Position numbers and translations under genes: made by a program. From contig CAVZRK010000003.1 of the NCBI GenBank assembly GCA_963777835.1, positions 43,429-107,428 on the forward strand: DNA of 64,000 nucleotides. Direction: 5' to 3'. The notes under the pieces were generated by a model. That model was given only the letters and a program-made list of their open reading frames with translations. It made no database searches and had not been told where the DNA came from. The number at the start of each line of letters is the position of its first letter. Position 1 is the stretch's first letter. This stretch comes from an uncultured Gemmatimonadales bacterium. GTDB lineage: Bacteria > Gemmatimonadota > Gemmatimonadetes > Gemmatimonadales > GWC2-71-9. This document shows, one piece after another, positions 1 through 64,000 of this stretch.

Positions 1-1482
1 CCCTCCGACGACATCGAGTCCTCCCACATCGAGAAGGAGTCCTCGACCGCGCCGGGGGTGAGCCACCGGATGTCGCTGATCTCCGCCGCGTGCTGGGTCA
101 TGTACTTGTAGTCCCAGTCGTGGCCGGGGAATCCCTCGTGGATGGCGGTGGTGGCCACCGAGCTCCGGTTGTTGAGTTTGAGCGCGCCGGGGTCGTTGCC
201 GGTCGGCGTCAGGTAGAAGCGGCCGACGCCGGTGGTCTTGAAGGGCGGGGCGGGGTAGTACGACGCGTCAGTGGTGCTGCGGAGGACTGGCGGCGTCTCC
301 GTGACGACCAGCCGATAGTCGGCGGGGATGTCGAACATCTGCTGCTGCCGGCCATACTCGACCGCGCGCGTGCCCGCCTCCCGGTACCAGGCGAAGAGCT
401 CGGTGTCGTCCTTCGGCGAGTCCTTGGCCAGGTGGTCCATGACCGCCCGCACGCTGGCCCGCTGCTCGGCGTCGGTGCCGAACGCGAGTCCGAGACTGGC
501 CTGCGTGGACACCTCCTGGGCCACGCGAAAGATCTTCGCTTCGTACTCCGCCACCTGCGATGCGCCGTACTCGTAGAGCTCGGCCGGCGTGCGCGAATCC
601 CGGAGGCAGTTGGTGACCCGCCAGGCGTATTCCACCTCGCCGACCGCGTAGCGGTCCGTCGCATCCTTCGCGTCGTAGGTGCTGCCGAGGAAATTCACCA
701 TCGAGGCGTACGCCGCACCGGCGGCGGCACCGGCCGTCTTGAGCTGGTCGATGGTGGCGGCGCCGAAGGGGCGGTCGCCGATGTACTGCGCCGCCAGCCC
801 CGGCAGCGTCGTCGTGAAATACTCGACGTTGGCCTTGGCGCCCGCGATGCCATCGCGCGCGACCAGGCGCCGGTCGGGAATGTTGCCGGCGGCCTTGCCC
901 GCCAGGAGGTTCGCCTTGGCTGTCTCCACGTAGGCCGGAACCGCACCCGCCCGGGCGACGACGAGCGCCCACTCCGCCTCGGTGCCGAGGAGGCCGTTGC
1001 CGGCGTCGGTCATGCCCTGGATCTGCCAGTCGATGCCCCGGAACGGCTCGGCCACATAGGTGTCCACGCATCGTTCGTGGTACCTGAGTTCGGCCAGCTG
1101 GTGCACCATGTACCCGGCCTGGGCCGTGCACGACGGCGTGGTCGATCCTGGCCTGCGGGGAGAGCGTCCCCACGGGCATCGCCGCGAGCGCCGTCAGCAC
1201 GGACTGGAGAAAGGCCACCTCACCGCCCAGCGCCGCCGGGCTGAAGTCGCGGAGCTTCCCGTTGACGGCGGCCAGCGTGGGCGAATAGCCGTCGCCGCCG
1301 AGGTAGGTGGAGGTGACCGGATTGAGCTCGAGCGTCGTGAGGAAGTACCGCTCGCGCAGCGCGACGAACTCGGCGTCCTCGGCCGGCAAGGGGGCGTCGG
1401 GGCGGCAGGCGGAGAGGGCGCGCAGGGCGCCGAGGGCGGCGAGGCCGCCGGCGGTGCGATGGACGAACGAACGGCGATCCAT
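1..1482 (-). CDS. DUF885 family Tat/lipoprotein; runs off the window start; frameshift near 1128
   Basis: N-terminus MDRRSFVHRTAGG..LSAC is a twin-arginine-like signal plus lipobox. NPVTSTYLGGDGY..LRDFS follows, and the gene continues in another frame (YHERCVDTYVAEPFRGIDWQ..). Family recognised by eye. Confidence 0.75.
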
Positions 1483-1577
1483 GTCGGCTCCGGGTGAGTG
1501 CGGGGGATGTTGCAACATATCGGTGGCCTGGCCCTTCCCCAAGCCGGGGCGGCTGACTAGCTTTGGGCCTCGATTCA

Positions 1578-1651
1578 CGGGACGTAGCGCAGTCTGGTAG
1601 CGCACTGCAATGGGGTTGCAGGGGTCGCGGGTTCAAATCCCGCCGTCCCGA
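1578..1651 (+). tRNA. tRNA-Pro(GGG), CCA not encoded
   Basis: Cloverleaf with CGGGACG/CGTCCCG acceptor stem, GCGC D-stem, CTGCA-ATGGGGT-TGCAG anticodon arm and GGTTCAAATCC T-arm. Confidence 0.97.
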
Positions 1652-1655
1652 TCTT

Positions 1656-1683
1656 CAACGGCCGGCCCTCGGGCCGGCCGTTG
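1656..1683 (+). terminator. GC-rich hairpin downstream of the tRNA
   Basis: CAACGGCCGGCCC-TC-GGGCCGGCCGTTG perfect inverted repeat. Confidence 0.6.
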
Positions 1684-1714
1684 CGTTTCCACCCTTCTCG
1701 ATCGACACTCCCGG

Positions 1715-2578
1715 ATGCCACGAGTCGCCCTCGCCACCTGTGCCGCGCTGCCGGACCTCGACGCGGAAGACGCCCCCCTGGTGCCCGCCCTCCGACAGGC
1801 CGGCATCGACGGGGTGCCCCTCGTCTGGAACGACTCGCGCATCGACTGGGCCTCCTACGACCTCGTCGTGGTGCGCACCACCTGGGACTATCCCAACAAG
1901 ATCGCCGCGTTCCTCGCCTGGGCGGATCGGATCGCGGCGATGCGCACCCTCTGGAACCCCGCCGCGATGCTCCGGTGGAACACGGACAAGCACTACCTGC
2001 GCGAGCTCGCGGGGCGTGGCGTGCCGATCGTGCCCACCCGGTGGCTCCCACGTGGCTCGACGCACGACCTCGGCGCCATCCTGGCCGAGGAACGGTGGGG
2101 GGAGGCGGTCCTCAAGCCCGTCGTGTCGGCGGGCGCGCGCCGGACCCGCATGGTGGGGCCGGGCACGCTCGCGGACGGCCAGCGCTTCCTCGCGGAGCAG
2201 CTGACGCAGCGCGCCATGATGGTGCAGCCCTACGTGCCGGAGGTGTCCACGGTGGGCGAGCTGTCGCTCCTGTACTTCAACGGTCGGTTCAGCCACGCCG
2301 TCCGGAAGATCCCGGCTGCGGGCGACTTCCGCGTGCAGACGGAGCACGGCGGACGCGTTGTCTCGGTGGCGCCGAGCGCCGCGGAGCTGGCGGCCGGCCA
2401 GCGGGTCCTGGAGGCACTGGGGAGCGAGACGCTGTACGCGCGGGTGGACCTGCTGCCGACGGAGGACGGGGCCTTGCGGCTGCTCGAGCTCGAGGTGACG
2501 GAGCCGTCGATGTTCCTGCGGTGGGACGACGCGGCGCCCGGACGGTTCGCGGCGGCGATAGCGGAGCGGCTCGCATGA
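1715..2578 (+). CDS. RimK/glutathione synthetase-like ATP-grasp protein
   Basis: Motifs VVRTTWDY, WNTDKHYL, VLKPVVSAGA, DFRVQ, YARVDL and LLELEVTEPS. Confidence 0.85.
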   Translation: MPRVALATCAALPDLDAEDAPLVPALRQAGIDGVPLVWNDSRIDWASYDLVVVRTTWDYPNKIAAFLAWADRIAAMRTLWNPAAMLRWNTDKHYLRELAGRGVPIVPTRWLPRGSTHDLGAILAEERWGEAVLKPVVSAGARRTRMVGPGTLADGQRFLAEQLTQRAMMVQPYVPEVSTVGELSLLYFNGRFSHAVRKIPAAGDFRVQTEHGGRVVSVAPSAAELAAGQRVLEALGSETLYARVDLLPTEDGALRLLELEVTEPSMFLRWDDAAPGRFAAAIAERLA

Positions 2579-3105
2579 GCTTCTCAAACCTGGCCGGCGA
2601 GGGACCCGACGCCACCGCATCGTACGTGGCGAACCTCCTCGCCCTGCTGGGCGACCAGGACCCGCTGCCGGTGCTGGGGGGAACGCCGGCGTGGTTGGCC
2701 GCGGCCATCGCGGAGGCCTCGGCCGCTCGACTGCAGAGGCCGGAGGCTCCGGGCCGGTGGTCGGTGGCGGGGGTGCTCCAGCACCTGGCCGACAGCGAGG
2801 GCGTGAACGGGCACCGAATTCGGCTGATGCTGGTGGAGGAGCGGCCCCCGATTGCCGCGTATGATCAGGACGCCTGGGCCCGGGCGTTCGCCTACGACTC
2901 GGCAGACGCGGGTGCCGCGCTCCGGGATTTTACGGCCATCCGGGCGGCCAACCTGCGGCTCTGGCACTCACTCGACGCGATCGCGTTGGCCAGGGACGGC
3001 GTCCATGCGGAGCGTGGCATCGAGACGGTGGGACATCTGTTGCGGCTGCTGGCGGCGCACGACCTGGTGCACCGCGGGCAGATCGAGCGGATTCTGGGTC
3101 AGTGA
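2575..3105 (+). CDS. DinB family protein
   Basis: Motifs PGRWSV..VLQHLADSE, YDQDAW and AAHDLVHRGQI; ATGA overlap with the upstream stop. Confidence 0.85.
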   Translation: MSFSNLAGEGPDATASYVANLLALLGDQDPLPVLGGTPAWLAAAIAEASAARLQRPEAPGRWSVAGVLQHLADSEGVNGHRIRLMLVEERPPIAAYDQDAWARAFAYDSADAGAALRDFTAIRAANLRLWHSLDAIALARDGVHAERGIETVGHLLRLLAAHDLVHRGQIERILGQ

Positions 3106-5801
3106 ATGGACAGCCAGTACGTCGCCTTGAGGACGAGGAGGTTGTCGCCGGGGACGCCGCGCGACGCCACCAGGTCGCCGGGCTCGAGCCCGCCGCCCGG
3201 CGTCCGGTCGGACTGGTAGCAGATGCCGGTGTCGTAACCCGCCGAGCAGTCCGACTCGCGGTTCTGCTGCCAGATGAAGAACAGCGCGCTGCCCGGCCGC
3301 CATTCCCACCGCAGCACCACGTTGCTCCGGTACGAGAGGACGTTGAAGTTATTGTTCGGCAGCGTGAAGGTCTGCCCGTTGTTTCCGTCGGTCACCACGT
3401 AGTTGCCGCTCGGATCCTGCGCGATCGTCGTGTTGTCCGTGCCGTACGCCCGCAGGGTCGTCGTCTCCGCCGCCGCCAGTTCCCCGTACTGTGAAAAGTT
3501 GCCGCTCGACGCGAACGGCTCGGCATAGGCCTCGAGCGTCAGGCCGGGCGTAAACGAGTAGTTCAGCCGGAGCTGCATCGAGAGCGTGGTCTGCTTGACC
3601 CAGGAGAAGACGTACCGCTCGTCGTAGGTGGCGGGTGTCCCACCGGGGTACACGCCGATGTATTGCCGGGCGTTGTTGGATTCACGCCAGGACGGCGCCA
3701 CGGTGAACTGCCACCGACTGCCGGGGCGGGCGCGGAAGTTCAGGCGGACGGAGTTGGCGCTGGCCCCGAGGTCGTTCCACGACGCGCTGTAGAAGAAGCC
3801 CACCTGGATGTTCTTGGCCTCATTGGTGAACACCTGGGCGTCGATCCCGCCGCCGGGCACCGTCGCCATGAGGGGGCCGCCGCGCGTGAGGTCGTCGCTC
3901 ATGGCCGCGGGGCGGTAGAAGATCCCCACGTAGCTGTTCCACCAGTTCTTCCAGGTCTGGTTCGTGTTGATCCGGAACACCGAGTAGGTCCGGGTCCCCC
4001 CGAAGTTCCAACCGTTCGCGGTGGCAAGCCCCAGCCGATAGTTGCGGAAGACCTTACCGGGCTGGGTCTCCCGGTAATTCATGAAGAACTCGCTGTCGAT
4101 GTCGTCCGCGCTCGAGAGGCGCCCGAGGTCGTTGAGCTCGAAGCCGGGGGACTCTGCGCCCAGGAACAGGCCGCCCGTCCAGTGCTTCCCGCCCGCCTTC
4201 TCGGCGTTCAGCCCCAGCGAGTACCCGGACAGCGAGGTGCGCGTGGTGTCGAGAACGGCATAGTCCTGGTCCGGCCGCTGGTAGTAGTGCGCGGAGGACA
4301 TCTGGACGGCCGTCACCGCCGTGTCCGACCCGTGGATGTAGCTGAACCCGGCGTGTCCACCGACCAGGAATTGCCCGTTGTTCATTCGAAGCAGCCAGTC
4401 CGCCCCACCCGAAACGGCCTGGCTGGTCATCTGTTGCTTCAGCGGCTCGGCGTCGGAGAAGTTCCGCGACAGGCCGGTCAGCGTGACGCCGACCGTCGAC
4501 GCCGACGCCCCGAATTCCTGCTGGACGCGCCCGACGAGGTACGCCGTCGACGGCTCCACCGCGACCTTGTCGAAGGAGTTCGTGGTCATGTCGTACAGGT
4601 TCGCGTACTCGCGCTGGGTCACCGCCGCGAGTGCGCCGATGGACATGCCCGAGGAGGTCCGGCCGGTGAGCTTGGCGGCTCCCAGGATGGTGGCGTATCG
4701 CGGCGACTCGAGGAAGTCGGCGGAATCGGCCACCTCCCCGGTGGCGTAGCCCTGCGGCGTGGCGCCGATCCGCCGGGAGTAGTAGTACCCCGGCCCGGTC
4801 CCCTGCAGCAGCTGGTTCCCCTCGATGAAGAACGGCCGCTGCTCAGGGAAGAAGGTCTCGAACGCGGTCAGGTTCACCTCCGCGGGGTCGGCCTCCACCT
4901 GCCCGAAGTCGGGGTTGATGGTGCCGTCCAGCGTGAGGTTGGAGCCGAGGCCCACCTTGAAGTCCGCCCCGACCCGGCCCTCCCACTCGCTCCCGTCGTC
5001 GAAGGGGTCGCCGGCCGTTTGCGTGCCGGTCATGCTTGCCGTGCCGGCGACGTAGGGGATGAACTCGGCGCGTCGGCTCGGCACGATGTTGTCCATCCCC
5101 TCGAGCGTACCGAAGTGCGAGAAGAACCCCGACTGCGAGCGGGGGATCATGACCCAGTAGATGTCCTCGTTGAACCCGGGGCGCCAGCGGTTGATGTTCA
5201 TGCCCCACTGCTGCAGTTCCTGGGTGTTGAAGCGGAGCTGGGAGAACGGGATCCGCATCTCGACGTACCAGCCGGCGCTGTCAAAAGTGATGTGCGATTC
5301 CCAGACCGGGTTGAACGCCGGGTCCCGGTTGTCCTCCTCGTCCTGGGGGTGGTAGGAATCGCCCTGCACGCCGCCGGAACTCACGCTGAAGCTGTAACCG
5401 GTCCGCTTGTCGTGATACGGGTCGAGGGCCACGATGAAATATTCGGCGTTGCTGAACTGGTCCCGGCGCGTCACCGGCCGCGGGATCTCGTGGACCCGCG
5501 AACTCCACAGCCGGGCCGCCACATACAGCGCCCCCTCGTCGTAGGCGAAGGCCACCTCCGTCTTGTCGGTCGGGATCCCGCCCTCGACGGGCTGTTTCTG
5601 GGTGAAATCGGAGAACCAGAGCGCGGTCAGCCAGACAGGGTCGTCCAGCTTCCCGTCGATGTGCGGCGACTGACCGGTGACCGGGACCGCCCGGGCGACC
5701 TTCCCAACCCCAGGGTCGGGTGCCTGTGCGGCCACGGGGGCCGAGGCCAGGAGGGCGGCGAGCAACGCGATTGGTGTGCGACGGCGGGCCGGTCGGGGCA
5801 T
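3099..5801 (-). CDS. Exported CBM9-like/DUF5916 domain protein
   Basis: Signal peptide, IDGKLDDPVW, GWYVEMRIPFSQLRF, TINPDFGQVEADPAEVNLT..ETFFPEQRPFF, and C-terminal VLKATYWL. Confidence 0.85.
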   Translation of the reverse strand: MPRPARRRTPIALLAALLASAPVAAQAPDPGVGKVARAVPVTGQSPHIDGKLDDPVWLTALWFSDFTQKQPVEGGIPTDKTEVAFAYDEGALYVAARLWSSRVHEIPRPVTRRDQFSNAEYFIVALDPYHDKRTGYSFSVSSGGVQGDSYHPQDEEDNRDPAFNPVWESHITFDSAGWYVEMRIPFSQLRFNTQELQQWGMNINRWRPGFNEDIYWVMIPRSQSGFFSHFGTLEGMDNIVPSRRAEFIPYVAGTASMTGTQTAGDPFDDGSEWEGRVGADFKVGLGSNLTLDGTINPDFGQVEADPAEVNLTAFETFFPEQRPFFIEGNQLLQGTGPGYYYSRRIGATPQGYATGEVADSADFLESPRYATILGAAKLTGRTSSGMSIGALAAVTQREYANLYDMTTNSFDKVAVEPSTAYLVGRVQQEFGASASTVGVTLTGLSRNFSDAEPLKQQMTSQAVSGGADWLLRMNNGQFLVGGHAGFSYIHGSDTAVTAVQMSSAHYYQRPDQDYAVLDTTRTSLSGYSLGLNAEKAGGKHWTGGLFLGAESPGFELNDLGRLSSADDIDSEFFMNYRETQPGKVFRNYRLGLATANGWNFGGTRTYSVFRINTNQTWKNWWNSYVGIFYRPAAMSDDLTRGGPLMATVPGGGIDAQVFTNEAKNIQVGFFYSASWNDLGASANSVRLNFRARPGSRWQFTVAPSWRESNNARQYIGVYPGGTPATYDERYVFSWVKQTTLSMQLRLNYSFTPGLTLEAYAEPFASSGNFSQYGELAAAETTTLRAYGTDNTTIAQDPSGNYVVTDGNNGQTFTLPNNNFNVLSYRSNVVLRWEWRPGSALFFIWQQNRESDCSAGYDTGICYQSDRTPGGGLEPGDLVASRGVPGDNLLVLKATYWLSIH

Positions 5802-5825
5802 CGTGGCTCGTTCAGGGCGTGAAGC

Positions 5826-5853
5826 GGGCCGCCGCGCTTTCGCGCGGCGGCCC
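5826..5853. terminator. Intergenic hairpin
   Basis: GGGCCGCCGCGC-TTTC-GCGCGGCGGCCC. Confidence 0.45.
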
Positions 5854-5880
5854 CGCGTTGCCTGCGACTCTCCAGTGACC

Positions 5881-5908
5881 GGACGGGTGCGCCCGCCCGG
5901 CGGTTTCA
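5881..5908 (-). promoter_or_regulatory. Putative ECF sigma promoter for the DUF5916 gene
   Basis: Minus strand reads TGAAACC-N16-CGTCC. Confidence 0.5.
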
Positions 5909-5912
5909 GCGG

Positions 5913-6701
5913 TCAGTCGGCCTTGGCGAGCGTGATGCTGCCGTTGACCGTCTCCAGGTCGAGGGTTCGCCCGCCGGCGCCGATCGTCCCATGGATGTTC
6001 CGGGGCCCGAACTTGCCCTGGACGGTCAGCGGGAACTCCGATTCGATGCTGCCGTTGACGGTCTTGCCGTTGACGACCGCGCTGAAATTGGCCGGCAGGC
6101 TCGCCCGGATGCTGCCGTTGACGGTGCTCAGCTCCACCGCGCCGGTCCAGTCGGCCTTGCCCATGGACACGTCCACCGAGCCGTTCACGGTGCTGGCGCG
6201 GACGACGCCGGCCGCCACTACCCGCACGTCGCCGTTGACCGTGGACACGTCGGCGTCGCTCCCCAGCCGCTCGGTGCTCACCGAGCCGTTGACCGTCCGG
6301 CCCACGAACTTCACGCCCGCCGGGACCTGCACGGTGAAGCTGACGCTGACGTCGTTGTCGTTGGTGGACATGTGACCGTCGTCCCCGGCGCCGCAGCTGT
6401 TGGCCCGCTTGCCGCTGCTCGGGTACACCGCGCAGATGGTCACGCCGGCGCCGCTGTTCACGACCTCGATCTTGACCGACGCGGGGTCCGACTTCCGCCC
6501 CTTCTTGACGGCGGTCACCACGACCTCCGACCCGGAGCCGGCGGTGGCCCTGACGTCGCCGTTGACGCCCTTGATTTCGATGCTCTTGCCGGCCGCCACC
6601 GTGCCCTTCCAGTCCCAGGTGGCGTCCTGCGCGCTGGCCGTGGCCGTGGCCGCGCCGGTGCAGGCGAGCACGGCGAGCCCTGCTGTGATGTACCCATGCA
6701 T
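5913..6701 (-). CDS. DUF4097 beta-strand repeat exported protein
   Basis: Signal peptide and repeated TVNGS/TVNGD units. Confidence 0.85.
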   Translation of the reverse strand: MHGYITAGLAVLACTGAATATASAQDATWDWKGTVAAGKSIEIKGVNGDVRATAGSGSEVVVTAVKKGRKSDPASVKIEVVNSGAGVTICAVYPSSGKRANSCGAGDDGHMSTNDNDVSVSFTVQVPAGVKFVGRTVNGSVSTERLGSDADVSTVNGDVRVVAAGVVRASTVNGSVDVSMGKADWTGAVELSTVNGSIRASLPANFSAVVNGKTVNGSIESEFPLTVQGKFGPRNIHGTIGAGGRTLDLETVNGSITLAKAD

Positions 6702-6732
6702 GAGGTGGTGCCTCCGTAGATGAATGCGGTGG

Positions 6733-7572
6733 TTACTTCTCGAGACGGATGAGCCCGTCGAACGCTTCCAGCTCGATTCGGGCGCTGCCGGTGCCCACGG
6801 TAAAGGAGAACCGCTTGCCCTCCTGGCTGCCGCTGATGGTGACCGGCGTGGCGGACTCGAACTCCCCGCTCCAGGTGGAGACCGTCACCGTGGCGTTCAG
6901 CGCCCCGACCGGCCGGATCGAGATGTTCCCGTCGTGGGTCTTGAAGGCGTAGCTGCCGTTCGGCGCGATGGCCCCGTTGAAGCGGATGTCGCCGTCCACG
7001 GAGGAGACCCGCACCGAGGAGGAGGTGATCCCGTCGAGGAGGGCGTCGCCGTCCACCGCCTGGATGCTGAGCGCGCCGGCCAGGTTCCGGACGGTCACGT
7101 CGCCGTCCACCGCCTGGATGTCCAGGTTCCCGCGCACGCCGTCGGCGCTGACGTCGCCGTCCACGGAGCTCAGGGAGACGTTGTCCGTCCCCCCGTTGAC
7201 CGTCACGTTCCCCTCCACCGACTGCGCCCGGACCGGGGCGGCCGTGCCCGACACGACGATCTCGGTCTCGACGCCCTGGAGGCTGAGCGCCATCCACGCC
7301 GGGGCGCTGATGGTGAGGTCGATCTCGGTTGGGCCATACCGCATCCGCTGCGACACCAGCAGCTCGTTGCCGGAGCGCTCGACACGGATGTCGGCGTCGT
7401 CGTCCGACGAGACGGAGCGGATCTGCACCTCGTCCCGGTTCCAGGCGGTGACGGTGATCCGGCCGGCGTGGTTGTTGACCGAGAGGCGCGTGCCCTTGGA
7501 GACGGCCACGGTGGTGTCGCCGGCCGGCGAGGCCAGGAGCGTGGCGAGGAGGGCGGTCGCTGTGAGCAGCAT
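6733..7572 (-). CDS. DUF4097 beta-strand repeat exported protein
   Basis: Signal peptide and repeated [SA]VDGD units. Confidence 0.85.
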   Translation of the reverse strand: MLLTATALLATLLASPAGDTTVAVSKGTRLSVNNHAGRITVTAWNRDEVQIRSVSSDDDADIRVERSGNELLVSQRMRYGPTEIDLTISAPAWMALSLQGVETEIVVSGTAAPVRAQSVEGNVTVNGGTDNVSLSSVDGDVSADGVRGNLDIQAVDGDVTVRNLAGALSIQAVDGDALLDGITSSSVRVSSVDGDIRFNGAIAPNGSYAFKTHDGNISIRPVGALNATVTVSTWSGEFESATPVTISGSQEGKRFSFTVGTGSARIELEAFDGLIRLEK

Positions 7573-7583
7573 GGGACTTCCTT

Positions 7584-8264
7584 TCAGCTCGCCGCGCTGG
7601 CGAGGGCGTTGGCCTGCTGGAGGAGCAGCAGCTTCTGCTGCATCGTGTTGGCCAGGTGGGCGTTCAGGTATGCGTTGGCCGGGTCGGCTTCCAGCGCCGC
7701 GCGCGCTTCCTCGATCGCCAGGTCAATCCGGGCGATATTGCGCTCCAGGATGGTCACGGTCTTGGGCGACAGACGGCTCCGGCCGGCGGCCAGGGCCTGC
7801 TCGAGTTCGCGCACGGCGGTGTCGAAGCTCTGCTCGGCCTTTCCAGGGAGGCCGGCCGGGATGGCCCGGACGCCTGGTGCGGCCGTCACGGCCCCGGCCG
7901 GCGGAGCCGGCGAGGGGGGACGCGGCGTGAGCGAGGCGGCCCCCGCACCGACGGCGACCAGCAGCACCGCCGCGGCGGCCAGCTGCGGGAGACTCAGGGT
8001 GATCCGGTGCCGGGCCCGCCGCGCGGCCAGGTCCACGACCGGCGCGCCGGACGCGCCGATCCGCGTCGCGATGCCGCCCCACAGCTCGGTTCCCACCGGC
8101 CGGTCCACCAGGCCGTGCGCCCGCGCCACCACGTGCCGGAGGTCGTCCAGCGCCGCGCGGCAGGGCGCGCAGCCGGGCAGGTGCGCCTCGAGCGCCGCCC
8201 GCTCGCCGGGGGCGAGGTCGCCGTCCAGGTATTCCGAGAGCCGGTCCATCCATCGGTCGGTCAT
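7584..8264 (-). CDS. zf-HC2 transmembrane anti-sigma factor
   Basis: LSEYLDGDL..HLPGCAPC (HxxxCxxC), a TM helix, and position directly downstream of an ECF sigma. Confidence 0.85.
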   Translation of the reverse strand: MTDRWMDRLSEYLDGDLAPGERAALEAHLPGCAPCRAALDDLRHVVARAHGLVDRPVGTELWGGIATRIGASGAPVVDLAARRARHRITLSLPQLAAAAVLLVAVGAGAASLTPRPPSPAPPAGAVTAAPGVRAIPAGLPGKAEQSFDTAVRELEQALAAGRSRLSPKTVTILERNIARIDLAIEEARAALEADPANAYLNAHLANTMQQKLLLLQQANALASAAS

Positions 8265-8281
8265 GGGATCCTTCCCGTCGT

Positions 8282-8854
8282 TCAGTCGAGCCACTCGCGG
8301 AGCGCCATGCGCGCGCGATGCAGTTGAGATTTCGATGTGCCGGTCGCCAGCCCGAGCATCTCGGCGATTTCCTCGTGGCGATACCCCTCCACGTCGTGCA
8401 GCACGAAGATTTCACGGGCGCCGTCGGGGAGCCTGGCCAGCGCTCCCTCGAGGTCCATCGCCGCCTCCGGCGTGGTGTGCCGTGCGGCGGCGCCGGCCAG
8501 CAGCTGCTCGTCCTCGCTGAACCGGTTCCGCCGCCGGCCCCGGGCCTCGCGGTGGGTCAGGACCACGTTCACGGCCAGCCGGTGGAGCCAGGTGGAGAAG
8601 GTGGATTCCCCGCGGAAGGTCCCCAGCTTCTCCCAGGCCCGGACGAAGACGTCCTGCGTGACCTCGTCGGCGTCGTCGGGGCCGTGCATCCGGCGCACCA
8701 GGTTGTGGATCCGCGTCACGTGGCGCCGGTACAGCCGCTCGAAGGCATGCGCGTCCCCACTCGCCGCGAGGGTCACCTCGACGGCATCGGCTGCGTACCG
8801 CGGTTCGGAGGGGTCTCGGGTCAGGGCCGGGACTCCGGAAGCTGGGGTTGGCAT
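8282..8854 (-). CDS. ECF RNA polymerase sigma factor
   Basis: Motifs AFERLY, TQDVFVRAW, FSTWLHRLAVN and EIAEMLGLATGTSKSQLHRAR. Confidence 0.92.
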   Translation of the reverse strand: MPTPASGVPALTRDPSEPRYAADAVEVTLAASGDAHAFERLYRRHVTRIHNLVRRMHGPDDADEVTQDVFVRAWEKLGTFRGESTFSTWLHRLAVNVVLTHREARGRRRNRFSEDEQLLAGAAARHTTPEAAMDLEGALARLPDGAREIFVLHDVEGYRHEEIAEMLGLATGTSKSQLHRARMALREWLD

Positions 8855-8862
8855 GCACGGGA

Positions 8863-8892
8863 TTGGACGGCCCCGTCCGGGAAAAGGTTGCA
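8863..8892 (-). promoter_or_regulatory. Putative autoregulatory ECF promoter
   Basis: Minus strand TGCAACC-N16-CGTCCAA, 8 nt before the sigma ATG. Confidence 0.6.
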
Positions 8893-8976
8893 TCCCCGCG
8901 GGGGCGTGGCAAACCCGTACCTTGCGCTCCCGACCTCCGGGGGCCGACCTTACAGGATGATGCGGAGCCCAGGCTG

Positions 8977-9813
8977 ATGCGGCGGGACCTGCTTCCGATG
9001 ATCCAGGAGGCGTTGCGCGACCGCTACACGGTCGAGCGGGAGATGGCCCGGGGCGGGGCCGGCAGGGTGTTCTTCGCGCGCAACCTCGAGGGCACCGCGG
9101 TGGCCCTCAAGGTGCTGCACCCCGAACTGGTGGTGACCGCCACGGCCGACCGGTTTTTGCGGGAAATCAAGACCCTTTCACGGCTCGAACATCCCCACGT
9201 GGCCAAGCTCCTCGACTACGGCGAGCGCGACTGGCTGGTCTACCTCGCCATGGCCTACGTCGAGGGGCCGACGCTCAAGGAACACATCGCGCAGGTGCGC
9301 CGGGTGTCCGTCAGCGACGCCGTGCGGATCGCGCGGGATCTCCTCGACGCCCTGGCCTACGCCCACGAGCACAACATCGTGCACCGGGACGTGAAGCCGG
9401 ACAACATCGTGCTGTCCGCCAACGGGGCGATGCTGCTCGACTTCGGCATCGCGCGCGTCATCGAAGGGTCGGGCGACGAGAAGCTCACCCGCTCGGGCTT
9501 CACCGTGGGCACCTCCTCCTACATGAGTCCCGAGCAGGTCATCGCCGTCCGGGACCTCGACCACCGGAGCGACCTCTACTCGCTGGGGTGCGTGCTCTTC
9601 GAGGCGCTCGCCGGCCGGCCCCCGTTCGTCCACCGGAGCGAGGCGGTCGTGCTTCAACTGCAGCAGACCGCCGAGGCGCCCCTCCTCGCCGAGCTCCGGC
9701 CGGAATTGCCGCCCGAACTCGCCGGCGCGGTCCAGCGCGCCCTGGCCAAGGATCGCGAGCAGCGCTGGTCGAGCGCGCTCGAGATGCGCGCCCAGCTCGA
9801 TCGGCTGGCCTGA
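8977..9813 (+). CDS. Ser/Thr protein kinase (kinase domain only)
   Basis: Motifs VALKVL, HRDVKPDN, LLDFG, GTSSYMSPEQ and SDLYSLG. Confidence 0.92.
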   Translation: MRRDLLPMIQEALRDRYTVEREMARGGAGRVFFARNLEGTAVALKVLHPELVVTATADRFLREIKTLSRLEHPHVAKLLDYGERDWLVYLAMAYVEGPTLKEHIAQVRRVSVSDAVRIARDLLDALAYAHEHNIVHRDVKPDNIVLSANGAMLLDFGIARVIEGSGDEKLTRSGFTVGTSSYMSPEQVIAVRDLDHRSDLYSLGCVLFEALAGRPPFVHRSEAVVLQLQQTAEAPLLAELRPELPPELAGAVQRALAKDREQRWSSALEMRAQLDRLA

Positions 9814-9869
9814 GCGCCGGCCACGCCACCCACGCCGCTCCACTCACCACCCTACCACGGATCCGCCCG

Positions 9870-11552
9870 ATGCGCCCTGGCACTCTCCTTCTCCTCGGCG
9901 TGCTCGTCACGCTGGCGTCCTGCCGGCCGAAGCCGGCCTATGACCTCGTCATCCGCCACGGCACGGTGTACGACGGGACCGGTGGGGAGCCCGCGGTCGG
10001 CGACGTGGCGGTGCTCGGCGACTCGATCGTGGCCGTTGGCGACCTCGGCGGCGCGCGGGGCCGGGTCGAGGTGGACGCCACCGGGCTCGCGGTGGCCCCG
10101 GGCTTCATCAACATGCTCAGCTGGGCCACGGAAGACCTGCTCGTCGACGGCCGCTCGCAAGGCGACATCCGGCAGGGCGTGACGCTGGAGGTGTTCGGCG
10201 AGGGCTGGTCGATGGGACCGCTCACCGACACGATGCGGGCGCAACTCATCGCCCAGCAGGGCGACCTGACCTTCGACGTCCCGTGGACCTCGCTCGGCGA
10301 GTACCTCGACCACGTCGTGTCGCGGGGTGTCGCGACGAACGTGGCGTCGTTCGTCGGCGCCACCACGGTCCGCATCCACGAGGTCGGCTTCACCAATCGC
10401 CCCGCCACGCCCGAGGAACTGGCGCGGATGCAGGACCTGGTGCGGCAGGCGATGGCGGAGGGCGCGCTCGGCGTCGGGTCCTCGCTCATCTACGCCCCCG
10501 CCAACTACGCCACCACCGAGGAGCTCGTCGCGCTGGCGCGCGCGGCCGGGGAATCGGGCGGGATGTACATCTCGCACATGCGGGACGAAGGGAAGGGGCT
10601 CCTCACGGCGACTCGGGAACTCATCACCATCGCCAGCCAGGCGGGGGTGCCCGCCGAGATCTACCACCTCAAGGCGTCGGGCCGGCCCAACTGGGGCAAG
10701 CTCGACTCGCTGATCGCGCTGATCGACTCCGCCCGCGCGGCCGGGCTCCGGATCACCACCGACATGTACACCTATCCTGCGAGCTCGACCGGACTCGACG
10801 CGACGATGCCGACCTGGGTGCAGGAGGGGGGGCACGACGCCTGGGTGGCACGGCTCAAGGACCCAGCCGTCCGGAAGCGACTCCTGGGCGAAATGCGCGG
10901 CGACGCCGGGTTCGACAACGCCTTCGTGAACGCGGGGGGCGCGGACGGCATCCTGCTCGTCAGCTTCAAGAACCCCGCCCTCAAGCCGCTCACCGGGAAG
11001 ACGCTCGCCGAAGTGGCCCGGATGCGTGGCACGTCGCCCGAGGAAACGGCGATGGACCTCGTGATCGAGGACGACAGCCGGGTCGGGTGCGTCTTCTTCA
11101 CGATGTCGGAGGAGAACGTCCGCAGGGAGATGCAGCTGCCGTACATGAGTTTCGGCTCCGACGGCGGCTCGATGAGCACCGAGGGCCCCTTCCTGCTCTC
11201 GGGGACCCATCCCCGCGCCTATGGCAACTTTGCGCGCCTCCTTGGCAAGTACGTCCGTGAGGAGCAGCTGCTGACGCTCACCGAGGCGATCCGCCGCCTC
11301 ACGTCGCAGCCCGCCGACAACCTGAAGCTGTCCCGGCGCGGGCGGCTCGCGCCGGGCGTCCACGCCGACATCGTGGTCTTCGACCCCGCCACCATTATCG
11401 ACCGGGCCACCTTCGACCAGCCGCACCAGTACGCGACCGGCGTCCAGCACGTCTGGGTGAACGGGATCCAGGTGCTGCGCGACGGGGAGCCGACCGGCGC
11501 CGCCGCGGGCCGGGTGGTGCGCGGGCCGGGATACCGGGCTGCGGCCAATTGA
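9870..11552 (+). CDS. N-acyl-D-amino-acid deacylase (amidohydrolase), lipoprotein-like signal
   Basis: Motifs VAPGFINML, YISHMRDEG, HPRAYGNF and RGRLAPG..ADIVVFDP. Confidence 0.85.
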   Translation: MRPGTLLLLGVLVTLASCRPKPAYDLVIRHGTVYDGTGGEPAVGDVAVLGDSIVAVGDLGGARGRVEVDATGLAVAPGFINMLSWATEDLLVDGRSQGDIRQGVTLEVFGEGWSMGPLTDTMRAQLIAQQGDLTFDVPWTSLGEYLDHVVSRGVATNVASFVGATTVRIHEVGFTNRPATPEELARMQDLVRQAMAEGALGVGSSLIYAPANYATTEELVALARAAGESGGMYISHMRDEGKGLLTATRELITIASQAGVPAEIYHLKASGRPNWGKLDSLIALIDSARAAGLRITTDMYTYPASSTGLDATMPTWVQEGGHDAWVARLKDPAVRKRLLGEMRGDAGFDNAFVNAGGADGILLVSFKNPALKPLTGKTLAEVARMRGTSPEETAMDLVIEDDSRVGCVFFTMSEENVRREMQLPYMSFGSDGGSMSTEGPFLLSGTHPRAYGNFARLLGKYVREEQLLTLTEAIRRLTSQPADNLKLSRRGRLAPGVHADIVVFDPATIIDRATFDQPHQYATGVQHVWVNGIQVLRDGEPTGAAAGRVVRGPGYRAAAN

Positions 11553-11618
11553 CGCCGGTGCGGATTCCCTCGCCCGGCCGTTAGATTTCCCGACTCATCC
11601 CCGACCTGCGATCCGAAC

Positions 11619-13292
11619 ATGACCGTCACCGCCGGCCCCATCCCGATTCGCGCCCCCCGGGGCACCGCCCTCTCCTGCAAGGGTTGGCATCAGGAGGCCG
11701 CGCTCCGCATGCTGATGAACAACCTCGACCCGGACGTCGCCGAGCGCCCGGAGGAGTTGATCGTCTACGGCGGCGGTGGAAAGGCGGCGCGGGACTGGCC
11801 GAGCTACCACCGGATCGTCTCCACGCTCCAGCGGCTGAACAACGACGAGACGCTCCTGGTGCAGAGCGGCAAGCCGGTCGGCGTCTTCCGGACGCACGAG
11901 GAGGCGCCGCGGGTGCTGATCGCCAACGCCAACCTCGTCCCGCGCTGGGCCACCTGGGACGAGTTCCGCCGGCTCGACGCCCTCGGACTCACGATGTACG
12001 GGCAGATGACCGCCGGGTCATGGATCTACATCGGCACGCAGGGAATCCTGCAGGGCACGTACGAGACGTTTGCCGAGTGCGCACGGCAGCACTTCGGCGG
12101 CACGCTGGCCGGTCGGCTGGTCGTGACCGGTGGCCTCGGCGGGATGGGCGGCGCGCAGCCGCTGGCCGCCACGATGAACGGCGCCGCCTTTCTCGGCGTG
12201 GACGTGGACGCCACGCGCATTCAGCGGCGGGTCGACACCGGCTACTGCGACGCCCTGTCCACCGACCTCGACGCGGCGCTCGCCCTCGTCGAACGGGCGC
12301 GCGCCGAGCGGCGGGCCTACTCGGTCGGGCTGGTCGGCAACATCGCCGAGGTGCTGCCGGAACTGCTGCGCCGGGGCGTCACGCTCGACGTGGTGACGGA
12401 CCAGACCTCGGCCCACGACCTCCGGCTCGGGTACATCCCGGTCGGGCTGAGCCTTGCCCAGGCGGCGGAGCTGCGGGCGGCGGACCCGAAGGGGTACGAG
12501 AGCCGGGTGCTCGACTCGATGGTGGTCCACGTCCAGGCGATGCTCGAGCTCCAGCGGCGAGGGGCGGTGGTCTTCGACTACGGGAACAACCTCCGCGGCC
12601 AGGTGGCCGACCTGCGCGCCATGCCGGAGGCGTTCGACTTCCCCGGGTTCGTGCCGGCCTTCATCCGGCCGCTGTTCTGCCGCGGCGCGGGGCCGTTCCG
12701 CTGGGCGGCGCTCTCCGGGAATCCCCGGGACATCGCCGTGACCGACGACGCGGTGCTCGAGACCTTCCCGAAGCACGAGGCGCTGGCCCGGTGGATCCGG
12801 CAGGCCCGCGAGAAGGTGCACTTCCAGGGCCTGCCGGCGCGGATCTGCTGGCTGGAGTACGGGGAGCGCGCCGAGATGGGGCTTCGGTTCAACTGGCTGG
12901 TGAAGAAGGGGAAGGTCGAGGCGCCGATCGTCATCGGGCGGGACCACCTCGACACCGGGTCGGTCGCGTCGCCCAACCGCGAGACGGAAGGGATGATGGA
13001 CGGCTCCGACGCCATCGCCGACTGGCCGCTGCTCAACGCCATGCTGAACACGGCGTGCGGGGCCAGCTGGGTGTCGCTGCACCACGGCGGCGGGGTCGGC
13101 ATCGGCTACTCCCTGCATTCGGGGATGGTGGCGGTGGCGGACGGGACGGAGATGGCCGACCGCCGGCTCCAGCGGGTGTTGACCGCCGATCCGGGCACCG
13201 GCGTGATGCGGCACGCCGACGCGGGCTACCCGATCGCGATCGACACCGCCAACGAGCGCGGGATCGACTTGCCGATGATCAACGGCGGATGA
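11619..13292 (+). CDS. hutU: Urocanate hydratase
   Basis: Motifs [35 protein letters not shown] and [18 protein letters not shown]. Confidence 0.97.
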
Positions 13293-14515
13293 GCGTCCTC
13301 CGCAACATCGGCCTGCTGGCCACCTGCCGACCTGCGGGCGGCCAGGGGGAGATCCACCCGATCCCGCACGCCGCCGTGGCGTGGGACGCGGACACGATCC
13401 GGTGGGTCGGCCCGGAGGCCGAGCTGCCGGCGGAGTTCGCCCGCGGCGAATCGCTCGACGCCGGGGGCCGGCTGGTCGTGCCGGGGCTGGTGGACTGCCA
13501 CACCCACCTCGCGTTCGGCGGCTGGCGCGCCGACGAATTCGAAATGCGCCTGCAAGGCGTCGGGTACCTCGACATCGCGCGGGCGGGCGGCGGCATCATG
13601 TCCACCGTCCGGGCCACCCGCGCGGCGACCGACACCGAACTCCTCGCCAGGGCGACCGCCGCGCTGGAGGGAATGCGGCGGCTCGGCGTCACGACGGTGG
13701 AGTGCAAGAGCGGGTACGGGCTCGACCTCGACACCGAGCTCCGGCTGCTCCGGGTGTACCAGACGCTCGCCGCCACCCAGCCGAGCCGGATCGTGCCCAC
13801 CTTCCTGGGCGCGCACGTGGTGCCCACCGAGCACCGGGCGGATCGGCAGGCGTACCTGCGCCTGCTGCTCGACGAGATGATCCCGGCGGTGGCGGCGGCC
13901 GGGCTGGCCGTCTGTTGCGACGTGTTCGTCGAGGACACCGCGTTCAGCGTGGACGAGGCGCGGGAGATCTTCCGGGCGGGCAAGGCCGCCGGGCTCGCCC
14001 CGAAGCTGCACGCCGACCAGCTCTCCGCCGGCGGCGGTGCCGAGCTGGCCGCCGAGGTGGGGGCGTGGAGCGCCGATCACCTGGAGTGTTCCTCCGACGC
14101 CGGCATCGCCGCCATGGCGGCGGCCGGGGTCGTGGCGGTGAGCCTGCCGATCGCGACGCTCTACCTCCGCCAGCAGCCGATGCCGGCGCGCAAGTTCATC
14201 GCGGCGGGCGTCCCGGTGGCCGTGGCCACGGACTTCAACCCGGGGTCGGCGCCGAGCTGGGACCTCCCGCTCGCCATGATGCTCGCCTGCCACCTGCAGC
14301 GGATGACGCCCGCGGAGGCGCTGAAGGGGGCCACGAGCATCGCGGCCCGCGCGGTGGGATTGCTGGGGCAGACCGGGGAGGTGTCGGTGGGGTGCCGCGC
14401 CGACCTGGCGGTCATCGACTCGCCGGACGTGAATCACTGGCTCTATCACTTCCGGCCGAACGCGTGCGTACTCACCGTCGCCGCCGGCCGCGTCTGCTGG
14501 CAGGCGGCGGGGTAG
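13289..14515 (+). CDS. hutI: Imidazolonepropionase
   Basis: Motifs [30 protein letters not shown] and ATDFNPGS. Confidence 0.95.
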
Positions 14516-14520
14516 CGCTC

Positions 14521-14562
14521 CTTCTGTCATTGCGAGGCCACGCCGTGGCCGAAGCAATCTCG
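14521..14562 (+). repeat. REP-like palindrome (TGTCATTGCGAG...GAAGCAATCT family), single copy
   Basis: CTTCTGTCATTGCGAGGCCACGCCGTGGCCGAAGCAATCTCG; nearly identical to 15530-15567. Confidence 0.8.
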
Positions 14563-14573
14563 ATTGAGGCTCC

Positions 14574-15513
14574 ATGCTGAACTTCACCCAGCCCGACGTG
14601 ATCCTCCCCACGACCGGGGACGACGATCCCCGCCTCGGCCACCTGCTCGGCACGCGGTTGGCCGGCGGCACGGCGCCACGCGTGGTCCTGGTCGGGTTTC
14701 CCGTCGGACGAGGGGGTGCACCGGAACGGCGGCCGGGTCGGGGCGGCGGGGGCGCCCGACGAGATCCGGCGGATGCTGTTCCGCCTGACGCCCGACGCCG
14801 AGCGGTTCGAGGAGTCGGTGGACCTGCTGGAGCACACCCTGGACCTCGGCAACATCGCCCTGAGCGACGACGTCGAGCGGGACCAGGCGCTGCTCGGCGA
14901 GGTGCTGGCGCCGCACCTGGCCACCGGGTCGTTCGTCATCGTGCTCGGCGGGGGGCACGAGACCTCCTTCGGGCACTTCCAGGGCTACGCGAGCCGCGAT
15001 GCACGGGTCGGCATCCTCAACTGGGACGCGCACCCCGACGTGCGCGAGCTGCAGGGCGGGCTGGGCCACGCGGGCTCGGCGTTCCGCCAGGCGATCCTCG
15101 ATCCCTCCGGGGCCTGCCGTCAGTTCGTCGCGGCGGGGCTGCTGCCGCACGTGGTGGCGCGGTCACACCTCGAGTTCCTGGCGGCGCACGGCGCGCGCTT
15201 CGTCTGGCGGCGCGACCTCTCGCCGGCGCGGATCGACGAGATCTACGGGTCGCTCGAGGGGCCGTCCTTCGTGAGCTTCGACATCGACGCGGTGGACCAG
15301 GCGGAGGCGCCGGGAGCGAGCTCGCCGTCGGTCGGCGGGATCCCGGTGGACCTCTGGCTCCACGCCGCCTACCGGGCGGGGCGGACGCGGGCGGTGCGGT
15401 CCTGCGACGTCGTGGAGATGAACCCGGTGTACGACCGGGACAACGCGGCGGCGCGCCTGGCGGCGGCGACGGTCTGGCACGTGTTGAAGGGGCTGGTGGA
15501 GCGGGAGCTGTAG
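14574..15513 (+). CDS. hutG: Formimidoylglutamase (arginase family); frameshift near 14700-14715
   Basis: DDPRLG..VVLVGFP, then RNGGRVGAAGAPDEIR, LGGGHETSFG, NWDAHPDVR, SFDIDAV and DVVEMNP; follows hutI. Confidence 0.88.
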
Positions 15514-15529
15514 GGGCAGCAGGCACTTG

Positions 15530-15629
15530 TGTCATTGCGAGGCCACAAAGTGGCCGAAGCAATCTCGGTCGTGGGGGACGGCAGATTGCTTCGTCGGCCC
15601 CTCTGGGGGCCTCCTCGCAATGACAGAAG
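15530..15629. repeat. Inverted doublet of the REP-like palindrome (REPIN-like)
   Basis: TGTCATTGCGAGG..GAAGCAATCT (15530-15567) faces AGATTGCTTCG..CCTCGCAATGACAGAAG (15583-15629). Confidence 0.82.
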
Positions 15630-15630
15630 C

Positions 15631-16691
15631 TTACGTCAGCGCCGGCCACTGCTGGGAGACGCAGTGGAACGCGCCGAGTCCCCAGACGAGGTCCACGGCG
15701 TCGACGGGCGCCACGTGGCGGGTGGGGAAGAGTTCCTGGAGCGTGGCCCGCGCGATCTCGTCGCGCTCCGGGTCGTAGGCCGGCAGGAGCACCACGCCGT
15801 TCGCGATGTAGAAGTTGGCGTAGCTCGCCGGGAGGCGCTGGCCGTCCTGGTACAGGGGGCGCGGCATCGGCAGCGTCACGACACGAAGCGGCCGGCCGTC
15901 CTGGTCGGTCATGGTCCGGAGCCGCTCCAGGTTCGCCTGGAGCGGCTCGTGGTTTTCATCCTGGGGGTCGTCCTCGACCACCGTCACCACCGTCCGCTCG
16001 TCGGTGAAGCGGGTGATGTCGTCCACGTGCCCGTCGGTGTCGTCGCCGACGATGCCGTCGCCCAGCCAGAGGATGTGGCGCACCCCGAGGTAGTCCTGCA
16101 GGAAGCGCTCGATGTCGGCGCGGGAGAGGTCCGGGTTCCGGTTGGGATGGAGGAGGCAGGCCTCCGTGGTGAGGAGCGTGCCGGCGCCGTTGACGTCGAG
16201 CGAGCCCCCCTCCATCACGATGCCCGGGTGGAAGACCGGCAGGCCGTACTCCTTGCCGATGCGGGTGGGAATGACGTCGTCGAGGTCGAACGGCGGGTAC
16301 TTGTTCCCCCAGGCGTTGTAGCCCCAGTCCACGATCGCCTCCTCGCGCCGTCCGTTGACGGTGCGCTGGACGAAACAGGGGCCGTGGTCGCGGCACCAGG
16401 CGTCGTTGGTGGGGTTGTCGTGGAGGATGACGCGGCCGGCGGGGAGCGCGAGCGGTTTCAGGAGGCGGGCGATCTCGTCGGCCATGTCCGGGCCGGTCAC
16501 GTTGATGTGCACTTCCTCGTGCGGCGCCAGGAGCCGGACCATCTCGGCGAAGACCCCTGGCACCGGGCCGAACTTGCCGGGCCAGGAGGATTCGCGGTGC
16601 GGCCAGGAGAGCCAGGTGCCGCGGTGCGGCGCCCACTCCGCCGGCATCCGGTACCCGAGCTCGGCGGGGGTCGCGTGGTGCCGGGGCGCGC

Positions 16692-16695
<4 letters not shown>
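15631..16695 (-). CDS. aguA: Agmatine deiminase
   Basis: Motifs RMPAEW, DAWCRDHGP, MEGGSLDVNG, DDTDGHVD, ASYANFY and GAFHCVSQQ. Confidence 0.93.
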
Positions 16696-17588
<893 letters not shown>

Positions 17589-17617
17589 GCCGTCAAAATA
17601 GGGCTATTATCACCACC

Positions 17618-17644
17618 TGCAACTTCCGACCGCCCGTCCCCGTC
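17618..17644 (+). promoter_or_regulatory. Putative ECF sigma promoter for the Ig/LVIVD gene
   Basis: TGCAACT-N16-CGTC. Confidence 0.45.
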
Positions 17645-17691
17645 GGGCGAAGACCCTTCCGTCCACACCGTCCAGTCGCCCGGAGCCCCGC

Positions 17692-19653
17692 ATGCTCGTG
17701 CCGTTGCTGCTCGTCCTCGCGCAGGAGCCTCAGCAGGCCGCCCCTTCGCCGGTGGCCCGCGTGGAAGTCACCCCGTCGAGCGCCGAGGTCCAGGTCGGCC
17801 AGGCGATCCAGATGGAGGCCCGGGCCGTCGGAGCCGACGGGCAGACCGTCCCGGCCGCGAAGATCCGCTGGTTCGCCAACGGGAACGGCGGCACGGTGGA
17901 TTCCACCGGGCTCGTGAAGGGCGGGTTCATCGGTACCACCCAGATCACGGCCGTGGCGGTGGTGCCGGGGACCAAGAATGCACTGGGGAGCGCGTCGGTC
18001 CGCATCGTGCCCGCCCCCGCCGCCAGGGTCGAGTTCGTCGACGCGCCGACCCGGGTGGTGGCAGGGACCCGTCTCACGCTCCTGACCGCCGTCTTCAGCG
18101 CGCAAGGCGACCGGCGCTCCGACGAGGTGGTGTACAGCTCCAGCAATTCACGGGTGGCCAGCGTCACTCCGGATGGCCGCCTGAACGCGCTGGCGGCCGG
18201 CAGGGCGGTGATCACCGCCAGGGCGGGCACGGCATCGGCCACCCTCCCGATCGACGTCCTGGGCAACACCGTGGCCTCCGTGAGGCTCACGCCCGGTCAG
18301 ACCACCGTCCGCACGGGCGACGTCGTGGCCTTCTCGGCCGCGGCCACCCAGGCGAACGGGACGAGCCTGGCCGGGGTGGCGACGCGCTGGAGCGTGGCGG
18401 GAGGCCAGGGGGTGGGGATGATCGGCCCCGACGGGTCGTTCGTGGCCGAGACGCCGGGGAGCTACACGGTGACCGCCGAGATCGGCGGGCGGACGGCTGA
18501 CGCACTCGTCACGGTGACGCCGCGCAAGGCGGGCCGCGGCTTCGAGGTGCTCGGCCGGGTGCCGGTGCCGGTGCGCGCCGCGGAGGTGTGGATCCATCCG
18601 GACGGCAAGTGCGCCTACCTGACCACCATTTCCGACCGGGTGTACGCGATCGACGTGTCGGATCCGCGGGCGCCGCGGATCGTGGACTCGATGATGACCG
18701 ATGCGCGGCTGGTCAACGACGTGATGACGACCGAGGACGGGAAGTATGGCGTCTTCTCGCGGGAGGGCTCGTCCAACCGGAAGGACGGCATCGTCATCTT
18801 CGACGCGAGCGACGCCTGTCATCCGAAGCCGGTCGCGCAGTATACGGAGACGGTGTCCGGCGGCGTCCACAGCAGCTACGTGTACAAGGGGTACGTGTTC
18901 CTGACCGACGACGCGACCGGTTCGATGCGGGTCATCGACATCCGGGATCCGCTCCAGCCGCGCGAGGTGGCGCGCTGGCAGACCGAGCAGGTGACCGAGG
19001 GCCGGTACCTCCACGACATCGCGGTGACCGACGGGATCGCCTACCTGAGCTACTGGGACGACGGGCTGGTGGTGCTCGACGTCGGAAACGGCGTGAAGGG
19101 GGGCAGCCCCGAAAATCCGAAATTCGTCTCGCAGTTCAAGTACGATCTCGACGCCCTCTACGCCCGGGTGGACGAGTACTGGGGCCTGAGCGCGCGGGGG
19201 ACCCACACCGCGTGGCGCGCCGGGAAGTACGTCTTCATCGGCGACGAGGTGTACGCCAGCCGCCCCTCCACGGGGCTCAAGGACGGCAACGACCTGACCT
19301 TCGGCCGTCTCCAGGTGCTCGACGTGTCCAACCTGGAGAAGCCGAAGCTGGTGGCGTGGTACGAGCCGACCGACGGCGGCGTGCACAACATCTGGGTCGC
19401 CGGGGACACCCTGTACATGGGCAACTACCAGGGCGGCGCCCGGGCGGTGGACATCTCGGGCGAGCTCAAGGGCGACCTGCTCCGGCAGGGGCGTGAAATG
19501 GCGTGGACCTACACGGCCGACGACCAGGGGGCCAAGCCACGGGCCACGTTCGCCTGGGGTGCCGTCGTGAAGGACGGGACGATCTACGTGCCGGACATCA
19601 ACACGGGGCTGTGGATCCTACGGCTGGAGCCGAAGGGGGCGCCGACGCCGTAG
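17692..19653 (+). CDS. Exported protein with Ig-like (Big_2) domains and an LVIVD beta-propeller
   Basis: VARVEVTP/YSSSNSRVASV Ig repeats; LVIVD-type repeats YAIDVSDP, VIDIRDP, VVLDVG and QVLDVSN. Confidence 0.8.
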   Translation: MLVPLLLVLAQEPQQAAPSPVARVEVTPSSAEVQVGQAIQMEARAVGADGQTVPAAKIRWFANGNGGTVDSTGLVKGGFIGTTQITAVAVVPGTKNALGSASVRIVPAPAARVEFVDAPTRVVAGTRLTLLTAVFSAQGDRRSDEVVYSSSNSRVASVTPDGRLNALAAGRAVITARAGTASATLPIDVLGNTVASVRLTPGQTTVRTGDVVAFSAAATQANGTSLAGVATRWSVAGGQGVGMIGPDGSFVAETPGSYTVTAEIGGRTADALVTVTPRKAGRGFEVLGRVPVPVRAAEVWIHPDGKCAYLTTISDRVYAIDVSDPRAPRIVDSMMTDARLVNDVMTTEDGKYGVFSREGSSNRKDGIVIFDASDACHPKPVAQYTETVSGGVHSSYVYKGYVFLTDDATGSMRVIDIRDPLQPREVARWQTEQVTEGRYLHDIAVTDGIAYLSYWDDGLVVLDVGNGVKGGSPENPKFVSQFKYDLDALYARVDEYWGLSARGTHTAWRAGKYVFIGDEVYASRPSTGLKDGNDLTFGRLQVLDVSNLEKPKLVAWYEPTDGGVHNIWVAGDTLYMGNYQGGARAVDISGELKGDLLRQGREMAWTYTADDQGAKPRATFAWGAVVKDGTIYVPDINTGLWILRLEPKGAPTP

Positions 19654-19720
19654 GGGCGGGGCAGGGAGGCAGGGAGGCAGGAAACGAACGACCCCCCGGG
19701 GATGTCCCCGGGGGGTCGTT
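19654..19720 (+). repeat. G-tract 8-mer tandem plus terminator-like hairpin (copy 1)
   Basis: GGGCGGGGCAGGGAGGCAGGGAGGCAGG followed by AACGACCCCCCGGGG-ATGT-CCCCGGGGGGTCGTT. Confidence 0.7.
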
Positions 19721-19737
19721 GCAATTCGCGCGGCCGA

Positions 19738-20519
19738 TCAGGTCGGCGAGTCGCAGGTACCGCCGGAGAAACTGCCGGCGTTCACCGTGGTGCTGCCGTA
19801 CTTGATCGCGTACGAGCCGCCGACGCCGAACTCATCGTACTCGCCGGTCGCGGTCAGGGTGAGCGACCCCTGAGTGGCGTTGACCGTGATGGTCGACGCG
19901 GTCGCCGTCCCGGCAAACGACTGCACCGTACCCCCATCGGAAACCACCGTCCCGAGCACCGAGGTCCCGGCGATGACCATGCTGAACGTGCCGGAGTCGT
20001 CCTCCGGCGGATTCGTGGTGAAGTCCTGGCCGGCGTAGCTTCCGCAGAGTGCGATGGCCGGGGCGCTTGCGGAGCTGCCCGCGGCGACGAGGGTGCCGTC
20101 GGCGCGGCCCAGGCGCCGTGAAGGTTCCGGTCAGCTTCCCGTTCGAAAGCGTGCCCGCCAGCGCCCACCCGGTCCCGGTCATGTTCAGCGTGGCGCCATC
20201 CAGCGTGCCAGCGATGGCGACGGGAGCATTCCCTCCGAGAGCGACCGTCCCGGTTGCGTTCACCGGTGCACCACTCGAACGCGCCGGCCCCGCACCCGGC
20301 TCCTGGAGGATCGGCGGCGCCGAGACTGCGCTCGCAAAGGTGATGTCGAGGGGGCCCGTCTGGCCGTCGGTGCTGACCAGAGCCCACATAATCGGTCGCG
20401 GCCGTGGAGCCGCCGCCGTCGTCATCGTTGTCGTCGTCACTGCAGGCGCCAAGGGAAACGCCGAGCAGGAGGATGGATGCCGCGGTGATACGGCGGAATG
20501 CAAATGCGGTCTTCGTCAT
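19738..20519 (-). CDS. Hypothetical beta-rich lipoprotein; frameshifts near 20380 and 20105
   Basis: MTKTAF..VSLGAC lipobox; the reading continues across three frames to ..GGTCDSPT. Confidence 0.65.
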
Positions 20520-20616
20520 GGGCGGGACTCCGGGAAAATGGGTGTCGAGGAGCGGGTGGCGGACGGCAATGGACGCCGGCCGAGCGGCGGGCGATTGACG
20601 AATTTGCGTTCGGCCG

Positions 20617-20646
20617 GTTATTTCCCCGTTACCCGGCCGGTAACGG
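20617..20646. promoter_or_regulatory. Candidate operator between the divergent lipoprotein and BTAD regulator genes
   Basis: CCGTTACC-N5-GGTAACGG palindrome (20626-20646) plus a GTTA direct repeat spaced 11 nt. Confidence 0.4.
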
Positions 20647-20673
20647 CACCCCCTCCCGCACATCGGCTTCCGC

Positions 20674-23484
20674 ATGATCGGTCTCAAATCCTTCGGCAAC
20701 ATCGATCTCCGTGGTCCGGGCGGAGAGCTGCGGGGGATCCTCACCCAACCGAAACGACTGGCCCTCCTCCTCCGCCTGGCCGCGGAGCGTCCCGGCACCT
20801 TCCTCCGACGCGACACCCTCCTGGCGATGTTCTGGCCCGAGCTCGACGCGGCCGGCGCGCGCAACGCGCTCCGGCAGGCGCTCTTCCACCTCCGGCGGGA
20901 GCTTGGCGAGGGGGTCCTCCTGAATCGGGGCGACGAGGAGGTCGGCCTCGATCCGGGACAATTCCGTTCCGATATCGCGGAATTCGAGGAGGCCGCCGCC
21001 ACCGGCCGGTGGCGTGTGGCTCTTGATCTCCTCCGCGGGGATCTGGCACCGGGACTGTACGTGTCCGAGGCCGAGGGGTTCGAGGAATGGCTGGAGGGAC
21101 GCCGCGCGGATGTTCGTCGCCGGGCCGCCGAGGGTGCATGGGCGCTGTGCCGGGAGGCGGAATCGTCGGGCGCACCGGCCCTCGCTGCCGGCTGGGCCCG
21201 GCGGGCGGTGGAACTGACGCCCGACGATGAGGCGGGCGTTCGCAGGTTGCTCGCGCTCCTCATCCAGTCCGGCGATGGCGCAGGCGCCGCGGAGGCGTAC
21301 AGCGCGTTCGAGGAGCGGCTGCGCCGAGAGTACGGGGTTGCGCCTGCGCCAGAGACCGTGGCCATCAGGCGCGCGATCCCCGCCGAGCCGGCCGCGCCCG
21401 TGGATCCCGCCCCCCGGTCCTTGGGGGCTTCGAATGCGCTCCCCCCGCCGCAGGCGGTCGACGCAGCGACTCCACCGGCACCGCCGTCGCGGTCGTGGCG
21501 CTGGGGGGCCGCGGCGGGGGTGTGTCTGCTGCTCGTGGCCGCCCTCGTGGGGTGGTGGCGCGCCCGGGTCCCGGCCGGGGCTGGCGCGAGCGGGGAGCGA
21601 CTGTTGATCGTCCCCTTCCGGACTCCCGTCCGGGACACGGTGCTGGACGCGCTCTCGGTGGGGCTGGTGGATCTCACCAGCGCGCGGCTATCCGGCGCTT
21701 CGACGCCCCACCCAGTCGATCCCGACGTCGCGCTCCGGGCGGTGGCCGAAACACGGGCCGGGGGCGACACGCCGGGGACGGAACAACTCCGGGCGGCCGC
21801 CCACCGGACCGGGGCGGGGCTCATTCTCACCGGGACGTTGCTCCGTGAGGGAGGGCGCCTGGTGCTGGCCCCGGTGGTGATCGCGGCCGCGAGCGGCGCC
21901 AGCACACCGCTGCCGCAGGTGAGCGGTCCGATGGACAGCTTGCCGTGGATGGTGGACCGCATGGCGGCGAGCCTGCTGTCCACCTTCGCGGGCGAGGGCG
22001 GCGCCGACGCCCCCGCGCTGGCCTCCATTCCGCTCCCAGCGCTGCGTGCCTACCTCGATGGACGGGAGGCGATGCGAAACGGGCGAGTCGCCGACGCGAT
22101 GGCGTTGCTGGCCCGCGCCATCGAGCTGGATTCGACGTTCGCCCTGGCGGCTCGCGACTACGCGGAAGCGGTCGACTGGGCGGGCGAGGATCCCATGAGC
22201 GCGGCCAAGAACCGGGCCTGGGCGCTGCGCGACCGGCTCGGGATCCGCGACCGCGCCATCCTTGTCGCGCTTGCCGGGCGGCGGTTTCCCGCCCTCACCC
22301 CGGCGCGGGAGCAGGTCGAGGACTGGGAGTCCGCAGTCCGCTTGGCCCCCGATCGGTCACGGACCTGGTTCGGTCTGGGGGACGTGCTCTTCCACATGGG
22401 CGCCATCGCCCGGATCGCCGGGGCGGAGGATCGCGCCCGGAGCGCCTTCGACCGCGCGCTCGCTCTCGACTCCGCCTCGGTGCCCGCCCTGCTGCACCGG
22501 ATCGAGCTGGCGGCGCGTCAGGGCGACACGGCGATGGTGCGCCGGCTCATGCCACTGGCAGAGTCACACGACTCCCCGGGCGACGCGCTCGAATTCCTGC
22601 GCTGGCGCGCCGCGGTCGCGCTTGGCGACGAGGCGGTGCGCCGCCGCATCGAGTCAGGGATGGATTCCCTGAGCACCTTCGCCCTCTTCCGGATCATGGG
22701 CTGGAGCCAGCTCGACGGGCTCGGTATGGACGCCCCGGCCCGTGCGCTGGCCGTGCTCCAGCGCCGCACTGGCACGGGCGCGGAATCTCAATACGTGTTT
22801 TCTACCGGGGTGGCGCTCGCAGGCAATCGCGGCCAGTTCCAGACGATGCGGGAGGCGGTCCGGGCCTACGCGGCGAATGACGCCCCGACCACCGCCCTCT
22901 TCTACGCGAGTGGAGAGGCGGCCCGCGGGCAGTTCGACACGTTGGCGGCCGCCGTGGCGGACGGCCGTGATACCACGCAGACCTCGCGCGCGGAACTGCT
23001 CTTCTGGCGGCTCTGGGTGGGCGATCCCGTGACCGCGGCAGCGGTCCGGGAGTACATCGCCGCCATGGACCGGACCCCCGGCGGGCTGGGCCCGGCGGCC
23101 GTCGCATGCCTCGCCACCGCGCGCGCCGGACTTCCGGATGCCAAGGCGCGGGTGCGGCGGGCGGATTCCCTGGCGGACCTGCTGCCGGGGCCTGACGGCA
23201 TCGGCTGGAGCCTCCTCGTCCTGGCCCGGTGCCACGAGGCGGCGGGCGATCGCCGCGGTGCGCTCGCGACGCTTGGGCGCCGCGCACTCGATCCGGTGTA
23301 CGGGCCGAGTTATTTGGCGGGGTATCTCTACGACGAGGGCCGGCTGGCGTTGCTGGAGGGGGATGGCCCGCGGGCGCTCCGCGCGTGGCGGCACCTGCTG
23401 GCGCTGCGGGATGATCCCGACCCCGCGCTCCGCCCGCGGGTGGCGGAACTCCGGCGCGTGGTGGACAGCCTCGCGCGGAACTAG
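20674..23484 (+). CDS. SARP/BTAD-domain transmembrane regulator with TPR-like extracytoplasmic region
   Basis: QPKRLALL..RRDTLLAMFWPE..LRQALFHLR (wHTH), FEEWLE..PDDEAGVRRL (BTAD), a TM helix, and TPR-like repeats (AIELDSTFALA). Confidence 0.85.
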   Translation: MIGLKSFGNIDLRGPGGELRGILTQPKRLALLLRLAAERPGTFLRRDTLLAMFWPELDAAGARNALRQALFHLRRELGEGVLLNRGDEEVGLDPGQFRSDIAEFEEAAATGRWRVALDLLRGDLAPGLYVSEAEGFEEWLEGRRADVRRRAAEGAWALCREAESSGAPALAAGWARRAVELTPDDEAGVRRLLALLIQSGDGAGAAEAYSAFEERLRREYGVAPAPETVAIRRAIPAEPAAPVDPAPRSLGASNALPPPQAVDAATPPAPPSRSWRWGAAAGVCLLLVAALVGWWRARVPAGAGASGERLLIVPFRTPVRDTVLDALSVGLVDLTSARLSGASTPHPVDPDVALRAVAETRAGGDTPGTEQLRAAAHRTGAGLILTGTLLREGGRLVLAPVVIAAASGASTPLPQVSGPMDSLPWMVDRMAASLLSTFAGEGGADAPALASIPLPALRAYLDGREAMRNGRVADAMALLARAIELDSTFALAARDYAEAVDWAGEDPMSAAKNRAWALRDRLGIRDRAILVALAGRRFPALTPAREQVEDWESAVRLAPDRSRTWFGLGDVLFHMGAIARIAGAEDRARSAFDRALALDSASVPALLHRIELAARQGDTAMVRRLMPLAESHDSPGDALEFLRWRAAVALGDEAVRRRIESGMDSLSTFALFRIMGWSQLDGLGMDAPARALAVLQRRTGTGAESQYVFSTGVALAGNRGQFQTMREAVRAYAANDAPTTALFYASGEAARGQFDTLAAAVADGRDTTQTSRAELLFWRLWVGDPVTAAAVREYIAAMDRTPGGLGPAAVACLATARAGLPDAKARVRRADSLADLLPGPDGIGWSLLVLARCHEAAGDRRGALATLGRRALDPVYGPSYLAGYLYDEGRLALLEGDGPRALRAWRHLLALRDDPDPALRPRVAELRRVVDSLARN

Positions 23485-23933
23485 CCCGCGCGCGCGCCTG
23501 CCGCCAGCCGGAGCATGGCCATCACCACCGCGCCGCGCGCCGTCCAGACGACCACCCTGATCCAGTTGAGGCGGGCGAAGCGGCGAAAGCCGTCGGGGTC
23601 GAAGCGCGTCAGGGGGTGATGCCCGACCACCAGGCGAACAAGCGGGATCGTGCCCCAGGCGGCGGCGAGCAGCGTCAGGTTGATGCCGTGCACCCAGGCC
23701 GGGATGCCCGCCGGCTGCTGCAGCGCGGCCAGCAGGCCGGAGCCGGCCTCCACCACGAGCAGCGGCCAGAACAGCGTGCGGAAGACGCGCCGGTAGACCC
23801 GCGTGTGGTGCGGCCAGGTGTCGGCGGTCGCGCGCGCGAGGAGCGGCACGAGGCCGAGCTGGATGGCCCACATCACGCCGGCGAGCAGCAGCGTTGCGGA
23901 CGCATGGATCAGCAGGGTGTCGTGCGTGGTCAC
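23481..23933 (-). CDS. Hypothetical integral membrane protein
   Basis: Several hydrophobic helices and an NWIR motif. Confidence 0.65.
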   Translation of the reverse strand: MTTHDTLLIHASATLLLAGVMWAIQLGLVPLLARATADTWPHHTRVYRRVFRTLFWPLLVVEAGSGLLAALQQPAGIPAWVHGINLTLLAAAWGTIPLVRLVVGHHPLTRFDPDGFRRFARLNWIRVVVWTARGAVVMAMLRLAAGARAG

Positions 23934-23957
23934 GGACGGTGGCGGTCGGCGGCGCCG

Positions 23958-25637
<1,680 letters not shown>

Positions 25638-25685
25638 GGGGCGGGAGTATAGCGGGCGCCCGAGGGGGCTGGAAGGGGGAGGAAA

Positions 25686-25716
25686 CCGAAAGGGCACGCC
25701 AGCGGGCGTGCCCTTC
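25686..25716 (-). terminator. Intrinsic terminator of the SWIB gene
   Basis: AAGGGCACGCC-AGCG-GGCGTGCCCTT with a T-rich tail on the minus strand. Confidence 0.65.
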
Positions 25717-25742
25717 GTCCGGTCCCTGCGGGGTGTCGGGAA

Positions 25743-26090
25743 CTACGAAAGGTGCTTGCTGACGAGCTTGGTCATCTCGAACATGTTGACCTTGCCGCGC
25801 CCACCGAACACCACCTTGAGCTTCGCGTCGGCGTTGATGTCGCGCTTGTTCTTGGTGTCCTGGAGCTTGTTCTTCTTGATGTAGGCCCAGAGCCGCTTGG
25901 TGACTTCGGTGCGCGGATACGGGCCGGCGCCGATGACGGCACCGAGGGCGGCCGAGATCTTCATCGGCTTCATGAACGCCGCCGAGGGCTTGCGCTTGCT
26001 GGCGGTCTTCTTCTTCGCGGCCTTCTTGACGGTCTTCTTCTTGGCGGTCTTCTTGACGGCCTTCTTCGCTGCCTTCTTCTTGGCTGCCAT
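25743..26090 (-). CDS. SWIB/MDM2 domain protein with Lys/Ala-rich N-terminal tail
   Basis: MAAKKKAAKKAVKK.., AFMKPM, RTEVTKRLWAYIKKNKLQD and VNMFEMTKLVSKHL. Confidence 0.92.
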   Translation of the reverse strand: MAAKKKAAKKAVKKTAKKKTVKKAAKKKTASKRKPSAAFMKPMKISAALGAVIGAGPYPRTEVTKRLWAYIKKNKLQDTKNKRDINADAKLKVVFGGRGKVNMFEMTKLVSKHLS

Positions 26091-26240
26091 CGCAAGTCTC
26101 CGTTCGAGGGTGAACTCCACGTGTGCCGCAGGGGGCACCGCAGGACTGCGACCCCAATGTAGCAACTTTTCCCTCTGGCAACAATAGGATTCCGGCGGTT
26201 TTCCCTCTAGGATCGTGGGTGGCGGGCTCCGCCCGCGTCA

Positions 26241-26269
26241 TTGACCGCACGCGTCCCGGCCCCCATGAT
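26241..26269 (+). promoter_or_regulatory. Putative sigma70 promoter for the outer-membrane protein gene
   Basis: TTGACC-N17-CATGAT. Confidence 0.45.
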
Positions 26270-26352
26270 GGGGCTTCCGGGCGGTCGCTCCCGGTGGACG
26301 TCTTCGGAATTGCCTCGGCGGGGCGGCGGTGTCCGCCCGGGAGCAACTCGCC

Positions 26353-26880
26353 ATGCGCCGTCCCGCTGTTGCCATCGCAGCGTACCTGTTCGCGTTCGCG
26401 CTGGCGTTCCCCGGGAGGGGCTCCGCGCAGGCGTACGTGTCCCTCGGGGGCGGCGTTCAATTCCCCACGGGGGAGTACGCGGTCCATCTCGCCCCCGGGT
26501 GGATCGTGTCGGGTCGGATCGGATTTCCGGTCGGGTCCAAGGGGCTCTCCCTCGGGGTCGAGGGCTTCTTCGGGCGAAACACCTACGATCGGAATTCCAA
26601 CAATGGCGAAGGACTCGGCGGCGCCCTCCTGTTCGCCGCATACCGGTTCGGGGACCGTGCACGGCTGGGGCCGTACCTGTTCGGTGGCCTCGGCGGCGGC
26701 GGGCAAGGCATCGGCGAGTTTATCGTCAGCTGGTTTCCCGCCATCTCCATTGGCGCCGGCGTCGAGGGGCCCACGTCGAAGCTCGGGCTCTTCGCGGAGA
26801 CGCGCTACACGCGGAACCCCGACTTCTCGTTCTTCGAGGTGGTCGGCGGCCTGAAGATCCCCCTGGGCAACGGCAGGTAG
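26353..26880 (+). CDS. Small outer-membrane beta-barrel protein
   Basis: Signal peptide and alternating beta strands (PYLFGGLG, GAGVE, LFAETRY, GGLKIPL). Confidence 0.7.
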   Translation: MRRPAVAIAAYLFAFALAFPGRGSAQAYVSLGGGVQFPTGEYAVHLAPGWIVSGRIGFPVGSKGLSLGVEGFFGRNTYDRNSNNGEGLGGALLFAAYRFGDRARLGPYLFGGLGGGGQGIGEFIVSWFPAISIGAGVEGPTSKLGLFAETRYTRNPDFSFFEVVGGLKIPLGNGR

Positions 26881-27001
26881 TCGAGCGCCGCCGCCTGGGG
26901 CGTCCTGGTCCAGCGACTGCCGGGCCTCCCCTGCGGCGTGGGCGGTGGTAGATTTCGCCGTCCCATTTGCCTCACTACCCATCCACCCTGGAAGACTCGA
27001 C

Positions 27002-28111
27002 ATGCGCATTGGAGTCCCTGCGGAAACTCGCCCCCACGAACGGCGCGTGGCGCTGGTGCCCGACGGCGTCGCCAAGCTGACGAAGGCCGGCTGCAGCGTG
27101 CTCGTGCAGCGCGGCGCCGGCACCGGTGCGTACCTGCCGGACGCGGACTTCGAAGCGGCCGGCGCCACCATCGTCGGGAGCGCCGCCGAGGCGTTCGCGG
27201 CGGACCTCGTGCTCAAGGTCCAGCGGCCGACGGCGGAGGAGGCGGCGCTGCTGCGGGAGGGGGCCGCGCTCGTGAGCTTCCTGGCGCCGGCCGCGTCGGC
27301 CGACCTGCTCGGCACCCTGACCGGGCGCAAGGTGACGGCCTTCGCCATGGAGCTGGTGCCGCGCACGACCAAGGCGCAGTCCATGGACGCGCTGTCCTCG
27401 CAGGCCACCATCGCCGGGTACAAGGCGATCCTGGTCGGCGCCGACGCGATGGGGCGCATCCTCCCGATGCTGACCACCGCGGCCGGCACCCTCGCCCCCG
27501 CCAAGGTGTTCGTGATCGGCGCCGGCGTGGCGGGGCTGCAGGCCATCGCCACGGCGCGCCGGCTCGGCGGCATCGTCTCCGCGTTCGACGTCCGCGCGGT
27601 GGTGCGCGAGCAGGTGCAGAGCCTCGGCGCCAGTTTCGTCGAAGTGGCCGCCGTCGAGGGTGAGGGGCAGGGCGGCTACGCGAAGGAACTGGCGGAGGAG
27701 CAGCAGCGCCGCGTGGTGGCCGGCATCGGGGAGCACGCCAAGGGACAGGATCTCATCGTCACCACGGCCCAGATCCCCGGCCGCCCCGCGCCGAAGCTGA
27801 TCACGGCGGACGCGGTGCGCGCCATGAAGCCGGGCTCGGTCATCGTGGACCTGGCCGGCGAGTCCGGCGGGAACTGCGAGCTCACCACGTTCGGCGAGAC
27901 GGTCACCGTCGGGGGCGTCAGCATCCTCGCCCCGGTCAACCTCCCCGCGAGCGTCCCGCTGCATGCCAGCCAGATGTACGGGCGGAACGTCCTGACGTTC
28001 GTGACCTACCTCCTCAAGGACGGAGCCCTCCAGGTGGATCTCTCCGACCCGATCACCGGCCCGATGTGCGTGACGCACGCGGGCGAACTCCGCACCGGCA
28101 AGGCGGCCTGA
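27002..28111 (+). CDS. pntA: NAD(P) transhydrogenase subunit alpha, part 1
   Basis: Motifs ERRVALVP, QSMDALSSQATIAGYKA, GAGVAGLQAIATA and GGNCE. Confidence 0.93.
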   Translation: MRIGVPAETRPHERRVALVPDGVAKLTKAGCSVLVQRGAGTGAYLPDADFEAAGATIVGSAAEAFAADLVLKVQRPTAEEAALLREGAALVSFLAPAASADLLGTLTGRKVTAFAMELVPRTTKAQSMDALSSQATIAGYKAILVGADAMGRILPMLTTAAGTLAPAKVFVIGAGVAGLQAIATARRLGGIVSAFDVRAVVREQVQSLGASFVEVAAVEGEGQGGYAKELAEEQQRRVVAGIGEHAKGQDLIVTTAQIPGRPAPKLITADAVRAMKPGSVIVDLAGESGGNCELTTFGETVTVGGVSILAPVNLPASVPLHASQMYGRNVLTFVTYLLKDGALQVDLSDPITGPMCVTHAGELRTGKAA

Positions 28112-28113
28112 TC

Positions 28114-28404
28114 ATGGAAGCCCTGATGCTCAGCATCACCCTCTTCGTCCTCGCCACCTTTCTCGGCGTCGAGCTCATCAACCGGGTCCCCACGACCCTC
28201 CACACGCCGCTCATGTCGGGCGCCAACGCGATCAGCGGCATCACGATCGTGGGCGCGCTGGTGGTGGCGGGCGGCGGCTTCGGCTGGATCTCCTGGGTGT
28301 TCGGCGTCTGCGCCGTCATCCTGGCCATGATGAACGTGGTGGGCGGCTACGCGGTGACCGACCGGATGCTGCAGATGTTCACGAAGAAGCCGGAGGCCAA
28401 GTGA
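28114..28404 (+). CDS. pntA: NAD(P) transhydrogenase subunit alpha, part 2
   Basis: Motifs LHTPLMSGANAISGI and NVVGGYAVTDRMLQMF. Confidence 0.92.
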   Translation: MEALMLSITLFVLATFLGVELINRVPTTLHTPLMSGANAISGITIVGALVVAGGGFGWISWVFGVCAVILAMMNVVGGYAVTDRMLQMFTKKPEAK

Positions 28405-29792
28405 TGCCGTTCGCCCTCGAACAACTGCTGTACCTGGTGGCGGCCGTGCTGTTCATCATCGGCCTGAAGCGGCTGAGCAGCCCCGTCACGGCGCGGCACG
28501 GCAACATGCTCTCGGGCGTGGGCATGCTGATCGCCATCCTGGTCACACTCTTCGACCGGGGGATTCTCTCCTTCCAGGCCATCGTCGTCGGCGTGTTCGT
28601 CGGGTCGGCCATGGGCCTGTGGATGGCCCGCGCGGTCAAGATGACCTCGATGCCGCAGATGGTGGCGCTGTTGAACGGCTTCGGCGGCGGTTCGTCGCTC
28701 CTGGTGGGTGGCGCCGAGTTCCTGAAGGCGGAGCTCGAGGGCGTCACGCCGCCGCTCGACGTGGGGATCACCACCCAGCTCAGCCTCCTGATCGGCGCGG
28801 TGACGCTCTCCGGCAGCCTGATCGCCTGGGCCAAGCTCCAGGAGGTGATGACCGGCAAGCCGATCACCTTCCCGATGCAGAAGACGGTCAACGCGCTGAC
28901 CTTCGTGGTCATCGTGGCGCTCGCCAGCTACCAGATCGCCACGCCGGAGCAGGTGCTCTGGCCGTTCTACGCCGTCATTGCGCTGTCGCTGGTCCTCGGC
29001 GTGCTGCTGGTCATCCCCATCGGCGGCGCCGACATGCCGGTGGTCATCTCGCTGCTCAACTCGTATTCGGGCATCGCGGCCGCCATGACGGGGTTCGTGA
29101 TCCACAACAACCTGCTGATCATCGCGGGCGCGCTGGTCGGCTCGTCCGGCATCATCCTCAGCCAGATCATGTGCAAGGCGATGAACCGCTCACTCACCAA
29201 CGTGCTCTTCGGCGCGTTCGGGGGCGGGAGTGGCGGCGGGGGAAAGAGCGCGGAGGGGCTGACGGTCCGGCAGGTGAGCGTCGAGGACGCGGCGGTCCAG
29301 CTCGGCTACGCGCAGTTCGTGATCGTGGTGCCAGGGTACGGGCTGGCGGTGGCGCAGGCGCAGCACATCGTGCGCGAGCTCGCGGACCTGATCGAGCGGA
29401 AGGGCGGGGAGGTCAAGTACGCGATCCACCCCGTGGCGGGGCGGATGCCGGGGCACATGAACGTCCTCCTGGCGGAGGCCAACGTGCCCTACGACAAGCT
29501 GTGTGAAATGGACCAGATCAACGACGACTTCCAGCGCGCGGACGTGGCGCTCGTCATCGGCGCGAACGACGTGGTCAACCCGGCGGCCCGGACCGACCCC
29601 GGCAGCCCGATCTACGGGATGCCGATCCTCAACGCCGACCACGCCAAGAGCATCATCGTCATGAAGCGGGGCATGAGCGCCGGGTTCGCCGGCATCGAGA
29701 ACGAGCTGTTCTACAACCCGAAGACCGCGATGCTCTTCGGCGACGCCAAGCAGTCCCTGACCCGGCTGGTCTCCGAGATCAAGGCGCTGTAG
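28404..29792 (+). CDS. pntB: NAD(P) transhydrogenase subunit beta
   Basis: Motifs GGADMPVVISLLNSYSG, IHPVAGRMPGHMNVLLAEA and GANDVVNPAA. Confidence 0.96.
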   Translation: MPFALEQLLYLVAAVLFIIGLKRLSSPVTARHGNMLSGVGMLIAILVTLFDRGILSFQAIVVGVFVGSAMGLWMARAVKMTSMPQMVALLNGFGGGSSLLVGGAEFLKAELEGVTPPLDVGITTQLSLLIGAVTLSGSLIAWAKLQEVMTGKPITFPMQKTVNALTFVVIVALASYQIATPEQVLWPFYAVIALSLVLGVLLVIPIGGADMPVVISLLNSYSGIAAAMTGFVIHNNLLIIAGALVGSSGIILSQIMCKAMNRSLTNVLFGAFGGGSGGGGKSAEGLTVRQVSVEDAAVQLGYAQFVIVVPGYGLAVAQAQHIVRELADLIERKGGEVKYAIHPVAGRMPGHMNVLLAEANVPYDKLCEMDQINDDFQRADVALVIGANDVVNPAARTDPGSPIYGMPILNADHAKSIIVMKRGMSAGFAGIENELFYNPKTAMLFGDAKQSLTRLVSEIKAL

Positions 29793-30369
29793 GCCCGCCC
29801 CACCGCCGCACGTCCTTCACCGCCGCGAGGTCCCGGATCCGTTCCTGGGCCTCGCGGTAGTTTTTCAGGAACTCCTCCCGCCACGCCTCCGGCAGGTTCG
29901 CCCGGAAATGATCCGCCGTCAGCAGCGCTCCCGTGGTTCCTCCGTGCGTCGCGACGATCTCGCCGAGATAGAGGGTGGCAGGTCCGGCGTCCATCGTGTT
30001 GAGGACCCGGCACTCGAACGCGGCGTGACAGCGCTCGAGGACGGGCACGCCGCCCTCGCCCAGGCGGTACGGGATGCCGGCGAGCTTGTCGGCCACCTGT
30101 CGCCCGCTCCGGAAGCCCAGCCGGTGCACCACGTCGAACTGGTCCTGGTCGAGCAGGTGGGCGGCGAACCGGCCGCTGGCCCAGATCAGGTCGTGGCTCA
30201 GGTGCCATTTGTGGACGTAGACCGAGAGCCGGGGATGCTCGGGGGAGATGGTGGCCCGGACGGCGCTGTCGAGGATCATCCCGTTGGTCCGGCCGGCGTG
30301 GGCGGAGGTCACCGCAACGATGGGCGAGGCGAGCCGGCGGAGGAGTTCGTACGAATCGTTGGTGAGCAT
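29779..30369 (-). CDS. Flavin reductase-like family protein
   Basis: Motifs PIVAVTS..NGM, SGRFAAHLL, GFRSGR, GVPVL and TLYLGEIV. Confidence 0.8.
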   Translation of the reverse strand: MLTNDSYELLRRLASPIVAVTSAHAGRTNGMILDSAVRATISPEHPRLSVYVHKWHLSHDLIWASGRFAAHLLDQDQFDVVHRLGFRSGRQVADKLAGIPYRLGEGGVPVLERCHAAFECRVLNTMDAGPATLYLGEIVATHGGTTGALLTADHFRANLPEAWREEFLKNYREAQERIRDLAAVKDVRRWGGPTAP

Positions 30370-30614
30370 GAGGGAATTTAGGCGGGGAAGCGGGGAAGCG
30401 GGGAGGCCGGCCCGGGTGTGCAGGGGGAACTCTTTGGTGCGTCTGGTGGTCTATAGGGGGTGAGGTGTGTTAGGTACGAGCCTGCCAAGTGCTTGTGCGG
30501 TGCGACGTTGCCAATCTGGCAGGCATCTATTTTGTGATGATGAAGGAATTCATATCGCTTTTCGTTCAATTTTTTGGCACGATTCCGCAACCCGTTCCGG
30601 GCGCTAGGGTTAGC

Positions 30615-30627
30615 TAACCTGTTGATT
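30615..30627 (-). promoter_or_regulatory. IHF-consensus site in the AT-rich region upstream of the sigma gene
   Basis: Minus strand AATCAACAGGTTA matches WATCAANNNNTTR. Confidence 0.45.
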
Positions 30628-30723
30628 TTTCGCGCCTTAGCTGTTAGTTTACGCGACTGTATTTGGACGGCCACTCCCGGCCGTTGCTGCCCATAGAGTG
30701 CTGGGTTTTCCTGAGGAGGATCG

Positions 30724-31617
30724 GTGACTGTCAAGCCGCGCGCCAAGCGTCGTGCCGTTCGTCCGGCACAGATCGCCAAGGCCGTCGACGAGGGACGCGA
30801 GTCGCTCGACCTGTACCTCGATGAAATCAGCCGGGTCCCGCTGTTGACCCGTGAGCAGGAAATGGAACTCGCCCGCAAGGCGTTTCGCGGCAACGTGGCG
30901 GCCCAGGAAAAGCTGGCGCGTCACAACGTCCGGTTCGTCGTGTCGGTCGCCAAGAAGTTCCAGAACCGCGGCGTGCCGCTCGTCGACCTGATCGGCGAGG
31001 GCAACCTCGGCCTCATGACCGCCGCCCGCAAGTTCGATCCGGATCGCGGCGTCAAGTTCATTTCGTACGCGGTGTGGTGGATCCGCCAGGCGGTGCAGGC
31101 GGCCATCGCGCGTCACGGTCGGCCGGTCCGGGTGCCGCTCAACCGCACGGCCGACCTCAGCCGGCTCGGCCGGACCACCACGCTCCTCAAGGAGCGCCTG
31201 GGCCGGATGCCGACCACCGAGGAGCTGGCCCGCGCCACCGGCCTGACGCCGGAAGCGGTGCGCAGCCTCAGCGCCCTCAACACCGAGGCGGTGCGGCTCG
31301 ACCACCCCACGCGGGACGGCGACGGCAACGAGCGGATGGAGCGGTTTGCCATGGCGGAGCAGGAAGGCACCGATTCCGCCACGATGACCAACAGCCAGAC
31401 GAGCGACATCGAGTCGGCGCTGGCGGTCCTCCCCCCGCGCGACGCCAAGGTCCTCCGGCTCTACTTCGGCCTCGACGACGGCAACAGCCGCACGCTCGAG
31501 GAAATCGGCCGGATGATGGGCGTCACCCGCGAGCGGATCCGTCAGCTCCGGGACCGCGCGCTGCTCAAGCTGCGCGAGGGAGAAACCGGCGAGCGGCTTC
31601 GTGACCTGGTGGCCTGA
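30724..31617 (+). CDS. RpoD/RpoS-family sigma-70 factor lacking region 1.1
   Basis: [42 protein letters not shown] and TLEEIG..TRERIRQ; GAGGAGG SD before GTG. Confidence 0.92.
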
Positions 31618-31643
31618 GTAACGTCGGTGTAGCGCGAAATGAT

Positions 31644-31716
31644 ACGACCCCCCGGAAGTCCCGGGGGGTCGTTTTTCGTTCGGCCCCGCTGCCCCGCTGC
31701 CCCGCTGCCCCGCCTG
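31644..31716 (-). repeat. G-tract 8-mer tandem plus hairpin (copy 2); also the sigma/acnA terminator
   Basis: Minus strand has four GGGG tracts spaced by CAGC after the acnA stop, then ACGACCCCCCGG-N5-CCGGGGGGTCGT; T-tail on the + strand. Confidence 0.72.
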
Positions 31717-34495
<2,779 letters not shown>

Positions 34496-34539
34496 GGCAG
34501 CTTCCAGGTGGCGTGGTTCACGGAGAAGGCGAATGCGAC

Positions 34540-34863
34540 ATGGATAATATCACCCCTTCCGGGCCGGAGACGAACCGCGCGCCGCACGCGATCACCCGGC
34601 GGGACGACGGGCTCTGGTTCGAGTGGGCCCCCGGCGAAAGCGAGCGGCGTGTTCCCGCGCGCGCGCTCCGGCTTTCCTGCCCCTGCGCGATGTGCGTCGA
34701 GGAGATGTCGGGGCGCCCGCTCCTCGATCCGGCGAGCGTGCCCCGTGACATCCACCCCGTCGCGGTCCAGCTGGTCGGGGCGTACGCGCTGCGGGTGACC
34801 TGGAGCGACGGGCATTCCACCGGCATCTTCCCCTGGGATCGGCTCCGTGCGCTGTCGGAGTGA
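34540..34863 (+). CDS. DUF971 (GBBH-like N-terminal) protein
   Basis: Motifs [10 protein letters not shown] and [22 protein letters not shown]. Confidence 0.85.
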
Positions 34864-34941
34864 CGCCCGGGGGCCGGGGTATGGCGCGTGGCAGGTGCGC
34901 GTGGTATTGTCGGGGCCGGTCGCTCGAAGGAGTGGACGTTG

Positions 34942-35247
34942 ATGATCGCAGGGCGTCGGTATTGGATCCTCATCTGGTACGGGTTCCTCCTCATCGGGGT
35001 GGCCGGCGCGGTGGCGTCGGTGTACTGGGCCCGCCGGAACCGGGCGCGCAACCTGGACGAGATACTCCGCGCCCTGGCCACCATCCTGCTGTCGGTCGGC
35101 ATGCTGCTCCTCCTGTACGGGGTGGCCGTCCTGCCTGGGCGGTTGCTGCTCGGGGTGGCGCTCGCGCTCTTCGTGGGGGCGTTCTGGGCCGGCCGGACTC
35201 CGCGGCGGCCCCCCCCTCCCGGCTCGGGACCCTCCCGGCTCCACTGA
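34942..35247 (+). CDS. Small hypothetical membrane protein
   Basis: AAGGAG SD and three hydrophobic segments. Confidence 0.6.
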   Translation: MIAGRRYWILIWYGFLLIGVAGAVASVYWARRNRARNLDEILRALATILLSVGMLLLLYGVAVLPGRLLLGVALALFVGAFWAGRTPRRPPPPGSGPSRLH

Positions 35248-35308
35248 TCCTCCTCACGCCCCGGCCCGTCCGGGGTTATTCTTTTTCGGTCACCTCCCCC
35301 GGGAATTC

Positions 35309-37770
35309 ATGCGAATCCGCTCCGCCGCCACGGCGCTCGCCGCCGCTCTCCTGATGTGCGCCAATCCCCTGCACGGGCAGCTGGGGCCCCCCTCGACGGG
35401 CGGGGCCGTGGCGGCGGAGCACGCCCGCCGGATGCTGGGGCACAACAAGCGGGTGCTGGTCATCGGCGCCCATCCGGACGACGAGGACACCGGCCTCATC
35501 ACGGTGCTGGTGCGCGGCGAGGGGGCGGTGACGGCCTATCTGTCGCTCAACCGGGGCGAAGGCGGCCAGAACCTCATCGGCCCCGAGCTGGGCGAGGCGC
35601 TTGGCCTCCTCCGCACGGAGGAGCTGCTGAGCGCCCGATCGCTCGACGGCGGCCGCCAGTACTTCACGCGGGCCTACGATTTCGGCTACTCCAAGACGCT
35701 CGACGACACGTGGCAGCACTGGCAGCGGGATTCGATCCTGAAGGACGTGGTCCGGGTCATCCGCCAATTTCAGCCGCAGGTCATCGTGTCGGTCTTCAGC
35801 GGCACGCCGGAGGACGGCCACGGCCAGCACCAGGCGGCGGGGTGGGCGGCGCAGGCGGGGTTCGAGGCGGCCGCGGACCCCTCGCGCTTCCCGGAACTGG
35901 CCCGCGAGGAGGGACTCCAGGCCTGGCGCGTCGACAAGTTCTACCGCGGGGCGCGCTTCACGCCGGTCCCGAACATGTTCACGATCCAGACCGGCGGACT
36001 CGACCCGGCGGTGGGGCAGTCGTATAACCAGATTGCCATGGCGAGCCGCAGCCGGCACCGGTCGCAGGACATGGGCGCGCTGCAGACCCCCGGTCCCGCC
36101 TCGACCCGGATCGCGCTGGTCACCGACCGCACGGGCGCCGGGGACACGCTCTGGGCGGGCGTCGATACGACGCTTTCGGCCGGGACCTCGGCGACGTCTC
36201 CCTCGGCGGCCCTGGTGGATCAGCAGTCATTCCGCTCCACGGCGCTCGCCAATGAGCGGGGGCTCGTGCTGGATGCCGTGGCGAGCACGGCCGACTTGGT
36301 GCCGGGCCAGTCTGTCGAAGTCACGCTGATGCTGTGGAACGCGGGCACGCGCCCGGTCAGGGCGAAGCTCGGCGTCCGGGGCGCCCAGGTGGTGCATCGC
36401 TCGCCGGAATCGGTGACGGTGGAACCCGGAGCGATGGCCACCGTCGTCGATACCGTCGAACTCCCGGCGACCGCCAGTACCGAGCCCTACTTCCTGCGCC
36501 TTCCGCGCCAGGGCGCCATGTACCGTTGGGGTGATTCGTTCACGGCCGGAGCACCTGCATCGCCTCCGCTGTTGACGGCCGAGGCCGAACTGGACGATGG
36601 AATCGAGCTGACCCGGGAAGTGACCTACCGCTGGCGGGACCCGGCCTACGGCGAGCGGCGCGAGCGGTTGCTCGTCGTGCCGCGCGTCGGCGTGCGGCTG
36701 GATCGCTCCATGATCGCCTGGCCGCTCGAGTCGCGGGAGCCGCGCACGGTCACCGTCACCCTCTCCCACGCCTCGTCCGACACCACCTCCGGCGCGGTCC
36801 AGCTCGAGGTGCCCGCCGGCTGGGCGGCGCCGCCCGCGCAGCCATTCCGGTTCACACGCAAGGGCGAGGAGGCGTCGTTCCGTTTCGTGCTGTCGCCGCC
36901 GGCCTCGCCCGCCGCCGGCTCGTTCGAGGTGCGCGCCATCGCGGTCGCGTCCGACGGCATGCGCTACGACGAGCGAGCCAGATCATCGCGTATCCGCACA
37001 TCGCCCGCCGGGCGATGAGCCGCCCAGCCGTCGGGACGATTCGGATGATGGACATCGCGGTGCCTTCGCTCCGGGCCGTGGGGTATGTCCGCGGCCCCGC
37101 GGACGGCGTGCCGGAAGCGCTCGCGGGTCTCGGCATCCCGGTGGTCGAACTCACGCCGGATTCCCTCGCGCGCGGCGACCTCTCGCGATTCGACGCCGTG
37201 GTGATCGGGAGCCGTGCCTACGAGACCGTGCCGGCGGTGCAGGAATTCAACTCCCGCCTCCTGGCGTACGCGCGCGCCGGCGGCCTCCTCCTCGTGCAGT
37301 ACCAACAGTACGAGTTCTTCGGCGGCAGCTTCGCCCCGTTCCCGATGACGCTCGGTGGCCAGTCGCTGGGGTCCTTCCTGTCGGGCAAGGCCACCATGCC
37401 GAAGCCGGGCGAGCGGCCGGACTCGCACGACCGCGTCACGGATCAGGGCGCGCCAGTGCGCATCGTCGATCCCTCGAGTCCCGTGGTGCATACGCCCAAC
37501 GCCATCGGCTCCGACGACTGGCAGGGGTGGGTCCAGGAGCGCGGGCTCTATTTTGCCCGCTCGTGGGCACCGGAATACCGGCCGGTACTCGAAATGCACG
37601 ACCCAGGCGAGCCGGCGCTGCGGGGAGGACTGCTGGTGGCCCCGGTCGGTCAGGGGACGTACGTGTACACCGGCATCGCGTTCTTCCGGGAGCTCCCCGC
37701 AGGCGTCCCCGGCGCCTACCGCCTCTTCATGAACCTGCTGGCCCTGCAGCCCGCAGGGGAGCATCCGTGA
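35309..37770 (+). CDS. PIG-L/LmbE family deacetylase with NEW3-like and C-terminal domains; frameshift near 36975
   Basis: GAHPDDED, RGEGGQN, RTEEL, DFGYSK and HGQHQ; the C-terminal WVQERGLYF and FFRELPAGVPGAYRL are in the next frame. Confidence 0.85.
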
Positions 37771-38816
37771 CGCGAGGCGACCGTCGGTGGGGCTTCGCCC
37801 TGCCGCTGTGTCTCCTCGCGCTGGCCGCGTGTGGGCGAGACGCGCGCACACCGGTGGTGGTGTACTCGCCGCACGGCCGCGACCAGCTCAAGCTGCTCGA
37901 GACGGCGTTCGAGCGGTGGCGGCCGGACATCGACATCAAGTGGCTCGACATGGGCAGCCAGGAGATCCTGGACCGGCTCCGGTTCGAGCGCGTCAACCCG
38001 CAGGCCGACGTCTGGTTCGGCGGGCCGACCACCATCTTCGACCGTGGCGTCGCCGACTCGCTGCTCGCGCCGTACACGCCGAGCTGGGCCGGGTCGGTCG
38101 GACCGGACGGCGTCGGGCCGGCGTCGCTCTACTGGCCGGTGTACCGCACGCCGGTGGTGATCGCCTTCAACAACCGGGCGGTCCCCGCGCCTGAGGCGCC
38201 GCAGGACTGGGACGAGATCCTGGCGCCGCGCTGGCACGACCTGGTGCTGATCCGCGACCCGATGGCCAGCGGGACGATGCGGGCCATCTGGGGCTACATC
38301 ATCGAGCGGAGCCTCCGGGAAACGGGGGACACCACGGCGGGGATGGCCTGGCTGCGCGCGCTGGACCGCAACACCAAGACGTACGCCCTGAATCCCGCCA
38401 TCCTCGACCAGAAACTGGCACGGGAAGAGGGAGTCGTGACGCTCTGGGACCTGCCGGACATCCTGATCAGCCAGGGGAAGGGGATGCCGTTCGGGTACCT
38501 CTTCCCGCGGAGCGGCACCGTCGTCATCGACGACGCGATCGCGCTGGTCACCGGCTCCCAGCACGCCGAGGCCGCGCAGGCCTTCATCGACTACGTCGGC
38601 GAGACGGAGGCGCTTCTGCTGGCCGCGCGCCAGGTGTACCGGCTGCCCGCCCGGCAGGACCTGCCGGTGGATTCCCTGCCGGCGTGGGTGGCCGAGGTGG
38701 ACCGCACCATGAAGGTGGTGCCGATGGACTGGCCGCTGCTCGCCCGGGAAGGCGCGGCGTGGATGAGTTACTGGGATCAGCATGTGCGGGGGACGGGGAA
38801 ACAGCTGAAGGACTGA
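37767..38816 (+). CDS. ABC transporter solute-binding lipoprotein (Fe3+/thiamine-type)
   Basis: LAAC lipobox, VVVYS, NPQADVWFGG, PQDW and DPMASGT. Confidence 0.85.
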   Translation: MTRGDRRWGFALPLCLLALAACGRDARTPVVVYSPHGRDQLKLLETAFERWRPDIDIKWLDMGSQEILDRLRFERVNPQADVWFGGPTTIFDRGVADSLLAPYTPSWAGSVGPDGVGPASLYWPVYRTPVVIAFNNRAVPAPEAPQDWDEILAPRWHDLVLIRDPMASGTMRAIWGYIIERSLRETGDTTAGMAWLRALDRNTKTYALNPAILDQKLAREEGVVTLWDLPDILISQGKGMPFGYLFPRSGTVVIDDAIALVTGSQHAEAAQAFIDYVGETEALLLAARQVYRLPARQDLPVDSLPAWVAEVDRTMKVVPMDWPLLAREGAAWMSYWDQHVRGTGKQLKD

Positions 38817-38838
38817 GGACTGGGGCAAAGGAGCGTGG

Positions 38839-39888
38839 GTGGCGTTTCTTGAGTTGAGCGGGCTGACCAAGAACTTCCAGAGCCAGCGGGCCGTCGACGG
38901 GCTGTCGCTGTCGCTGGAGCGCGGCGAGGTGCTCGCGCTCCTTGGGCCGAGCGGCAGCGGGAAGACCACGACGCTCCGGTTGCTCGCGGGGTTCGAATCG
39001 CCCGATGCGGGGACCGTCGTGCTCGACGGCCGGGACATGACGGCGCTGGCGCCGGTCGCGCGGCGCTTCGGCATGGTGTTCCAGCATTACGCCCTCTTCC
39101 CGCACCTCGATGTCGGCGCCAACGTCGCCTTCGGGCTGGAGAGCCGGGGCGTGAAAGGCGCGGAACTGTCTCGCCGGGTGGGCGACGCGCTCGCGCTGGT
39201 TGACCTGGTCGGCTTCGAGCGGCGGCCGGTGGCCAACCTGTCGGGCGGGCAGCAGCAGCGGGTGGCGCTGGCGCGGGCGCTCGCGCCGGAACCGAGCGTG
39301 CTGCTCCTCGACGAACCGCTCTCGAACCTCGACCCGGCGCTCCGGGAGCGCACTCGGCGCGAGTTGCGCGCGCTCGTGCACCGGCTGGGCATCACGGCGG
39401 TCGTGGTGACGCACGAGCAGGAGGACGCGTTCGACCTCGGCGACCGGATCGCGCTGCTGCGCCAGGGGCGACTCGAACAGCTGGGCACGGCGGACGAGCT
39501 CTACGCGACGCCCGCCACCGCGTTCGTGGCGGCGTTCATCGGCCGGGCGAGCGAGGTCCCGGCGACGATCCTGAGCGACCGGGAGGCCCGGGTCGAGTCG
39601 GTCACCTGGCCGATCCGCTGGGGTGGACCCGGCGCTCCGGTGTCGGGCGCGCCGGGCCGATTGCTGGCGCGGCCCGAGGGGCTCCGCCTTGCCGATGCGG
39701 CTCCCTCCCGCCTGGCCGGCGTCGTGACCGGGCGGCGCTTCACCGGCGCGGTGGCGTACTTCTCCGTCGAGACGTCCACCGGGTTGGCGTTCGAGATCGC
39801 GGGGACCCCGGCGGCGGCGCGCGAGGGCGATACGGTCGGAATCGAAGCGTCGGGCGCTGGCCTCCATCTTTACCCGGCGGCAGGATGA
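38839..39888 (+). CDS. ABC transporter ATP-binding protein (PotA/FbpC-like)
   Basis: GPSGSGKTT, MVFQHYALFPH, LSGGQQQRVA and LLLDEPLSNLD. Confidence 0.92.
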   Translation: MAFLELSGLTKNFQSQRAVDGLSLSLERGEVLALLGPSGSGKTTTLRLLAGFESPDAGTVVLDGRDMTALAPVARRFGMVFQHYALFPHLDVGANVAFGLESRGVKGAELSRRVGDALALVDLVGFERRPVANLSGGQQQRVALARALAPEPSVLLLDEPLSNLDPALRERTRRELRALVHRLGITAVVVTHEQEDAFDLGDRIALLRQGRLEQLGTADELYATPATAFVAAFIGRASEVPATILSDREARVESVTWPIRWGGPGAPVSGAPGRLLARPEGLRLADAAPSRLAGVVTGRRFTGAVAYFSVETSTGLAFEIAGTPAAAREGDTVGIEASGAGLHLYPAAG

Positions 39889-41543
39889 CGAACGCGCGGC
39901 GCGCCGGCTGGTTGGGCTGGCTGTTGGTGGCGGTGCTGGTGTGGCTGGTGGCCTACCCGCTCGCGCTGGTGCTGGTCGAGGGGGTCCGCGGCTCGGCGGG
40001 ATGGACGCTCGACGAGGTGCGCCGCTTTGCCGGCCGTTCCACCGAGTGGCAGGCGCTGTGGGCGACGCTCTGGCTCTCGACGGCCAGCGTGGTGCTGGCC
40101 GGCGCCATCGGGGTGCCGCTCGCCTTTCTCTTCGAGCGAGTGGATTTCCCCGGACGCAAGGTACTCGGGACCCTGGTGGCGTTGCCGGCGGTGCTGCCGC
40201 CGCTGGTCGGTGTGGTGGCGTTCCTCTTCCTCTACGGCGAGACCGGCTTCATCGGCCGCTTCGTGCAGTACCTCTTCGGGCTCGAGAACCCGCCGTGGCG
40301 CCTGGCGGGGCCCGGGGCCATCCTCCTGGTGCACGCCTACTCGATGTACGTGTACTTCTATCTCTTCTGCCGGGCCGCCCTGTCCCGGCTGGACGGCGCC
40401 ATGCTCGAGGCCGCGTCCGCACTTGGCGCGGGGCGCTGGCGGACGCTCGTGCACGTGATCCTGCCGCACCTCCGGCCCGCCATCGCCGGGGCAGCGCTCC
40501 TCACCTTCATGACCTCGCTCGCCTCGTTCAGCGCCCCGTACATCTTTGGCGGCGGCTATCGCGTCATGACGACGCAGATCGTCTTCACCCGCCTCAACGG
40601 CGACGACCGGCTCGCCATGGTCGAGACCGCGGCGCTGATGCTGCTGGCGCTGGCCGCGATGGCGCTCTTCCGCCGCGCCGACCCCGGCGGCTCGCTCGCG
40701 GGGGTCGGCAAGGGCACCGCCCCGTCGCTCGCCCGCGCGGGCAGCGCGCGCGCGCGCGCCGGCATCGCGGCCGCCTCCTGGCTGCTCGCGGTGATCCTCC
40801 TGCTCCCGCACCTGACGCTGCTGCTGGTCTCGTTCGTCCCCATTGGCACGTGGACGACCGAGCCGTGGCCTCCGGAATTCTCCCCAGGCAACTACGCCGC
40901 CCTCTTCGCGGAGCCGGAGCGGTTCCGCCCGCTGGTCAACAGCCTCTGGATGGCGAGCGTGGCCACCGCCGCCGCCGTCGGCATCGCGCTGGCCGCCGGG
41001 TCGCTGGTGGTGCGGCGGCGGGTCTCCGCCGGCCGCCTCATCGAGGGGCTGCTTGGCCTGCCGTGGGCGGTGCCGGGGACGGTGTTCGCCATCGCGCTGG
41101 CGGCGCTGTTCAGCGTGTACTCGCCGCTGACGCTTCGCACTGTCCTGGTCGGCACCGCCTGGATCCTGCCGCTGGCCTACCTGATCCGGAACCTGCCGAT
41201 CACCGGCCGCTCGGTGCTGGCGGGTTTCCGCCAGCTCGACCCCGCGCTCGAGGAGGCGGCCGCCTCGCTGGGGGCCGGCCGGATGCGGACCCTCCGGCGG
41301 ATCGTGCTGCCCGGCCTGGCGCCGGCGCTGGTGGCGGGGGCCACGCTGGCCTTCGTCACTTCGCTCGGGGACTTCGTCACCTCGATCATGCTCTACACCT
41401 ATGACACCCGCCCGATCTCGCTCGAGATTCTCGGCAGTCTCCGGCAGGGCGACATGGGCGTCGCCGCCGCCTACGGCGTCCTGCTGATGATCGCGAGCGC
41501 CATGGTCTTCGCGCTGGGTTCGCGCGGGGAGGCCCGTCCGTGA
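39885..41543 (+). CDS. ABC transporter permease, fused double domain (FbpB-like)
   Basis: Two EAA motifs (LEAASALGA, LEEAAASLGA). Confidence 0.9.
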   Translation: MTNARRAGWLGWLLVAVLVWLVAYPLALVLVEGVRGSAGWTLDEVRRFAGRSTEWQALWATLWLSTASVVLAGAIGVPLAFLFERVDFPGRKVLGTLVALPAVLPPLVGVVAFLFLYGETGFIGRFVQYLFGLENPPWRLAGPGAILLVHAYSMYVYFYLFCRAALSRLDGAMLEAASALGAGRWRTLVHVILPHLRPAIAGAALLTFMTSLASFSAPYIFGGGYRVMTTQIVFTRLNGDDRLAMVETAALMLLALAAMALFRRADPGGSLAGVGKGTAPSLARAGSARARAGIAAASWLLAVILLLPHLTLLLVSFVPIGTWTTEPWPPEFSPGNYAALFAEPERFRPLVNSLWMASVATAAAVGIALAAGSLVVRRRVSAGRLIEGLLGLPWAVPGTVFAIALAALFSVYSPLTLRTVLVGTAWILPLAYLIRNLPITGRSVLAGFRQLDPALEEAAASLGAGRMRTLRRIVLPGLAPALVAGATLAFVTSLGDFVTSIMLYTYDTRPISLEILGSLRQGDMGVAAAYGVLLMIASAMVFALGSRGEARP

Positions 41544-42754
41544 GCCGCTCGTCCTCGCCCCCGCTCGACAAGAACGACCTCCGGAAGCTGCTGGTGCTGA
41601 TCGCCGCGAGCGCCGTGGACATGATCGGCTTCGCGATCGTGCTGCCGCTCCTGCCGTTCTATGCCGAGAACCTCGACGCGACGCCCAAGACGATCGGGTG
41701 GATCATCGCCTCGTTCTCGATCGCGCAGCTGATTTCCGCGCCGCTCTGGGGCCGGGTCTCCGACCGCTACGGCCGGCGCCCCGCGCTCCTGATCGGGCTG
41801 TCGGCGTCCGCGGTGGCGTATGTGGCGTTCGGACTGGCCAACACGGTGGCCTGGCTCTTCCTCTCCCGGATCATCCAGGGCGCCGGCGGCGGGACTACCG
41901 GTGTGGCGCAGGCCTACGTGGCCGACTCGATCCCGGCGGCGGGGCGCGCGCGCGCCCTCGGGTGGCTCTCGGCGGCCACCTCGCTCGGCGTGATGATCGG
42001 TCCGGTGGTCGGATCGCTGGCCGCCCACTGGGGACGGGCGGCCCCGGGGTTCGTGGCGGCAGGGCTCTGCCTGGCCAACGTCGTCTTCGCCTGGCGCTTC
42101 CTGCCTGAGAGCCGGCGCGCGGGCGAGCACGCCCCGACGCGGAAGCCGGTCTGGCACGCGGCGTGGCAGGTGTTCCGCAGCCCCGGCACCACCGTGGCCC
42201 GGCTGGTCTGGATCTACGCGGTGGGGATGCTCGCCTTCACCTGCCTGACCTCCGTCCTTCCGCTCTTCCTGGGCGCCGAGTACGGGGTGACAGAGAAGAC
42301 GATCGGGTATTTCTTTCTCTACGTCGGCGCCCTGTCGCTCGTGATGCGATCCATCTTCCTCGGCCCGATCGTGGACCGGATCGGCGAGGCGTGGGCCATG
42401 CGCATCGGGTGCGCGTGCCTCATCCTCGGGCTCCTGCTGTACCCGGCGATGTCGAGCCTGTGGGGCCTCGCGCTCATCATTCCGTTCGTGCCGATCGGGA
42501 CCGCGCTGCTGTTTCCGTCCACGACGGCCTTGATGTCGCATGCCGCCCAGAAATCGGAACTGGGAACGGTGATGGGCTCCGCACAGACGTTCGCGGGCAT
42601 CGCGCGGGTGGTGGCGCCGATCCTGGCCACGCGCGCCTTCCAGGACTGGGGTCACGACTGGCCCTTCTACATGGCGGCGGCCACCGTGGCCCTCGTCAGC
42701 ATCCTCGCCTTCCGGCTCGGCCCCGTGGCCGACCCCAATCCGACAGGCACCTGA
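41540..42754 (+). CDS. MFS transporter (TetA/DHA1-like)
   Basis: DMIGFAIVLPLLP and motif A GRVSDRYGRRP. Confidence 0.9.
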   Translation: MSRSSSPPLDKNDLRKLLVLIAASAVDMIGFAIVLPLLPFYAENLDATPKTIGWIIASFSIAQLISAPLWGRVSDRYGRRPALLIGLSASAVAYVAFGLANTVAWLFLSRIIQGAGGGTTGVAQAYVADSIPAAGRARALGWLSAATSLGVMIGPVVGSLAAHWGRAAPGFVAAGLCLANVVFAWRFLPESRRAGEHAPTRKPVWHAAWQVFRSPGTTVARLVWIYAVGMLAFTCLTSVLPLFLGAEYGVTEKTIGYFFLYVGALSLVMRSIFLGPIVDRIGEAWAMRIGCACLILGLLLYPAMSSLWGLALIIPFVPIGTALLFPSTTALMSHAAQKSELGTVMGSAQTFAGIARVVAPILATRAFQDWGHDWPFYMAAATVALVSILAFRLGPVADPNPTGT

Positions 42755-44487
42755 TGTCCGACCGAGCCATGACGCTCCCGATCCTCCCCGACTCTCCCGC
42801 GGCGTTCGCCGACGCCCGCTTGGAGGACATCCTGCCGTGGTACGAGGCGCTGGCCGCCGTGCCGCTCGACACCCCCGCCGCGGTGGGTCCCTGGCTGGCG
42901 GCCTGGTCCCGTCTCGAGGAACTCGTCACCGAGGCGGCAGCCGAGGCGATGATCGCCTACACCGCCGACACCCGGGACCCGGCGCGGGAAGCGGCGCACC
43001 TTCGGTTTTCGGCGGAGATCTTTCCGCAGCTGGAGGAGCAGGGAGTGCGGCTCGCCCGGCGGCTCGTCGCGACTGGCTTCACGCGCCCCGATCTCGAGGT
43101 GGTCCTGCGACGCTTCCGCTCGGGCATCGAGATCTTTCGCGAGGAAAACCTCCCGCTCTTCAGCGAGCTCGAGGAATTGTCGGCCAGCTACCAGCGCCTG
43201 ACCGGCGGCATCACCGTCGAGTGGGAGGGCGAGACGCGCACCCTTCCGCAACTCGGTCCCTTCCTCAAGAGCCCGGACCGTGCGGTGCGGGAGCGGGCCT
43301 TCCGCGCGATGGGCGCCCCGTACGTCGCCATGCGGGACCAGCTCGCCGGGCTCTTCGACGAGATGTACTCCCGCCGCCAGCGGGTGGCGAAGAACGCGGG
43401 GTTCGCCGATTTCGAGGCCTACAGCTTCGCCGCCAAGTGTCGATTCGACTACACCCCGGACGACGTCACTCGCTTTCACGAGGCGGTGGAGGCGGAGGTG
43501 GTCCCGGCGGTGACGCGGATACTGGAGCTGCGGAAGCAGGCGCTCGGCCTCGACGTCCTCCGCCCCTGGGATCTCGATGTGGACCCGGCCAGCCGGCCCC
43601 CGCTCCGGCCGTTCCGCGACGCCGCCGAGCTCGTCGAGAAGGCCTCCCGCGTCTTCCACGCCGTGGCCCCGGAGCTGGGCGCCGAGTTCGACCTGATGCG
43701 CGGCGAGCGTCTCCTCGACCTGGAGAGCAGGGCGGGGAAGGCTCCCGGCGGCTACTGCGAGACGCTGCACTTCCGCGGGCGCCCCTATATCCACATGAAC
43801 GCCGTGGGCCTGCTCGACGACGTGAACACCCTGCTGCACGAGTCGGGGCATTCCTTCCATGCGTTCGCCTCCCACCGCCAGCCGCTGCTCTGGCAGCGGC
43901 ATGTCGGCGCGGAGTCGGCCGAGCTGGCGTCCATGTCCATGGAGCTGCTGGCGGCGCCCTACCTGGCGGCGCCGGGTGGCATGGCGTCGGAGGAGGAACT
44001 CCGGCTGGCGCGCATCGAACACCTCGAGGAAGTGCTCATGACGCTGACGCACATGGCCGCGGTGGACGCCTTCCAGCGCTGGATCTACACCAGCGGGCAG
44101 GGGGGTGATGCGACCGCCCGGGACCAGGCGTGGCTCCGGATCCGGGACCGCTTCCAGGCGGGGGTGGACTGGTCGGGCCTCGACGACGACCGCATCGCGC
44201 GGTGGTACCGTCAGTTGCACATCTTCCTCTACCCGTTCTACTACATCGAGTACGGTCTGGCGCAGCTCGGCGCGCTGCAGATCTGGCGACGGAGCCAGAC
44301 GGACCAGGCGGCCGCGGTCCGGGACTACCGGGAGGCGCTGGCGCTCGGCTGCACCGTGTCGCTCCCGGCCATGTACGCCAGGGCGGGTGCGAAGTTCGGG
44401 GCGGACCGGGCGCTGATCGGCGAGCTGGTGGCGCTGGTCGAGGGGGAACTCGCCCGCCTGCGGGCGGGCGGAGGCCCTGTTGCTTAA
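42754..44487 (+). CDS. M3 family oligoendopeptidase
   Basis: [28 protein letters not shown] and [11 protein letters not shown]. Confidence 0.92.
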
Positions 44488-44572
44488 AGGCGTCCGCGGG
44501 GCAAGATTCCCCGCGGTGCTGGAGCGGCCCGGACGTCCGGCCGTGGTGTATCCCTACTGTGGAGTGGCCTGG

Positions 44573-44791
44573 ATGGCGAAAGAAGAAGGCATCGAGATGG
44601 AAGGGGTGGTGACGGAAGTCCTGCCCGACCGGAACTACCGCGTGTTGCTGGAAAACGGACACTCGATCCTGGCGTACGCCGCCGGCAAGATGAGCAAGTT
44701 CAAGATCCGGGTGCTGGAGGGAGACCGGGTCAGCGTGGTCCTTTCGCCCTACGACCTCACCCGGGGCCGGGTCACGTACCGCCACAAGTAG
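44573..44791 (+). CDS. infA: Translation initiation factor IF-1
   Basis: [28 protein letters not shown]. Confidence 0.96.
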
Positions 44792-44818
44792 CACCGCCTC
44801 CCAGGCGTTTGAATGCGA

Positions 44819-44846
44819 AACGGGCCGCTCTTTCGAGCGGCCCGTT
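44819..44846. terminator. Bidirectional terminator between infA and csp
   Basis: AACGGGCCGCTC-TTTC-GAGCGGCCCGTT. Confidence 0.7.
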
Positions 44847-44869
44847 CGCGTTCGTCAGGCAGTGAATCC

Positions 44870-45079
44870 TCAGACCTTGACGACGTTCTCCGCCGCCGGA
44901 CCCTTGGCGCCCTGCACGATGTCGAATTCGACCTTGTCGCCTTCGGCGAGGCTGCGGAAGCCTTCAGCCGAGATGGCCGTGTGATGGACGAAGCAGTCCT
45001 TTTCGCCGCCTTCAGGGGTGATGAAGCCGAAGCCCTTCGCGTCGTTGAACCACTTCACGGTGCCGGTTGTGCGTGCCAT
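44870..45079 (-). CDS. cspA: Cold-shock protein
   Basis: [22 protein letters not shown] and KGPAAENV. Confidence 0.95.
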
Positions 45080-45179
45080 GAGTCCAAACTCCAGTGTGGT
45101 GTGTCCATGCGCCCGGACGGGATGTCCCGGGCGGATTGCCGGTGTGGCCCGGACAATTTCCCGTCAATGCCCTGGCAAG

Positions 45180-46943
45180 TCAAGTGGAGTCCGGCGGGCC
45201 GCTCCCGCGCCACCAGCGCGCCGCCGCGCGAGCCCATTCGCCGCTGCGCTCCCGCACTTTCCGTCCCATGGCCCGCTGGAGCGCCTGCAGGAATTCGGCG
45301 GCGGACGGATACCGTGCCTCGACCTCGTTGCGCAGCGCGCGCTGCAGGACGCTCTCGAGCGCCGGCGGCACGTCTGAGCGACGCGCGTGCAGCGCCGGGA
45401 ACCGGTCGGCGGTCTGCCGGGCGAGGATCTGCTCCGGCGTGCCGCCGGGGAAGGGGGTCTCGCCCAGCAGGATGAAGTACGCCACGGCGGCCAGGCTGTA
45501 GAAGTCGCTGCGCTGGTCCACCCGCTCGCCGAGGAGCTGTTCCGGGCTGGCGAACTGCGGGGTGCCGCTCTGGCTGGTGGCGCCGCCGAACCGTCCCTCG
45601 CCCCGGAGCGCCAGCGCCAGGCCGAAGTCGGTGATCCGGAGGGTGCCGTCGGGCGCGAGCAGGAGGTTCTCCGGCTTGATGTCCCGGTGGACCAGCCCGG
45701 CGCCGTGGGCGTGGGCGAGCGCGAGCAGCGCCTGGTGGAGCATCTGCAGCACCAGGTCCAGCGGGAGCGGGCCTTCCCGCTCCACGAGCTGGGCCAGGTT
45801 CGGGCCCTTCACGTACTCCATCGTGTACCAGAGCAGCCCCGCCCGGCCCGCGATGTCGTAGATGTCCACGATGTTCGGGTGGTGAAGCCGTGCGGCGAGT
45901 TGCGCCTCGCGCCGGAAGCGCTCCACCACGGGGGGCTCGGCGGTGAGATACGGGTGCAACACCTTGAGCGCCACCTCCCGTTCGAGGTGCAAGTCCCGCA
46001 CGCGATACACCCGGCCGAAGCCGCCCGCCCCGAGCGCCTCGAAGAGTTCGTAGTCGTCGCCGAGGGCGCGGCGGAGGCGCTTTTCCCAGTGCTCCGTGTC
46101 CTGGCTCATCGCGATCTCGCCGGGGGACACCGCCGGGCTCTCGTAGGTGCCGGCGTCGGACGCGAAGTCCTCGAGCATCTCGGCCGGCGTGAGGTACCGG
46201 TCGTCGGGCGCCTCGCGCAGCGCGCGCAGGAGGATCCGGTCGAGGGCCTTCGGGCAGGTCGGGCGGAGCAGCGACGGCCGCTCCGTCTTGCGCGGATCCA
46301 TCGGCGGTTCCCGGCCGGTGATCGTGTAGTAGAGGATAGCGCCGGCGGTGAAGACGTCGCTCGCCGGGTCCCCGCGCGCGCCGTCCCGCACCTCGGGGGC
46401 CATGAACTCGAGGCCCGTCGGCACGTGGCCGGCCGGGATGCTGGCCAGGGTGTAGCTGCAGTAGCGCAGGTCGGTGACCGTGCCGCGCCCGGTCGGTCCG
46501 AGGAGCAGGGAGGCCGGGACGATCCGCCGGACCATGATGCCGCGGCTGTGGGCGTGGTCGAGCGCCGCCAGGATGTCGCGGGCCAGGCCGTGGACGGTCG
46601 GAATCGGTCGCGGGCTCCGCTGGACCGCGTCCAGCGCGCTCTCGCCGTCGATCCAGCTGCCGGCGCGGTACGCGATGTCGCCGATGACGCCGGCGTCGTA
46701 GACGTGCCGGATGGCGGGGTGGTCGAGCTGGCCCAGCGCCTCCGCTTCGCGGAGGAACCAGCCGCGCACCAAACTGTCCGGGTAGAAATTGACGCGCAGG
46801 CTCACGCGCCGCTTCAGCGTCAGGTCGTACGCGTTGAAGAGCACCCGCTCCCGGGAGGCCGCCACCATCTGCTCCAGGCGGTACCGGTGGCCCAGGATGG
46901 CCTGCGTGCGCTCGGCGTAGAGGCCGGGATCGGTCAGCGACAT
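45180..46943 (-). CDS. Tandem pseudokinase plus Ser/Thr kinase protein
   Basis: The N-terminal kinase fold is degenerate (VSLRV, VRRIVPAS, TDLR). The C-terminal domain is intact (GAGGFG, VALK, HRDIKPEN, DFG). Confidence 0.88.
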   Translation of the reverse strand: MSLTDPGLYAERTQAILGHRYRLEQMVAASRERVLFNAYDLTLKRRVSLRVNFYPDSLVRGWFLREAEALGQLDHPAIRHVYDAGVIGDIAYRAGSWIDGESALDAVQRSPRPIPTVHGLARDILAALDHAHSRGIMVRRIVPASLLLGPTGRGTVTDLRYCSYTLASIPAGHVPTGLEFMAPEVRDGARGDPASDVFTAGAILYYTITGREPPMDPRKTERPSLLRPTCPKALDRILLRALREAPDDRYLTPAEMLEDFASDAGTYESPAVSPGEIAMSQDTEHWEKRLRRALGDDYELFEALGAGGFGRVYRVRDLHLEREVALKVLHPYLTAEPPVVERFRREAQLAARLHHPNIVDIYDIAGRAGLLWYTMEYVKGPNLAQLVEREGPLPLDLVLQMLHQALLALAHAHGAGLVHRDIKPENLLLAPDGTLRITDFGLALALRGEGRFGGATSQSGTPQFASPEQLLGERVDQRSDFYSLAAVAYFILLGETPFPGGTPEQILARQTADRFPALHARRSDVPPALESVLQRALRNEVEARYPSAAEFLQALQRAMGRKVRERSGEWARAAARWWRGSGPPDST

Positions 46944-46959
46944 GGAAGGTGGCTGCGGG

Positions 46960-47502
46960 TCAGCGGAAGGCCCGGCGGCGGTCGACGCGCACCGGATGTG
47001 CCGCCGGTTCGGCGCTGCACCAGGTGCGGGTGAGCCCGGGCGACCGGTCGACGAAGAAGAGGGAGCACGGCTCCGCGCGGCAGCGCCGGACCAGGACATC
47101 CGGGTCGGCGAGCGTGGCGGCGGCGCTTCCCGCAACGGCCTCGAGCGCGGTCGCCGGCCTGAGCGGGGAGAAGGCCAGCTGCCACGCGCCGCCCACGCGG
47201 GTCAGCTGGTGATGACCCTCCGTGCGCGCGAGCAGCCGGTTGATCTCGTGGATGGCGGAGGAAGGGGGCTGCCGCTCCTCCGCCAGTGCGGCCGCGACGG
47301 CCAGGAGGCGTGCCCGGAAGTCGAGGACCTCCGCCCAGGGCACCTCGTCCGCGTCCGACGCGAGCTTTTGCGCCTTGGTCCAGCGGTGGTAGGCGGGCGG
47401 CTCCGGGATCCGGTCGGGAGGATCCACCTCCCGGCCGCGAGCGGTGTTGATGAAGTCGATCCAGAGCGCATCGCCGAGCAGGAGGAATTCGGGGTCAGAC
47501 AT
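46960..47502 (-). CDS. ABATE/CGNR zinc-finger family protein with atypical C-terminus
   Basis: LWIDFINT and VRRC....CSLFFVDRS.....WCS; the CGNR motif itself is absent. Confidence 0.78.
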   Translation of the reverse strand: MSDPEFLLLGDALWIDFINTARGREVDPPDRIPEPPAYHRWTKAQKLASDADEVPWAEVLDFRARLLAVAAALAEERQPPSSAIHEINRLLARTEGHHQLTRVGGAWQLAFSPLRPATALEAVAGSAAATLADPDVLVRRCRAEPCSLFFVDRSPGLTRTWCSAEPAAHPVRVDRRRAFR

Positions 47503-47518
47503 GGGGGCTCCCGGCAGG

Positions 47519-48856
47519 TCAGAATTCTCCGGCGACCTCGGCGCGGCTGCCGCCGGCCCGCTTGGCCTTGTACATCGCGGCGTCGGCGGCGGCCATCAGG
47601 CTGCTGACCGTCGTCCCATGGCGGGGCGCGGCGGCGACGCCGATGCTGACGGCGACGGTGTGCCCCTGCCCGAGGTGCGCGAGCGCCTTGAGCCCGGCCT
47701 GCACGCGCCCCACGAGGACCATCGCCTCCCGGGGGGAGGTCATCGGGAGCATCACGAGGAACTCGTCGCCCCCGAGGCGCCCGACGACGTCCGGCTGCCG
47801 GCACTGCTCCTTCAGGAGCCGCCCGACGCCGCGGAGCAGTTCGTCGCCCGCGGCGTGCCCGCCGCTGTCGTTGACCAGCTTGAAGTTGTCGATGTCGAGG
47901 AGGATGATCGTGGTGTCGAGCTGGTGCCGGGTGGAGCGTGCGAGCTCGGCACTGAGCCGCTCCTCCAGCGCGCGCCGGTTGAGCAGCGCGGTGAGTTCGT
48001 CGGTGTTGGCGGCGGTCTGCAGCTGCTCCACGAGGTGGGCGTTCTTGAGCGCGATCGCCGCCGCGAAGGAGAGCGTGCCGGCGAGGTCGAGCTCCGCCGG
48101 ACCGTAGCGATGTTCGTTGAGCCGTGGCCCGAGCAGGAGGACGGCCAGCCGCTCGCTGCCGGCGTCGAGCGGGACCACCAGCTCGGTCGTTGGCGGCGCC
48201 AGCGCGGCCACGGCGATTTCCCGCCCGCCCGTGGCGCCGGCGCCCGCCGGCAGCACGGTGTCGAGCAGGGCCCGAACGATCGGCCCCGGCCGGACGCGGT
48301 CGTCGAGCGAGCGGAAGATCCGCGGCTCGTAGGCGTCCCCGACCGGCCTGAGGAGGCAGGCCCACCAGGTAAAGAACACCTCGGCCATGAAGTCGAGGAT
48401 CAGCTGCTCGGTTTCCGCGGAGGAATGCACGGAACTGAGGAGGCGGGCCACCTGCCGGAGCGCGCGGAGCTGGAAGGTGGCGTCGTCGAGCGCGGCCTGG
48501 CGCTCCATGAGCACGCTGCGCAGCTCCGCCACCACCGAGAGGCCGTGCGCCAGCGGGAGCGCGACGCTCCGCAAGGCGTCGGCCACCTCGGCACCCGCGC
48601 TGATGACGACCTCCGTTTCACCGCTTCGAATCCGGGCGACCGCGACGGCCCCGGCGTCCATCTGGGCCGGGCCGACGCGCGGGGCGGCGCCGAGCGGCGT
48701 CGTGATGTCGAACCAGATGGCGGGGGAGTTGAACCGTCCGACGAGCGCCTCGCGGCAGCGTTCGAAGAGCTCCGCGTCGTTGCGGGACAGCCGGCAGGCT
48801 GCCGCGAAGGCGCTGGGGAGGTTGCCGATCGCGGAAGCGGCCACGGGGTGATCCAT
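47519..48856 (-). CDS. GAF-like sensor diguanylate cyclase
   Basis: DELTALLNRR, DIDNFKLVND..GH..GD, RQPD I-site, GRLGGDEF and ADAAMYKAK. Confidence 0.9.
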   Translation of the reverse strand: MDHPVAASAIGNLPSAFAAACRLSRNDAELFERCREALVGRFNSPAIWFDITTPLGAAPRVGPAQMDAGAVAVARIRSGETEVVISAGAEVADALRSVALPLAHGLSVVAELRSVLMERQAALDDATFQLRALRQVARLLSSVHSSAETEQLILDFMAEVFFTWWACLLRPVGDAYEPRIFRSLDDRVRPGPIVRALLDTVLPAGAGATGGREIAVAALAPPTTELVVPLDAGSERLAVLLLGPRLNEHRYGPAELDLAGTLSFAAAIALKNAHLVEQLQTAANTDELTALLNRRALEERLSAELARSTRHQLDTTIILLDIDNFKLVNDSGGHAAGDELLRGVGRLLKEQCRQPDVVGRLGGDEFLVMLPMTSPREAMVLVGRVQAGLKALAHLGQGHTVAVSIGVAAAPRHGTTVSSLMAAADAAMYKAKRAGGSRAEVAGEF

Positions 48857-48912
48857 GGTCAATTATACCGGGAGTGCGGCCCCGCCGCCAACGCGGTGCG
48901 CCCCCCGAACGG

Positions 48913-49521
48913 TCAGCGTTCGAGCTGCAGGAGGACGGCGAGTTCGCGGGTCATGGCCTGCAGTTCCTCGAGCATCGCACGGTTCCGCCATTCGCGGCGC
49001 GCGTCCAGGTGGTCGGTGATGGCGCCGTACCACCAGAGCGTGTCGGCGGGAGAGGCGTCGGGGGCGGCGTGGAGGTATTCCGCGCCGAGTCGGCGGACCA
49101 CGCGGATGGCCGCGCCGCAGTTGTGCAGCTCGTCCGCGGCGCAGATGTCGAGACCGCGCGGCTCCGCGTCGGCGATCTGGATGAGGAACTCCCGCTTGCA
49201 GGTGCGCCAGGCGCGGAGCCGGCCGAGCGCGTCATGCCGCGGCTCGAGCACCTCGCAGGCGGTGGCCAGGACCACCGGACCGAACTTCTCGAGGACCTTC
49301 GCCTCCAGCTCCTCCCGTTCGCGCGGCGCCGCTTCCTCCAGCACCCGGTGCAGGATCCCCGCCACCACGGTCAGGTCTTCACACCCGTAGCGCGCGAGGA
49401 TGATCGCGATGTTGGCTGGATGGGCCAGGTACGCCATGGTCCGTTCCGGCCCCGAGGCCAGACCGTAGTACTTGGCCGCGAAGGCCAGCGCGTGGTTGAT
49501 GCGGTCAGAGTATCCGTGCAT
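48913..49521 (-). CDS. RelA/SpoT-hydrolase-like HD domain protein with degenerate HD motif
   Basis: INHALAFAAK, YLAHP, AGILHRVLEE, KFG..V, ADELHN and LWWY. Confidence 0.75.
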   Translation of the reverse strand: MHGYSDRINHALAFAAKYYGLASGPERTMAYLAHPANIAIILARYGCEDLTVVAGILHRVLEEAAPREREELEAKVLEKFGPVVLATACEVLEPRHDALGRLRAWRTCKREFLIQIADAEPRGLDICAADELHNCGAAIRVVRRLGAEYLHAAPDASPADTLWWYGAITDHLDARREWRNRAMLEELQAMTRELAVLLQLER

Positions 49522-49539
49522 GGCGCCGATCGATGGGAG

Positions 49540-50175
49540 TCAGGGTAACCCAATCAGTTTATGCGTCTGCAGGCTGAGGCGCCACGCCGGATGCGCCAGG
49601 CAGTAGGCCGCGGCCGCGGCGGTGTTCTCGCGGAGGTCGGGTCCGTCCATCGGCTGCAGGAATCGGTGCCGGAAGTCCAGGCCGGCGAACTCCTCGGGGG
49701 TCGCGCCCGCCTGGGGATAGACCAGCTTCAACTCGTTCCCGGAGGTGAGCCGGAGCGGCGCCCCGGCCTTCGGGCTCACGCAGATCCAGTCGATGCCCCT
49801 GGGGGCGGGCTGGGTGCCGTTCGTTTCCACGGCCACCTCGAAGCCCGCAGCATGGAGCGCCTGGACCGCCGCTTCGTCGAGCTGGAGGAGCGGCTCGCCG
49901 CCGGTGCAGACGACATAGGGGGTTCCCTGGCCGGCGTGCGGCCACGCCGAGGCCACGGCGGCGGCGAGATCGGCGGCCGTCGCGAAACGCCCGCCGCCTG
50001 GTCCGTCGGTGCCCACGAACTCCGTGTCGCAGAAGGTGCAGGTCGCCTCGGCCCGGTCGGCCTCGCGGCCGCTCCAGAGATTGCAGCCGGCAAAGCGGCA
50101 GAACACCGCCGGCCGCCCGGCGTGGGCGCCCTCGCCCTGCAGGGTGTAGAAGATTTCCTTGACGGCGTAGCTCAT
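49540..50175 (-). CDS. queE: 7-carboxy-7-deazaguanine synthase (Cx14CxxC type)
   Basis: [33 protein letters not shown] and LSLQTHK. Confidence 0.95.
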
Positions 50176-50864
50176 CGTGCCGCGTACCGTGCAGGATCGG
50201 GGCGGCCGAGCTGCCGGAATCCCTCGAGCCGCAGCAGGCAGGCGTCGCACCGGCCGCACGAGACGCCTCCCGATGCCGGATCGTAGCAGCTCAGGGTCAT
50301 CCCGAAGTCGACGCCGAGTTCGAGGCCCCGGGCGATGATGTCGCGCTTGGTCAGGGCGAGCAGCGGGGCGTGGATGGTCATGCGCCGGCCTTCCACCCCC
50401 GCCTTCGTGGCGACGTTGGCCAGCCGCTCGAACGCCTCCACGAATTCGGGGCGGCAGTCGGGATACCCGCTGTAGTCCACGGCGTTGACGCCGAGGAAGA
50501 TGTCAGTGGCGCCGAGGACCTCGGCCGCGCCAAGCGCGTAGGCGAGGAAGATCGTGTTGCGGGCCGGCACGTAGGTGACCGGGATGCCGTCGGCGCGCGC
50601 CGCATCGTCGCGGTCCTTCGGGACGGGCAGGTCGTCGGTCAGGGCGGAGCCGCCGAAGGCGCGCAGGTCGATCTCGATGATGCGGTGCTCCGCGGCGCCG
50701 AGGTGCTTTGCCACGGCATGGGCGCTGGCGAGTTCTGCGGCGTGGCGCTGGCCGTACCGGAAGCTCAGGGCGTGACACGAGAAGCCCTGGGCGCGGGCGA
50801 TGGCGAGGGTCGTGGCGGAGTCGAGCCCTCCGCTCAGGAGGACGACCGCCGGCGGGGATGGCAT
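50172..50864 (-). CDS. queC: 7-cyano-7-deazaguanine synthase
   Basis: [27 protein letters not shown] and SCY..CGRCDAC. Confidence 0.96.
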
Positions 50865-50885
50865 CCCGCAAAGATACCACGGCGC

Positions 50886-51806
50886 TCAGCGGTCGAGGAC
50901 GGCGCGGAGTGCCTCGGCAAGGGTGGGGTGTCGGAACGGAAAGCCGAGGGCGGTCAGGCGTGCGGGCACGGCACGCTGGCTGGCAAGGAGGGCTGCGTCG
51001 GCCATTTCGCCGAAGAGGAGGCGGAGGGCGAAGGCCGGCGCGGGGACGAGGGCGGGACGGTGGAGCACTTCGCCCAGGCGGGCGGCGAAGTCGGCGTTGC
51101 GGACAGGTTCCGGCGCCACGGCGTTGAATGGGCCGCGCATCTCCTTGTTCCGCAGCGCTTCGAGCACGATCGCCACCGTGTCGTCGATGGAGATCCAACT
51201 CATCCACTGGCGGCCGTTCCCGATGGGGCCGCCGGCGCCGAGCTGGAACGGCGTGACCATGCGCGGGAGTGCACCGCCCTCCTTGCTCAGGATGATGCCG
51301 AACCGGAGGTGGACCACCCGGATGCCGGCGTCGCTCGCAGGCGCGGTCGCGCCCTCCCATTCCTTGCCGACTTCCGCGAGGAAATCGGTGCCGAGCGGGC
51401 TGGTCTCGTCGAGGAGTTCGTCGCCTCGATCGCCATAGATCCCGGTCGCCGAGGCGGAAATCAGGACGTCCGGTCGAACGGGGAGCCGAGCCAGTGATTC
51501 GGAGAGGAGCCGGGTGCCGAGGATCCTGCTGCTCCGGATCCGGTCCTTGCGGGCCGGCGTCCACCGGCCCTCGGCGATGCTCTCACCCGCCAGGTGGAGG
51601 GCGGCCCCGACGCCCGCGAGCGCCGAGGCGTCGATGGTGCCGGCGGCGGGATCCCACTGGATTTCGCCTGGGCCGGGCGCCCGGCGTACGAGTGGCCTGA
51701 CCTGCCAACCTGCGGCGGCCAGCGCGGGCGCCATCGCCGAGCCGAGGAGCCCGGAGGCTCCCGACAGGGCGATGGCGCGGGACTTCGAAGGGGTCGGTGT
51801 CATCAT
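50886..51806 (-). CDS. TIGR01777 family NAD-dependent epimerase/oxidoreductase
   Basis: SGASGLLG, HLAGESIA..RW, SASATGIYG, G.GRQWMSWI and FPFRHP. Confidence 0.9.
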   Translation of the reverse strand: MMTPTPSKSRAIALSGASGLLGSAMAPALAAAGWQVRPLVRRAPGPGEIQWDPAAGTIDASALAGVGAALHLAGESIAEGRWTPARKDRIRSSRILGTRLLSESLARLPVRPDVLISASATGIYGDRGDELLDETSPLGTDFLAEVGKEWEGATAPASDAGIRVVHLRFGIILSKEGGALPRMVTPFQLGAGGPIGNGRQWMSWISIDDTVAIVLEALRNKEMRGPFNAVAPEPVRNADFAARLGEVLHRPALVPAPAFALRLLFGEMADAALLASQRAVPARLTALGFPFRHPTLAEALRAVLDR

Positions 51807-51847
51807 CCCCTTATACGGCAACCGCGGGGAAAGGGTCCCTCGGGCAG

Positions 51848-52694
51848 TTACGAGACCGTGAAGGTCGTGGACATTCCGTGGAAGACATGGGGCTGTCCGT
51901 CACCGGCGTCCGGCACGAAGCAGATCAGGCCGTACGTGCCCGGCGCGAGCTCGGCCGTGAAGTTCTGGACCTGCCCCGGATTGATGTCGGTAATGCCGGC
52001 GAAGGGCACGCCCGGAGGCGGCCCCTGCATCCCGCCCTTCAGCCATGCGGTCCAGGGCTCCATCGTCTGGCCCGCCTCGAGCCGGACGAGCACCACCTCA
52101 TGCGGCTGCTGCGCCTGGTTGGTGACGACGAAGGTGTGGGTGCCGGCCGTCGGAGGCGGTGTCATGGAGAAGCCGTAGTCGAACAACCCCATCTGGATGT
52201 CGCCGCCGGGCATGGCCGCCACGGGTTCCGTCGTGGGCTGGACCTCCATGCCGAGGATCATCCCCTTGGACAGGTGAGACTTCCCGTCGGGGGAGGGGAT
52301 CCTGCAGAGCATCGCATACGTTCCCGGCTCGAGCACGAGGGTCGCGTTCGCCGAGCTCCCGGGGAGCGCGCCGTTCGGTCCACCGGCGTTCACGGCCCAC
52401 GCCGGGGGAGGACCCTCGGTCTTGAGCGCCTCGGTCAGGTCGGCGAGCGTCTTCCCATCGGTCAGGCGGTAGAACTGGATGTGGTGCAGTTCCTGTCCGC
52501 TGTTCACGAGGGTGACGGTCGTGAGGCCGGCGTGGATCGGGGTGGAGGGCAACTGGTAGCCGAAGTCCGTGGCAGTGATGGTCACCTGCTGCGGAGCGGC
52601 CTCGGCGGCGTCCCCGGCGGGGGCAGGTTCCTTGGCGCAGGCGAGGGCGACCAGCGCGACGGGAAGCAGGCGGGAGTGGAGCGCATCGCTTCAC
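51848..52694 (-). CDS. Lipoprotein with two cupredoxin-like domains; frameshift in the signal region near 52685
   Basis: AAAGGAG SD, LVALAC lipobox, and two repeats ending LCRIPSPDGKSHLSKGM and ICFVPDAGDGQPHVFHGM. Confidence 0.7.
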
Positions 52695-52742
52695 GGGACC
52701 GCTCCTTTATGTTTCGCCGAAACCCACGCTGGGAGATACCAC

Positions 52743-54637
52743 GTGACGCGCCATCTCGCCAGACGCCCTGCTCCTTTCCCTGACCGCCGGCGGCCTCGCG
52801 GCGCAGGGGTGGCAAGTCTCTCCCTTCCGGCCGCTCGACCTGCCGGGTCCGAACGAATACCGGACCGGAAGCGGCCGGCCGGGCCCTGCCTACTGGCAGC
52901 AGGGCGTGGACTACCGGATCGAGGCCACTCTCGACCCGGCGGCGAATGAGACTCCGGGGCCGCGAAGTCATTGCGTATCACAACCGCTCCCCCGACGCAC
53001 TTCCGTACCTGTGGATGCACCTCGAGCAGAACATGTGCGCCCCGGGCAGCGTCACCTCCCAGCTCGACCAGCCGCCGCTCGTGTTCCTCGGCTCGACCTT
53101 CGATTTCTCCTGCCAGGGGTTCGCCGGCGGGATCACCCTCGACTCGGTACTGGTGGACGGCAGGCCGGTCCGGCCGGTGGTGTACGGCACCACCATGCGG
53201 CTCGACCTCCCCACCGCGCTCGCCGCCGGCGCGTCGGCCGAAATCGTCATCCGGTGGCGGTTCAAGGTGCCGCCCTACGGCGGCGGTCGCATGGGGCATG
53301 ACGGCACCCTGTACGAGTTCGGCCAGTGGTATCCGCGGCTGGCCGTCTACGACGACCTCAGGGGCTGGAACCACGAGCCCTACATCGGCGCGGGGGAGTT
53401 CTACCTGGAGTACGGCCGGTTCGAGGTGGACCTGACGGTGCCCGCAGGGTACGTGGTGGCCGCCACCGGCACGCTCCGGAATCCGGAGCAGGTCCTCACC
53501 GCCGCCCAGCGGAGCCGGCTGGCGCAGGCCGCCACCTCCACCGCGCCGGTTGCCGTCATCACCAAGGCGGAAGCTGGGCTCCCCGCCCGCACCCGCCCCA
53601 CCACGGCCGGCACCCTGACCTGGCGCTTCACGGCGGACAGCGTCCGCGACTTCGCTTTCGCGGCGAGCCCGAACTTCCAGTGGGACGCGAGTGCGTGGGA
53701 GGGGGTCATGATCCACACCCTCTATCGTCCTTCGGCCACCCTCTGGGCCGAGGCCAACAAGATGACCAACGAGGCGCTGGCGTACTTCAGCCGGCAGTGG
53801 ATGCGCTATCCGTACCCGCAGTTCACCAGCATCGAGGGGCCGATCGAGGGGATGGAGTACCCGATGATCACCTTCGATCCCACGGGGCCGACGCGCGAGG
53901 ACGTGCACTGGGTGCTGGCGCACGAGCTCGGCCACCAGTGGGTGCCGATGGTCGTCGGATCCAACGAGCGGCTCTACCCCTGGATGGACGAGGGGTTCAA
54001 CACCTTCATCGACCTCGCCAACGCCGCGCGGTACTTCAAGGGCACCGCCTACGGCGACTCGATCGAGGTGCACCCGCTGCATCTCTACCCCGACCACGCG
54101 GTGCCGGGCGAGCAGCCGCTCATCGCGCGGCCGGTGGAGGTGACCGACCTCTTCTGGGCAGGGTACCAGAAGCCGGCACTCATGATGCAGCTGCTGCGGT
54201 ACGAGGTACTCGGCACGGAGCGATTCGACGCCGCGTTCCGGCAGTACCTCAACGCCTGGGCGTTCCGGCACCCCTCGCCGGCCGATTTCTTCCGGTTGAT
54301 GCGCGACGCGTCCGGCACCGACCTCGACTGGTTCTGGCGTGAGTGGGTCATGACGGCCACCCGGCTCGACCAGGCGGTGGACACGATCGCGAGCGGCCCG
54401 CAAGGCGTCACCGAGGTGCGGCTCGCGAGCCTCGGCACCATGATCATGCCGGCCGAGCTGAGGCTCACCTTCGCGGATGGAACCACGGAGGTCGTGCGGC
54501 TTCCGGTCGAAATGTGGAACCTCGGGCCGCGCTTTACCTACCGGGTGCGGGGGAAGCCGGCGGTGCGGAGCGCCGAGCTCGATCCGCGGCGCGCGCTCCC
54601 CGACGTGGACCGCGCCAACAACCGGTACCCCCGGTGA
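52743..54637 (+). CDS. M1 family metallopeptidase; N-terminal frameshifts in 52770-52950
   Basis: GRPGPAYWQQ, QWYPR, GMEYP and HELGHQW..WMDEGFNTF. Confidence 0.88.
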
Positions 54638-55044
54638 CCCCCCGCGACGCCGGCAACCTCGAGCAGTTCCTGCGCGAGGCGGGCGCGTCGGACACGGTGG
54701 TGCGGGGCGGGCTCGAAGTCCTGCTGGTGGGCTGGGAGCGGACGGTCGGGGCGGTCGAGTCGGGGTATATCGGGGACTACGAGGATTACCTCGGCGACCT
54801 GGACGGGCGCCAACTGCTGGCGCAGGCGCTCGAGCGGGTGACGCCGGGCCAGGCCGCCGCCGTCGCGGCGCGGCTGCGGGACCTCGACGACCGGATGCGC
54901 GCGGCCACCGTCCCGGTGACGCGCTGCCTCTGGGGGATGATCGTGGCCGACGAGGAGGGGTGGAGCCCGGAGGACAATTGGTGGTACTACGCGCGGCCGC
55001 TGAGCGGCACGCCGGCCTTCCTCGAGGAGTTTCCCTCGGGCTAG
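54634..55044 (+). CDS. Hypothetical protein
   Basis: GTGA overlap with the upstream stop; plausible globular sequence (W..V..VESGY....EDY..DLD.R; WWYY..P). Confidence 0.65.
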   Translation: MTPRDAGNLEQFLREAGASDTVVRGGLEVLLVGWERTVGAVESGYIGDYEDYLGDLDGRQLLAQALERVTPGQAAAVAARLRDLDDRMRAATVPVTRCLWGMIVADEEGWSPEDNWWYYARPLSGTPAFLEEFPSG

Positions 55045-56162
55045 CCCGTCCGCGGCGGGAACTGCACGCCCGCCCTCCGCACCAGCAGCACGTCCGCCAC
55101 GTTTTCTCGTGTCAGGAGCCCGACGAGCGAGCCGCCTTCGTCGACCACGGGCAGCGCCGGAAGCCCGCTCAACCCGAGCCGATTGAGCGCTTCCTCGAAC
55201 GGCAGTGCCAGGGCCAACGCCGGCACGGCCGGTGTCATGGCCCGTTCCACCGAGGCCCCACCGCCAAGCTCCGACAACCCGCGGATCAGTCCGTCCCGGG
55301 TGAGCATCCCCTCGACGCGCCCCCAGTTGTCCACCACCGGAAACTCCCGCTGCTCTCCGGCAAGGAGGGCATCCACGGCGTGCTGCAGCGTCGCGTGCAC
55401 CGGGAGCGCCACGAACTTGGTGATCATCAAGTCCCGCACCGTCAGCCCCTGGCCTGCTACCCGGGTCTCGACCGCCCCGGTCTCCGCGCCGGCGGCGAGG
55501 AAGATGAACACGGAGATCAGGACCAGCACGAAGTTCGACTCGAAACCCCATTCCGAAAAGAAGCCCAGCCCCCAGAGGCCGAGGCCGACCGCCCCCACCT
55601 GGCCCACCCGGGCGGCGATCCGGGTCGCGCGCTGGAGGCCGAGCCGCATGGCGAGCAGGGCCCGCAGCATCCGGCCGCCATCCATGGGGAAGATCGGGAG
55701 GAGATTGAAGAGGAGCAGGGCCACGTTCACCCACATGACCTGCTGCGCGAGCCCCGCGTGCCCAGGTTCGAGACTGGTGCCGTCGAGCGGGGCGCCGGCG
55801 AGGCGAAGTCCGGCGAAGAGCGCGAGCGCGATGACCAGGGTGACGGCGGGGCCTGCCGCGGCGATGAGCAGCTCCTGTTTCGGCTCGTCCGGCATCCGCT
55901 CGAGCCGCGCCAGGCCTCCGATGGGGAGGAGGATGACGTCCGGGGTCCGCACGCCGAAGCGCCGGGCCATCAGGATGTGCCCGAACTCGTGCAGCAGGAC
56001 GCAACTGAACAGGGCGAGCAGGAAGACCACCGCCTCCACGGCGGCGGCGGCGCCGCCGTCCGACCAGGCGGACCAGGCCCACCACGCCACGAGGGCGAGG
56101 AAGGTGATGTGGATCTTGACGTCAGTGCCGCCGATGCGGCCGACGCGGAACGACCACTGCAT
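55041..56162 (-). CDS. Site-2 protease (M50) with CBS domains
   Basis: LLHEFGH, PIGG, AGP, FNLLPIFPMDGGR and two CBS repeats. Confidence 0.92.
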   Translation of the reverse strand: MQWSFRVGRIGGTDVKIHITFLALVAWWAWSAWSDGGAAAAVEAVVFLLALFSCVLLHEFGHILMARRFGVRTPDVILLPIGGLARLERMPDEPKQELLIAAAGPAVTLVIALALFAGLRLAGAPLDGTSLEPGHAGLAQQVMWVNVALLLFNLLPIFPMDGGRMLRALLAMRLGLQRATRIAARVGQVGAVGLGLWGLGFFSEWGFESNFVLVLISVFIFLAAGAETGAVETRVAGQGLTVRDLMITKFVALPVHATLQHAVDALLAGEQREFPVVDNWGRVEGMLTRDGLIRGLSELGGGASVERAMTPAVPALALALPFEEALNRLGLSGLPALPVVDEGGSLVGLLTRENVADVLLVRRAGVQFPPRTG

Positions 56163-56316
56163 GCCTGCTCCCCGGGAGACGTACCCGAAATGTCGCCCGG
56201 TGGCGCCCCCGGCGGGAGGCACCCCGGAAGCCGCCGAGGCGCGGATGCTTTCGGGAGGAGGCCGTGGGCGTTAACATTGAGGCCGATTCTCCAGCAGGAG
56301 CACCGCGATTACGACC

Positions 56317-58246
56317 GTGACGCCGCCGCCCACCACGCCGGCCACCTGGACCCCCAGGGACGCTGAAAAGCTCTACAACATGCCGGGCTGGGGCCTGGGC
56401 TTCTTCCGCACGAACGCCGACGGCCACGTGACCGTCCACGCCGACGGCGATCCCGCCCACGGACTCGACCTCTACCAGCTGGCCATGGACCTGCAGGCGC
56501 AGGGCGTCGGCCTTCCGCTGCTGCTCCGCTTCTCCGACATCCTTCGCGCCCGGATCTCACAGCTCGCCGAGGTGTTCCGCTCGGCCATCAGGGAGTTCGG
56601 CTACGAAGGATCGCTACACCACGGTCTACCCGATCAAGGTCAACCAGCAGCGGCACGTGGTGCAGGAGATCGTCGAGTTCGGCGCCGCGCACGGCGTGGG
56701 CCTCGAGTGCGGGAGCAAGCCGGAGCTGCAGGCGGTGCTCGGGCTGCACGAGAGCACCCAGCACCTGATCGTCTGCAACGGCTACAAGGACGAGGAGTTC
56801 ATGCGGCTGGCCCTGATGGGGCAGCAGCTGGGCCACCAGGTGTTCATCGTGGTCGAGCAGCTCCACGAGCTGGACCTGCTCCTGGCGGTGGCCGACGAGA
56901 TGGGGATCGTCCCGACCCTGGGCGTGCGGATCAAGCTCGCCACGGAGGGCTCGGGCCGGTGGGCCAAGAGCGGCGGGGAGAAGTCGAAGTTCGGCCTGAG
57001 CGCGGTGGAGCTGATGCGGCTGCTCGACCAAGCTCGACCGACTGGGGCGGAAGGACCTGCTCAAGCTGGTGCACTTCCACCTCGGCAGCCAGATCACCGA
57101 CATCCGGTACGTCAAGGCGGGGCTGGAGGAGATCACCCGCTACTACGTCGAGATCCACGCGCATGGGCTTCCAGCTGACCCACGTGGACGTGGGCGGCGG
57201 CCTCGGCGTGGACTACGACGGCTCCCGCTCGACCCGGCCCGCCAGCGTCAACTACACCATGCGCGAGTACGCCAACGACGTGGTGTACACCATCGGCACC
57301 GCCTGCCGCGAGCGGGAGCTGCCGATGCCGCACCTGATCTCCGAGTCGGGGCGGGCGCTGACGGCGCACCACTCCCTGCTCCTGGTCAACGTGATCGACG
57401 TCGAGAGCCAGGTCGAGCCGGTCCCGCCGCTCCTCGGCGACGACCCGCACCCGCTGCTGCGCGAAATGGCGGAAAACCTCGACGGGCTCAACATCGAGCG
57501 GCTCGACGAGGCGTTCCACGACGCCATCTTCGCCAAGGAACGGACCAACGAGTACTTCGCGAGCGGCGTCTTCACGCTGCGGGACAAGGCCGACGCGGAG
57601 CAGCTGTATCTCTGCACGCTGACCGCCCTGCAGCAGCTGCTGGGCGACGACCGGACCTCGCACCCGGAAATCACCGCCCACATCGACGCCACGCTGGTCG
57701 ACCGATACTTCTGCAACTTCTCGGTGTTCCAGTCGCTGCCCGACAACTGGGCCATCGACCAGCTCTTCCCGATCATGCCGATCCACCGGCTGGGCGAGCG
57801 GCCCGACCCGCCGCGGCACCATCCAGGACGTCACCTGCGACTCCGACGGCGTGATCGACCGCTTCGCCGGCGGCCGGAAGGGCAAGCCGTCGCTCGAGCT
57901 GCACGCCTGCGCCGACGGCGACGCCTACATCCTCGGCATCTTCCTGACCGGCGCGTACCAGGAGATCCTGGGCGACCTCCACAACCTCTTCGGCGACACC
58001 AACGCCGTGCACGTGCGGCTGTCGAAGGACGGGGGCTACGAGGTGACCGACCTGGTGCACGGGGACACCGTGACCGAGGTCCTCAACTACGTGCAGTTCC
58101 ACGCCTCCGACCTGCTGGCCACGTTGCGGCGCAAGGTGACCGCGGCCCGGGATCTCTCCCGGGCCGAGGCGAATTCCTTCATTGCGGATTATGTCGCGGG
58201 CCTCGAGGGGTACACGTACCTCGAGGGCGAGGCCTGGCCCGACTAG
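56317..58246 (+). CDS. speA: Biosynthetic arginine decarboxylase; about 4 frameshifts (near 56610, 57035, 57160, 57808)
   Basis: YPIKVNQ, GLECGSKPEL, KSKFGL, HFHLGSQI, DVGGGLGVDYDG, ESGRA, NFSVFQSLPD and GAYQEILGDLHNLFGD. Confidence 0.93.
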
Positions 58247-58249
58247 CGG

Positions 58250-59536
58250 CTACTTCCGCTGCTCGATCGGGACGAAGCTGCGGGTGTCGGGCCCGGTGTA
58301 GATCTGCCGCGGGCGGGCGATCTTCTGCTCGCCGTCGGTGATCATCTCCTCCCACTGCGCCAGCCAGCCGGGCATCCGGCCCAGCGCGAAGAGCACGGTG
58401 AAGTAGTCGGTCGGGTAGCCCATGGCCTGGTAGATCAGGCCGGAGTAGAAGTCCACGTTCGGGTAGAGCTTCCGCTTGATGAAGTACTCGTCGGACAGCG
58501 CGATCCGCTCGAGCTCCACCGCGATCTCCAGCTTCGGGTTCAGCCCCGTCTCCGCGAACACCTCGTCCGCCACCCGCTTGATCAGCTTGGCCCTCGGGTC
58601 GTACGACTTGTACACCCGGTGGCCGAAGCCCATCAGCCGCCCTTCGCCCGCCTTCACCCGCTCGATGAACGCCGGGATGTTCTTCTTGTCGCCGATCTCG
58701 TCCAGCATGCGGAGCACCGCCTCGTTGGCGCCGCCGTGCAGCGGGCCGTAGAGGGCGGCGATGCCGGCGGAAATGGCCGAGAACGGGTCCACGCCGGAGG
58801 AGCCGACGCCGCGGACGGCGCTGGTCGAGCAGTTCTGCTCGTGGTCGGCGTGGAGGATGAGGAGGATTTCCAGCGCCCGCTGCAGCACCGGGTTCGGCTG
58901 GTGGTGCCCGCCGATGCTGAACGTCATGTTGACGTAGTTGCCGATGTAGTCGAGGTCGTTGCGCGGGAACTCGTACGGGAGGCCGCGGGTCTGCCGGAAG
59001 CAGAACGCCGCCAGCGTCGGGATCTTGGCCATCAGGCGGACGCGCTGGATGTAGCGGTTGTCCGGGTCGTGGATGTTCTTGGCGTCGGGGTAGAACGTCG
59101 AGAGGGCGCCGACCACGCCGAGGAGCATTCCCATCGGGTGGGCGTCGTAGCGGAACCCCTCGAGGAACTTGATGATGTTGGTGTGGACGTAGGTGTGGAA
59201 CATGATGTCGTGCTCCCACTTGGCCAGCTGCGCCTTGGTGGGGAGCTCGCCCTCGCTCAGGAGGTACGCCACCTCGAGAAAGCTCGCCTTGTCGGCCAGT
59301 TCCTCGATGGGGTAGCCCCGGTAGCGGAGGATGCCGCGGTCGCCGTCGATGTAGGTGATGGCGCTTCGGCAGGCGGCGGTGTTGGTGAAGGCCGGATCGT
59401 AGGTCATCAGGCCGAAGTCGTCGTCCGAGGTCTTGATCTGGCGCAGGTCGATCGCCCGCACCGTTCCGTCGGCGATCGGCAGCTCGTAGCGCTTGCCGGT
59501 CCGGTTGTCGATGACGCTCAGGGTTTCGTTCGACAC
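58250..59536 (-). CDS. gltA: Citrate synthase
   Basis: LHADHEQNCST, GPLHGGANE, LMGFGHRVYK..DPR and YPNVDFYSG. Confidence 0.96.
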   Translation of the reverse strand: MSNETLSVIDNRTGKRYELPIADGTVRAIDLRQIKTSDDDFGLMTYDPAFTNTAACRSAITYIDGDRGILRYRGYPIEELADKASFLEVAYLLSEGELPTKAQLAKWEHDIMFHTYVHTNIIKFLEGFRYDAHPMGMLLGVVGALSTFYPDAKNIHDPDNRYIQRVRLMAKIPTLAAFCFRQTRGLPYEFPRNDLDYIGNYVNMTFSIGGHHQPNPVLQRALEILLILHADHEQNCSTSAVRGVGSSGVDPFSAISAGIAALYGPLHGGANEAVLRMLDEIGDKKNIPAFIERVKAGEGRLMGFGHRVYKSYDPRAKLIKRVADEVFAETGLNPKLEIAVELERIALSDEYFIKRKLYPNVDFYSGLIYQAMGYPTDYFTVLFALGRMPGWLAQWEEMITDGEQKIARPRQIYTGPDTRSFVPIEQRK

Positions 59537-59628
59537 AGCACGGTCCTTATGGTGAGGAGGCGTTGCACAGACGGGAGTAAACTAGCCGCGCGGCGGGCCG
59601 GGGCAAAGCCGGTTACGTTTGTCCGCCG

Positions 59629-60543
59629 ATGACCGCACCGCGTCCCGATTCCCCCTCGCTCGCCGAGCGCGCCTCGGGCGCGCTGCTGGCCCACGCGGCC
59701 GGCAACGCCCTCGGCGTCCCCACCGAATTCCTACAGACGCCAGACGCGATCCTGGCGGAGTTTCCCGGCGGGCTGCGGGACATCATCCGCCGGGACACGC
59801 CCCTGTCGCCGTTCGACGACGACGTGGCCATGGCGCTCCTGCTGGCGGAGGAACTCCTGGCGGGCGACGTGGACCTCGAGCGGCTGGCCGGCCGGTGGAT
59901 CCGGTGGCTCGACACGGACGGGCGCGGGGCGGGGAACTGGACCCGCACGGCGCTGAACCACATCCGGACCCATGGCTCGCCGCCGTCCGGCACCGGGGGC
60001 CGGGCACCCAACGGCGCCGTCATGCGGGCGCTGCCGGTGGCGCTCGCCACGCGCGGCTCGCCGCGCAACCTCGTGGCGGGCACCTGGCACACGGCGGCCC
60101 TGACCCATCCCGACGACCGGTGCACCTGGAGCGCGGTGGCCGTGAACGTGGCCGCGGCCGAGCTGCTCGCGGGCCGCCGGGACTTCCTGGCGGACGTGAT
60201 CGAGGTGCTCCGGGTCAACGACGCCCCGCCCGAACTCCTGGCCGCGGTGCGGCGGGTGCCGCTGGAGCGGCGGGAGGAGCTGCCGATACTCGGCGAGCGG
60301 GCGTGGGACGCCGTGAGCTGCGCGGAGATCGCGCTCTGGGTCGCGTGGCACGAGCCGAACCTGGAAGCGGCGCTCATCTGGCTGGCGAACGCGGGCGGCG
60401 ACACCGATACCAACGCCGCGGTGGCGGGCGGGCTCCTCGGCGCCCGGGACGGGGAGGCCGCCGTGCCCGTGCGGTGGATCGCGGCGCTGCCGGAGGTGGA
60501 CCGCCTCCGGAGCGTCGCGCGGCGGCTGGTCGGGGCGGCGTAG
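59629..60543 (+). CDS. ADP-ribosylglycohydrolase family protein
   Basis: GNALG.P.EF, DDD, NGAVMR, THPD and GGDTDTNAAVAGGLLGA. Confidence 0.88.
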   Translation: MTAPRPDSPSLAERASGALLAHAAGNALGVPTEFLQTPDAILAEFPGGLRDIIRRDTPLSPFDDDVAMALLLAEELLAGDVDLERLAGRWIRWLDTDGRGAGNWTRTALNHIRTHGSPPSGTGGRAPNGAVMRALPVALATRGSPRNLVAGTWHTAALTHPDDRCTWSAVAVNVAAAELLAGRRDFLADVIEVLRVNDAPPELLAAVRRVPLERREELPILGERAWDAVSCAEIALWVAWHEPNLEAALIWLANAGGDTDTNAAVAGGLLGARDGEAAVPVRWIAALPEVDRLRSVARRLVGAA

Positions 60544-60593
60544 CTGGCCGCCGCTCGCGCTCCCGCCGCTCCGCCTGTATATCTCAGCCTCAC

Positions 60594-60620
60594 CGAAACC
60601 GGCTCCCGCCTGCACCCGTA
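60594..60620 (+). promoter_or_regulatory. Putative ECF sigma promoter for the M28 peptidase gene
   Basis: CGAAACC-N16-CGTA. Confidence 0.4.
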
Positions 60621-60674
60621 GGCCCAGCCAGCATGGTATCCCTGCCCCCTGTTCCCGCATCGGAAGGCCCACAG

Positions 60675-62198
60675 ATGACACGACGGTTCCTGCTGCTGCT
60701 CGCACTCGCCGCCACGCCGCTCGCCGCCCAGACCGGGGTGGACACGGCCGGCGCCGGCGCCCTGATCGACCAGGCGATGAACAAGTCCCAGGTCATGGCC
60801 AACCTCGGGTACCTCACCGACGTGATCGGCCCGCGGCTCACCGGCTCGGCGGGAATGAAGCGGGCCAACGACTGGACCGAGGCCCAGTTCAAGTCCTACG
60901 GCCTGTCCAGCTGGCAGGAATCGTGGGAGTACGGCGTCACGTGGGAGCGCGGCGAGATCGCCTTCCGCATCGACTCACCCTTCGTCCGGAACCTGACCGC
61001 CCACAGCTGGGCCTGGACGGTGGGCACCGAGGGGAAGACGCTCACGGGGCCGGTGGTGATGGTGGACGTCTCGACGCCCGAGAGTCTTGCGGTGTACAAG
61101 GGCAAGGTGAAGGGGGCGTGGCTGATGCTCCGGCCGCCGACCAGCATCTGGAACCCGGACGGGCCGCCGATGACCGCCGCGGATTCCGCCGCCGCGCAGA
61201 AGGAGCGGGAGGCCCGCGTCGCCGCGATGCGCGCCACCCCGACCGACACGTCGGCGGCCGCGCGCCAGGCCCGGCGCCAGTTCGCCGTGGACCGCAACTA
61301 CCTGCTCAAGAACGCCGGTGCGCTCGGCGTCCTGACCGACGGCTCCAAGGAATTCGGGCTCATGACCATGAGCGGATCGGCGTACAGCATCTCGCCGCTT
61401 CCAAACGTCGTGGTGGCGCACGAGGACTACACCTTCTTCAGCCGCCTGCTCGCGCGGGGTGTGACCCCCACCGTCTCCGGCCGGATCAGCAACACGATCG
61501 GGAAGAAGCCGGTCCAGCAGTGGAACACGGTCGCCGAGATCAAGGGCACCGAGTGGCCGGACCAGGTGGTGATCCTCGGCGCCCACCTCGACAGCTGGGA
61601 CCTCGGCACCGGCACCACGGACAACGCCACCGGCTCGATGGTCGTCATGGAGGCGGCGCGCGTCATCATGCAGAGCGGCCTCAAGCCGAAGCGGACGATG
61701 CGGTTCATCCTCTTCAGCGGCGAGGAAGAGGGCCTGCTCGGGTCGGTGGCGTACGCCGCCAAGCACGCGTCGGACCTGAACAACGTCCAGGCGGTGCTCG
61801 TGCTCGACAACGGCACCGGGATGATCACGGGGCAGGCGCTGCAGGGCCGGAACCAGGATGCCCAGCTCTGGCAGGAGCTGCTCGCCCCGGTGGCGTCGCT
61901 GGGCGCCTCCAAAGTGCGCGAGGCCAACAAGGGGGGCACCGACCACCTGGCGTTCACGCCGTACGGCGTGCCGGCGTGGAACTTCGACCAGGAAACCCGC
62001 GGCTACAACCACACCCACCACTCGCAGATCGACACCTACGACCACGCGGTGCCGGGCGACCTGATGCAGGCGTCGGCGGTCATGGCGGTGACGGGCTTCG
62101 AGCTGGCCAACCTGCCGGCGCTCCTGCCGCGCGGGCCGGTCACCCCGGTGACGCCGCGGACGGTGCTGCCGCCGAGCCCGGGGCTCGCCAAGAAGTAG
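60675..62198 (+). CDS. Exported M28 family metallopeptidase
   Basis: Signal peptide, IGPRLTGS, GAHLDSW, DNATG, GEEEGLLGS, GTDH and HHSQID. Confidence 0.9.
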   Translation: MTRRFLLLLALAATPLAAQTGVDTAGAGALIDQAMNKSQVMANLGYLTDVIGPRLTGSAGMKRANDWTEAQFKSYGLSSWQESWEYGVTWERGEIAFRIDSPFVRNLTAHSWAWTVGTEGKTLTGPVVMVDVSTPESLAVYKGKVKGAWLMLRPPTSIWNPDGPPMTAADSAAAQKEREARVAAMRATPTDTSAAARQARRQFAVDRNYLLKNAGALGVLTDGSKEFGLMTMSGSAYSISPLPNVVVAHEDYTFFSRLLARGVTPTVSGRISNTIGKKPVQQWNTVAEIKGTEWPDQVVILGAHLDSWDLGTGTTDNATGSMVVMEAARVIMQSGLKPKRTMRFILFSGEEEGLLGSVAYAAKHASDLNNVQAVLVLDNGTGMITGQALQGRNQDAQLWQELLAPVASLGASKVREANKGGTDHLAFTPYGVPAWNFDQETRGYNHTHHSQIDTYDHAVPGDLMQASAVMAVTGFELANLPALLPRGPVTPVTPRTVLPPSPGLAKK

Positions 62199-62220
62199 CC
62201 AGCCGCACTCCCGGGTAGCG

Positions 62221-62256
62221 AAGCGCGGTGCGGGGATCGACCCCCGCACCGCGCTT
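62221..62256. terminator. Hairpin between the convergent M28 gene and the small-ORF operon
   Basis: AAGCGCGGTGCGGGG-N6-CCCCGCACCGCGCTT. Confidence 0.7.
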
Positions 62257-62265
62257 TGCATCCAG

Positions 62266-62352
62266 CTACTTCCAGGGAGAGGGCGGAGGTGGTGGCGGGT
62301 CTTTCGTCGCCAGTTCCAGGCCGATTTCCTGGTGCGTCATCATGTGGGACAT
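62266..62352 (-). CDS. 28-aa polyproline-Trp peptide b (MSHMMTHQEIGLELATKDPPPPPPSPWK)
   Basis: Hand translation; AGGAG SD 5 nt upstream; paralogous to 62634-62720; mixed Pro codons. Confidence 0.7.
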   Translation of the reverse strand: MSHMMTHQEIGLELATKDPPPPPPSPWK

Positions 62353-62374
62353 TGCGGCTCCTGGTTCGTGTGCC

Positions 62375-62602
62375 TCAGTGGTGATGCCGGGTGAGTTGCC
62401 GCTCGGCTTTCTCGAGGCGGTCCGTCGTGTCCTTCAGCTTGGCCGCCATCTGGGTTCCCCACTTCTCCATTTCATGCATCCAGAGCTTCAGCGCATCGAC
62501 ATCGAGGATGTCCTCGCTGCGCGCTCTGGTGCGCCAGGGAAGCCGGCCCACCCACTTCCAGTTGCCCCGCACCTTGCTCCAGTGTCCTCGTCGGGTTGCC
62601 AT
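62375..62602 (-). CDS. 75-aa Trp-patterned coiled-coil small protein B
   Basis: AAGGAG SD; NWKW..LPW..LWMHEMEKWG; paralog of 62748-62966. Confidence 0.75.
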   Translation of the reverse strand: MATRRGHWSKVRGNWKWVGRLPWRTRARSEDILDVDALKLWMHEMEKWGTQMAAKLKDTTDRLEKAERQLTRHHH

Positions 62603-62633
62603 GAATCGCATCTCCTTGATCGAGGGGTTGAGG

Positions 62634-62720
62634 TCAGTCCCACGGCGGCGGCGGGGGCGGCGGCGGGTCCTCGGATGCAGCCGGCCGCGCCAGCGGTCCC
62701 GTCAGCGTGTTCGTCATCAT
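62634..62720 (-). CDS. 28-aa polyproline-Trp peptide a (MMTNTLTGPLARPAASEDPPPPPPPPWD)
   Basis: Hand translation; AAAGGAGG SD immediately upstream; paralogous to 62266-62352. Confidence 0.72.
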   Translation of the reverse strand: MMTNTLTGPLARPAASEDPPPPPPPPWD

Positions 62721-62747
62721 GCGCCTCCTTTCGGGCCGGCGAGGCGG

Positions 62748-62966
62748 TCACGCTCGCTCCTCGAGTTCGGACACGCGGGCCTCGAGGTCTCTGCACTTCT
62801 CGGCGACCATCCGTCCCCAGGTACTCATCTCTTTCATCCATTGTGACAATTGCGCTTCATCCCCGCGCCCCATCGTCTGTGTCGTCCAGGGTAGAGGGTC
62901 GGGGTAAGTCCACTTCCAGTCGCGTGCCCGTGGACCCTTGCTGGTGTTAGCCTTCCAGGTGCTCAT
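62748..62966 (-). CDS. 72-aa Trp-patterned coiled-coil small protein A
   Basis: GGAGG SD; DWKW..LPW..QWMKEMSTWG; paralog of 62375-62602. Confidence 0.75.
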   Translation of the reverse strand: MSTWKANTSKGPRARDWKWTYPDPLPWTTQTMGRGDEAQLSQWMKEMSTWGRMVAEKCRDLEARVSELEERA

Positions 62967-62994
62967 GCGGTCCTCCCCTCGGTAATGGTGAATG

Positions 62995-64000
62995 CTACTG
63001 CCTGCCAACGCTGCCGCTGCCCTGCAGGGCCTCAAGCCTTCGGCGGCTCTCTCGCGCCAGTTGCTGATCGCCGACCATGTCTGCTGCCGCGGCGCGGATG
63101 CTCAGGCTCATGGGCAGGAACACGATGTCGGCCAGGACGGCCGGTGCGTCCACGACGCTCGCGGTCTCGATGGCCTCGTAGGGCAGGCGCCGCGCGAGGT
63201 AGAGCTGCGCCAATAGAATCCGATCGGCGACGAGCGATTGCCACGGCATCGACGGTATCAGGTCCTTCGGGGCGGCCGGAGCGTTTGCGGCCAAAATGGC
63301 GATGGCTGCCGCAGTGTCGCTGCGCGCCAGGGCCAGGCGCCCTTCGAGGCTTCGTGCCAACGGCGACTCGCGACCGTGTCGCCGGACGGCGGCCCGGTGC
63401 ATGGCTTCCGTCGCCCCGACGTTGTCGAGTTCCGCGGACCATGCACCGGCAAGCCAAATCGTACCGTCGCCCACGTCGTCCGGTTGCTTCGCGAGGCGGG
63501 TCAAGGTGTTGGCCGCGAATGCCGTCGCCGCGGCTGTGTCCGGCGACCCCGCGAGGACATCCAGGGTCAGGAACAGCTGTCGGGCCACGAGCGGAAACAT
63601 GGAATCGGATTCGACGACCCTGCGCGCGCCGGTCGCGTCGCCCCGGGCCACGAGAATGCCCTGGCGCGCCACGAGGGCGCCGAATCGCAGGGGATCCGAG
63701 GGGTTTGTCTCCCCGACTGCATCTGCGGCCAGCTGGGCGCACTCCACTTGTCGGAGCCCTCCCCCCGTGAGGATCTGCACGGCGTCATACACCAGGGCCG
63801 GATCCCGGGAGGCTACAGACGTCCAGTCAACCGACGTCATGTCGCCAAGCGCACATCCCGTGGCCAAGCGGAGCCGTTCCAGTTCCCGGTCGTCGGGGCG
63901 TCCCGCGGCGAACTCGTCGAGCAGCCGGACCGCCGCGCTGTCGCTGCGTCGGAGCGCCGCCTCGACGAGGTGTGGGAGCGCGGGGGCGAAGGAGGAATCG
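62995..64000 (-). CDS. C-terminal part of a TPR-like receptor protein (paralog of the BTAD regulator at 20674); 5' end outside the window
   Basis: DSSFAPALPHLVEAALRRSD..RLRLATGCALGD aligns by eye with DSASVPALLHRIELAARQGD..FLRWRAAVALGD. Confidence 0.7.
   Translation of the reverse strand, partial: DSSFAPALPHLVEAALRRSDSAAVRLLDEFAAGRPDDRELERLRLATGCALGDMTSVDWTSVASRDPALVYDAVQILTGGGLRQVECAQLAADAVGETNPSDPLRFGALVARQGILVARGDATGARRVVESDSMFPLVARQLFLTLDVLAGSPDTAAATAFAANTLTRLAKQPDDVGDGTIWLAGAWSAELDNVGATEAMHRAAVRRHGRESPLARSLEGRLALARSDTAAAIAILAANAPAAPKDLIPSMPWQSLVADRILLAQLYLARRLPYEAIETASVVDAPAVLADIVFLPMSLSIRAAAADMVGDQQLARESRRRLEALQGSGSVGRQ

Follow-up and report, generated by a model that had tools for sequence, protein, structure and literature searches.

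Duplicated pairs of a Trp-rich miniprotein and a polyproline-Trp micropeptide encoded behind a receptor Ser/Thr kinase in Gemmatimonadales

Polyproline-II ligands are recognized by the aromatic-lined WW, SH3, GYF and EVH1 domains and by profilin, small partners that face the ligand with conserved Trp. In the Trp-cage and in the pancreatic-polypeptide (PP) fold, a helix that carries Trp leads through a turn into a polyPro stretch, which packs back onto that helix. Pairs of the "Rosetta stone" kind, related by gene fission or fusion, form one chain in some genomes and are encoded by adjoining genes elsewhere. Proline runs also act during translation: polyproline runs stall ribosomes, with regulatory use in SecM, MgtL and CadC (PMC12856214; PMC4176338). 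Finally, the TPR Ser/Thr kinase PknG is reported to depend on GlnH/GlnX, proteins encoded alongside it (PMC8546545). The locus analyzed here lies in a 64,000-nt stretch of DNA from an uncultured Gemmatimonadales bacterium (the window), and it bears a likeness to each of these systems. It encodes two Trp-rich small proteins (A and B), each followed by a micropeptide (a and b), downstream of a receptor-type kinase gene.

A first-pass annotation had described four tightly spaced minus-strand ORFs in the order A-a-B-b, each with its own Shine-Dalgarno (SD) sequence, separated by 22–31 nt and closed by a hairpin, and all of this was confirmed, coordinates and lengths included (Table 1). Read from the kinase through A, a and B to b, the intergenic gaps are 28, 27, 31 and 22 nt, and GGAGG, AGGAG or GGAG precedes each of the four starts: the ATG of a lies 5 nt after its SD (AAAGGAGG), AAGGAG lies 9 nt ahead of the second ATG of B, and AGGAG serves as SD ahead of the ATG of b. 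On the sequence evidence presented below, the four ORFs were confirmed as real, conserved genes, with their translation predicted.

Table 1. Features of the locus, in positions of the window.
Feature	Position	Strand	Description
A	62748-62966	minus	72 aa; Trp-rich small protein; ORF + SD
a	62634-62720	minus	28 aa micropeptide ORF; ending E-D-P8-W-D-stop
B	62375-62602	minus	75 aa from second ATG; A paralog
b	62266-62352	minus	28 aa micropeptide ORF; ending K-D-P6-S-P-W-K-stop
Hairpin	62221-62256	no strand	Perfect 15-bp GC-rich stem between convergent b and M28-peptidase genes
Receptor-type Ser/Thr kinase, 3' part	62995..64000	minus	Extends past window end; 938 aa

A and B had been taken for diverged paralogs that belong to no named family, and both points were borne out. 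BLASTP aligned the two with 36% identity over 56 residues (E=1e-7), and no family was matched in Pfam, NCBIfam, PADLOC or the PDB. Pfam and NCBIfam searches with A, a, B and b returned 0 families and one chance-level match (E=0.078), PADLOC gave 0 matches for A and B, and the fused forms described below likewise had no named-family match in Pfam, NCBIfam or PADLOC. A sequence-profile search of the PDB yielded coiled-coil chance matches only (E of at least 0.019), a structure search of the PDB (Foldseek) with the A model yielded 0 matches, and the ESM Atlas yielded only unnamed clusters with scores of at most 0.85. Literature listings searched for such a module held no account of it, and the peptide-ending strings appeared in the text of unrelated papers only. 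A profile of the A family retrieved 21 proteins among 1.84 billion representatives. B orthologs are present in three genomes (G016, with 95% identity, G012 and G013) and in metagenome loci L026, L037, L072, L075 and L085. A and B fall into a small family of helical, Trp-rich miniproteins that is as yet undescribed and genetically linked to one kinase clade in Gemmatimonadales.

The sequence of A runs from four N-terminal Trp residues through a core helix, W-M-x-x-M-x-x-W-G, into a coiled-coil-like tail, and W43 and W50 are invariant across 36 family members. Judged by eye, the position two residues behind the third Trp is semi-conserved as Ser/Thr. Its AF2 model (mean pLDDT 78.4) has strands at residues 5–7 and 18–20 (pLDDT 75–79) and a helix at residues 37–71. 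As in WW domains and their kin, a putative polyproline-II ligand stands opposite a small partner with conserved Trp, and the split forms likewise have a short predicted Trp-bearing beta hairpin. They differ in that the partner is mainly one long helix and the ligand it may bind is a separately encoded bacterial micropeptide. With respect to the WW domain proper (PF00397), A and B give 0 Pfam families at E<=1; AF2 shows two short strands in A where the WW fold has a three-stranded antiparallel sheet; and W4 and W27 of A are 23 residues apart, B being 6 residues shorter there, where the WW spacing is 20–22 residues.

The translations agree with the earlier description of a and b as peptides of equal length with a polyPro-W ending in the same register. 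Nineteen peptide ORFs, each distinct at the DNA level, were gathered from genomes and metagenomes, and all of them end in [DE/R]-P6-x-P-W-x-stop. Within this ending P-P-x-P-P-P-x-P-W is invariant, as are the TGG codon and its distance to the stop, and the last residue ahead of the stop is D, E, K, R, Q or T. The N-terminal halves differ in length as well as in sequence from one peptide to the next, and the only conserved part of the peptides is the ~11 C-terminal residues with their exact distance to the stop codon. The claim that the prolines are selected as protein was upheld by the codons, since the seven Pro codons of the 19 ORFs, whose counts are not independent events because the source genomes are related MAGs, present 781 synonymous versus 18 non-synonymous pairwise differences. 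All four Pro codons occur in six of the seven columns, and three in the remaining one; b by itself uses CCG, CCA, CCT and CCC, and synonymous Pro-codon drift is seen in the a orthologs (G016, G012, G013 and metagenome loci L037, L062, L075 and L085). Such drift argues against a DNA microsatellite as the origin of the peptides, and the codon comparison shows them to be under purifying selection as protein in their reading frame.

The first-pass annotation had inferred that protein and peptide were duplicated as a unit, and had set as its own refutation the lack of a downstream polyPro-W ORF behind homologs of A or B. In every split homolog with visible context such an ORF is present. Among 26 distinct A-family frames, the window's own two included, 25 are followed, after a gap of −4 to +41 nt, by an ORF of 20–29 aa that has an SD-like stretch (the A frame of G013 lay below the cut-off of this survey and was read by hand). 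The sole frame with no such peptide ORF, in G192, encodes a protein that bears the tail itself. By eye, the SD-like stretch ahead of the downstream peptide ORFs is purine-rich in all cases, and several of these ORFs overlap the A stop codon (ATGA or GTGA). Read-through of the A stop codon into a was considered and rejected: the two are in frame in the window, but B and b are not, nor are relatives with the ATGA overlap. When metagenomes were scanned for nothing but the peptide pattern, 73 matches came up; 46 had a true stop, and 12 of these 46 (9 loci) lie behind an A-family gene. The pair is kept as a unit in all relatives found, and the diverged pairs have type-specific endings: P-P-W-[DE] with an A-type partner, S-P-W-[KRTQ] with a B-type partner (K-D-P6-S-P-W-[KRTQ]-stop in 7/7 B-type loci) and K-P-W-[KR] with a partner of the distant type.

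The two-gene module does not stand on its own: it trails a receptor Ser/Thr kinase encoded on its own strand. The complete kinase gene (L005:2424-5240:-) encodes a Pkinase domain (Pfam, E=9.7e-51, residues 25–279), a single best hydropathy peak of 1.79 at residues 304–322, and TPR repeats (Pfam TPR_11, TPR_19 and TPR_16, residues 482–583). Because the single TM helix (~304–322) precedes it, the TPR part would be extracytoplasmic, and the combination of a Pkinase domain, one TM helix and an extracytoplasmic repeat domain is that of a Hanks-type receptor kinase. By tblastn, the kinase or its TPR part was located upstream and on the same strand in eight of the nine peptide-scan loci, the upstream DNA of the ninth being too short to show it. 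Close orthologs of the kinase (54–95% identity over the last 334 aa) were found in only 4 genomes, all of the same genus and all with A/a. The module closes an operon that begins with this kinase gene, and it follows a kinase on its own strand in each locus for which upstream DNA is present. PADLOC matches of the kinase to PD-T4-6 and mad6 span the generic kinase domain only and were not taken as evidence for defence. The likeness to PknG with GlnH/GlnX (PMC8546545) lies in a TPR-bearing Ser/Thr kinase with neighbour-encoded partners, putative ones at this locus; the window kinase differs in its order, kinase-TM-TPR ectodomain, and its neighbours are unrelated polyPro-tailed miniproteins. Neither the kinase operon nor the fused relatives that follow figured in the first-pass annotation.

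In the same bacterial family, A-like proteins encoded behind paralogous kinases bear a fused D-polyPro(-Trp) tail, with endings such as ...GDPGDPPPPPWT-stop. Among 40 regions downstream of paralogous kinases, eight contain a match to the A profile; seven of the eight carry a fused G-[DE]-P-G-D-P-P... tail, which in one of the seven ends in D-P5-W-T-stop. In a second type, 'F', a Trp helix is joined through a Gly linker to T-P5-x-W-P-P. In 17/40 regions the kinase is followed by an open frame that is no shorter than 50 aa and has a Pro-rich end with an aromatic residue, compared with 0/40 on the reverse strand and 166/4000 random windows of genome G000. The tail motif is also present on membrane-anchored and lipoprotein-type small proteins beside paralogous kinases. 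In the AF2 model of one fused form (L145), the helix has pLDDT values of 90–98 and the tail of 69–74. The 'F' relatives keep the order of the Trp-cage and PP fold, that is Trp helix, Gly-rich turn and a polyPro stretch that could fold back; the difference is that these are natural bacterial genes beside a kinase and that the parts occur split in two chains.

Given the fused A-like homologs, the micropeptides are best read, on sequence grounds, as the detached tail of an A-like protein. The arrangement is that of a "Rosetta stone" pair, one chain in some genomes and adjoining genes elsewhere, except that one part is only 20–29 codons long, far under the usual gene-calling limits. Fused and split forms differ as well in the number of Trp residues N-terminal of the core helix, 0–1 in eight fused forms versus 3–5 in the 11 split forms with a verified peptide, a contrast that may stem from the existence of two subfamilies and not from any compensation for the split.

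Our preferred reading, to which we assign a rough probability of one half, is that one kinase-associated miniprotein exists here in two-chain form, as A+a and as B+b, with a polyproline-II tail that docks on a Trp-rich partner. In the lineage of the window the tail would be encoded apart, as a micropeptide of 20–29 aa translated from its own SD, often coupled to the A stop codon. Its prolines would form a polyproline-II rod with a Trp cap, and the rod may dock on a Trp-rich surface of the cognate partner, either the cluster of extra Trp residues near the N-terminus or the helix face that bears W-x6-W, rebuilding in two chains the single chain of the fused relatives. The pair would work at the cytoplasmic side of the kinase as a substrate, docking adaptor or regulator, and its duplication would have produced two pairs with differing peptide endings. 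This reading builds on the observed genes, peptide-frame selection, kinase linkage, fused homologs and Trp-count difference, from which it would extrapolate to A–a binding, to a polyproline-II shape of the tail and to some influence on the kinase. Complex prediction for A with a scored 0.18 against a mark of 0.32, in a run without controls and with a peptide under the 30-residue calibration range, and so speaks neither for nor against binding. The modest tail pLDDT of the fused-form model weighs against the preferred reading, as does the cost of translating an eight-proline run, though that cost may itself be the point. A more specific version, which we put forward only tentatively, is that the micropeptide is captured by a dedicated Trp-rich mini-receptor, that the two together gate, or are read by, the kinase, that the two pairs are orthogonal, and that the polyPro run ties peptide supply to EF-P or proline status. 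If so, kinase accessory modules would gain a new class, one with an obligatory subunit encoded by fewer than 30 codons.

ORFs of 20–29 codons, which gene callers miss, are conserved here across genera under clear purifying selection, and the natural fused and split versions indicate to which protein the micropeptide belongs. The module thus offers a tractable case of a micropeptide as a detachable protein subunit and a possible bacterial counterpart to proline-rich-motif recognition; with two diverged pairs side by side in a single operon, it lends itself to studies of peptide-receptor specificity, and the minimal helix-plus-polyPro architecture may interest protein engineers. To our knowledge very little is known of signalling biology in the phylum of the Gemmatimonadales, and the locus gives entry to an uncharacterised clade of receptor Ser/Thr kinases there.

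The strongest rival, though unlikely in our estimate, is that the polyPro-Trp tail is a docking motif for the kinase itself, with A/B and a/b as separate ligands or substrates and A not binding a. The kinase is the one constant neighbour of every kind of tail-bearing small protein, whether A-like, F-type, TM-anchored or lipoprotein-like, and the tail on anchored and lipoprotein-type proteins is easier to reconcile with a shared receptor on the kinase than with A in that role. The receptor could possibly be the cytoplasmic juxtamembrane/kinase domain or, for exported variants, the TPR ectodomain, and TPR domains commonly bind C-terminal peptides. However, the TPR part would be extracytoplasmic, whereas A, a, B and b have no signal peptide or hydrophobic stretch by eye, and docking on the kinase leaves unexplained both the paralog-specific endings and the Trp cluster of the split forms.

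Rather less probable still is that the micro-ORFs are translation-rate devices, in which eight prolines halt the ribosome unless EF-P or proline supply suffices, and the stall near the stop codon changes expression of the adjacent cistron, the stability of the mRNA or the way the hairpin folds. The 19 sequences do have the C-terminal Pro run of an arrest peptide, with conservation confined to the last ~11 residues and the stop distance; EF-P is encoded in G000, and the strongest contexts for stalling include D-P-P and P-P-W. That ranking was not found in the passages searched of PMC4176338 and PMC12856214. With SecM, MgtL and CadC (PMC12856214) the locus shares a short ORF with a conserved Pro-rich C-terminal stretch; the known cases, however, lie upstream of or inside the regulated gene, while the window ORF closes its module and has homologs built into a protein. 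Indeed, b precedes the hairpin and the convergent M28 gene instead of a regulated gene, and no same-strand gene follows b or the single-module peptide of G001, the last before a convergent peptidase. Downstream of the peptide in G271 and G158 the ORF lists show short frames only, and a search restricted to kinases downstream in L052, L076 and L079 gave convergent matches in L052 and L079, and a same-strand match ~1.1 kb downstream in L079. Stalling would account neither for an equal tail built into the protein in the fused homologs, nor for paralog-specific endings retained over time, nor for the variable residue before the stop.

The first-pass annotation had proposed that protein and peptide are cognate partners, for instance a protein and its peptide ligand or inhibitor, or a toxin and its antitoxin. 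Partnership is favoured by the pair being kept together and by the type-specific endings, and A would then bind a; the toxin-antitoxin version found no support and is very improbable, even if it would suit small adjoining genes that are tightly spaced or overlap and were duplicated together. A and B match no family in Pfam, NCBIfam or PADLOC, toxin and antitoxin families among them, and both parts are naturally fused in single chains, which argues against such a pair. Nor does the pair have the autonomy of a type II system, as it is never found alone and stands directly behind the kinase wherever upstream DNA is present. In 5 genomes the loci occupy syntenic positions on the chromosome, and among 14 pattern matches in viral contigs there was no relative of the module. 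We give equally little credence to an exported signalling peptide or RiPP precursor with the conserved C-terminus as mature product. The variable N-terminus and the adjoining sensor kinase with its TPR ectodomain would suit it, but neither a signal peptide nor the hydrophobic N-terminus of an RRNPP peptide is seen by eye in a or b, the TPR part lies beyond the kinase TM helix, unlike the cytoplasmic TPR receptors of RRNPP systems, and the fused tails sit on cytoplasmic-looking proteins. Moreover, the six largest neighbour ORFs (by Pfam, the kinase, QueF, a BTAD-AAA-TPR regulator, a He_PIG protein, an acyl-CoA dehydrogenase and the M28 peptidase) include no modifying enzyme, protease of this kind or exporter. 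Chance ORFs over a conserved DNA or RNA element can practically be dismissed, for although CCN repeats are frequent at 70% GC and a run of at least four Pro occurs in some frame in 665/4000 random 610-nt windows, CC is fixed while third positions vary, 19/19 sequences retain the frame, the SD and ATG, TGG and its distance to the stop, and by chance the pattern should be absent from the window.

This expectation comes from the degenerate pattern [DE]-P6-x-P-W-x-stop, which occurs twice in the window and 0 times in 100 shuffles. A looser expression (at least four Pro, Trp, at most two residues, stop) has seven matches in the six frames of the 2.8-Mb genome; only the window's two lie behind an A/B gene, and the other five, judged solely by their reading frames, look like GC-rich DNA read out of frame as Pro/Arg-rich sequence. 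As to transcription, a weak test for promoter-like sites found none in 61800–64000, and RNA cover consists of one 169-nt contig, over 62510–62634 only, from the sole RNA library among 23 runs, where DNA carry-over is possible. The hairpin begins 9 nt past the b stop codon, and the M28 peptidase ORF ends on the plus strand at 62198. With no U tract, the hairpin was not called by a simple consensus terminator scan. The 101-nt stretch with the hairpin folds with −55.1 kcal/mol (z=−5.4), a stability reached by 0/200 shuffles, and the hairpin is likely a two-way transcription stop.

Strand reading combined with an ORF listing recovered the four minus-strand ORFs proposed by the first-pass annotation, in the order A-a-B-b, with gaps of 27 (A/a), 31 (a/B) and 22 nt (B/b) and a Shine-Dalgarno-like stretch before each start. 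A and B, previously called diverged paralogs, share 36% identity (E=1e-7), which supports that assignment. The closing hairpin was likewise found, between b and a convergent M28-peptidase gene; it carries no U tract and is absent from the consensus terminator scan list. A degenerate DNA pattern for [DE]-P6-x-P-W-x-stop matched twice in the window and never in 100 shuffles. With a looser six-frame regular expression, seven matches were obtained in the whole 2.8-Mb source assembly (70% GC, 82% complete), only the two in the window being preceded by an A/B gene; judged from the printed frames alone, the remaining five read as out-of-frame Pro/Arg-rich stretches. One RNA-library contig, spanning 62510-62634 only, provides weak evidence of expression.

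Features of the minus-strand module and its closing hairpin, in window coordinates
Feature	Position	Strand	Description
A	62748-62966	-	72 aa; from minus-strand reading of 61900-63300 and an ORF listing (minimum 20 aa)
a	62634-62720	-	28 aa; ends E-D-P8-W-D-stop; from the same ORF listing
B	62375-62602	-	75 aa, from an ATG 9 nt behind AAGGAG
b	62266-62352	-	28 aa; ends K-D-P6-S-P-W-K-stop
Hairpin	62221-62256		perfect, 15 bp; starts 9 nt past the stop of b; fold z-score -5.4

Alignment of 19 peptide ORFs revealed a C-terminal block kept as amino acids and distinct in DNA in all 19 cases, with an invariant TGG followed by one residue and the stop; the N-terminal halves vary in length and sequence. 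All four Pro codons are used in six of the seven Pro columns and three in the seventh, and pairwise comparison of these positions gave 781 synonymous vs 18 non-synonymous codon differences, counted among kindred genomes whose pairs are not independent. By its codon usage, the pattern fits a translated, constrained C-terminus and not a DNA repeat, and this synonymous drift bears out the earlier view that selection acts on protein rather than on a microsatellite. At the level of sequence comparison, the genes exist, their peptide frame is under selection and the endings are paralog-specific.

With B as query, matches were found in 5 of 61 related genomes, the source assembly included: 4 of the 16 other congeneric genomes and 0 of 44 outside the genus. 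The four related loci share one gene order (kinase, A, a, [B, b], convergent peptidase), one of them, in G001, having a single module. Homologs of A/B without a downstream polyPro-W ORF were sought, and all four of these loci carry one, as short ORFs ending [EAQK]-D-P6-[PSR]-P-W-[DKR]-stop. In two genomes (G016 and G013) the A stop codon overlaps the start codon of a (ATGA). In a phylum sample, the A/B profile matched 6 of 401 genomes, all from one family-level group and three from other genera. The first of these three (G271) has an A-like gene and a peptide ending T-E-P8-W-E-stop, the second (G158) a degenerate peptide ending R-P-P-S-P-P-P-G-P-W-K-stop, and the third (G192) no separate peptide, its A-like protein itself ending G-D-P-G-D-P-P-P-E-P-E.

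As an independent route, a metagenome collection was scanned for the peptide pattern alone, without using A. This yielded 73 matches in 70 loci, 46 with a true stop, and 12 of the latter (9 loci) lie directly behind an A-profile gene (E 3e-28 to 4e-13); locus L088 holds an additional b-type peptide, truncated by the contig end. All peptide ORFs start with ATG, in one case GTG, behind an SD-like stretch and at -4 to +41 nt from A. At another locus (L059, motif at position 400), an ORF of ~70 aa that is rich in Trp, but beyond the reach of the A profile, precedes a frame ending K-E-P8-W-K-stop and followed by a convergent kinase; this ORF may be a more distant A-family member. The remaining matches were out-of-frame or unrelated. 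Eight of the scanned loci (L027, L033, L049, L063, L065, L083, L084, L086) encode an unrelated family of 262-303 aa membrane proteins ending N-P-E-P6-[EQ]-P-W-x-stop, which resembles the peptide C-terminus but occurs in another context.

The ORF ending 28 nt before A continues past the window and in full (L005:2424-5240, minus strand) encodes 938 aa, with a Pkinase domain at residues 25-279 (E=9.7e-51), TPR repeats and only one strong hydropathy peak (residues 304-322). These features predict a Hanks kinase of the receptor type, its kinase domain lying in the cytoplasm and a part of ~615 aa, which includes the TPR repeats, outside the membrane. When the last 334 aa were used as query within the genus, close orthologs (54-95% identity) were found in exactly the four genomes with A/a, and more distant paralogs (29-38%) in five others. 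The A/B-kinase link is obligatory in the data seen, and the module is not a free-standing two-gene system. Two further genes precede the kinase on its strand, beyond the window end: a QueF gene (L005:5290-5685) and the gene for a 1255-aa BTAD/Trans_reg_C/AAA_16/TPR regulator, SARP- or AfsR-like (L005:5764-9531).

Behind kinase paralogs, the Pro-rich tail is found within the protein itself. Within the genus, three genomes (G009, G011, G004) encode a 66-70 aa protein with a Trp helix ending W-G, 4-6 Gly and T-P5-K-W-P-P-A-stop, and a fourth (G003) a lipoprotein-like protein ending K-P-P-P-K-Y-P-P-S-stop. A family-wide survey detected such a kinase in 49 of 201 genomes at E<=1e-15, a tally that includes the unpublished genome G101, used nowhere else, and 40 kinase-downstream regions were analysed. 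The A profile matched 8 of these, seven of which have a fused tail of the form G-[DE]-P-G-[DS]-P-P..., and L145 ends D-P5-W-T-stop; two regions hold the Gly-linker type, and 12 others encode small proteins with a Pro-rich plus aromatic end, several with an N-terminal TM helix or lipobox, one locus having two in tandem. When open frames of at least 50 aa with five or more Pro among the 16 C-terminal residues and an aromatic among the final 8 were counted, 17/40 regions qualified on the kinase strand, 0/40 on the opposite strand and 166/4000 random 1-kb windows of the source assembly. In locus L121 (G510:C122:16431-17691), two convergent paralogous kinases flank two tandem small proteins of ~95-130 aa, each with an N-terminal hydrophobic helix, ending N-P6-D-W-E-stop and P5-W-E-stop. 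Six loci (L148, L152, L123, L142, L135, L153) show internal P7-P8 runs or G-G-G-R-G-D-D-P-P-P-P repeats instead of terminal tails.

Fused and split forms thus both exist, as judged from their sequences, and their alignment revealed a common core helix, so that the window micropeptide corresponds to a tail that many relatives carry within the protein. We therefore read A+a and B+b as putative two-chain versions of a kinase-associated miniprotein. For the fused protein of L145, AF2 models the helix with confidence (pLDDT 90-98) and the tail at pLDDT 69-74. Trp residues N-terminal of the core helix number 0, 1, 1, 0, 0, 0, 1 and 1 in eight fused forms vs 3-5 in 11 split forms whose downstream peptide was verified, which fits an extra Trp cluster holding the now-free peptide, but could simply mark a subfamily. 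The prolines would form a Trp-capped polyproline-II rod docking on the Trp-rich partner. Proline-rich ligands dock on aromatic-lined modules, to which A and B bear a resemblance only, no membership being claimed. The pair would act at the cytoplasmic face of the kinase, since no export signal was seen by eye in A, B, a or b and the TPR part is placed outside the membrane.

A serious alternative is that the kinase, not A, is the tail receptor, because the tail-bearing proteins beside paralogous kinases are diverse and partly exported; for the cytoplasmic proteins of the window, only the kinase or juxtamembrane part could serve as this receptor. A translational stall device made of the micro-ORFs is plausible in kind, as two accounts of proline-rich stalling support (PMC4176338, PMC12856214), and an EF-P gene is present in the source assembly. 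However, b and the peptide of G001, the single-module locus read closely downstream, are last before the convergent gene, the same tail belongs to proteins elsewhere, and the two peptide types retain their own endings; stalling may even so be a built-in property. The toxin-antitoxin pair suggested by the first-pass annotation, a RiPP or signal peptide, and chance ORFs each conflict with at least one tested feature.

That A and B fall outside any named family was confirmed: Pfam and NCBIfam at E<=1 gave nothing beyond chance-level matches, PADLOC no match, the PDB sequence search chance-level matches to coiled coils, Foldseek against PDB no match for the A model, and ESM Atlas unnamed clusters. 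A word-index search returned 3 proteins and an exhaustive profile search 21 among 1.84 billion representatives, which makes this a rare family. In A, the helix W-M-x-x-M-x-x-W-G contains W43 and W50, both invariant across 36 members, and the AF2 model of A (11 sequences, mean pLDDT 78) shows two short N-terminal strands and a single long helix (37-71). By eye, most members have Ser/Thr 1-2 residues past the third Trp (W27 in A; for example W-R-T, W-Q-T, W-T-T, W-R-S), a possible candidate phospho-acceptor for the adjoining kinase. No description of such a module was found in family libraries or in literature listings, and we rate it as outside known kinds, with the caveat that interactions between proline-rich ligands and aromatic receptors are familiar from eukaryotes.

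The TGA stop of A is in frame with ORF a, from which 9 sense codons separate it (62634-62966, minus strand), so that read-through would yield a fused A-a chain; this was rejected, as frame sharing is absent for B/b and for the relatives with overlapping A stop and a start. Between the source assembly and G016, A shares only 65-68% identity (window 62733-62966, minus strand; stretch L006) against 95% for B and the kinase C-terminus, and a strain contig carries three indels of 1 nt each at the 3' end of A (62733-62756), suggesting that A is evolving faster or has been exchanged.

Follow-up and report, generated by a model that had tools for sequence, protein, structure and literature searches.

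The window, by which we mean the whole 64,000-nt stretch of DNA analysed, carries on its minus strand a compact unit in which a Ser/Thr kinase gene is followed by a gene for a small protein (A), a micro-ORF for a polyproline-Trp peptide (a), a second small protein gene (B) and a second micro-ORF (b) (Table 1). The kinase and A are separated by 28 nt on the same strand, and peptide a sits 31 nt upstream of B. A hairpin located between the stop codon of b and that of a convergent M28 peptidase gene is likely a two-way transcript end. It was missing from a strict terminator scan, which demands a T-run, and Rfam returned only sub-threshold noise over it. The promoter and terminator scan gave 0 and 0 sites, with no promoter-like site from the kinase to b. 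Among the RNA-library runs, only X20 matched, with one 169-nt contig of depth 2 at 62510-62634, which is too thin to show transcription or its limits.

Table 1. Features of the kinase-small protein unit, in window coordinates.
Feature	Position	Strand	Basis
Ser/Thr kinase-TPR gene, 3' part (last 334 codons of 938 aa)	62995..64000	-	Pfam; gene runs past the window end
Protein A, 72 aa	62748..62966	-	ORF, GGAGG 6 nt upstream, family alignment
Peptide a, 28 aa	62634..62720	-	ATG, AGGAGG 5 nt upstream; conserved after A-type genes
Protein B, 75 aa	62375..62602	-	Paralogue of A; AAGGAG 9 nt before 62602
Peptide b, 28 aa	62266..62352	-	ATG, AGGAG upstream; last gene of the unit
Perfect 13-bp G+C-rich hairpin	62223..62254	.	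Direct sequence reading

The full kinase ORF (938 aa, L003:2995-5811) matches Pfam Pkinase (9.7e-51) and TPR_11 (6.6e-8) and is laid out as a Pkinase domain, one hydrophobic segment and a long TPR-containing C-terminal region, with RTRRGLFVIGGLVAGAALVWATY following the kinase domain in the translation. The single hydrophobic segment, preceded by Arg residues, places the TPR part putatively outside the membrane; no known proline-binding domain was detected in the cytoplasmic part. This kinase family was present in 49 of the 201 genomes searched. In each related locus checked, including loci with the fused proteins described below, an orthologous kinase gene precedes the small genes in the same orientation, and it is the sole gene always linked to them. 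In the window, as in L005, L006, L015 and L019, the unit is followed by a convergent gene for a secreted M28 peptidase; L007 lacks the peptidase at this place. The flanking ORF of L018 is cut by the contig end.

Just upstream in this genome lies a gene for an AfsR-like regulator (Trans_reg_C, BTAD, AAA_16, TPR). A link to this regulator was rejected, as it was not adjacent in five relatives: neither of two same-genus genomes has it (0/2), and in three others it lies elsewhere or about 13 kb off. In Streptomyces, the small proteins KbpA and AfsS are found around the Hanks-type kinase system AfsK/AfsR. The likeness to our locus is one of gene context, with no sequence relation claimed: in both cases small proteins of unassigned fold stand beside a Ser/Thr kinase, here with an AfsR-like regulator just upstream, but in the relatives checked the regulator does not adjoin the kinase.

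BLASTP shows A and B to be paralogues, aligning at 36% identity over 56 aa with an E value of 1e-7. A contains DEAQLSQWMKEMSTWGRMV and B contains DALKLWMHEMEKWGTQM, and both ORFs carry the motif W-x2-E-M-x2-W-G with Trp residues at i and i+7, in agreement with the original prediction; the common motif can be extended to L-x2-W-x3-M-x2-W-G. The neighbouring polyproline peptides on which the prediction relied are also encoded, b lying just outside the range that it covered. B can start at an ATG at 62611 (78 aa) or at 62602 (75 aa); of its seven relatives in the database, six are 75 aa and one is 79 aa long. Its N-terminus is basic and Trp-rich. A has a Trp-rich N-terminal part (W4, W17, W19, W27), and its AF2 monomer model (pLDDT 81.5) comprises strands at 5-7 and 18-20 and a helix at 37-71 that carries L40-W43-M47-W50-G51. 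A is only 72 aa long here, against 81-92 aa in its relatives: an additional base around 62756-62759, which L012, L019 and contigs of runs X4 and X7 do not have, truncates its C-terminus.

When 17 members of the family were aligned, W27, L40, W43 and W50 were the only invariant columns; the residue after W27 is often Ser or Thr. The heptad stripe of the Trp pair runs from W43 and W50 to K57 and R64, next to a seam formed by L40, M47, V54, L61 and L68. A search of 1.84 billion proteins returned 14 representatives. Like A and B, all are stand-alone proteins (72-92 aa), and none of them carries a hydrolase domain. The family was found in one Gemmatimonadales family only, and its conservation partly reflects this short divergence. 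Neither Pfam nor NCBIfam has a model for it: A and B had no Pfam match at E values up to 1 and only noise in NCBIfam, and matched none of the known proline-recognition domains (WW, SH3, GYF, EVH1, profilin). Foldseek comparison of the A model to the PDB returned nothing at E values up to 0.001, and the best score in the ESM Atlas was 0.85, for unnamed clusters only. Upon reading the sequences, we saw no N-terminal hydrophobic signal segment in A, B, a or b.

Peptide a, MMTNTLTGPLARPAASEDPPPPPPPPWD, ends in DPPPPPPPPWD, and peptide b, MSHMMTHQEIGLELATKDPPPPPPSPWK, ends in KDPPPPPPSPWK. Peptide ORFs encode 21-29 aa across loci, with a variable N-terminus and a constant C-terminus in which P19-P24, P26 and W27 are invariant across 14 peptides. 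The proline run of peptide b uses mixed codons (CCG CCA CCA CCT CCG CCC), and this holds more generally: in the last 12 codons, pairwise differences at codon positions 1, 2 and 3 were 28, 36 and 250 among a-type tails (n = 9; 250/314 at third positions) and 5, 9 and 75 among b-type tails (n = 6; 75/89). Both kinds of genes, helix and peptide, are under protein-level selection. GGAG occurs within 20 nt upstream of 13 of the 15 peptide ORFs, and a purine-rich GGGG stretch precedes the remaining two. Six-frame translation of the whole 70%-GC genome yielded 80 runs of at least six Pro, of which only those of a and b continued with (x)PW and reached a stop codon after a single further residue. The exact sequences of a, b and the a-type peptide of L006 were missing from a collection of 15 billion proteins; thus a and b have been recorded by no gene caller.

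A search for related loci using an 8-row family alignment revealed that helix genes and Pro-Trp peptide ORFs go together. In 10 related loci, such an ORF follows the helix gene in 16 of 16 cases, at distances of -4 to +41 nt, and all 10 split loci keep the order kinase, helix protein, peptide in one orientation. The stop codon of the helix gene and the start codon of the peptide ORF overlap as ATGA in L012, L015 and L019. Six to eight consecutive Pro occur in 15 of the 16 peptide ORFs; the exception, L025 (G276), has the tail PPSPPPGPWK, with no Pro run over three, and a helix protein with 5 Trp. In 10 of 16 cases, nothing follows the peptide ORF within the unit, and what comes next is a convergent gene or an unrelated flank; this applies to all b-type ORFs and to the single-pair loci L005, L007, L018 and L025. 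Furthermore, A-type genes are always accompanied by P8-W-D/E or P6-R-P-W-R tails, and B-type genes by P6-S-P-W-K/R tails. Helix gene and peptide ORF were duplicated together, and each type has a tail of its own.

A+a and B+b form a conserved pair beside a signalling kinase in Gemmatimonadales, of which a narrow, word-based literature search found no earlier description. Together, A/B and the peptides constitute a previously undescribed accessory to a kinase family that is widespread in Gemmatimonadales, and the cellular role of the small proteins is probably linked to the kinase.

Single-chain relatives indicate how the two partners relate. In six proteins encoded after orthologous kinases, a single chain holds both the Trp helix and a Pro-rich tail, which in some ends in P-W; the fused relatives include the 71-aa protein of L046. 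The A/B family aligned to these six with a probability of 95.7% and an E value of 9.2e-9 over 42 columns spanning the Trp helix (hhalign), and the protein of G057 was matched by HMM at 7.6e-8. The heptad Trp pair is kept in all six fused relatives, whose tails include GDPGDPPDDPWNDE and GDPGDPPPEPE; by eye, this acidic Pro-rich type of tail (G-D-P-G-D-P-P) resembles the one that A and B have in trans, on a separate ORF. Since homologues carry the Trp helix and the Pro tail in one chain, A+a and B+b represent the split version. Trp residues number 5-7 in split and 2-3 in fused forms, and Pro runs are 6-8 residues long in split forms (L025 excepted) but 2-5 in fused ones. More Trp and longer Pro runs are what binding in trans would need, but this contrast reflects roughly one evolutionary split and is not independent evidence. 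Taken together, the sequences suggest that helix and tail are functional partners, probably in physical contact.

Pro-rich tails extend beyond these homologues. We counted 29 kinase loci, L058 and L054 among them: in 22, a Pro-tailed small ORF or a split pair lies downstream, six lack both, and one is ambiguous. Small proteins with Pro-rich aromatic tails found after paralogous kinases include an ECC-helix-GGGG-TPPPPPKWP family as well as the tails GDPTPPPKPPKWT and GTPPPPPKFK, and a lipoprotein-like ORF after a paralogous kinase ends in PPDLKPPPKYPPS. For the ECC-helix family, homology to A/B could not be demonstrated (hhalign, 3.6% vs A/B and 16% vs the fused family). A sister genome encodes a single-chain analogue built as helix, GGGG and TPPPPPKWPPA; in its AF2 model, the tail is a coil with a pLDDT of 61-64 and no confident packing, and a wide VIA structural search with this model returned no Z score of 5 or more.

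The reading that we favor, tentatively and at slightly less than even odds, is that A+a and B+b, arranged in tandem, are two copies of a small protein now split into two pieces, which dock in trans as part of a membrane Ser/Thr kinase module. The peptide would be made on its own from its Shine-Dalgarno sequence, its start overlapping the helix stop in three loci, and its C-terminal D-P6-8-(x)-P-W tail would take up a polyproline-II helix. Stacking of Trp rings on Pro rings is a general mode of polyproline-II recognition, and the tail could thus dock non-covalently on the Trp face of the helix protein (W43, W50 and extra N-terminal Trp), restoring in trans the contact made in cis by the fused relatives. 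The rest of the helix, along the L40 to L68 seam, would form a coiled-coil oligomer, with a likely stoichiometry of one tail per helix. As the small proteins have no signal segment, the complex probably lies on the cytoplasmic side, where it may act as an adaptor or regulator of the kinase.

A familiar precedent for such a contact is offered by the pancreatic-polypeptide fold and the Trp-cage, in which an aromatic alpha helix packs against one polyproline-II stretch. Such a 1:1 arrangement would fit the fused relatives, with their helix, Gly/Pro linker and Pro tail, and the ECC-helix family. In contrast to both folds, A+a and B+b would bring the two elements together from separate polypeptides, and the A/B helix is far longer, running on into a coiled-coil seam; moreover, no structural match was obtained, and AF2 left the tail of the analogue unpacked.

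Several observations speak against docking. Gene fusion shows shared function, not contact, and a fused tail might serve as a flexible motif on which a third protein docks. The tail of the single-chain analogue was modelled unpacked, although this analogue is not demonstrably homologous to A/B. Furthermore, given their position next to the hydrophobic seam, W43 and W50 could simply belong to the core of a coiled coil or of the monomer.

The most serious alternative, which we nevertheless regard as unlikely, is one in which the Pro-Trp tail is a docking ligand for the kinase or another proline-recognising partner, the A/B Trp pair belongs to a core, and helix protein and peptide do not touch. 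The kinase is, after all, the only gene always linked to the small genes. Moreover, the unlike small proteins found after paralogous kinases all end in aromatic Pro-rich tails, so that the tail, and not the A/B helix, is the common denominator of these varied kinase-linked proteins. The unpacked tail of the AF2 model is also in line with this alternative. TPR-type domains are known to bind C-terminal peptides, and the one in collagen prolyl hydroxylase binds polyproline. However, the TPR region of the kinase is predicted to lie outside the membrane while A, B, a and b have no signal segment, and the cytoplasmic part of the kinase has no detectable proline-binding domain. A 28-aa peptide cut from its carrier would also lose any scaffolding role unless it still bound that carrier, and each tail type, a or b, is found only with the matching type of helix gene.

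Docking of the split protein must also be weighed against the possibility, which we consider improbable, that the product of the polyproline ORFs is unimportant and that they act in cis, with ribosome pauses on DPP, PPP and PPW, where active EF-P is lacking, tuning the expression of the operon or the fate of its mRNA. D-P-P, P-P-P and P-P-W are described as being among the strongest pause motifs (PMC13602936). Such strong stall motifs are present in our very short peptide ORFs, as in EF-P-dependent arrest peptides; EF-P is encoded in the genome, and peptide a precedes B closely. Unlike leaders, however, most of the peptide ORFs are the last of their unit, with nothing downstream to control. 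In the b-type tails and in G142, the Trp follows S-P or R-P and is thus not kept as part of PPW. The tail is conserved even in these non-stalling forms, and the same tails end longer, ordinary proteins in the fused relatives. For these reasons, a leader-peptide function was rejected as the main explanation. The RNA of the a-B spacer folds no better than shuffled sequences (z +1.6), which likewise argues against regulation in cis; an RNA element in the a-B region was rejected on this result and on the lack of any Rfam family near its gathering score.

The original prediction went further in one respect, proposing that A and B resemble the WAT helix of cholinesterases, which wraps around a polyproline peptide (PRAD). 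WAT carries three Trp. [quoted passage not shown] The association of Trp-helix proteins with polyproline peptides held up, as shown by their co-occurrence in all 16 cases, their duplication as a unit and the fused relatives, but the likeness to WAT did not extend to detectable kinship. A 17-member profile searched against all PDB chains of at least 20 residues, at E values up to 10, returned 24 matches, all generic coiled coils and none of them a cholinesterase; the best was myosin-7 (E 0.014).

A convergent assembly, in which about four parallel A or B helices surround one antiparallel polyproline-II peptide that nucleates their oligomerisation, is in our view improbable. As with AChE/BChE and the ColQ, PRiMA or lamellipodin peptides, there is an amphipathic helix with invariant Trp spaced by seven, beside a continuous heptad seam, and a separate short partner with 6-8 consecutive Pro. 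The differences are nonetheless extensive. A and B have two heptad Trp instead of three, the stripe going on to K57 and R64. They are stand-alone and probably cytoplasmic, whereas WAT is the tail of a secreted hydrolase. Their partner is a dedicated, adjacent, co-translated micro-gene, and the system lacks Cys residues through which a peptide could be disulphide-linked. The 1:1 pairing of the genes, often translationally coupled, with ATGA overlaps in three loci, and the single tail per fused helix favor 1:1 over 4:1; all tails of fused proteins cannot share one central channel. Prediction of a complex of four A chains and one peptide a with two alignments speaks neither for nor against such an assembly, the scores being 0.01 and 0.02 against a mark of 0.32, for a peptide below the 30-residue calibration limit and without controls. 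A more elaborate version, in which EF-P-dependent supply of the micropeptide sets the oligomeric state of a kinase adaptor by Trp-helix closure, as an independent counterpart of WAT/PRAD, strikes us as a long shot.

Finally, it is highly improbable that the peptides are RiPP-type natural-product precursors processed by the M28 peptidase: they are short, genetically encoded and strongly conserved in one segment, and the peptidase gene is convergent downstream in the window and four other loci, but the unit holds no modifying-enzyme family (its neighbours are the kinase, the peptidase and an unrelated regulator), the constant C-terminal tail and variable N-terminus are the reverse of most leader-core precursors, the tail is also fused to the helix protein, and the peptidase is not downstream in L007 and is unconfirmed in L018. 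For these reasons, this reading was rejected as the main explanation.

Our observations reveal peptide genes of 21-29 codons, with six to eight Pro in a row, that are invisible to gene callers yet have tails clearly under protein-level selection, making the A/B peptides a clean example of functional micro-ORFs overlooked by annotation. Split and fused forms amount to a natural experiment on a two-piece system composed of a polyproline peptide and a Trp helix. If the peptide binds the helix, the pair would be a new compact bacterial proline-recognition module and possibly a peptide/protein tag pair; if binding is wrap-around, the monopoly of cholinesterases on that architecture would end. And if an EF-P-dependent peptide were indeed to set the oligomeric state, the capacity to translate proline runs would be tied to kinase signalling in these bacteria.

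The A and B sequences cited in the original prediction matched the window exactly, and both proteins contain W-x2-E-M-x2-W-G. Read on the minus strand, the region 62266-64000 opens with the 3' end of a long kinase ORF and continues with the small ORFs A, a, B and b, all four of which are preceded by a Shine-Dalgarno-like GGAG 5-9 nt ahead of the start. A promoter scan found no promoter-like site between the kinase and b. The M28 peptidase gene that converges on this unit also lies downstream in four related loci (L005, L006, L015 and L019) but not in L007; in L018, the contig ends inside the flanking ORF. Adjacency of this peptidase probably reflects synteny rather than function.

Features of the small-gene unit and of related ORFs
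Feature	Location	Strand	Description
Long kinase ORF, 3' end	stop at 62995	minus	ORF reading
A	62748-62966	minus	72-aa ORF
a	62634-62720	minus	28-aa ORF, peptide MMTNTLTGPLARPAASEDPPPPPPPPWD
B	62375-62602	minus	75-aa ORF; 78 aa from an earlier ATG at 62611
b	62266-62352	minus	28-aa ORF, peptide MSHMMTHQEIGLELATKDPPPPPPSPWK
Hairpin	62223-62254		perfect 13-bp; after b, before the M28 peptidase stop
M28 peptidase gene	60669-62198	plus	secreted; Pfam 5.3e-36
E-C-C family member	L030:2536-2736	plus	62-66 aa, directly after paralogous kinase
E-C-C family member	L033:1480-1677	plus	62-66 aa, directly after paralogous kinase
E-C-C family member	L034:1504-1692	minus	62-66 aa, directly after paralogous kinase

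Compared with the related loci L012 and L019 and with contigs from two other sequencing runs (X4 and X7), the window carries an extra base near codon 70 of A (62745-62760). The X4 contig lacks one base at 62759 and the X7 contig at 62756 (single contigs, depth 4.6-6). The A gene of relatives is about 10 codons longer, with its stop codon overlapping the start codon of a (ATGA; L012, L015 and L019). Because of the extra base, A of the window stops early at a TGA, in frame with a. Strain variation or a mistake in the assembly may account for this base, which leaves the overall reading unaffected.

The paralogues A and B (E 1e-7; 36% identical across 56 residues) are the sole two family copies in the 2.8-Mb genome (82% complete). 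Neither they nor the peptides a and b matched a Pfam or NCBIfam family, the sole match at E <=1 being GvpL on A (0.078), which is noise. Word-indexed searches returned 3 relatives for A and 7 for B, and 1.84 billion cluster representatives, searched exhaustively with a profile, yielded only 14 proteins at E <=0.001, all of 73-92 aa. In an alignment of 17 rows, only W27, L40, W43 and W50 are invariant, and M47, G51, R64 and E69 nearly so. The AlphaFold2 (AF2) model of A (pLDDT 81.5) has a short hairpin near the N-terminus (5-7, 18-20), then a helix (37-71). Most members also have a Ser or Thr one to four residues past W27 (P-W-T-T, P-W-R-T; A residues 27-31); as a speculation, this could be a candidate phospho-acceptor loop for the adjacent kinase.

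Related contigs come from Gemmatimonadetes/Gemmatimonadales MAGs. The family profile matched 6/201 genomes of the same bacterial family and, in a phylum-wide sample, 6/401 genomes, all from that family (5/166 there), with no match in 234 genomes of eleven other families. Since these genome sets are samples, the A/B family is best described as not found, rather than absent, outside this bacterial family.

Helix genes were compared at ten loci (the window, L005, L006, L007, L012, L015, L017, L018, L019 and L025), which include one nearly identical pair (L006 and L017) and one group of close relatives (the window, L012 and L019). Each of the 16 helix genes has a Pro-W peptide ORF downstream, at a spacing of -4 to +41 nt. 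The double arrangement A-a-B-b occurs at six of the loci and a single pair at the other four. A-type genes always accompany a peptide with a P8-W-D/E tail, or P6-R-P-W-R in L005, and B-type genes one with a P6-S-P-W-K/R tail; L025, the most distant member, has a 21-aa peptide with the C-terminus PPSPPPGPWK. The gene immediately preceding the small genes, in the same orientation, codes at every locus for a Pkinase protein of ~930-946 aa, usually with TPR matches. Kinase, helix protein and Pro-Trp peptide thus constitute a conserved, co-oriented and tightly linked unit. In the kinase of the window, the kinase domain is followed by a single hydrophobic segment with RTRR before it, and the TPR part is predicted to lie outside the membrane. 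Past the window end, on contig C3 of the same genome (L003:6335-10102, minus strand), a 1255-aa AfsR-like regulator (Trans_reg_C, BTAD, AAA_16, TPR) is encoded in the same orientation as the kinase and upstream of it; the two are separated by a 150-aa ORF that matches no family. As this regulator does not adjoin the kinase in the five relatives checked, it was excluded from the conserved unit.

Both kinds of small gene are under protein-level selection. A comparison of 14 peptides (8 loci) shows variable N-terminal halves but no change at P19-P24, P26 or W27 and almost none at D18; orthologous Pro codons vary freely between CCG, CCA, CCC and CCT. Counted pairwise over the last 12 codons, nine a-type tails differ 28/36/250 times at codon positions 1/2/3 (194 synonymous, 64 not) and six b-type tails 5/9/75 times (72 synonymous, 9 not). 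A bias of this kind towards position 3 is characteristic of translated, constrained sequence, not of a C-rich RNA or DNA element. Six-frame translation of the 70%-GC genome gave 80 runs of >=6 Pro, of which only those of a and b end in (x)PW plus one residue and a stop; hence, chance fails to explain the peptides. Two very short stop-to-stop frames ending in PPPPPSPWRSS and PPPPPWR occur elsewhere in the genome (contigs C6:62468-62521, plus, and C7:386011-386067, minus); given the GC content, they are probably due to chance. The exact peptide sequences had no match in a collection of 15 billion proteins, indicating that gene callers overlook these ORFs.

The C-terminal domain of the kinase matched 49/201 genomes of the family. 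Of the 30 loci this search returned, 29 were read downstream of the kinase; the remaining one, whose genome is unpublished, was left out. By our count, the kinase is followed directly by a split pair or by a small ORF whose tail is Pro-rich at 22 of the 29, with one ambiguous and six without. Seven of these 22 resemble A/B with the tail attached, all with GGAGG-type ribosome sites; the 71-aa protein of L046, for instance, has the helix KWMKEMAIWGKKV and ends in GDPGDPPDDPWNDE, and other ends read GDPGDPPPEPE, GDPGDPPPPE and GDPGEPPTNPWK. A search of 11 fused proteins against Pfam gave no convincing match. In six fused relatives, the Trp pair and a G-x-P-G-x-P-P tail are invariant, and their profile aligned with that of A/B over 42 columns spanning the Trp helix (hhalign, 95.7% probability, E 9.2e-9). 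On this alignment, A+a and B+b represent the split form of a single-chain protein, from which they derive or to which they are related. Free and fused tails look alike (D-P-P followed by P-W and a charged terminus), a likeness assessed solely by visual comparison. In the split forms, there are 5-7 Trp and Pro runs of 6-8 (except L025), compared with 2-3 Trp and runs of 2-5 in fused forms; this fits a need for higher affinity in trans, but represents essentially one evolutionary event.

The E-C-C family has a basic N-terminus, an invariant E-C-C, a helix with up to three Trp, GGGG and TPPPPP-x-W-P. It shares the helix-plus-tail architecture of the fused relatives, but homology to A/B and to the fused family was not demonstrable (hhalign, only 3.6% and 16%). 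Further small proteins encoded after paralogous kinases, with the ends GDPTPPPKPPKWT or GTPPPPPKFK, have this architecture too, again with no demonstrable homology. After a paralogous kinase in a same-genus genome (L031, ~2560-2849, plus), a lipoprotein-like ORF with a hydrophobic stretch and then a Cys ends in PPDLKPPPKYPPS; its Pro-rich aromatic tail would sit outside the cytoplasm, the side predicted for the kinase TPR region. Just past the kinase stop in two other genera (L062 and L064) are repeat ORFs rich in Gly, Asp and Pro, with GGGRGDDPPPPPP in one and DEETPGGKGPPPD in the other.

Comparative genomics lends good support to a partnership between helix protein and peptide. The peptide tail would form a polyproline-II helix and dock on the Trp-bearing face of the helix protein it is paired with, restoring in trans the cis arrangement of the fused forms. 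In our reading of the A heptads, positions 40, 47, 54, 61 and 68 (L, M, V, L, L) line up as a hydrophobic seam, flanked by a stripe at 43, 50, 57 and 64 (W, W, K, R) that is invariant or nearly so in A-type sequences. An eight-proline helix (~25 A) would be about long enough to extend from the Trp pair as far as the Lys/Arg, and these could contact acidic residues flanking the Pro run. Such direct binding is plausible, if tentative. Alternatively, the tail may have a third protein as its docking partner, possibly the kinase, as suggested by the occurrence of such tails in otherwise unrelated kinase-adjacent small proteins and by the AF2 model of a single-chain E-C-C analogue, whose tail is an unpacked coil (pLDDT 61-64). 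However, the TPR part of the kinase is probably extracytoplasmic, whereas the small proteins, by our reading, have no N-terminal hydrophobic signal segment. It is improbable that the polyPro ORFs are translation stall elements: PPW and PPP are listed among the top pause motifs in E. coli (PMC13602936) and the genome encodes EF-P, but the peptide ORF is the final gene of the unit in 10/16 cases, the Trp is kept also after S-P and R-P, and RNA structure is no better than chance. That the peptides are RiPP precursors is unlikely, as maturation enzymes are absent nearby.

The original prediction likened A/B and their peptides to the cholinesterase WAT/PRAD module, outlined as four C-terminal helices of secreted cholinesterases in a left-handed superhelix around one antiparallel polyproline-II peptide from ColQ, PRiMA or lamellipodin, with contacts by stacking and hydrogen bonds (bioRxiv 10.1101/431288, PMC5943944). 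The two systems have in common an amphipathic helix with heptad-spaced Trp, along with a separate polyproline partner. Sequence kinship is not shared, with no cholinesterase among the matches of the A/B family to PDB chain sequences up to E 10, and the hydrolase context belongs to the cholinesterases alone. The cholinesterase WAT has a third Trp that A/B do not share. Furthermore, its stoichiometry is 4:1, in contrast to the 1:1 indicated here by one peptide gene per helix gene, the ATGA coupling and one tail per helix in fused relatives. There is thus no support for counting A/B and their peptides as members, or as a faithful copy, of the cholinesterase assembly, and a true wrap-around looks improbable; they may work somewhat like that assembly. 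The pancreatic-polypeptide fold and the Trp-cage, in which a helix packs against polyproline II, may be closer analogies for a 1:1 contact.

The observation behind the prediction is confirmed and extended to an undescribed, narrowly distributed family of kinase-linked small proteins, which in the window takes the form of two tandem copies, each divided between a Trp-helix protein and a polyproline micropeptide that gene callers miss.
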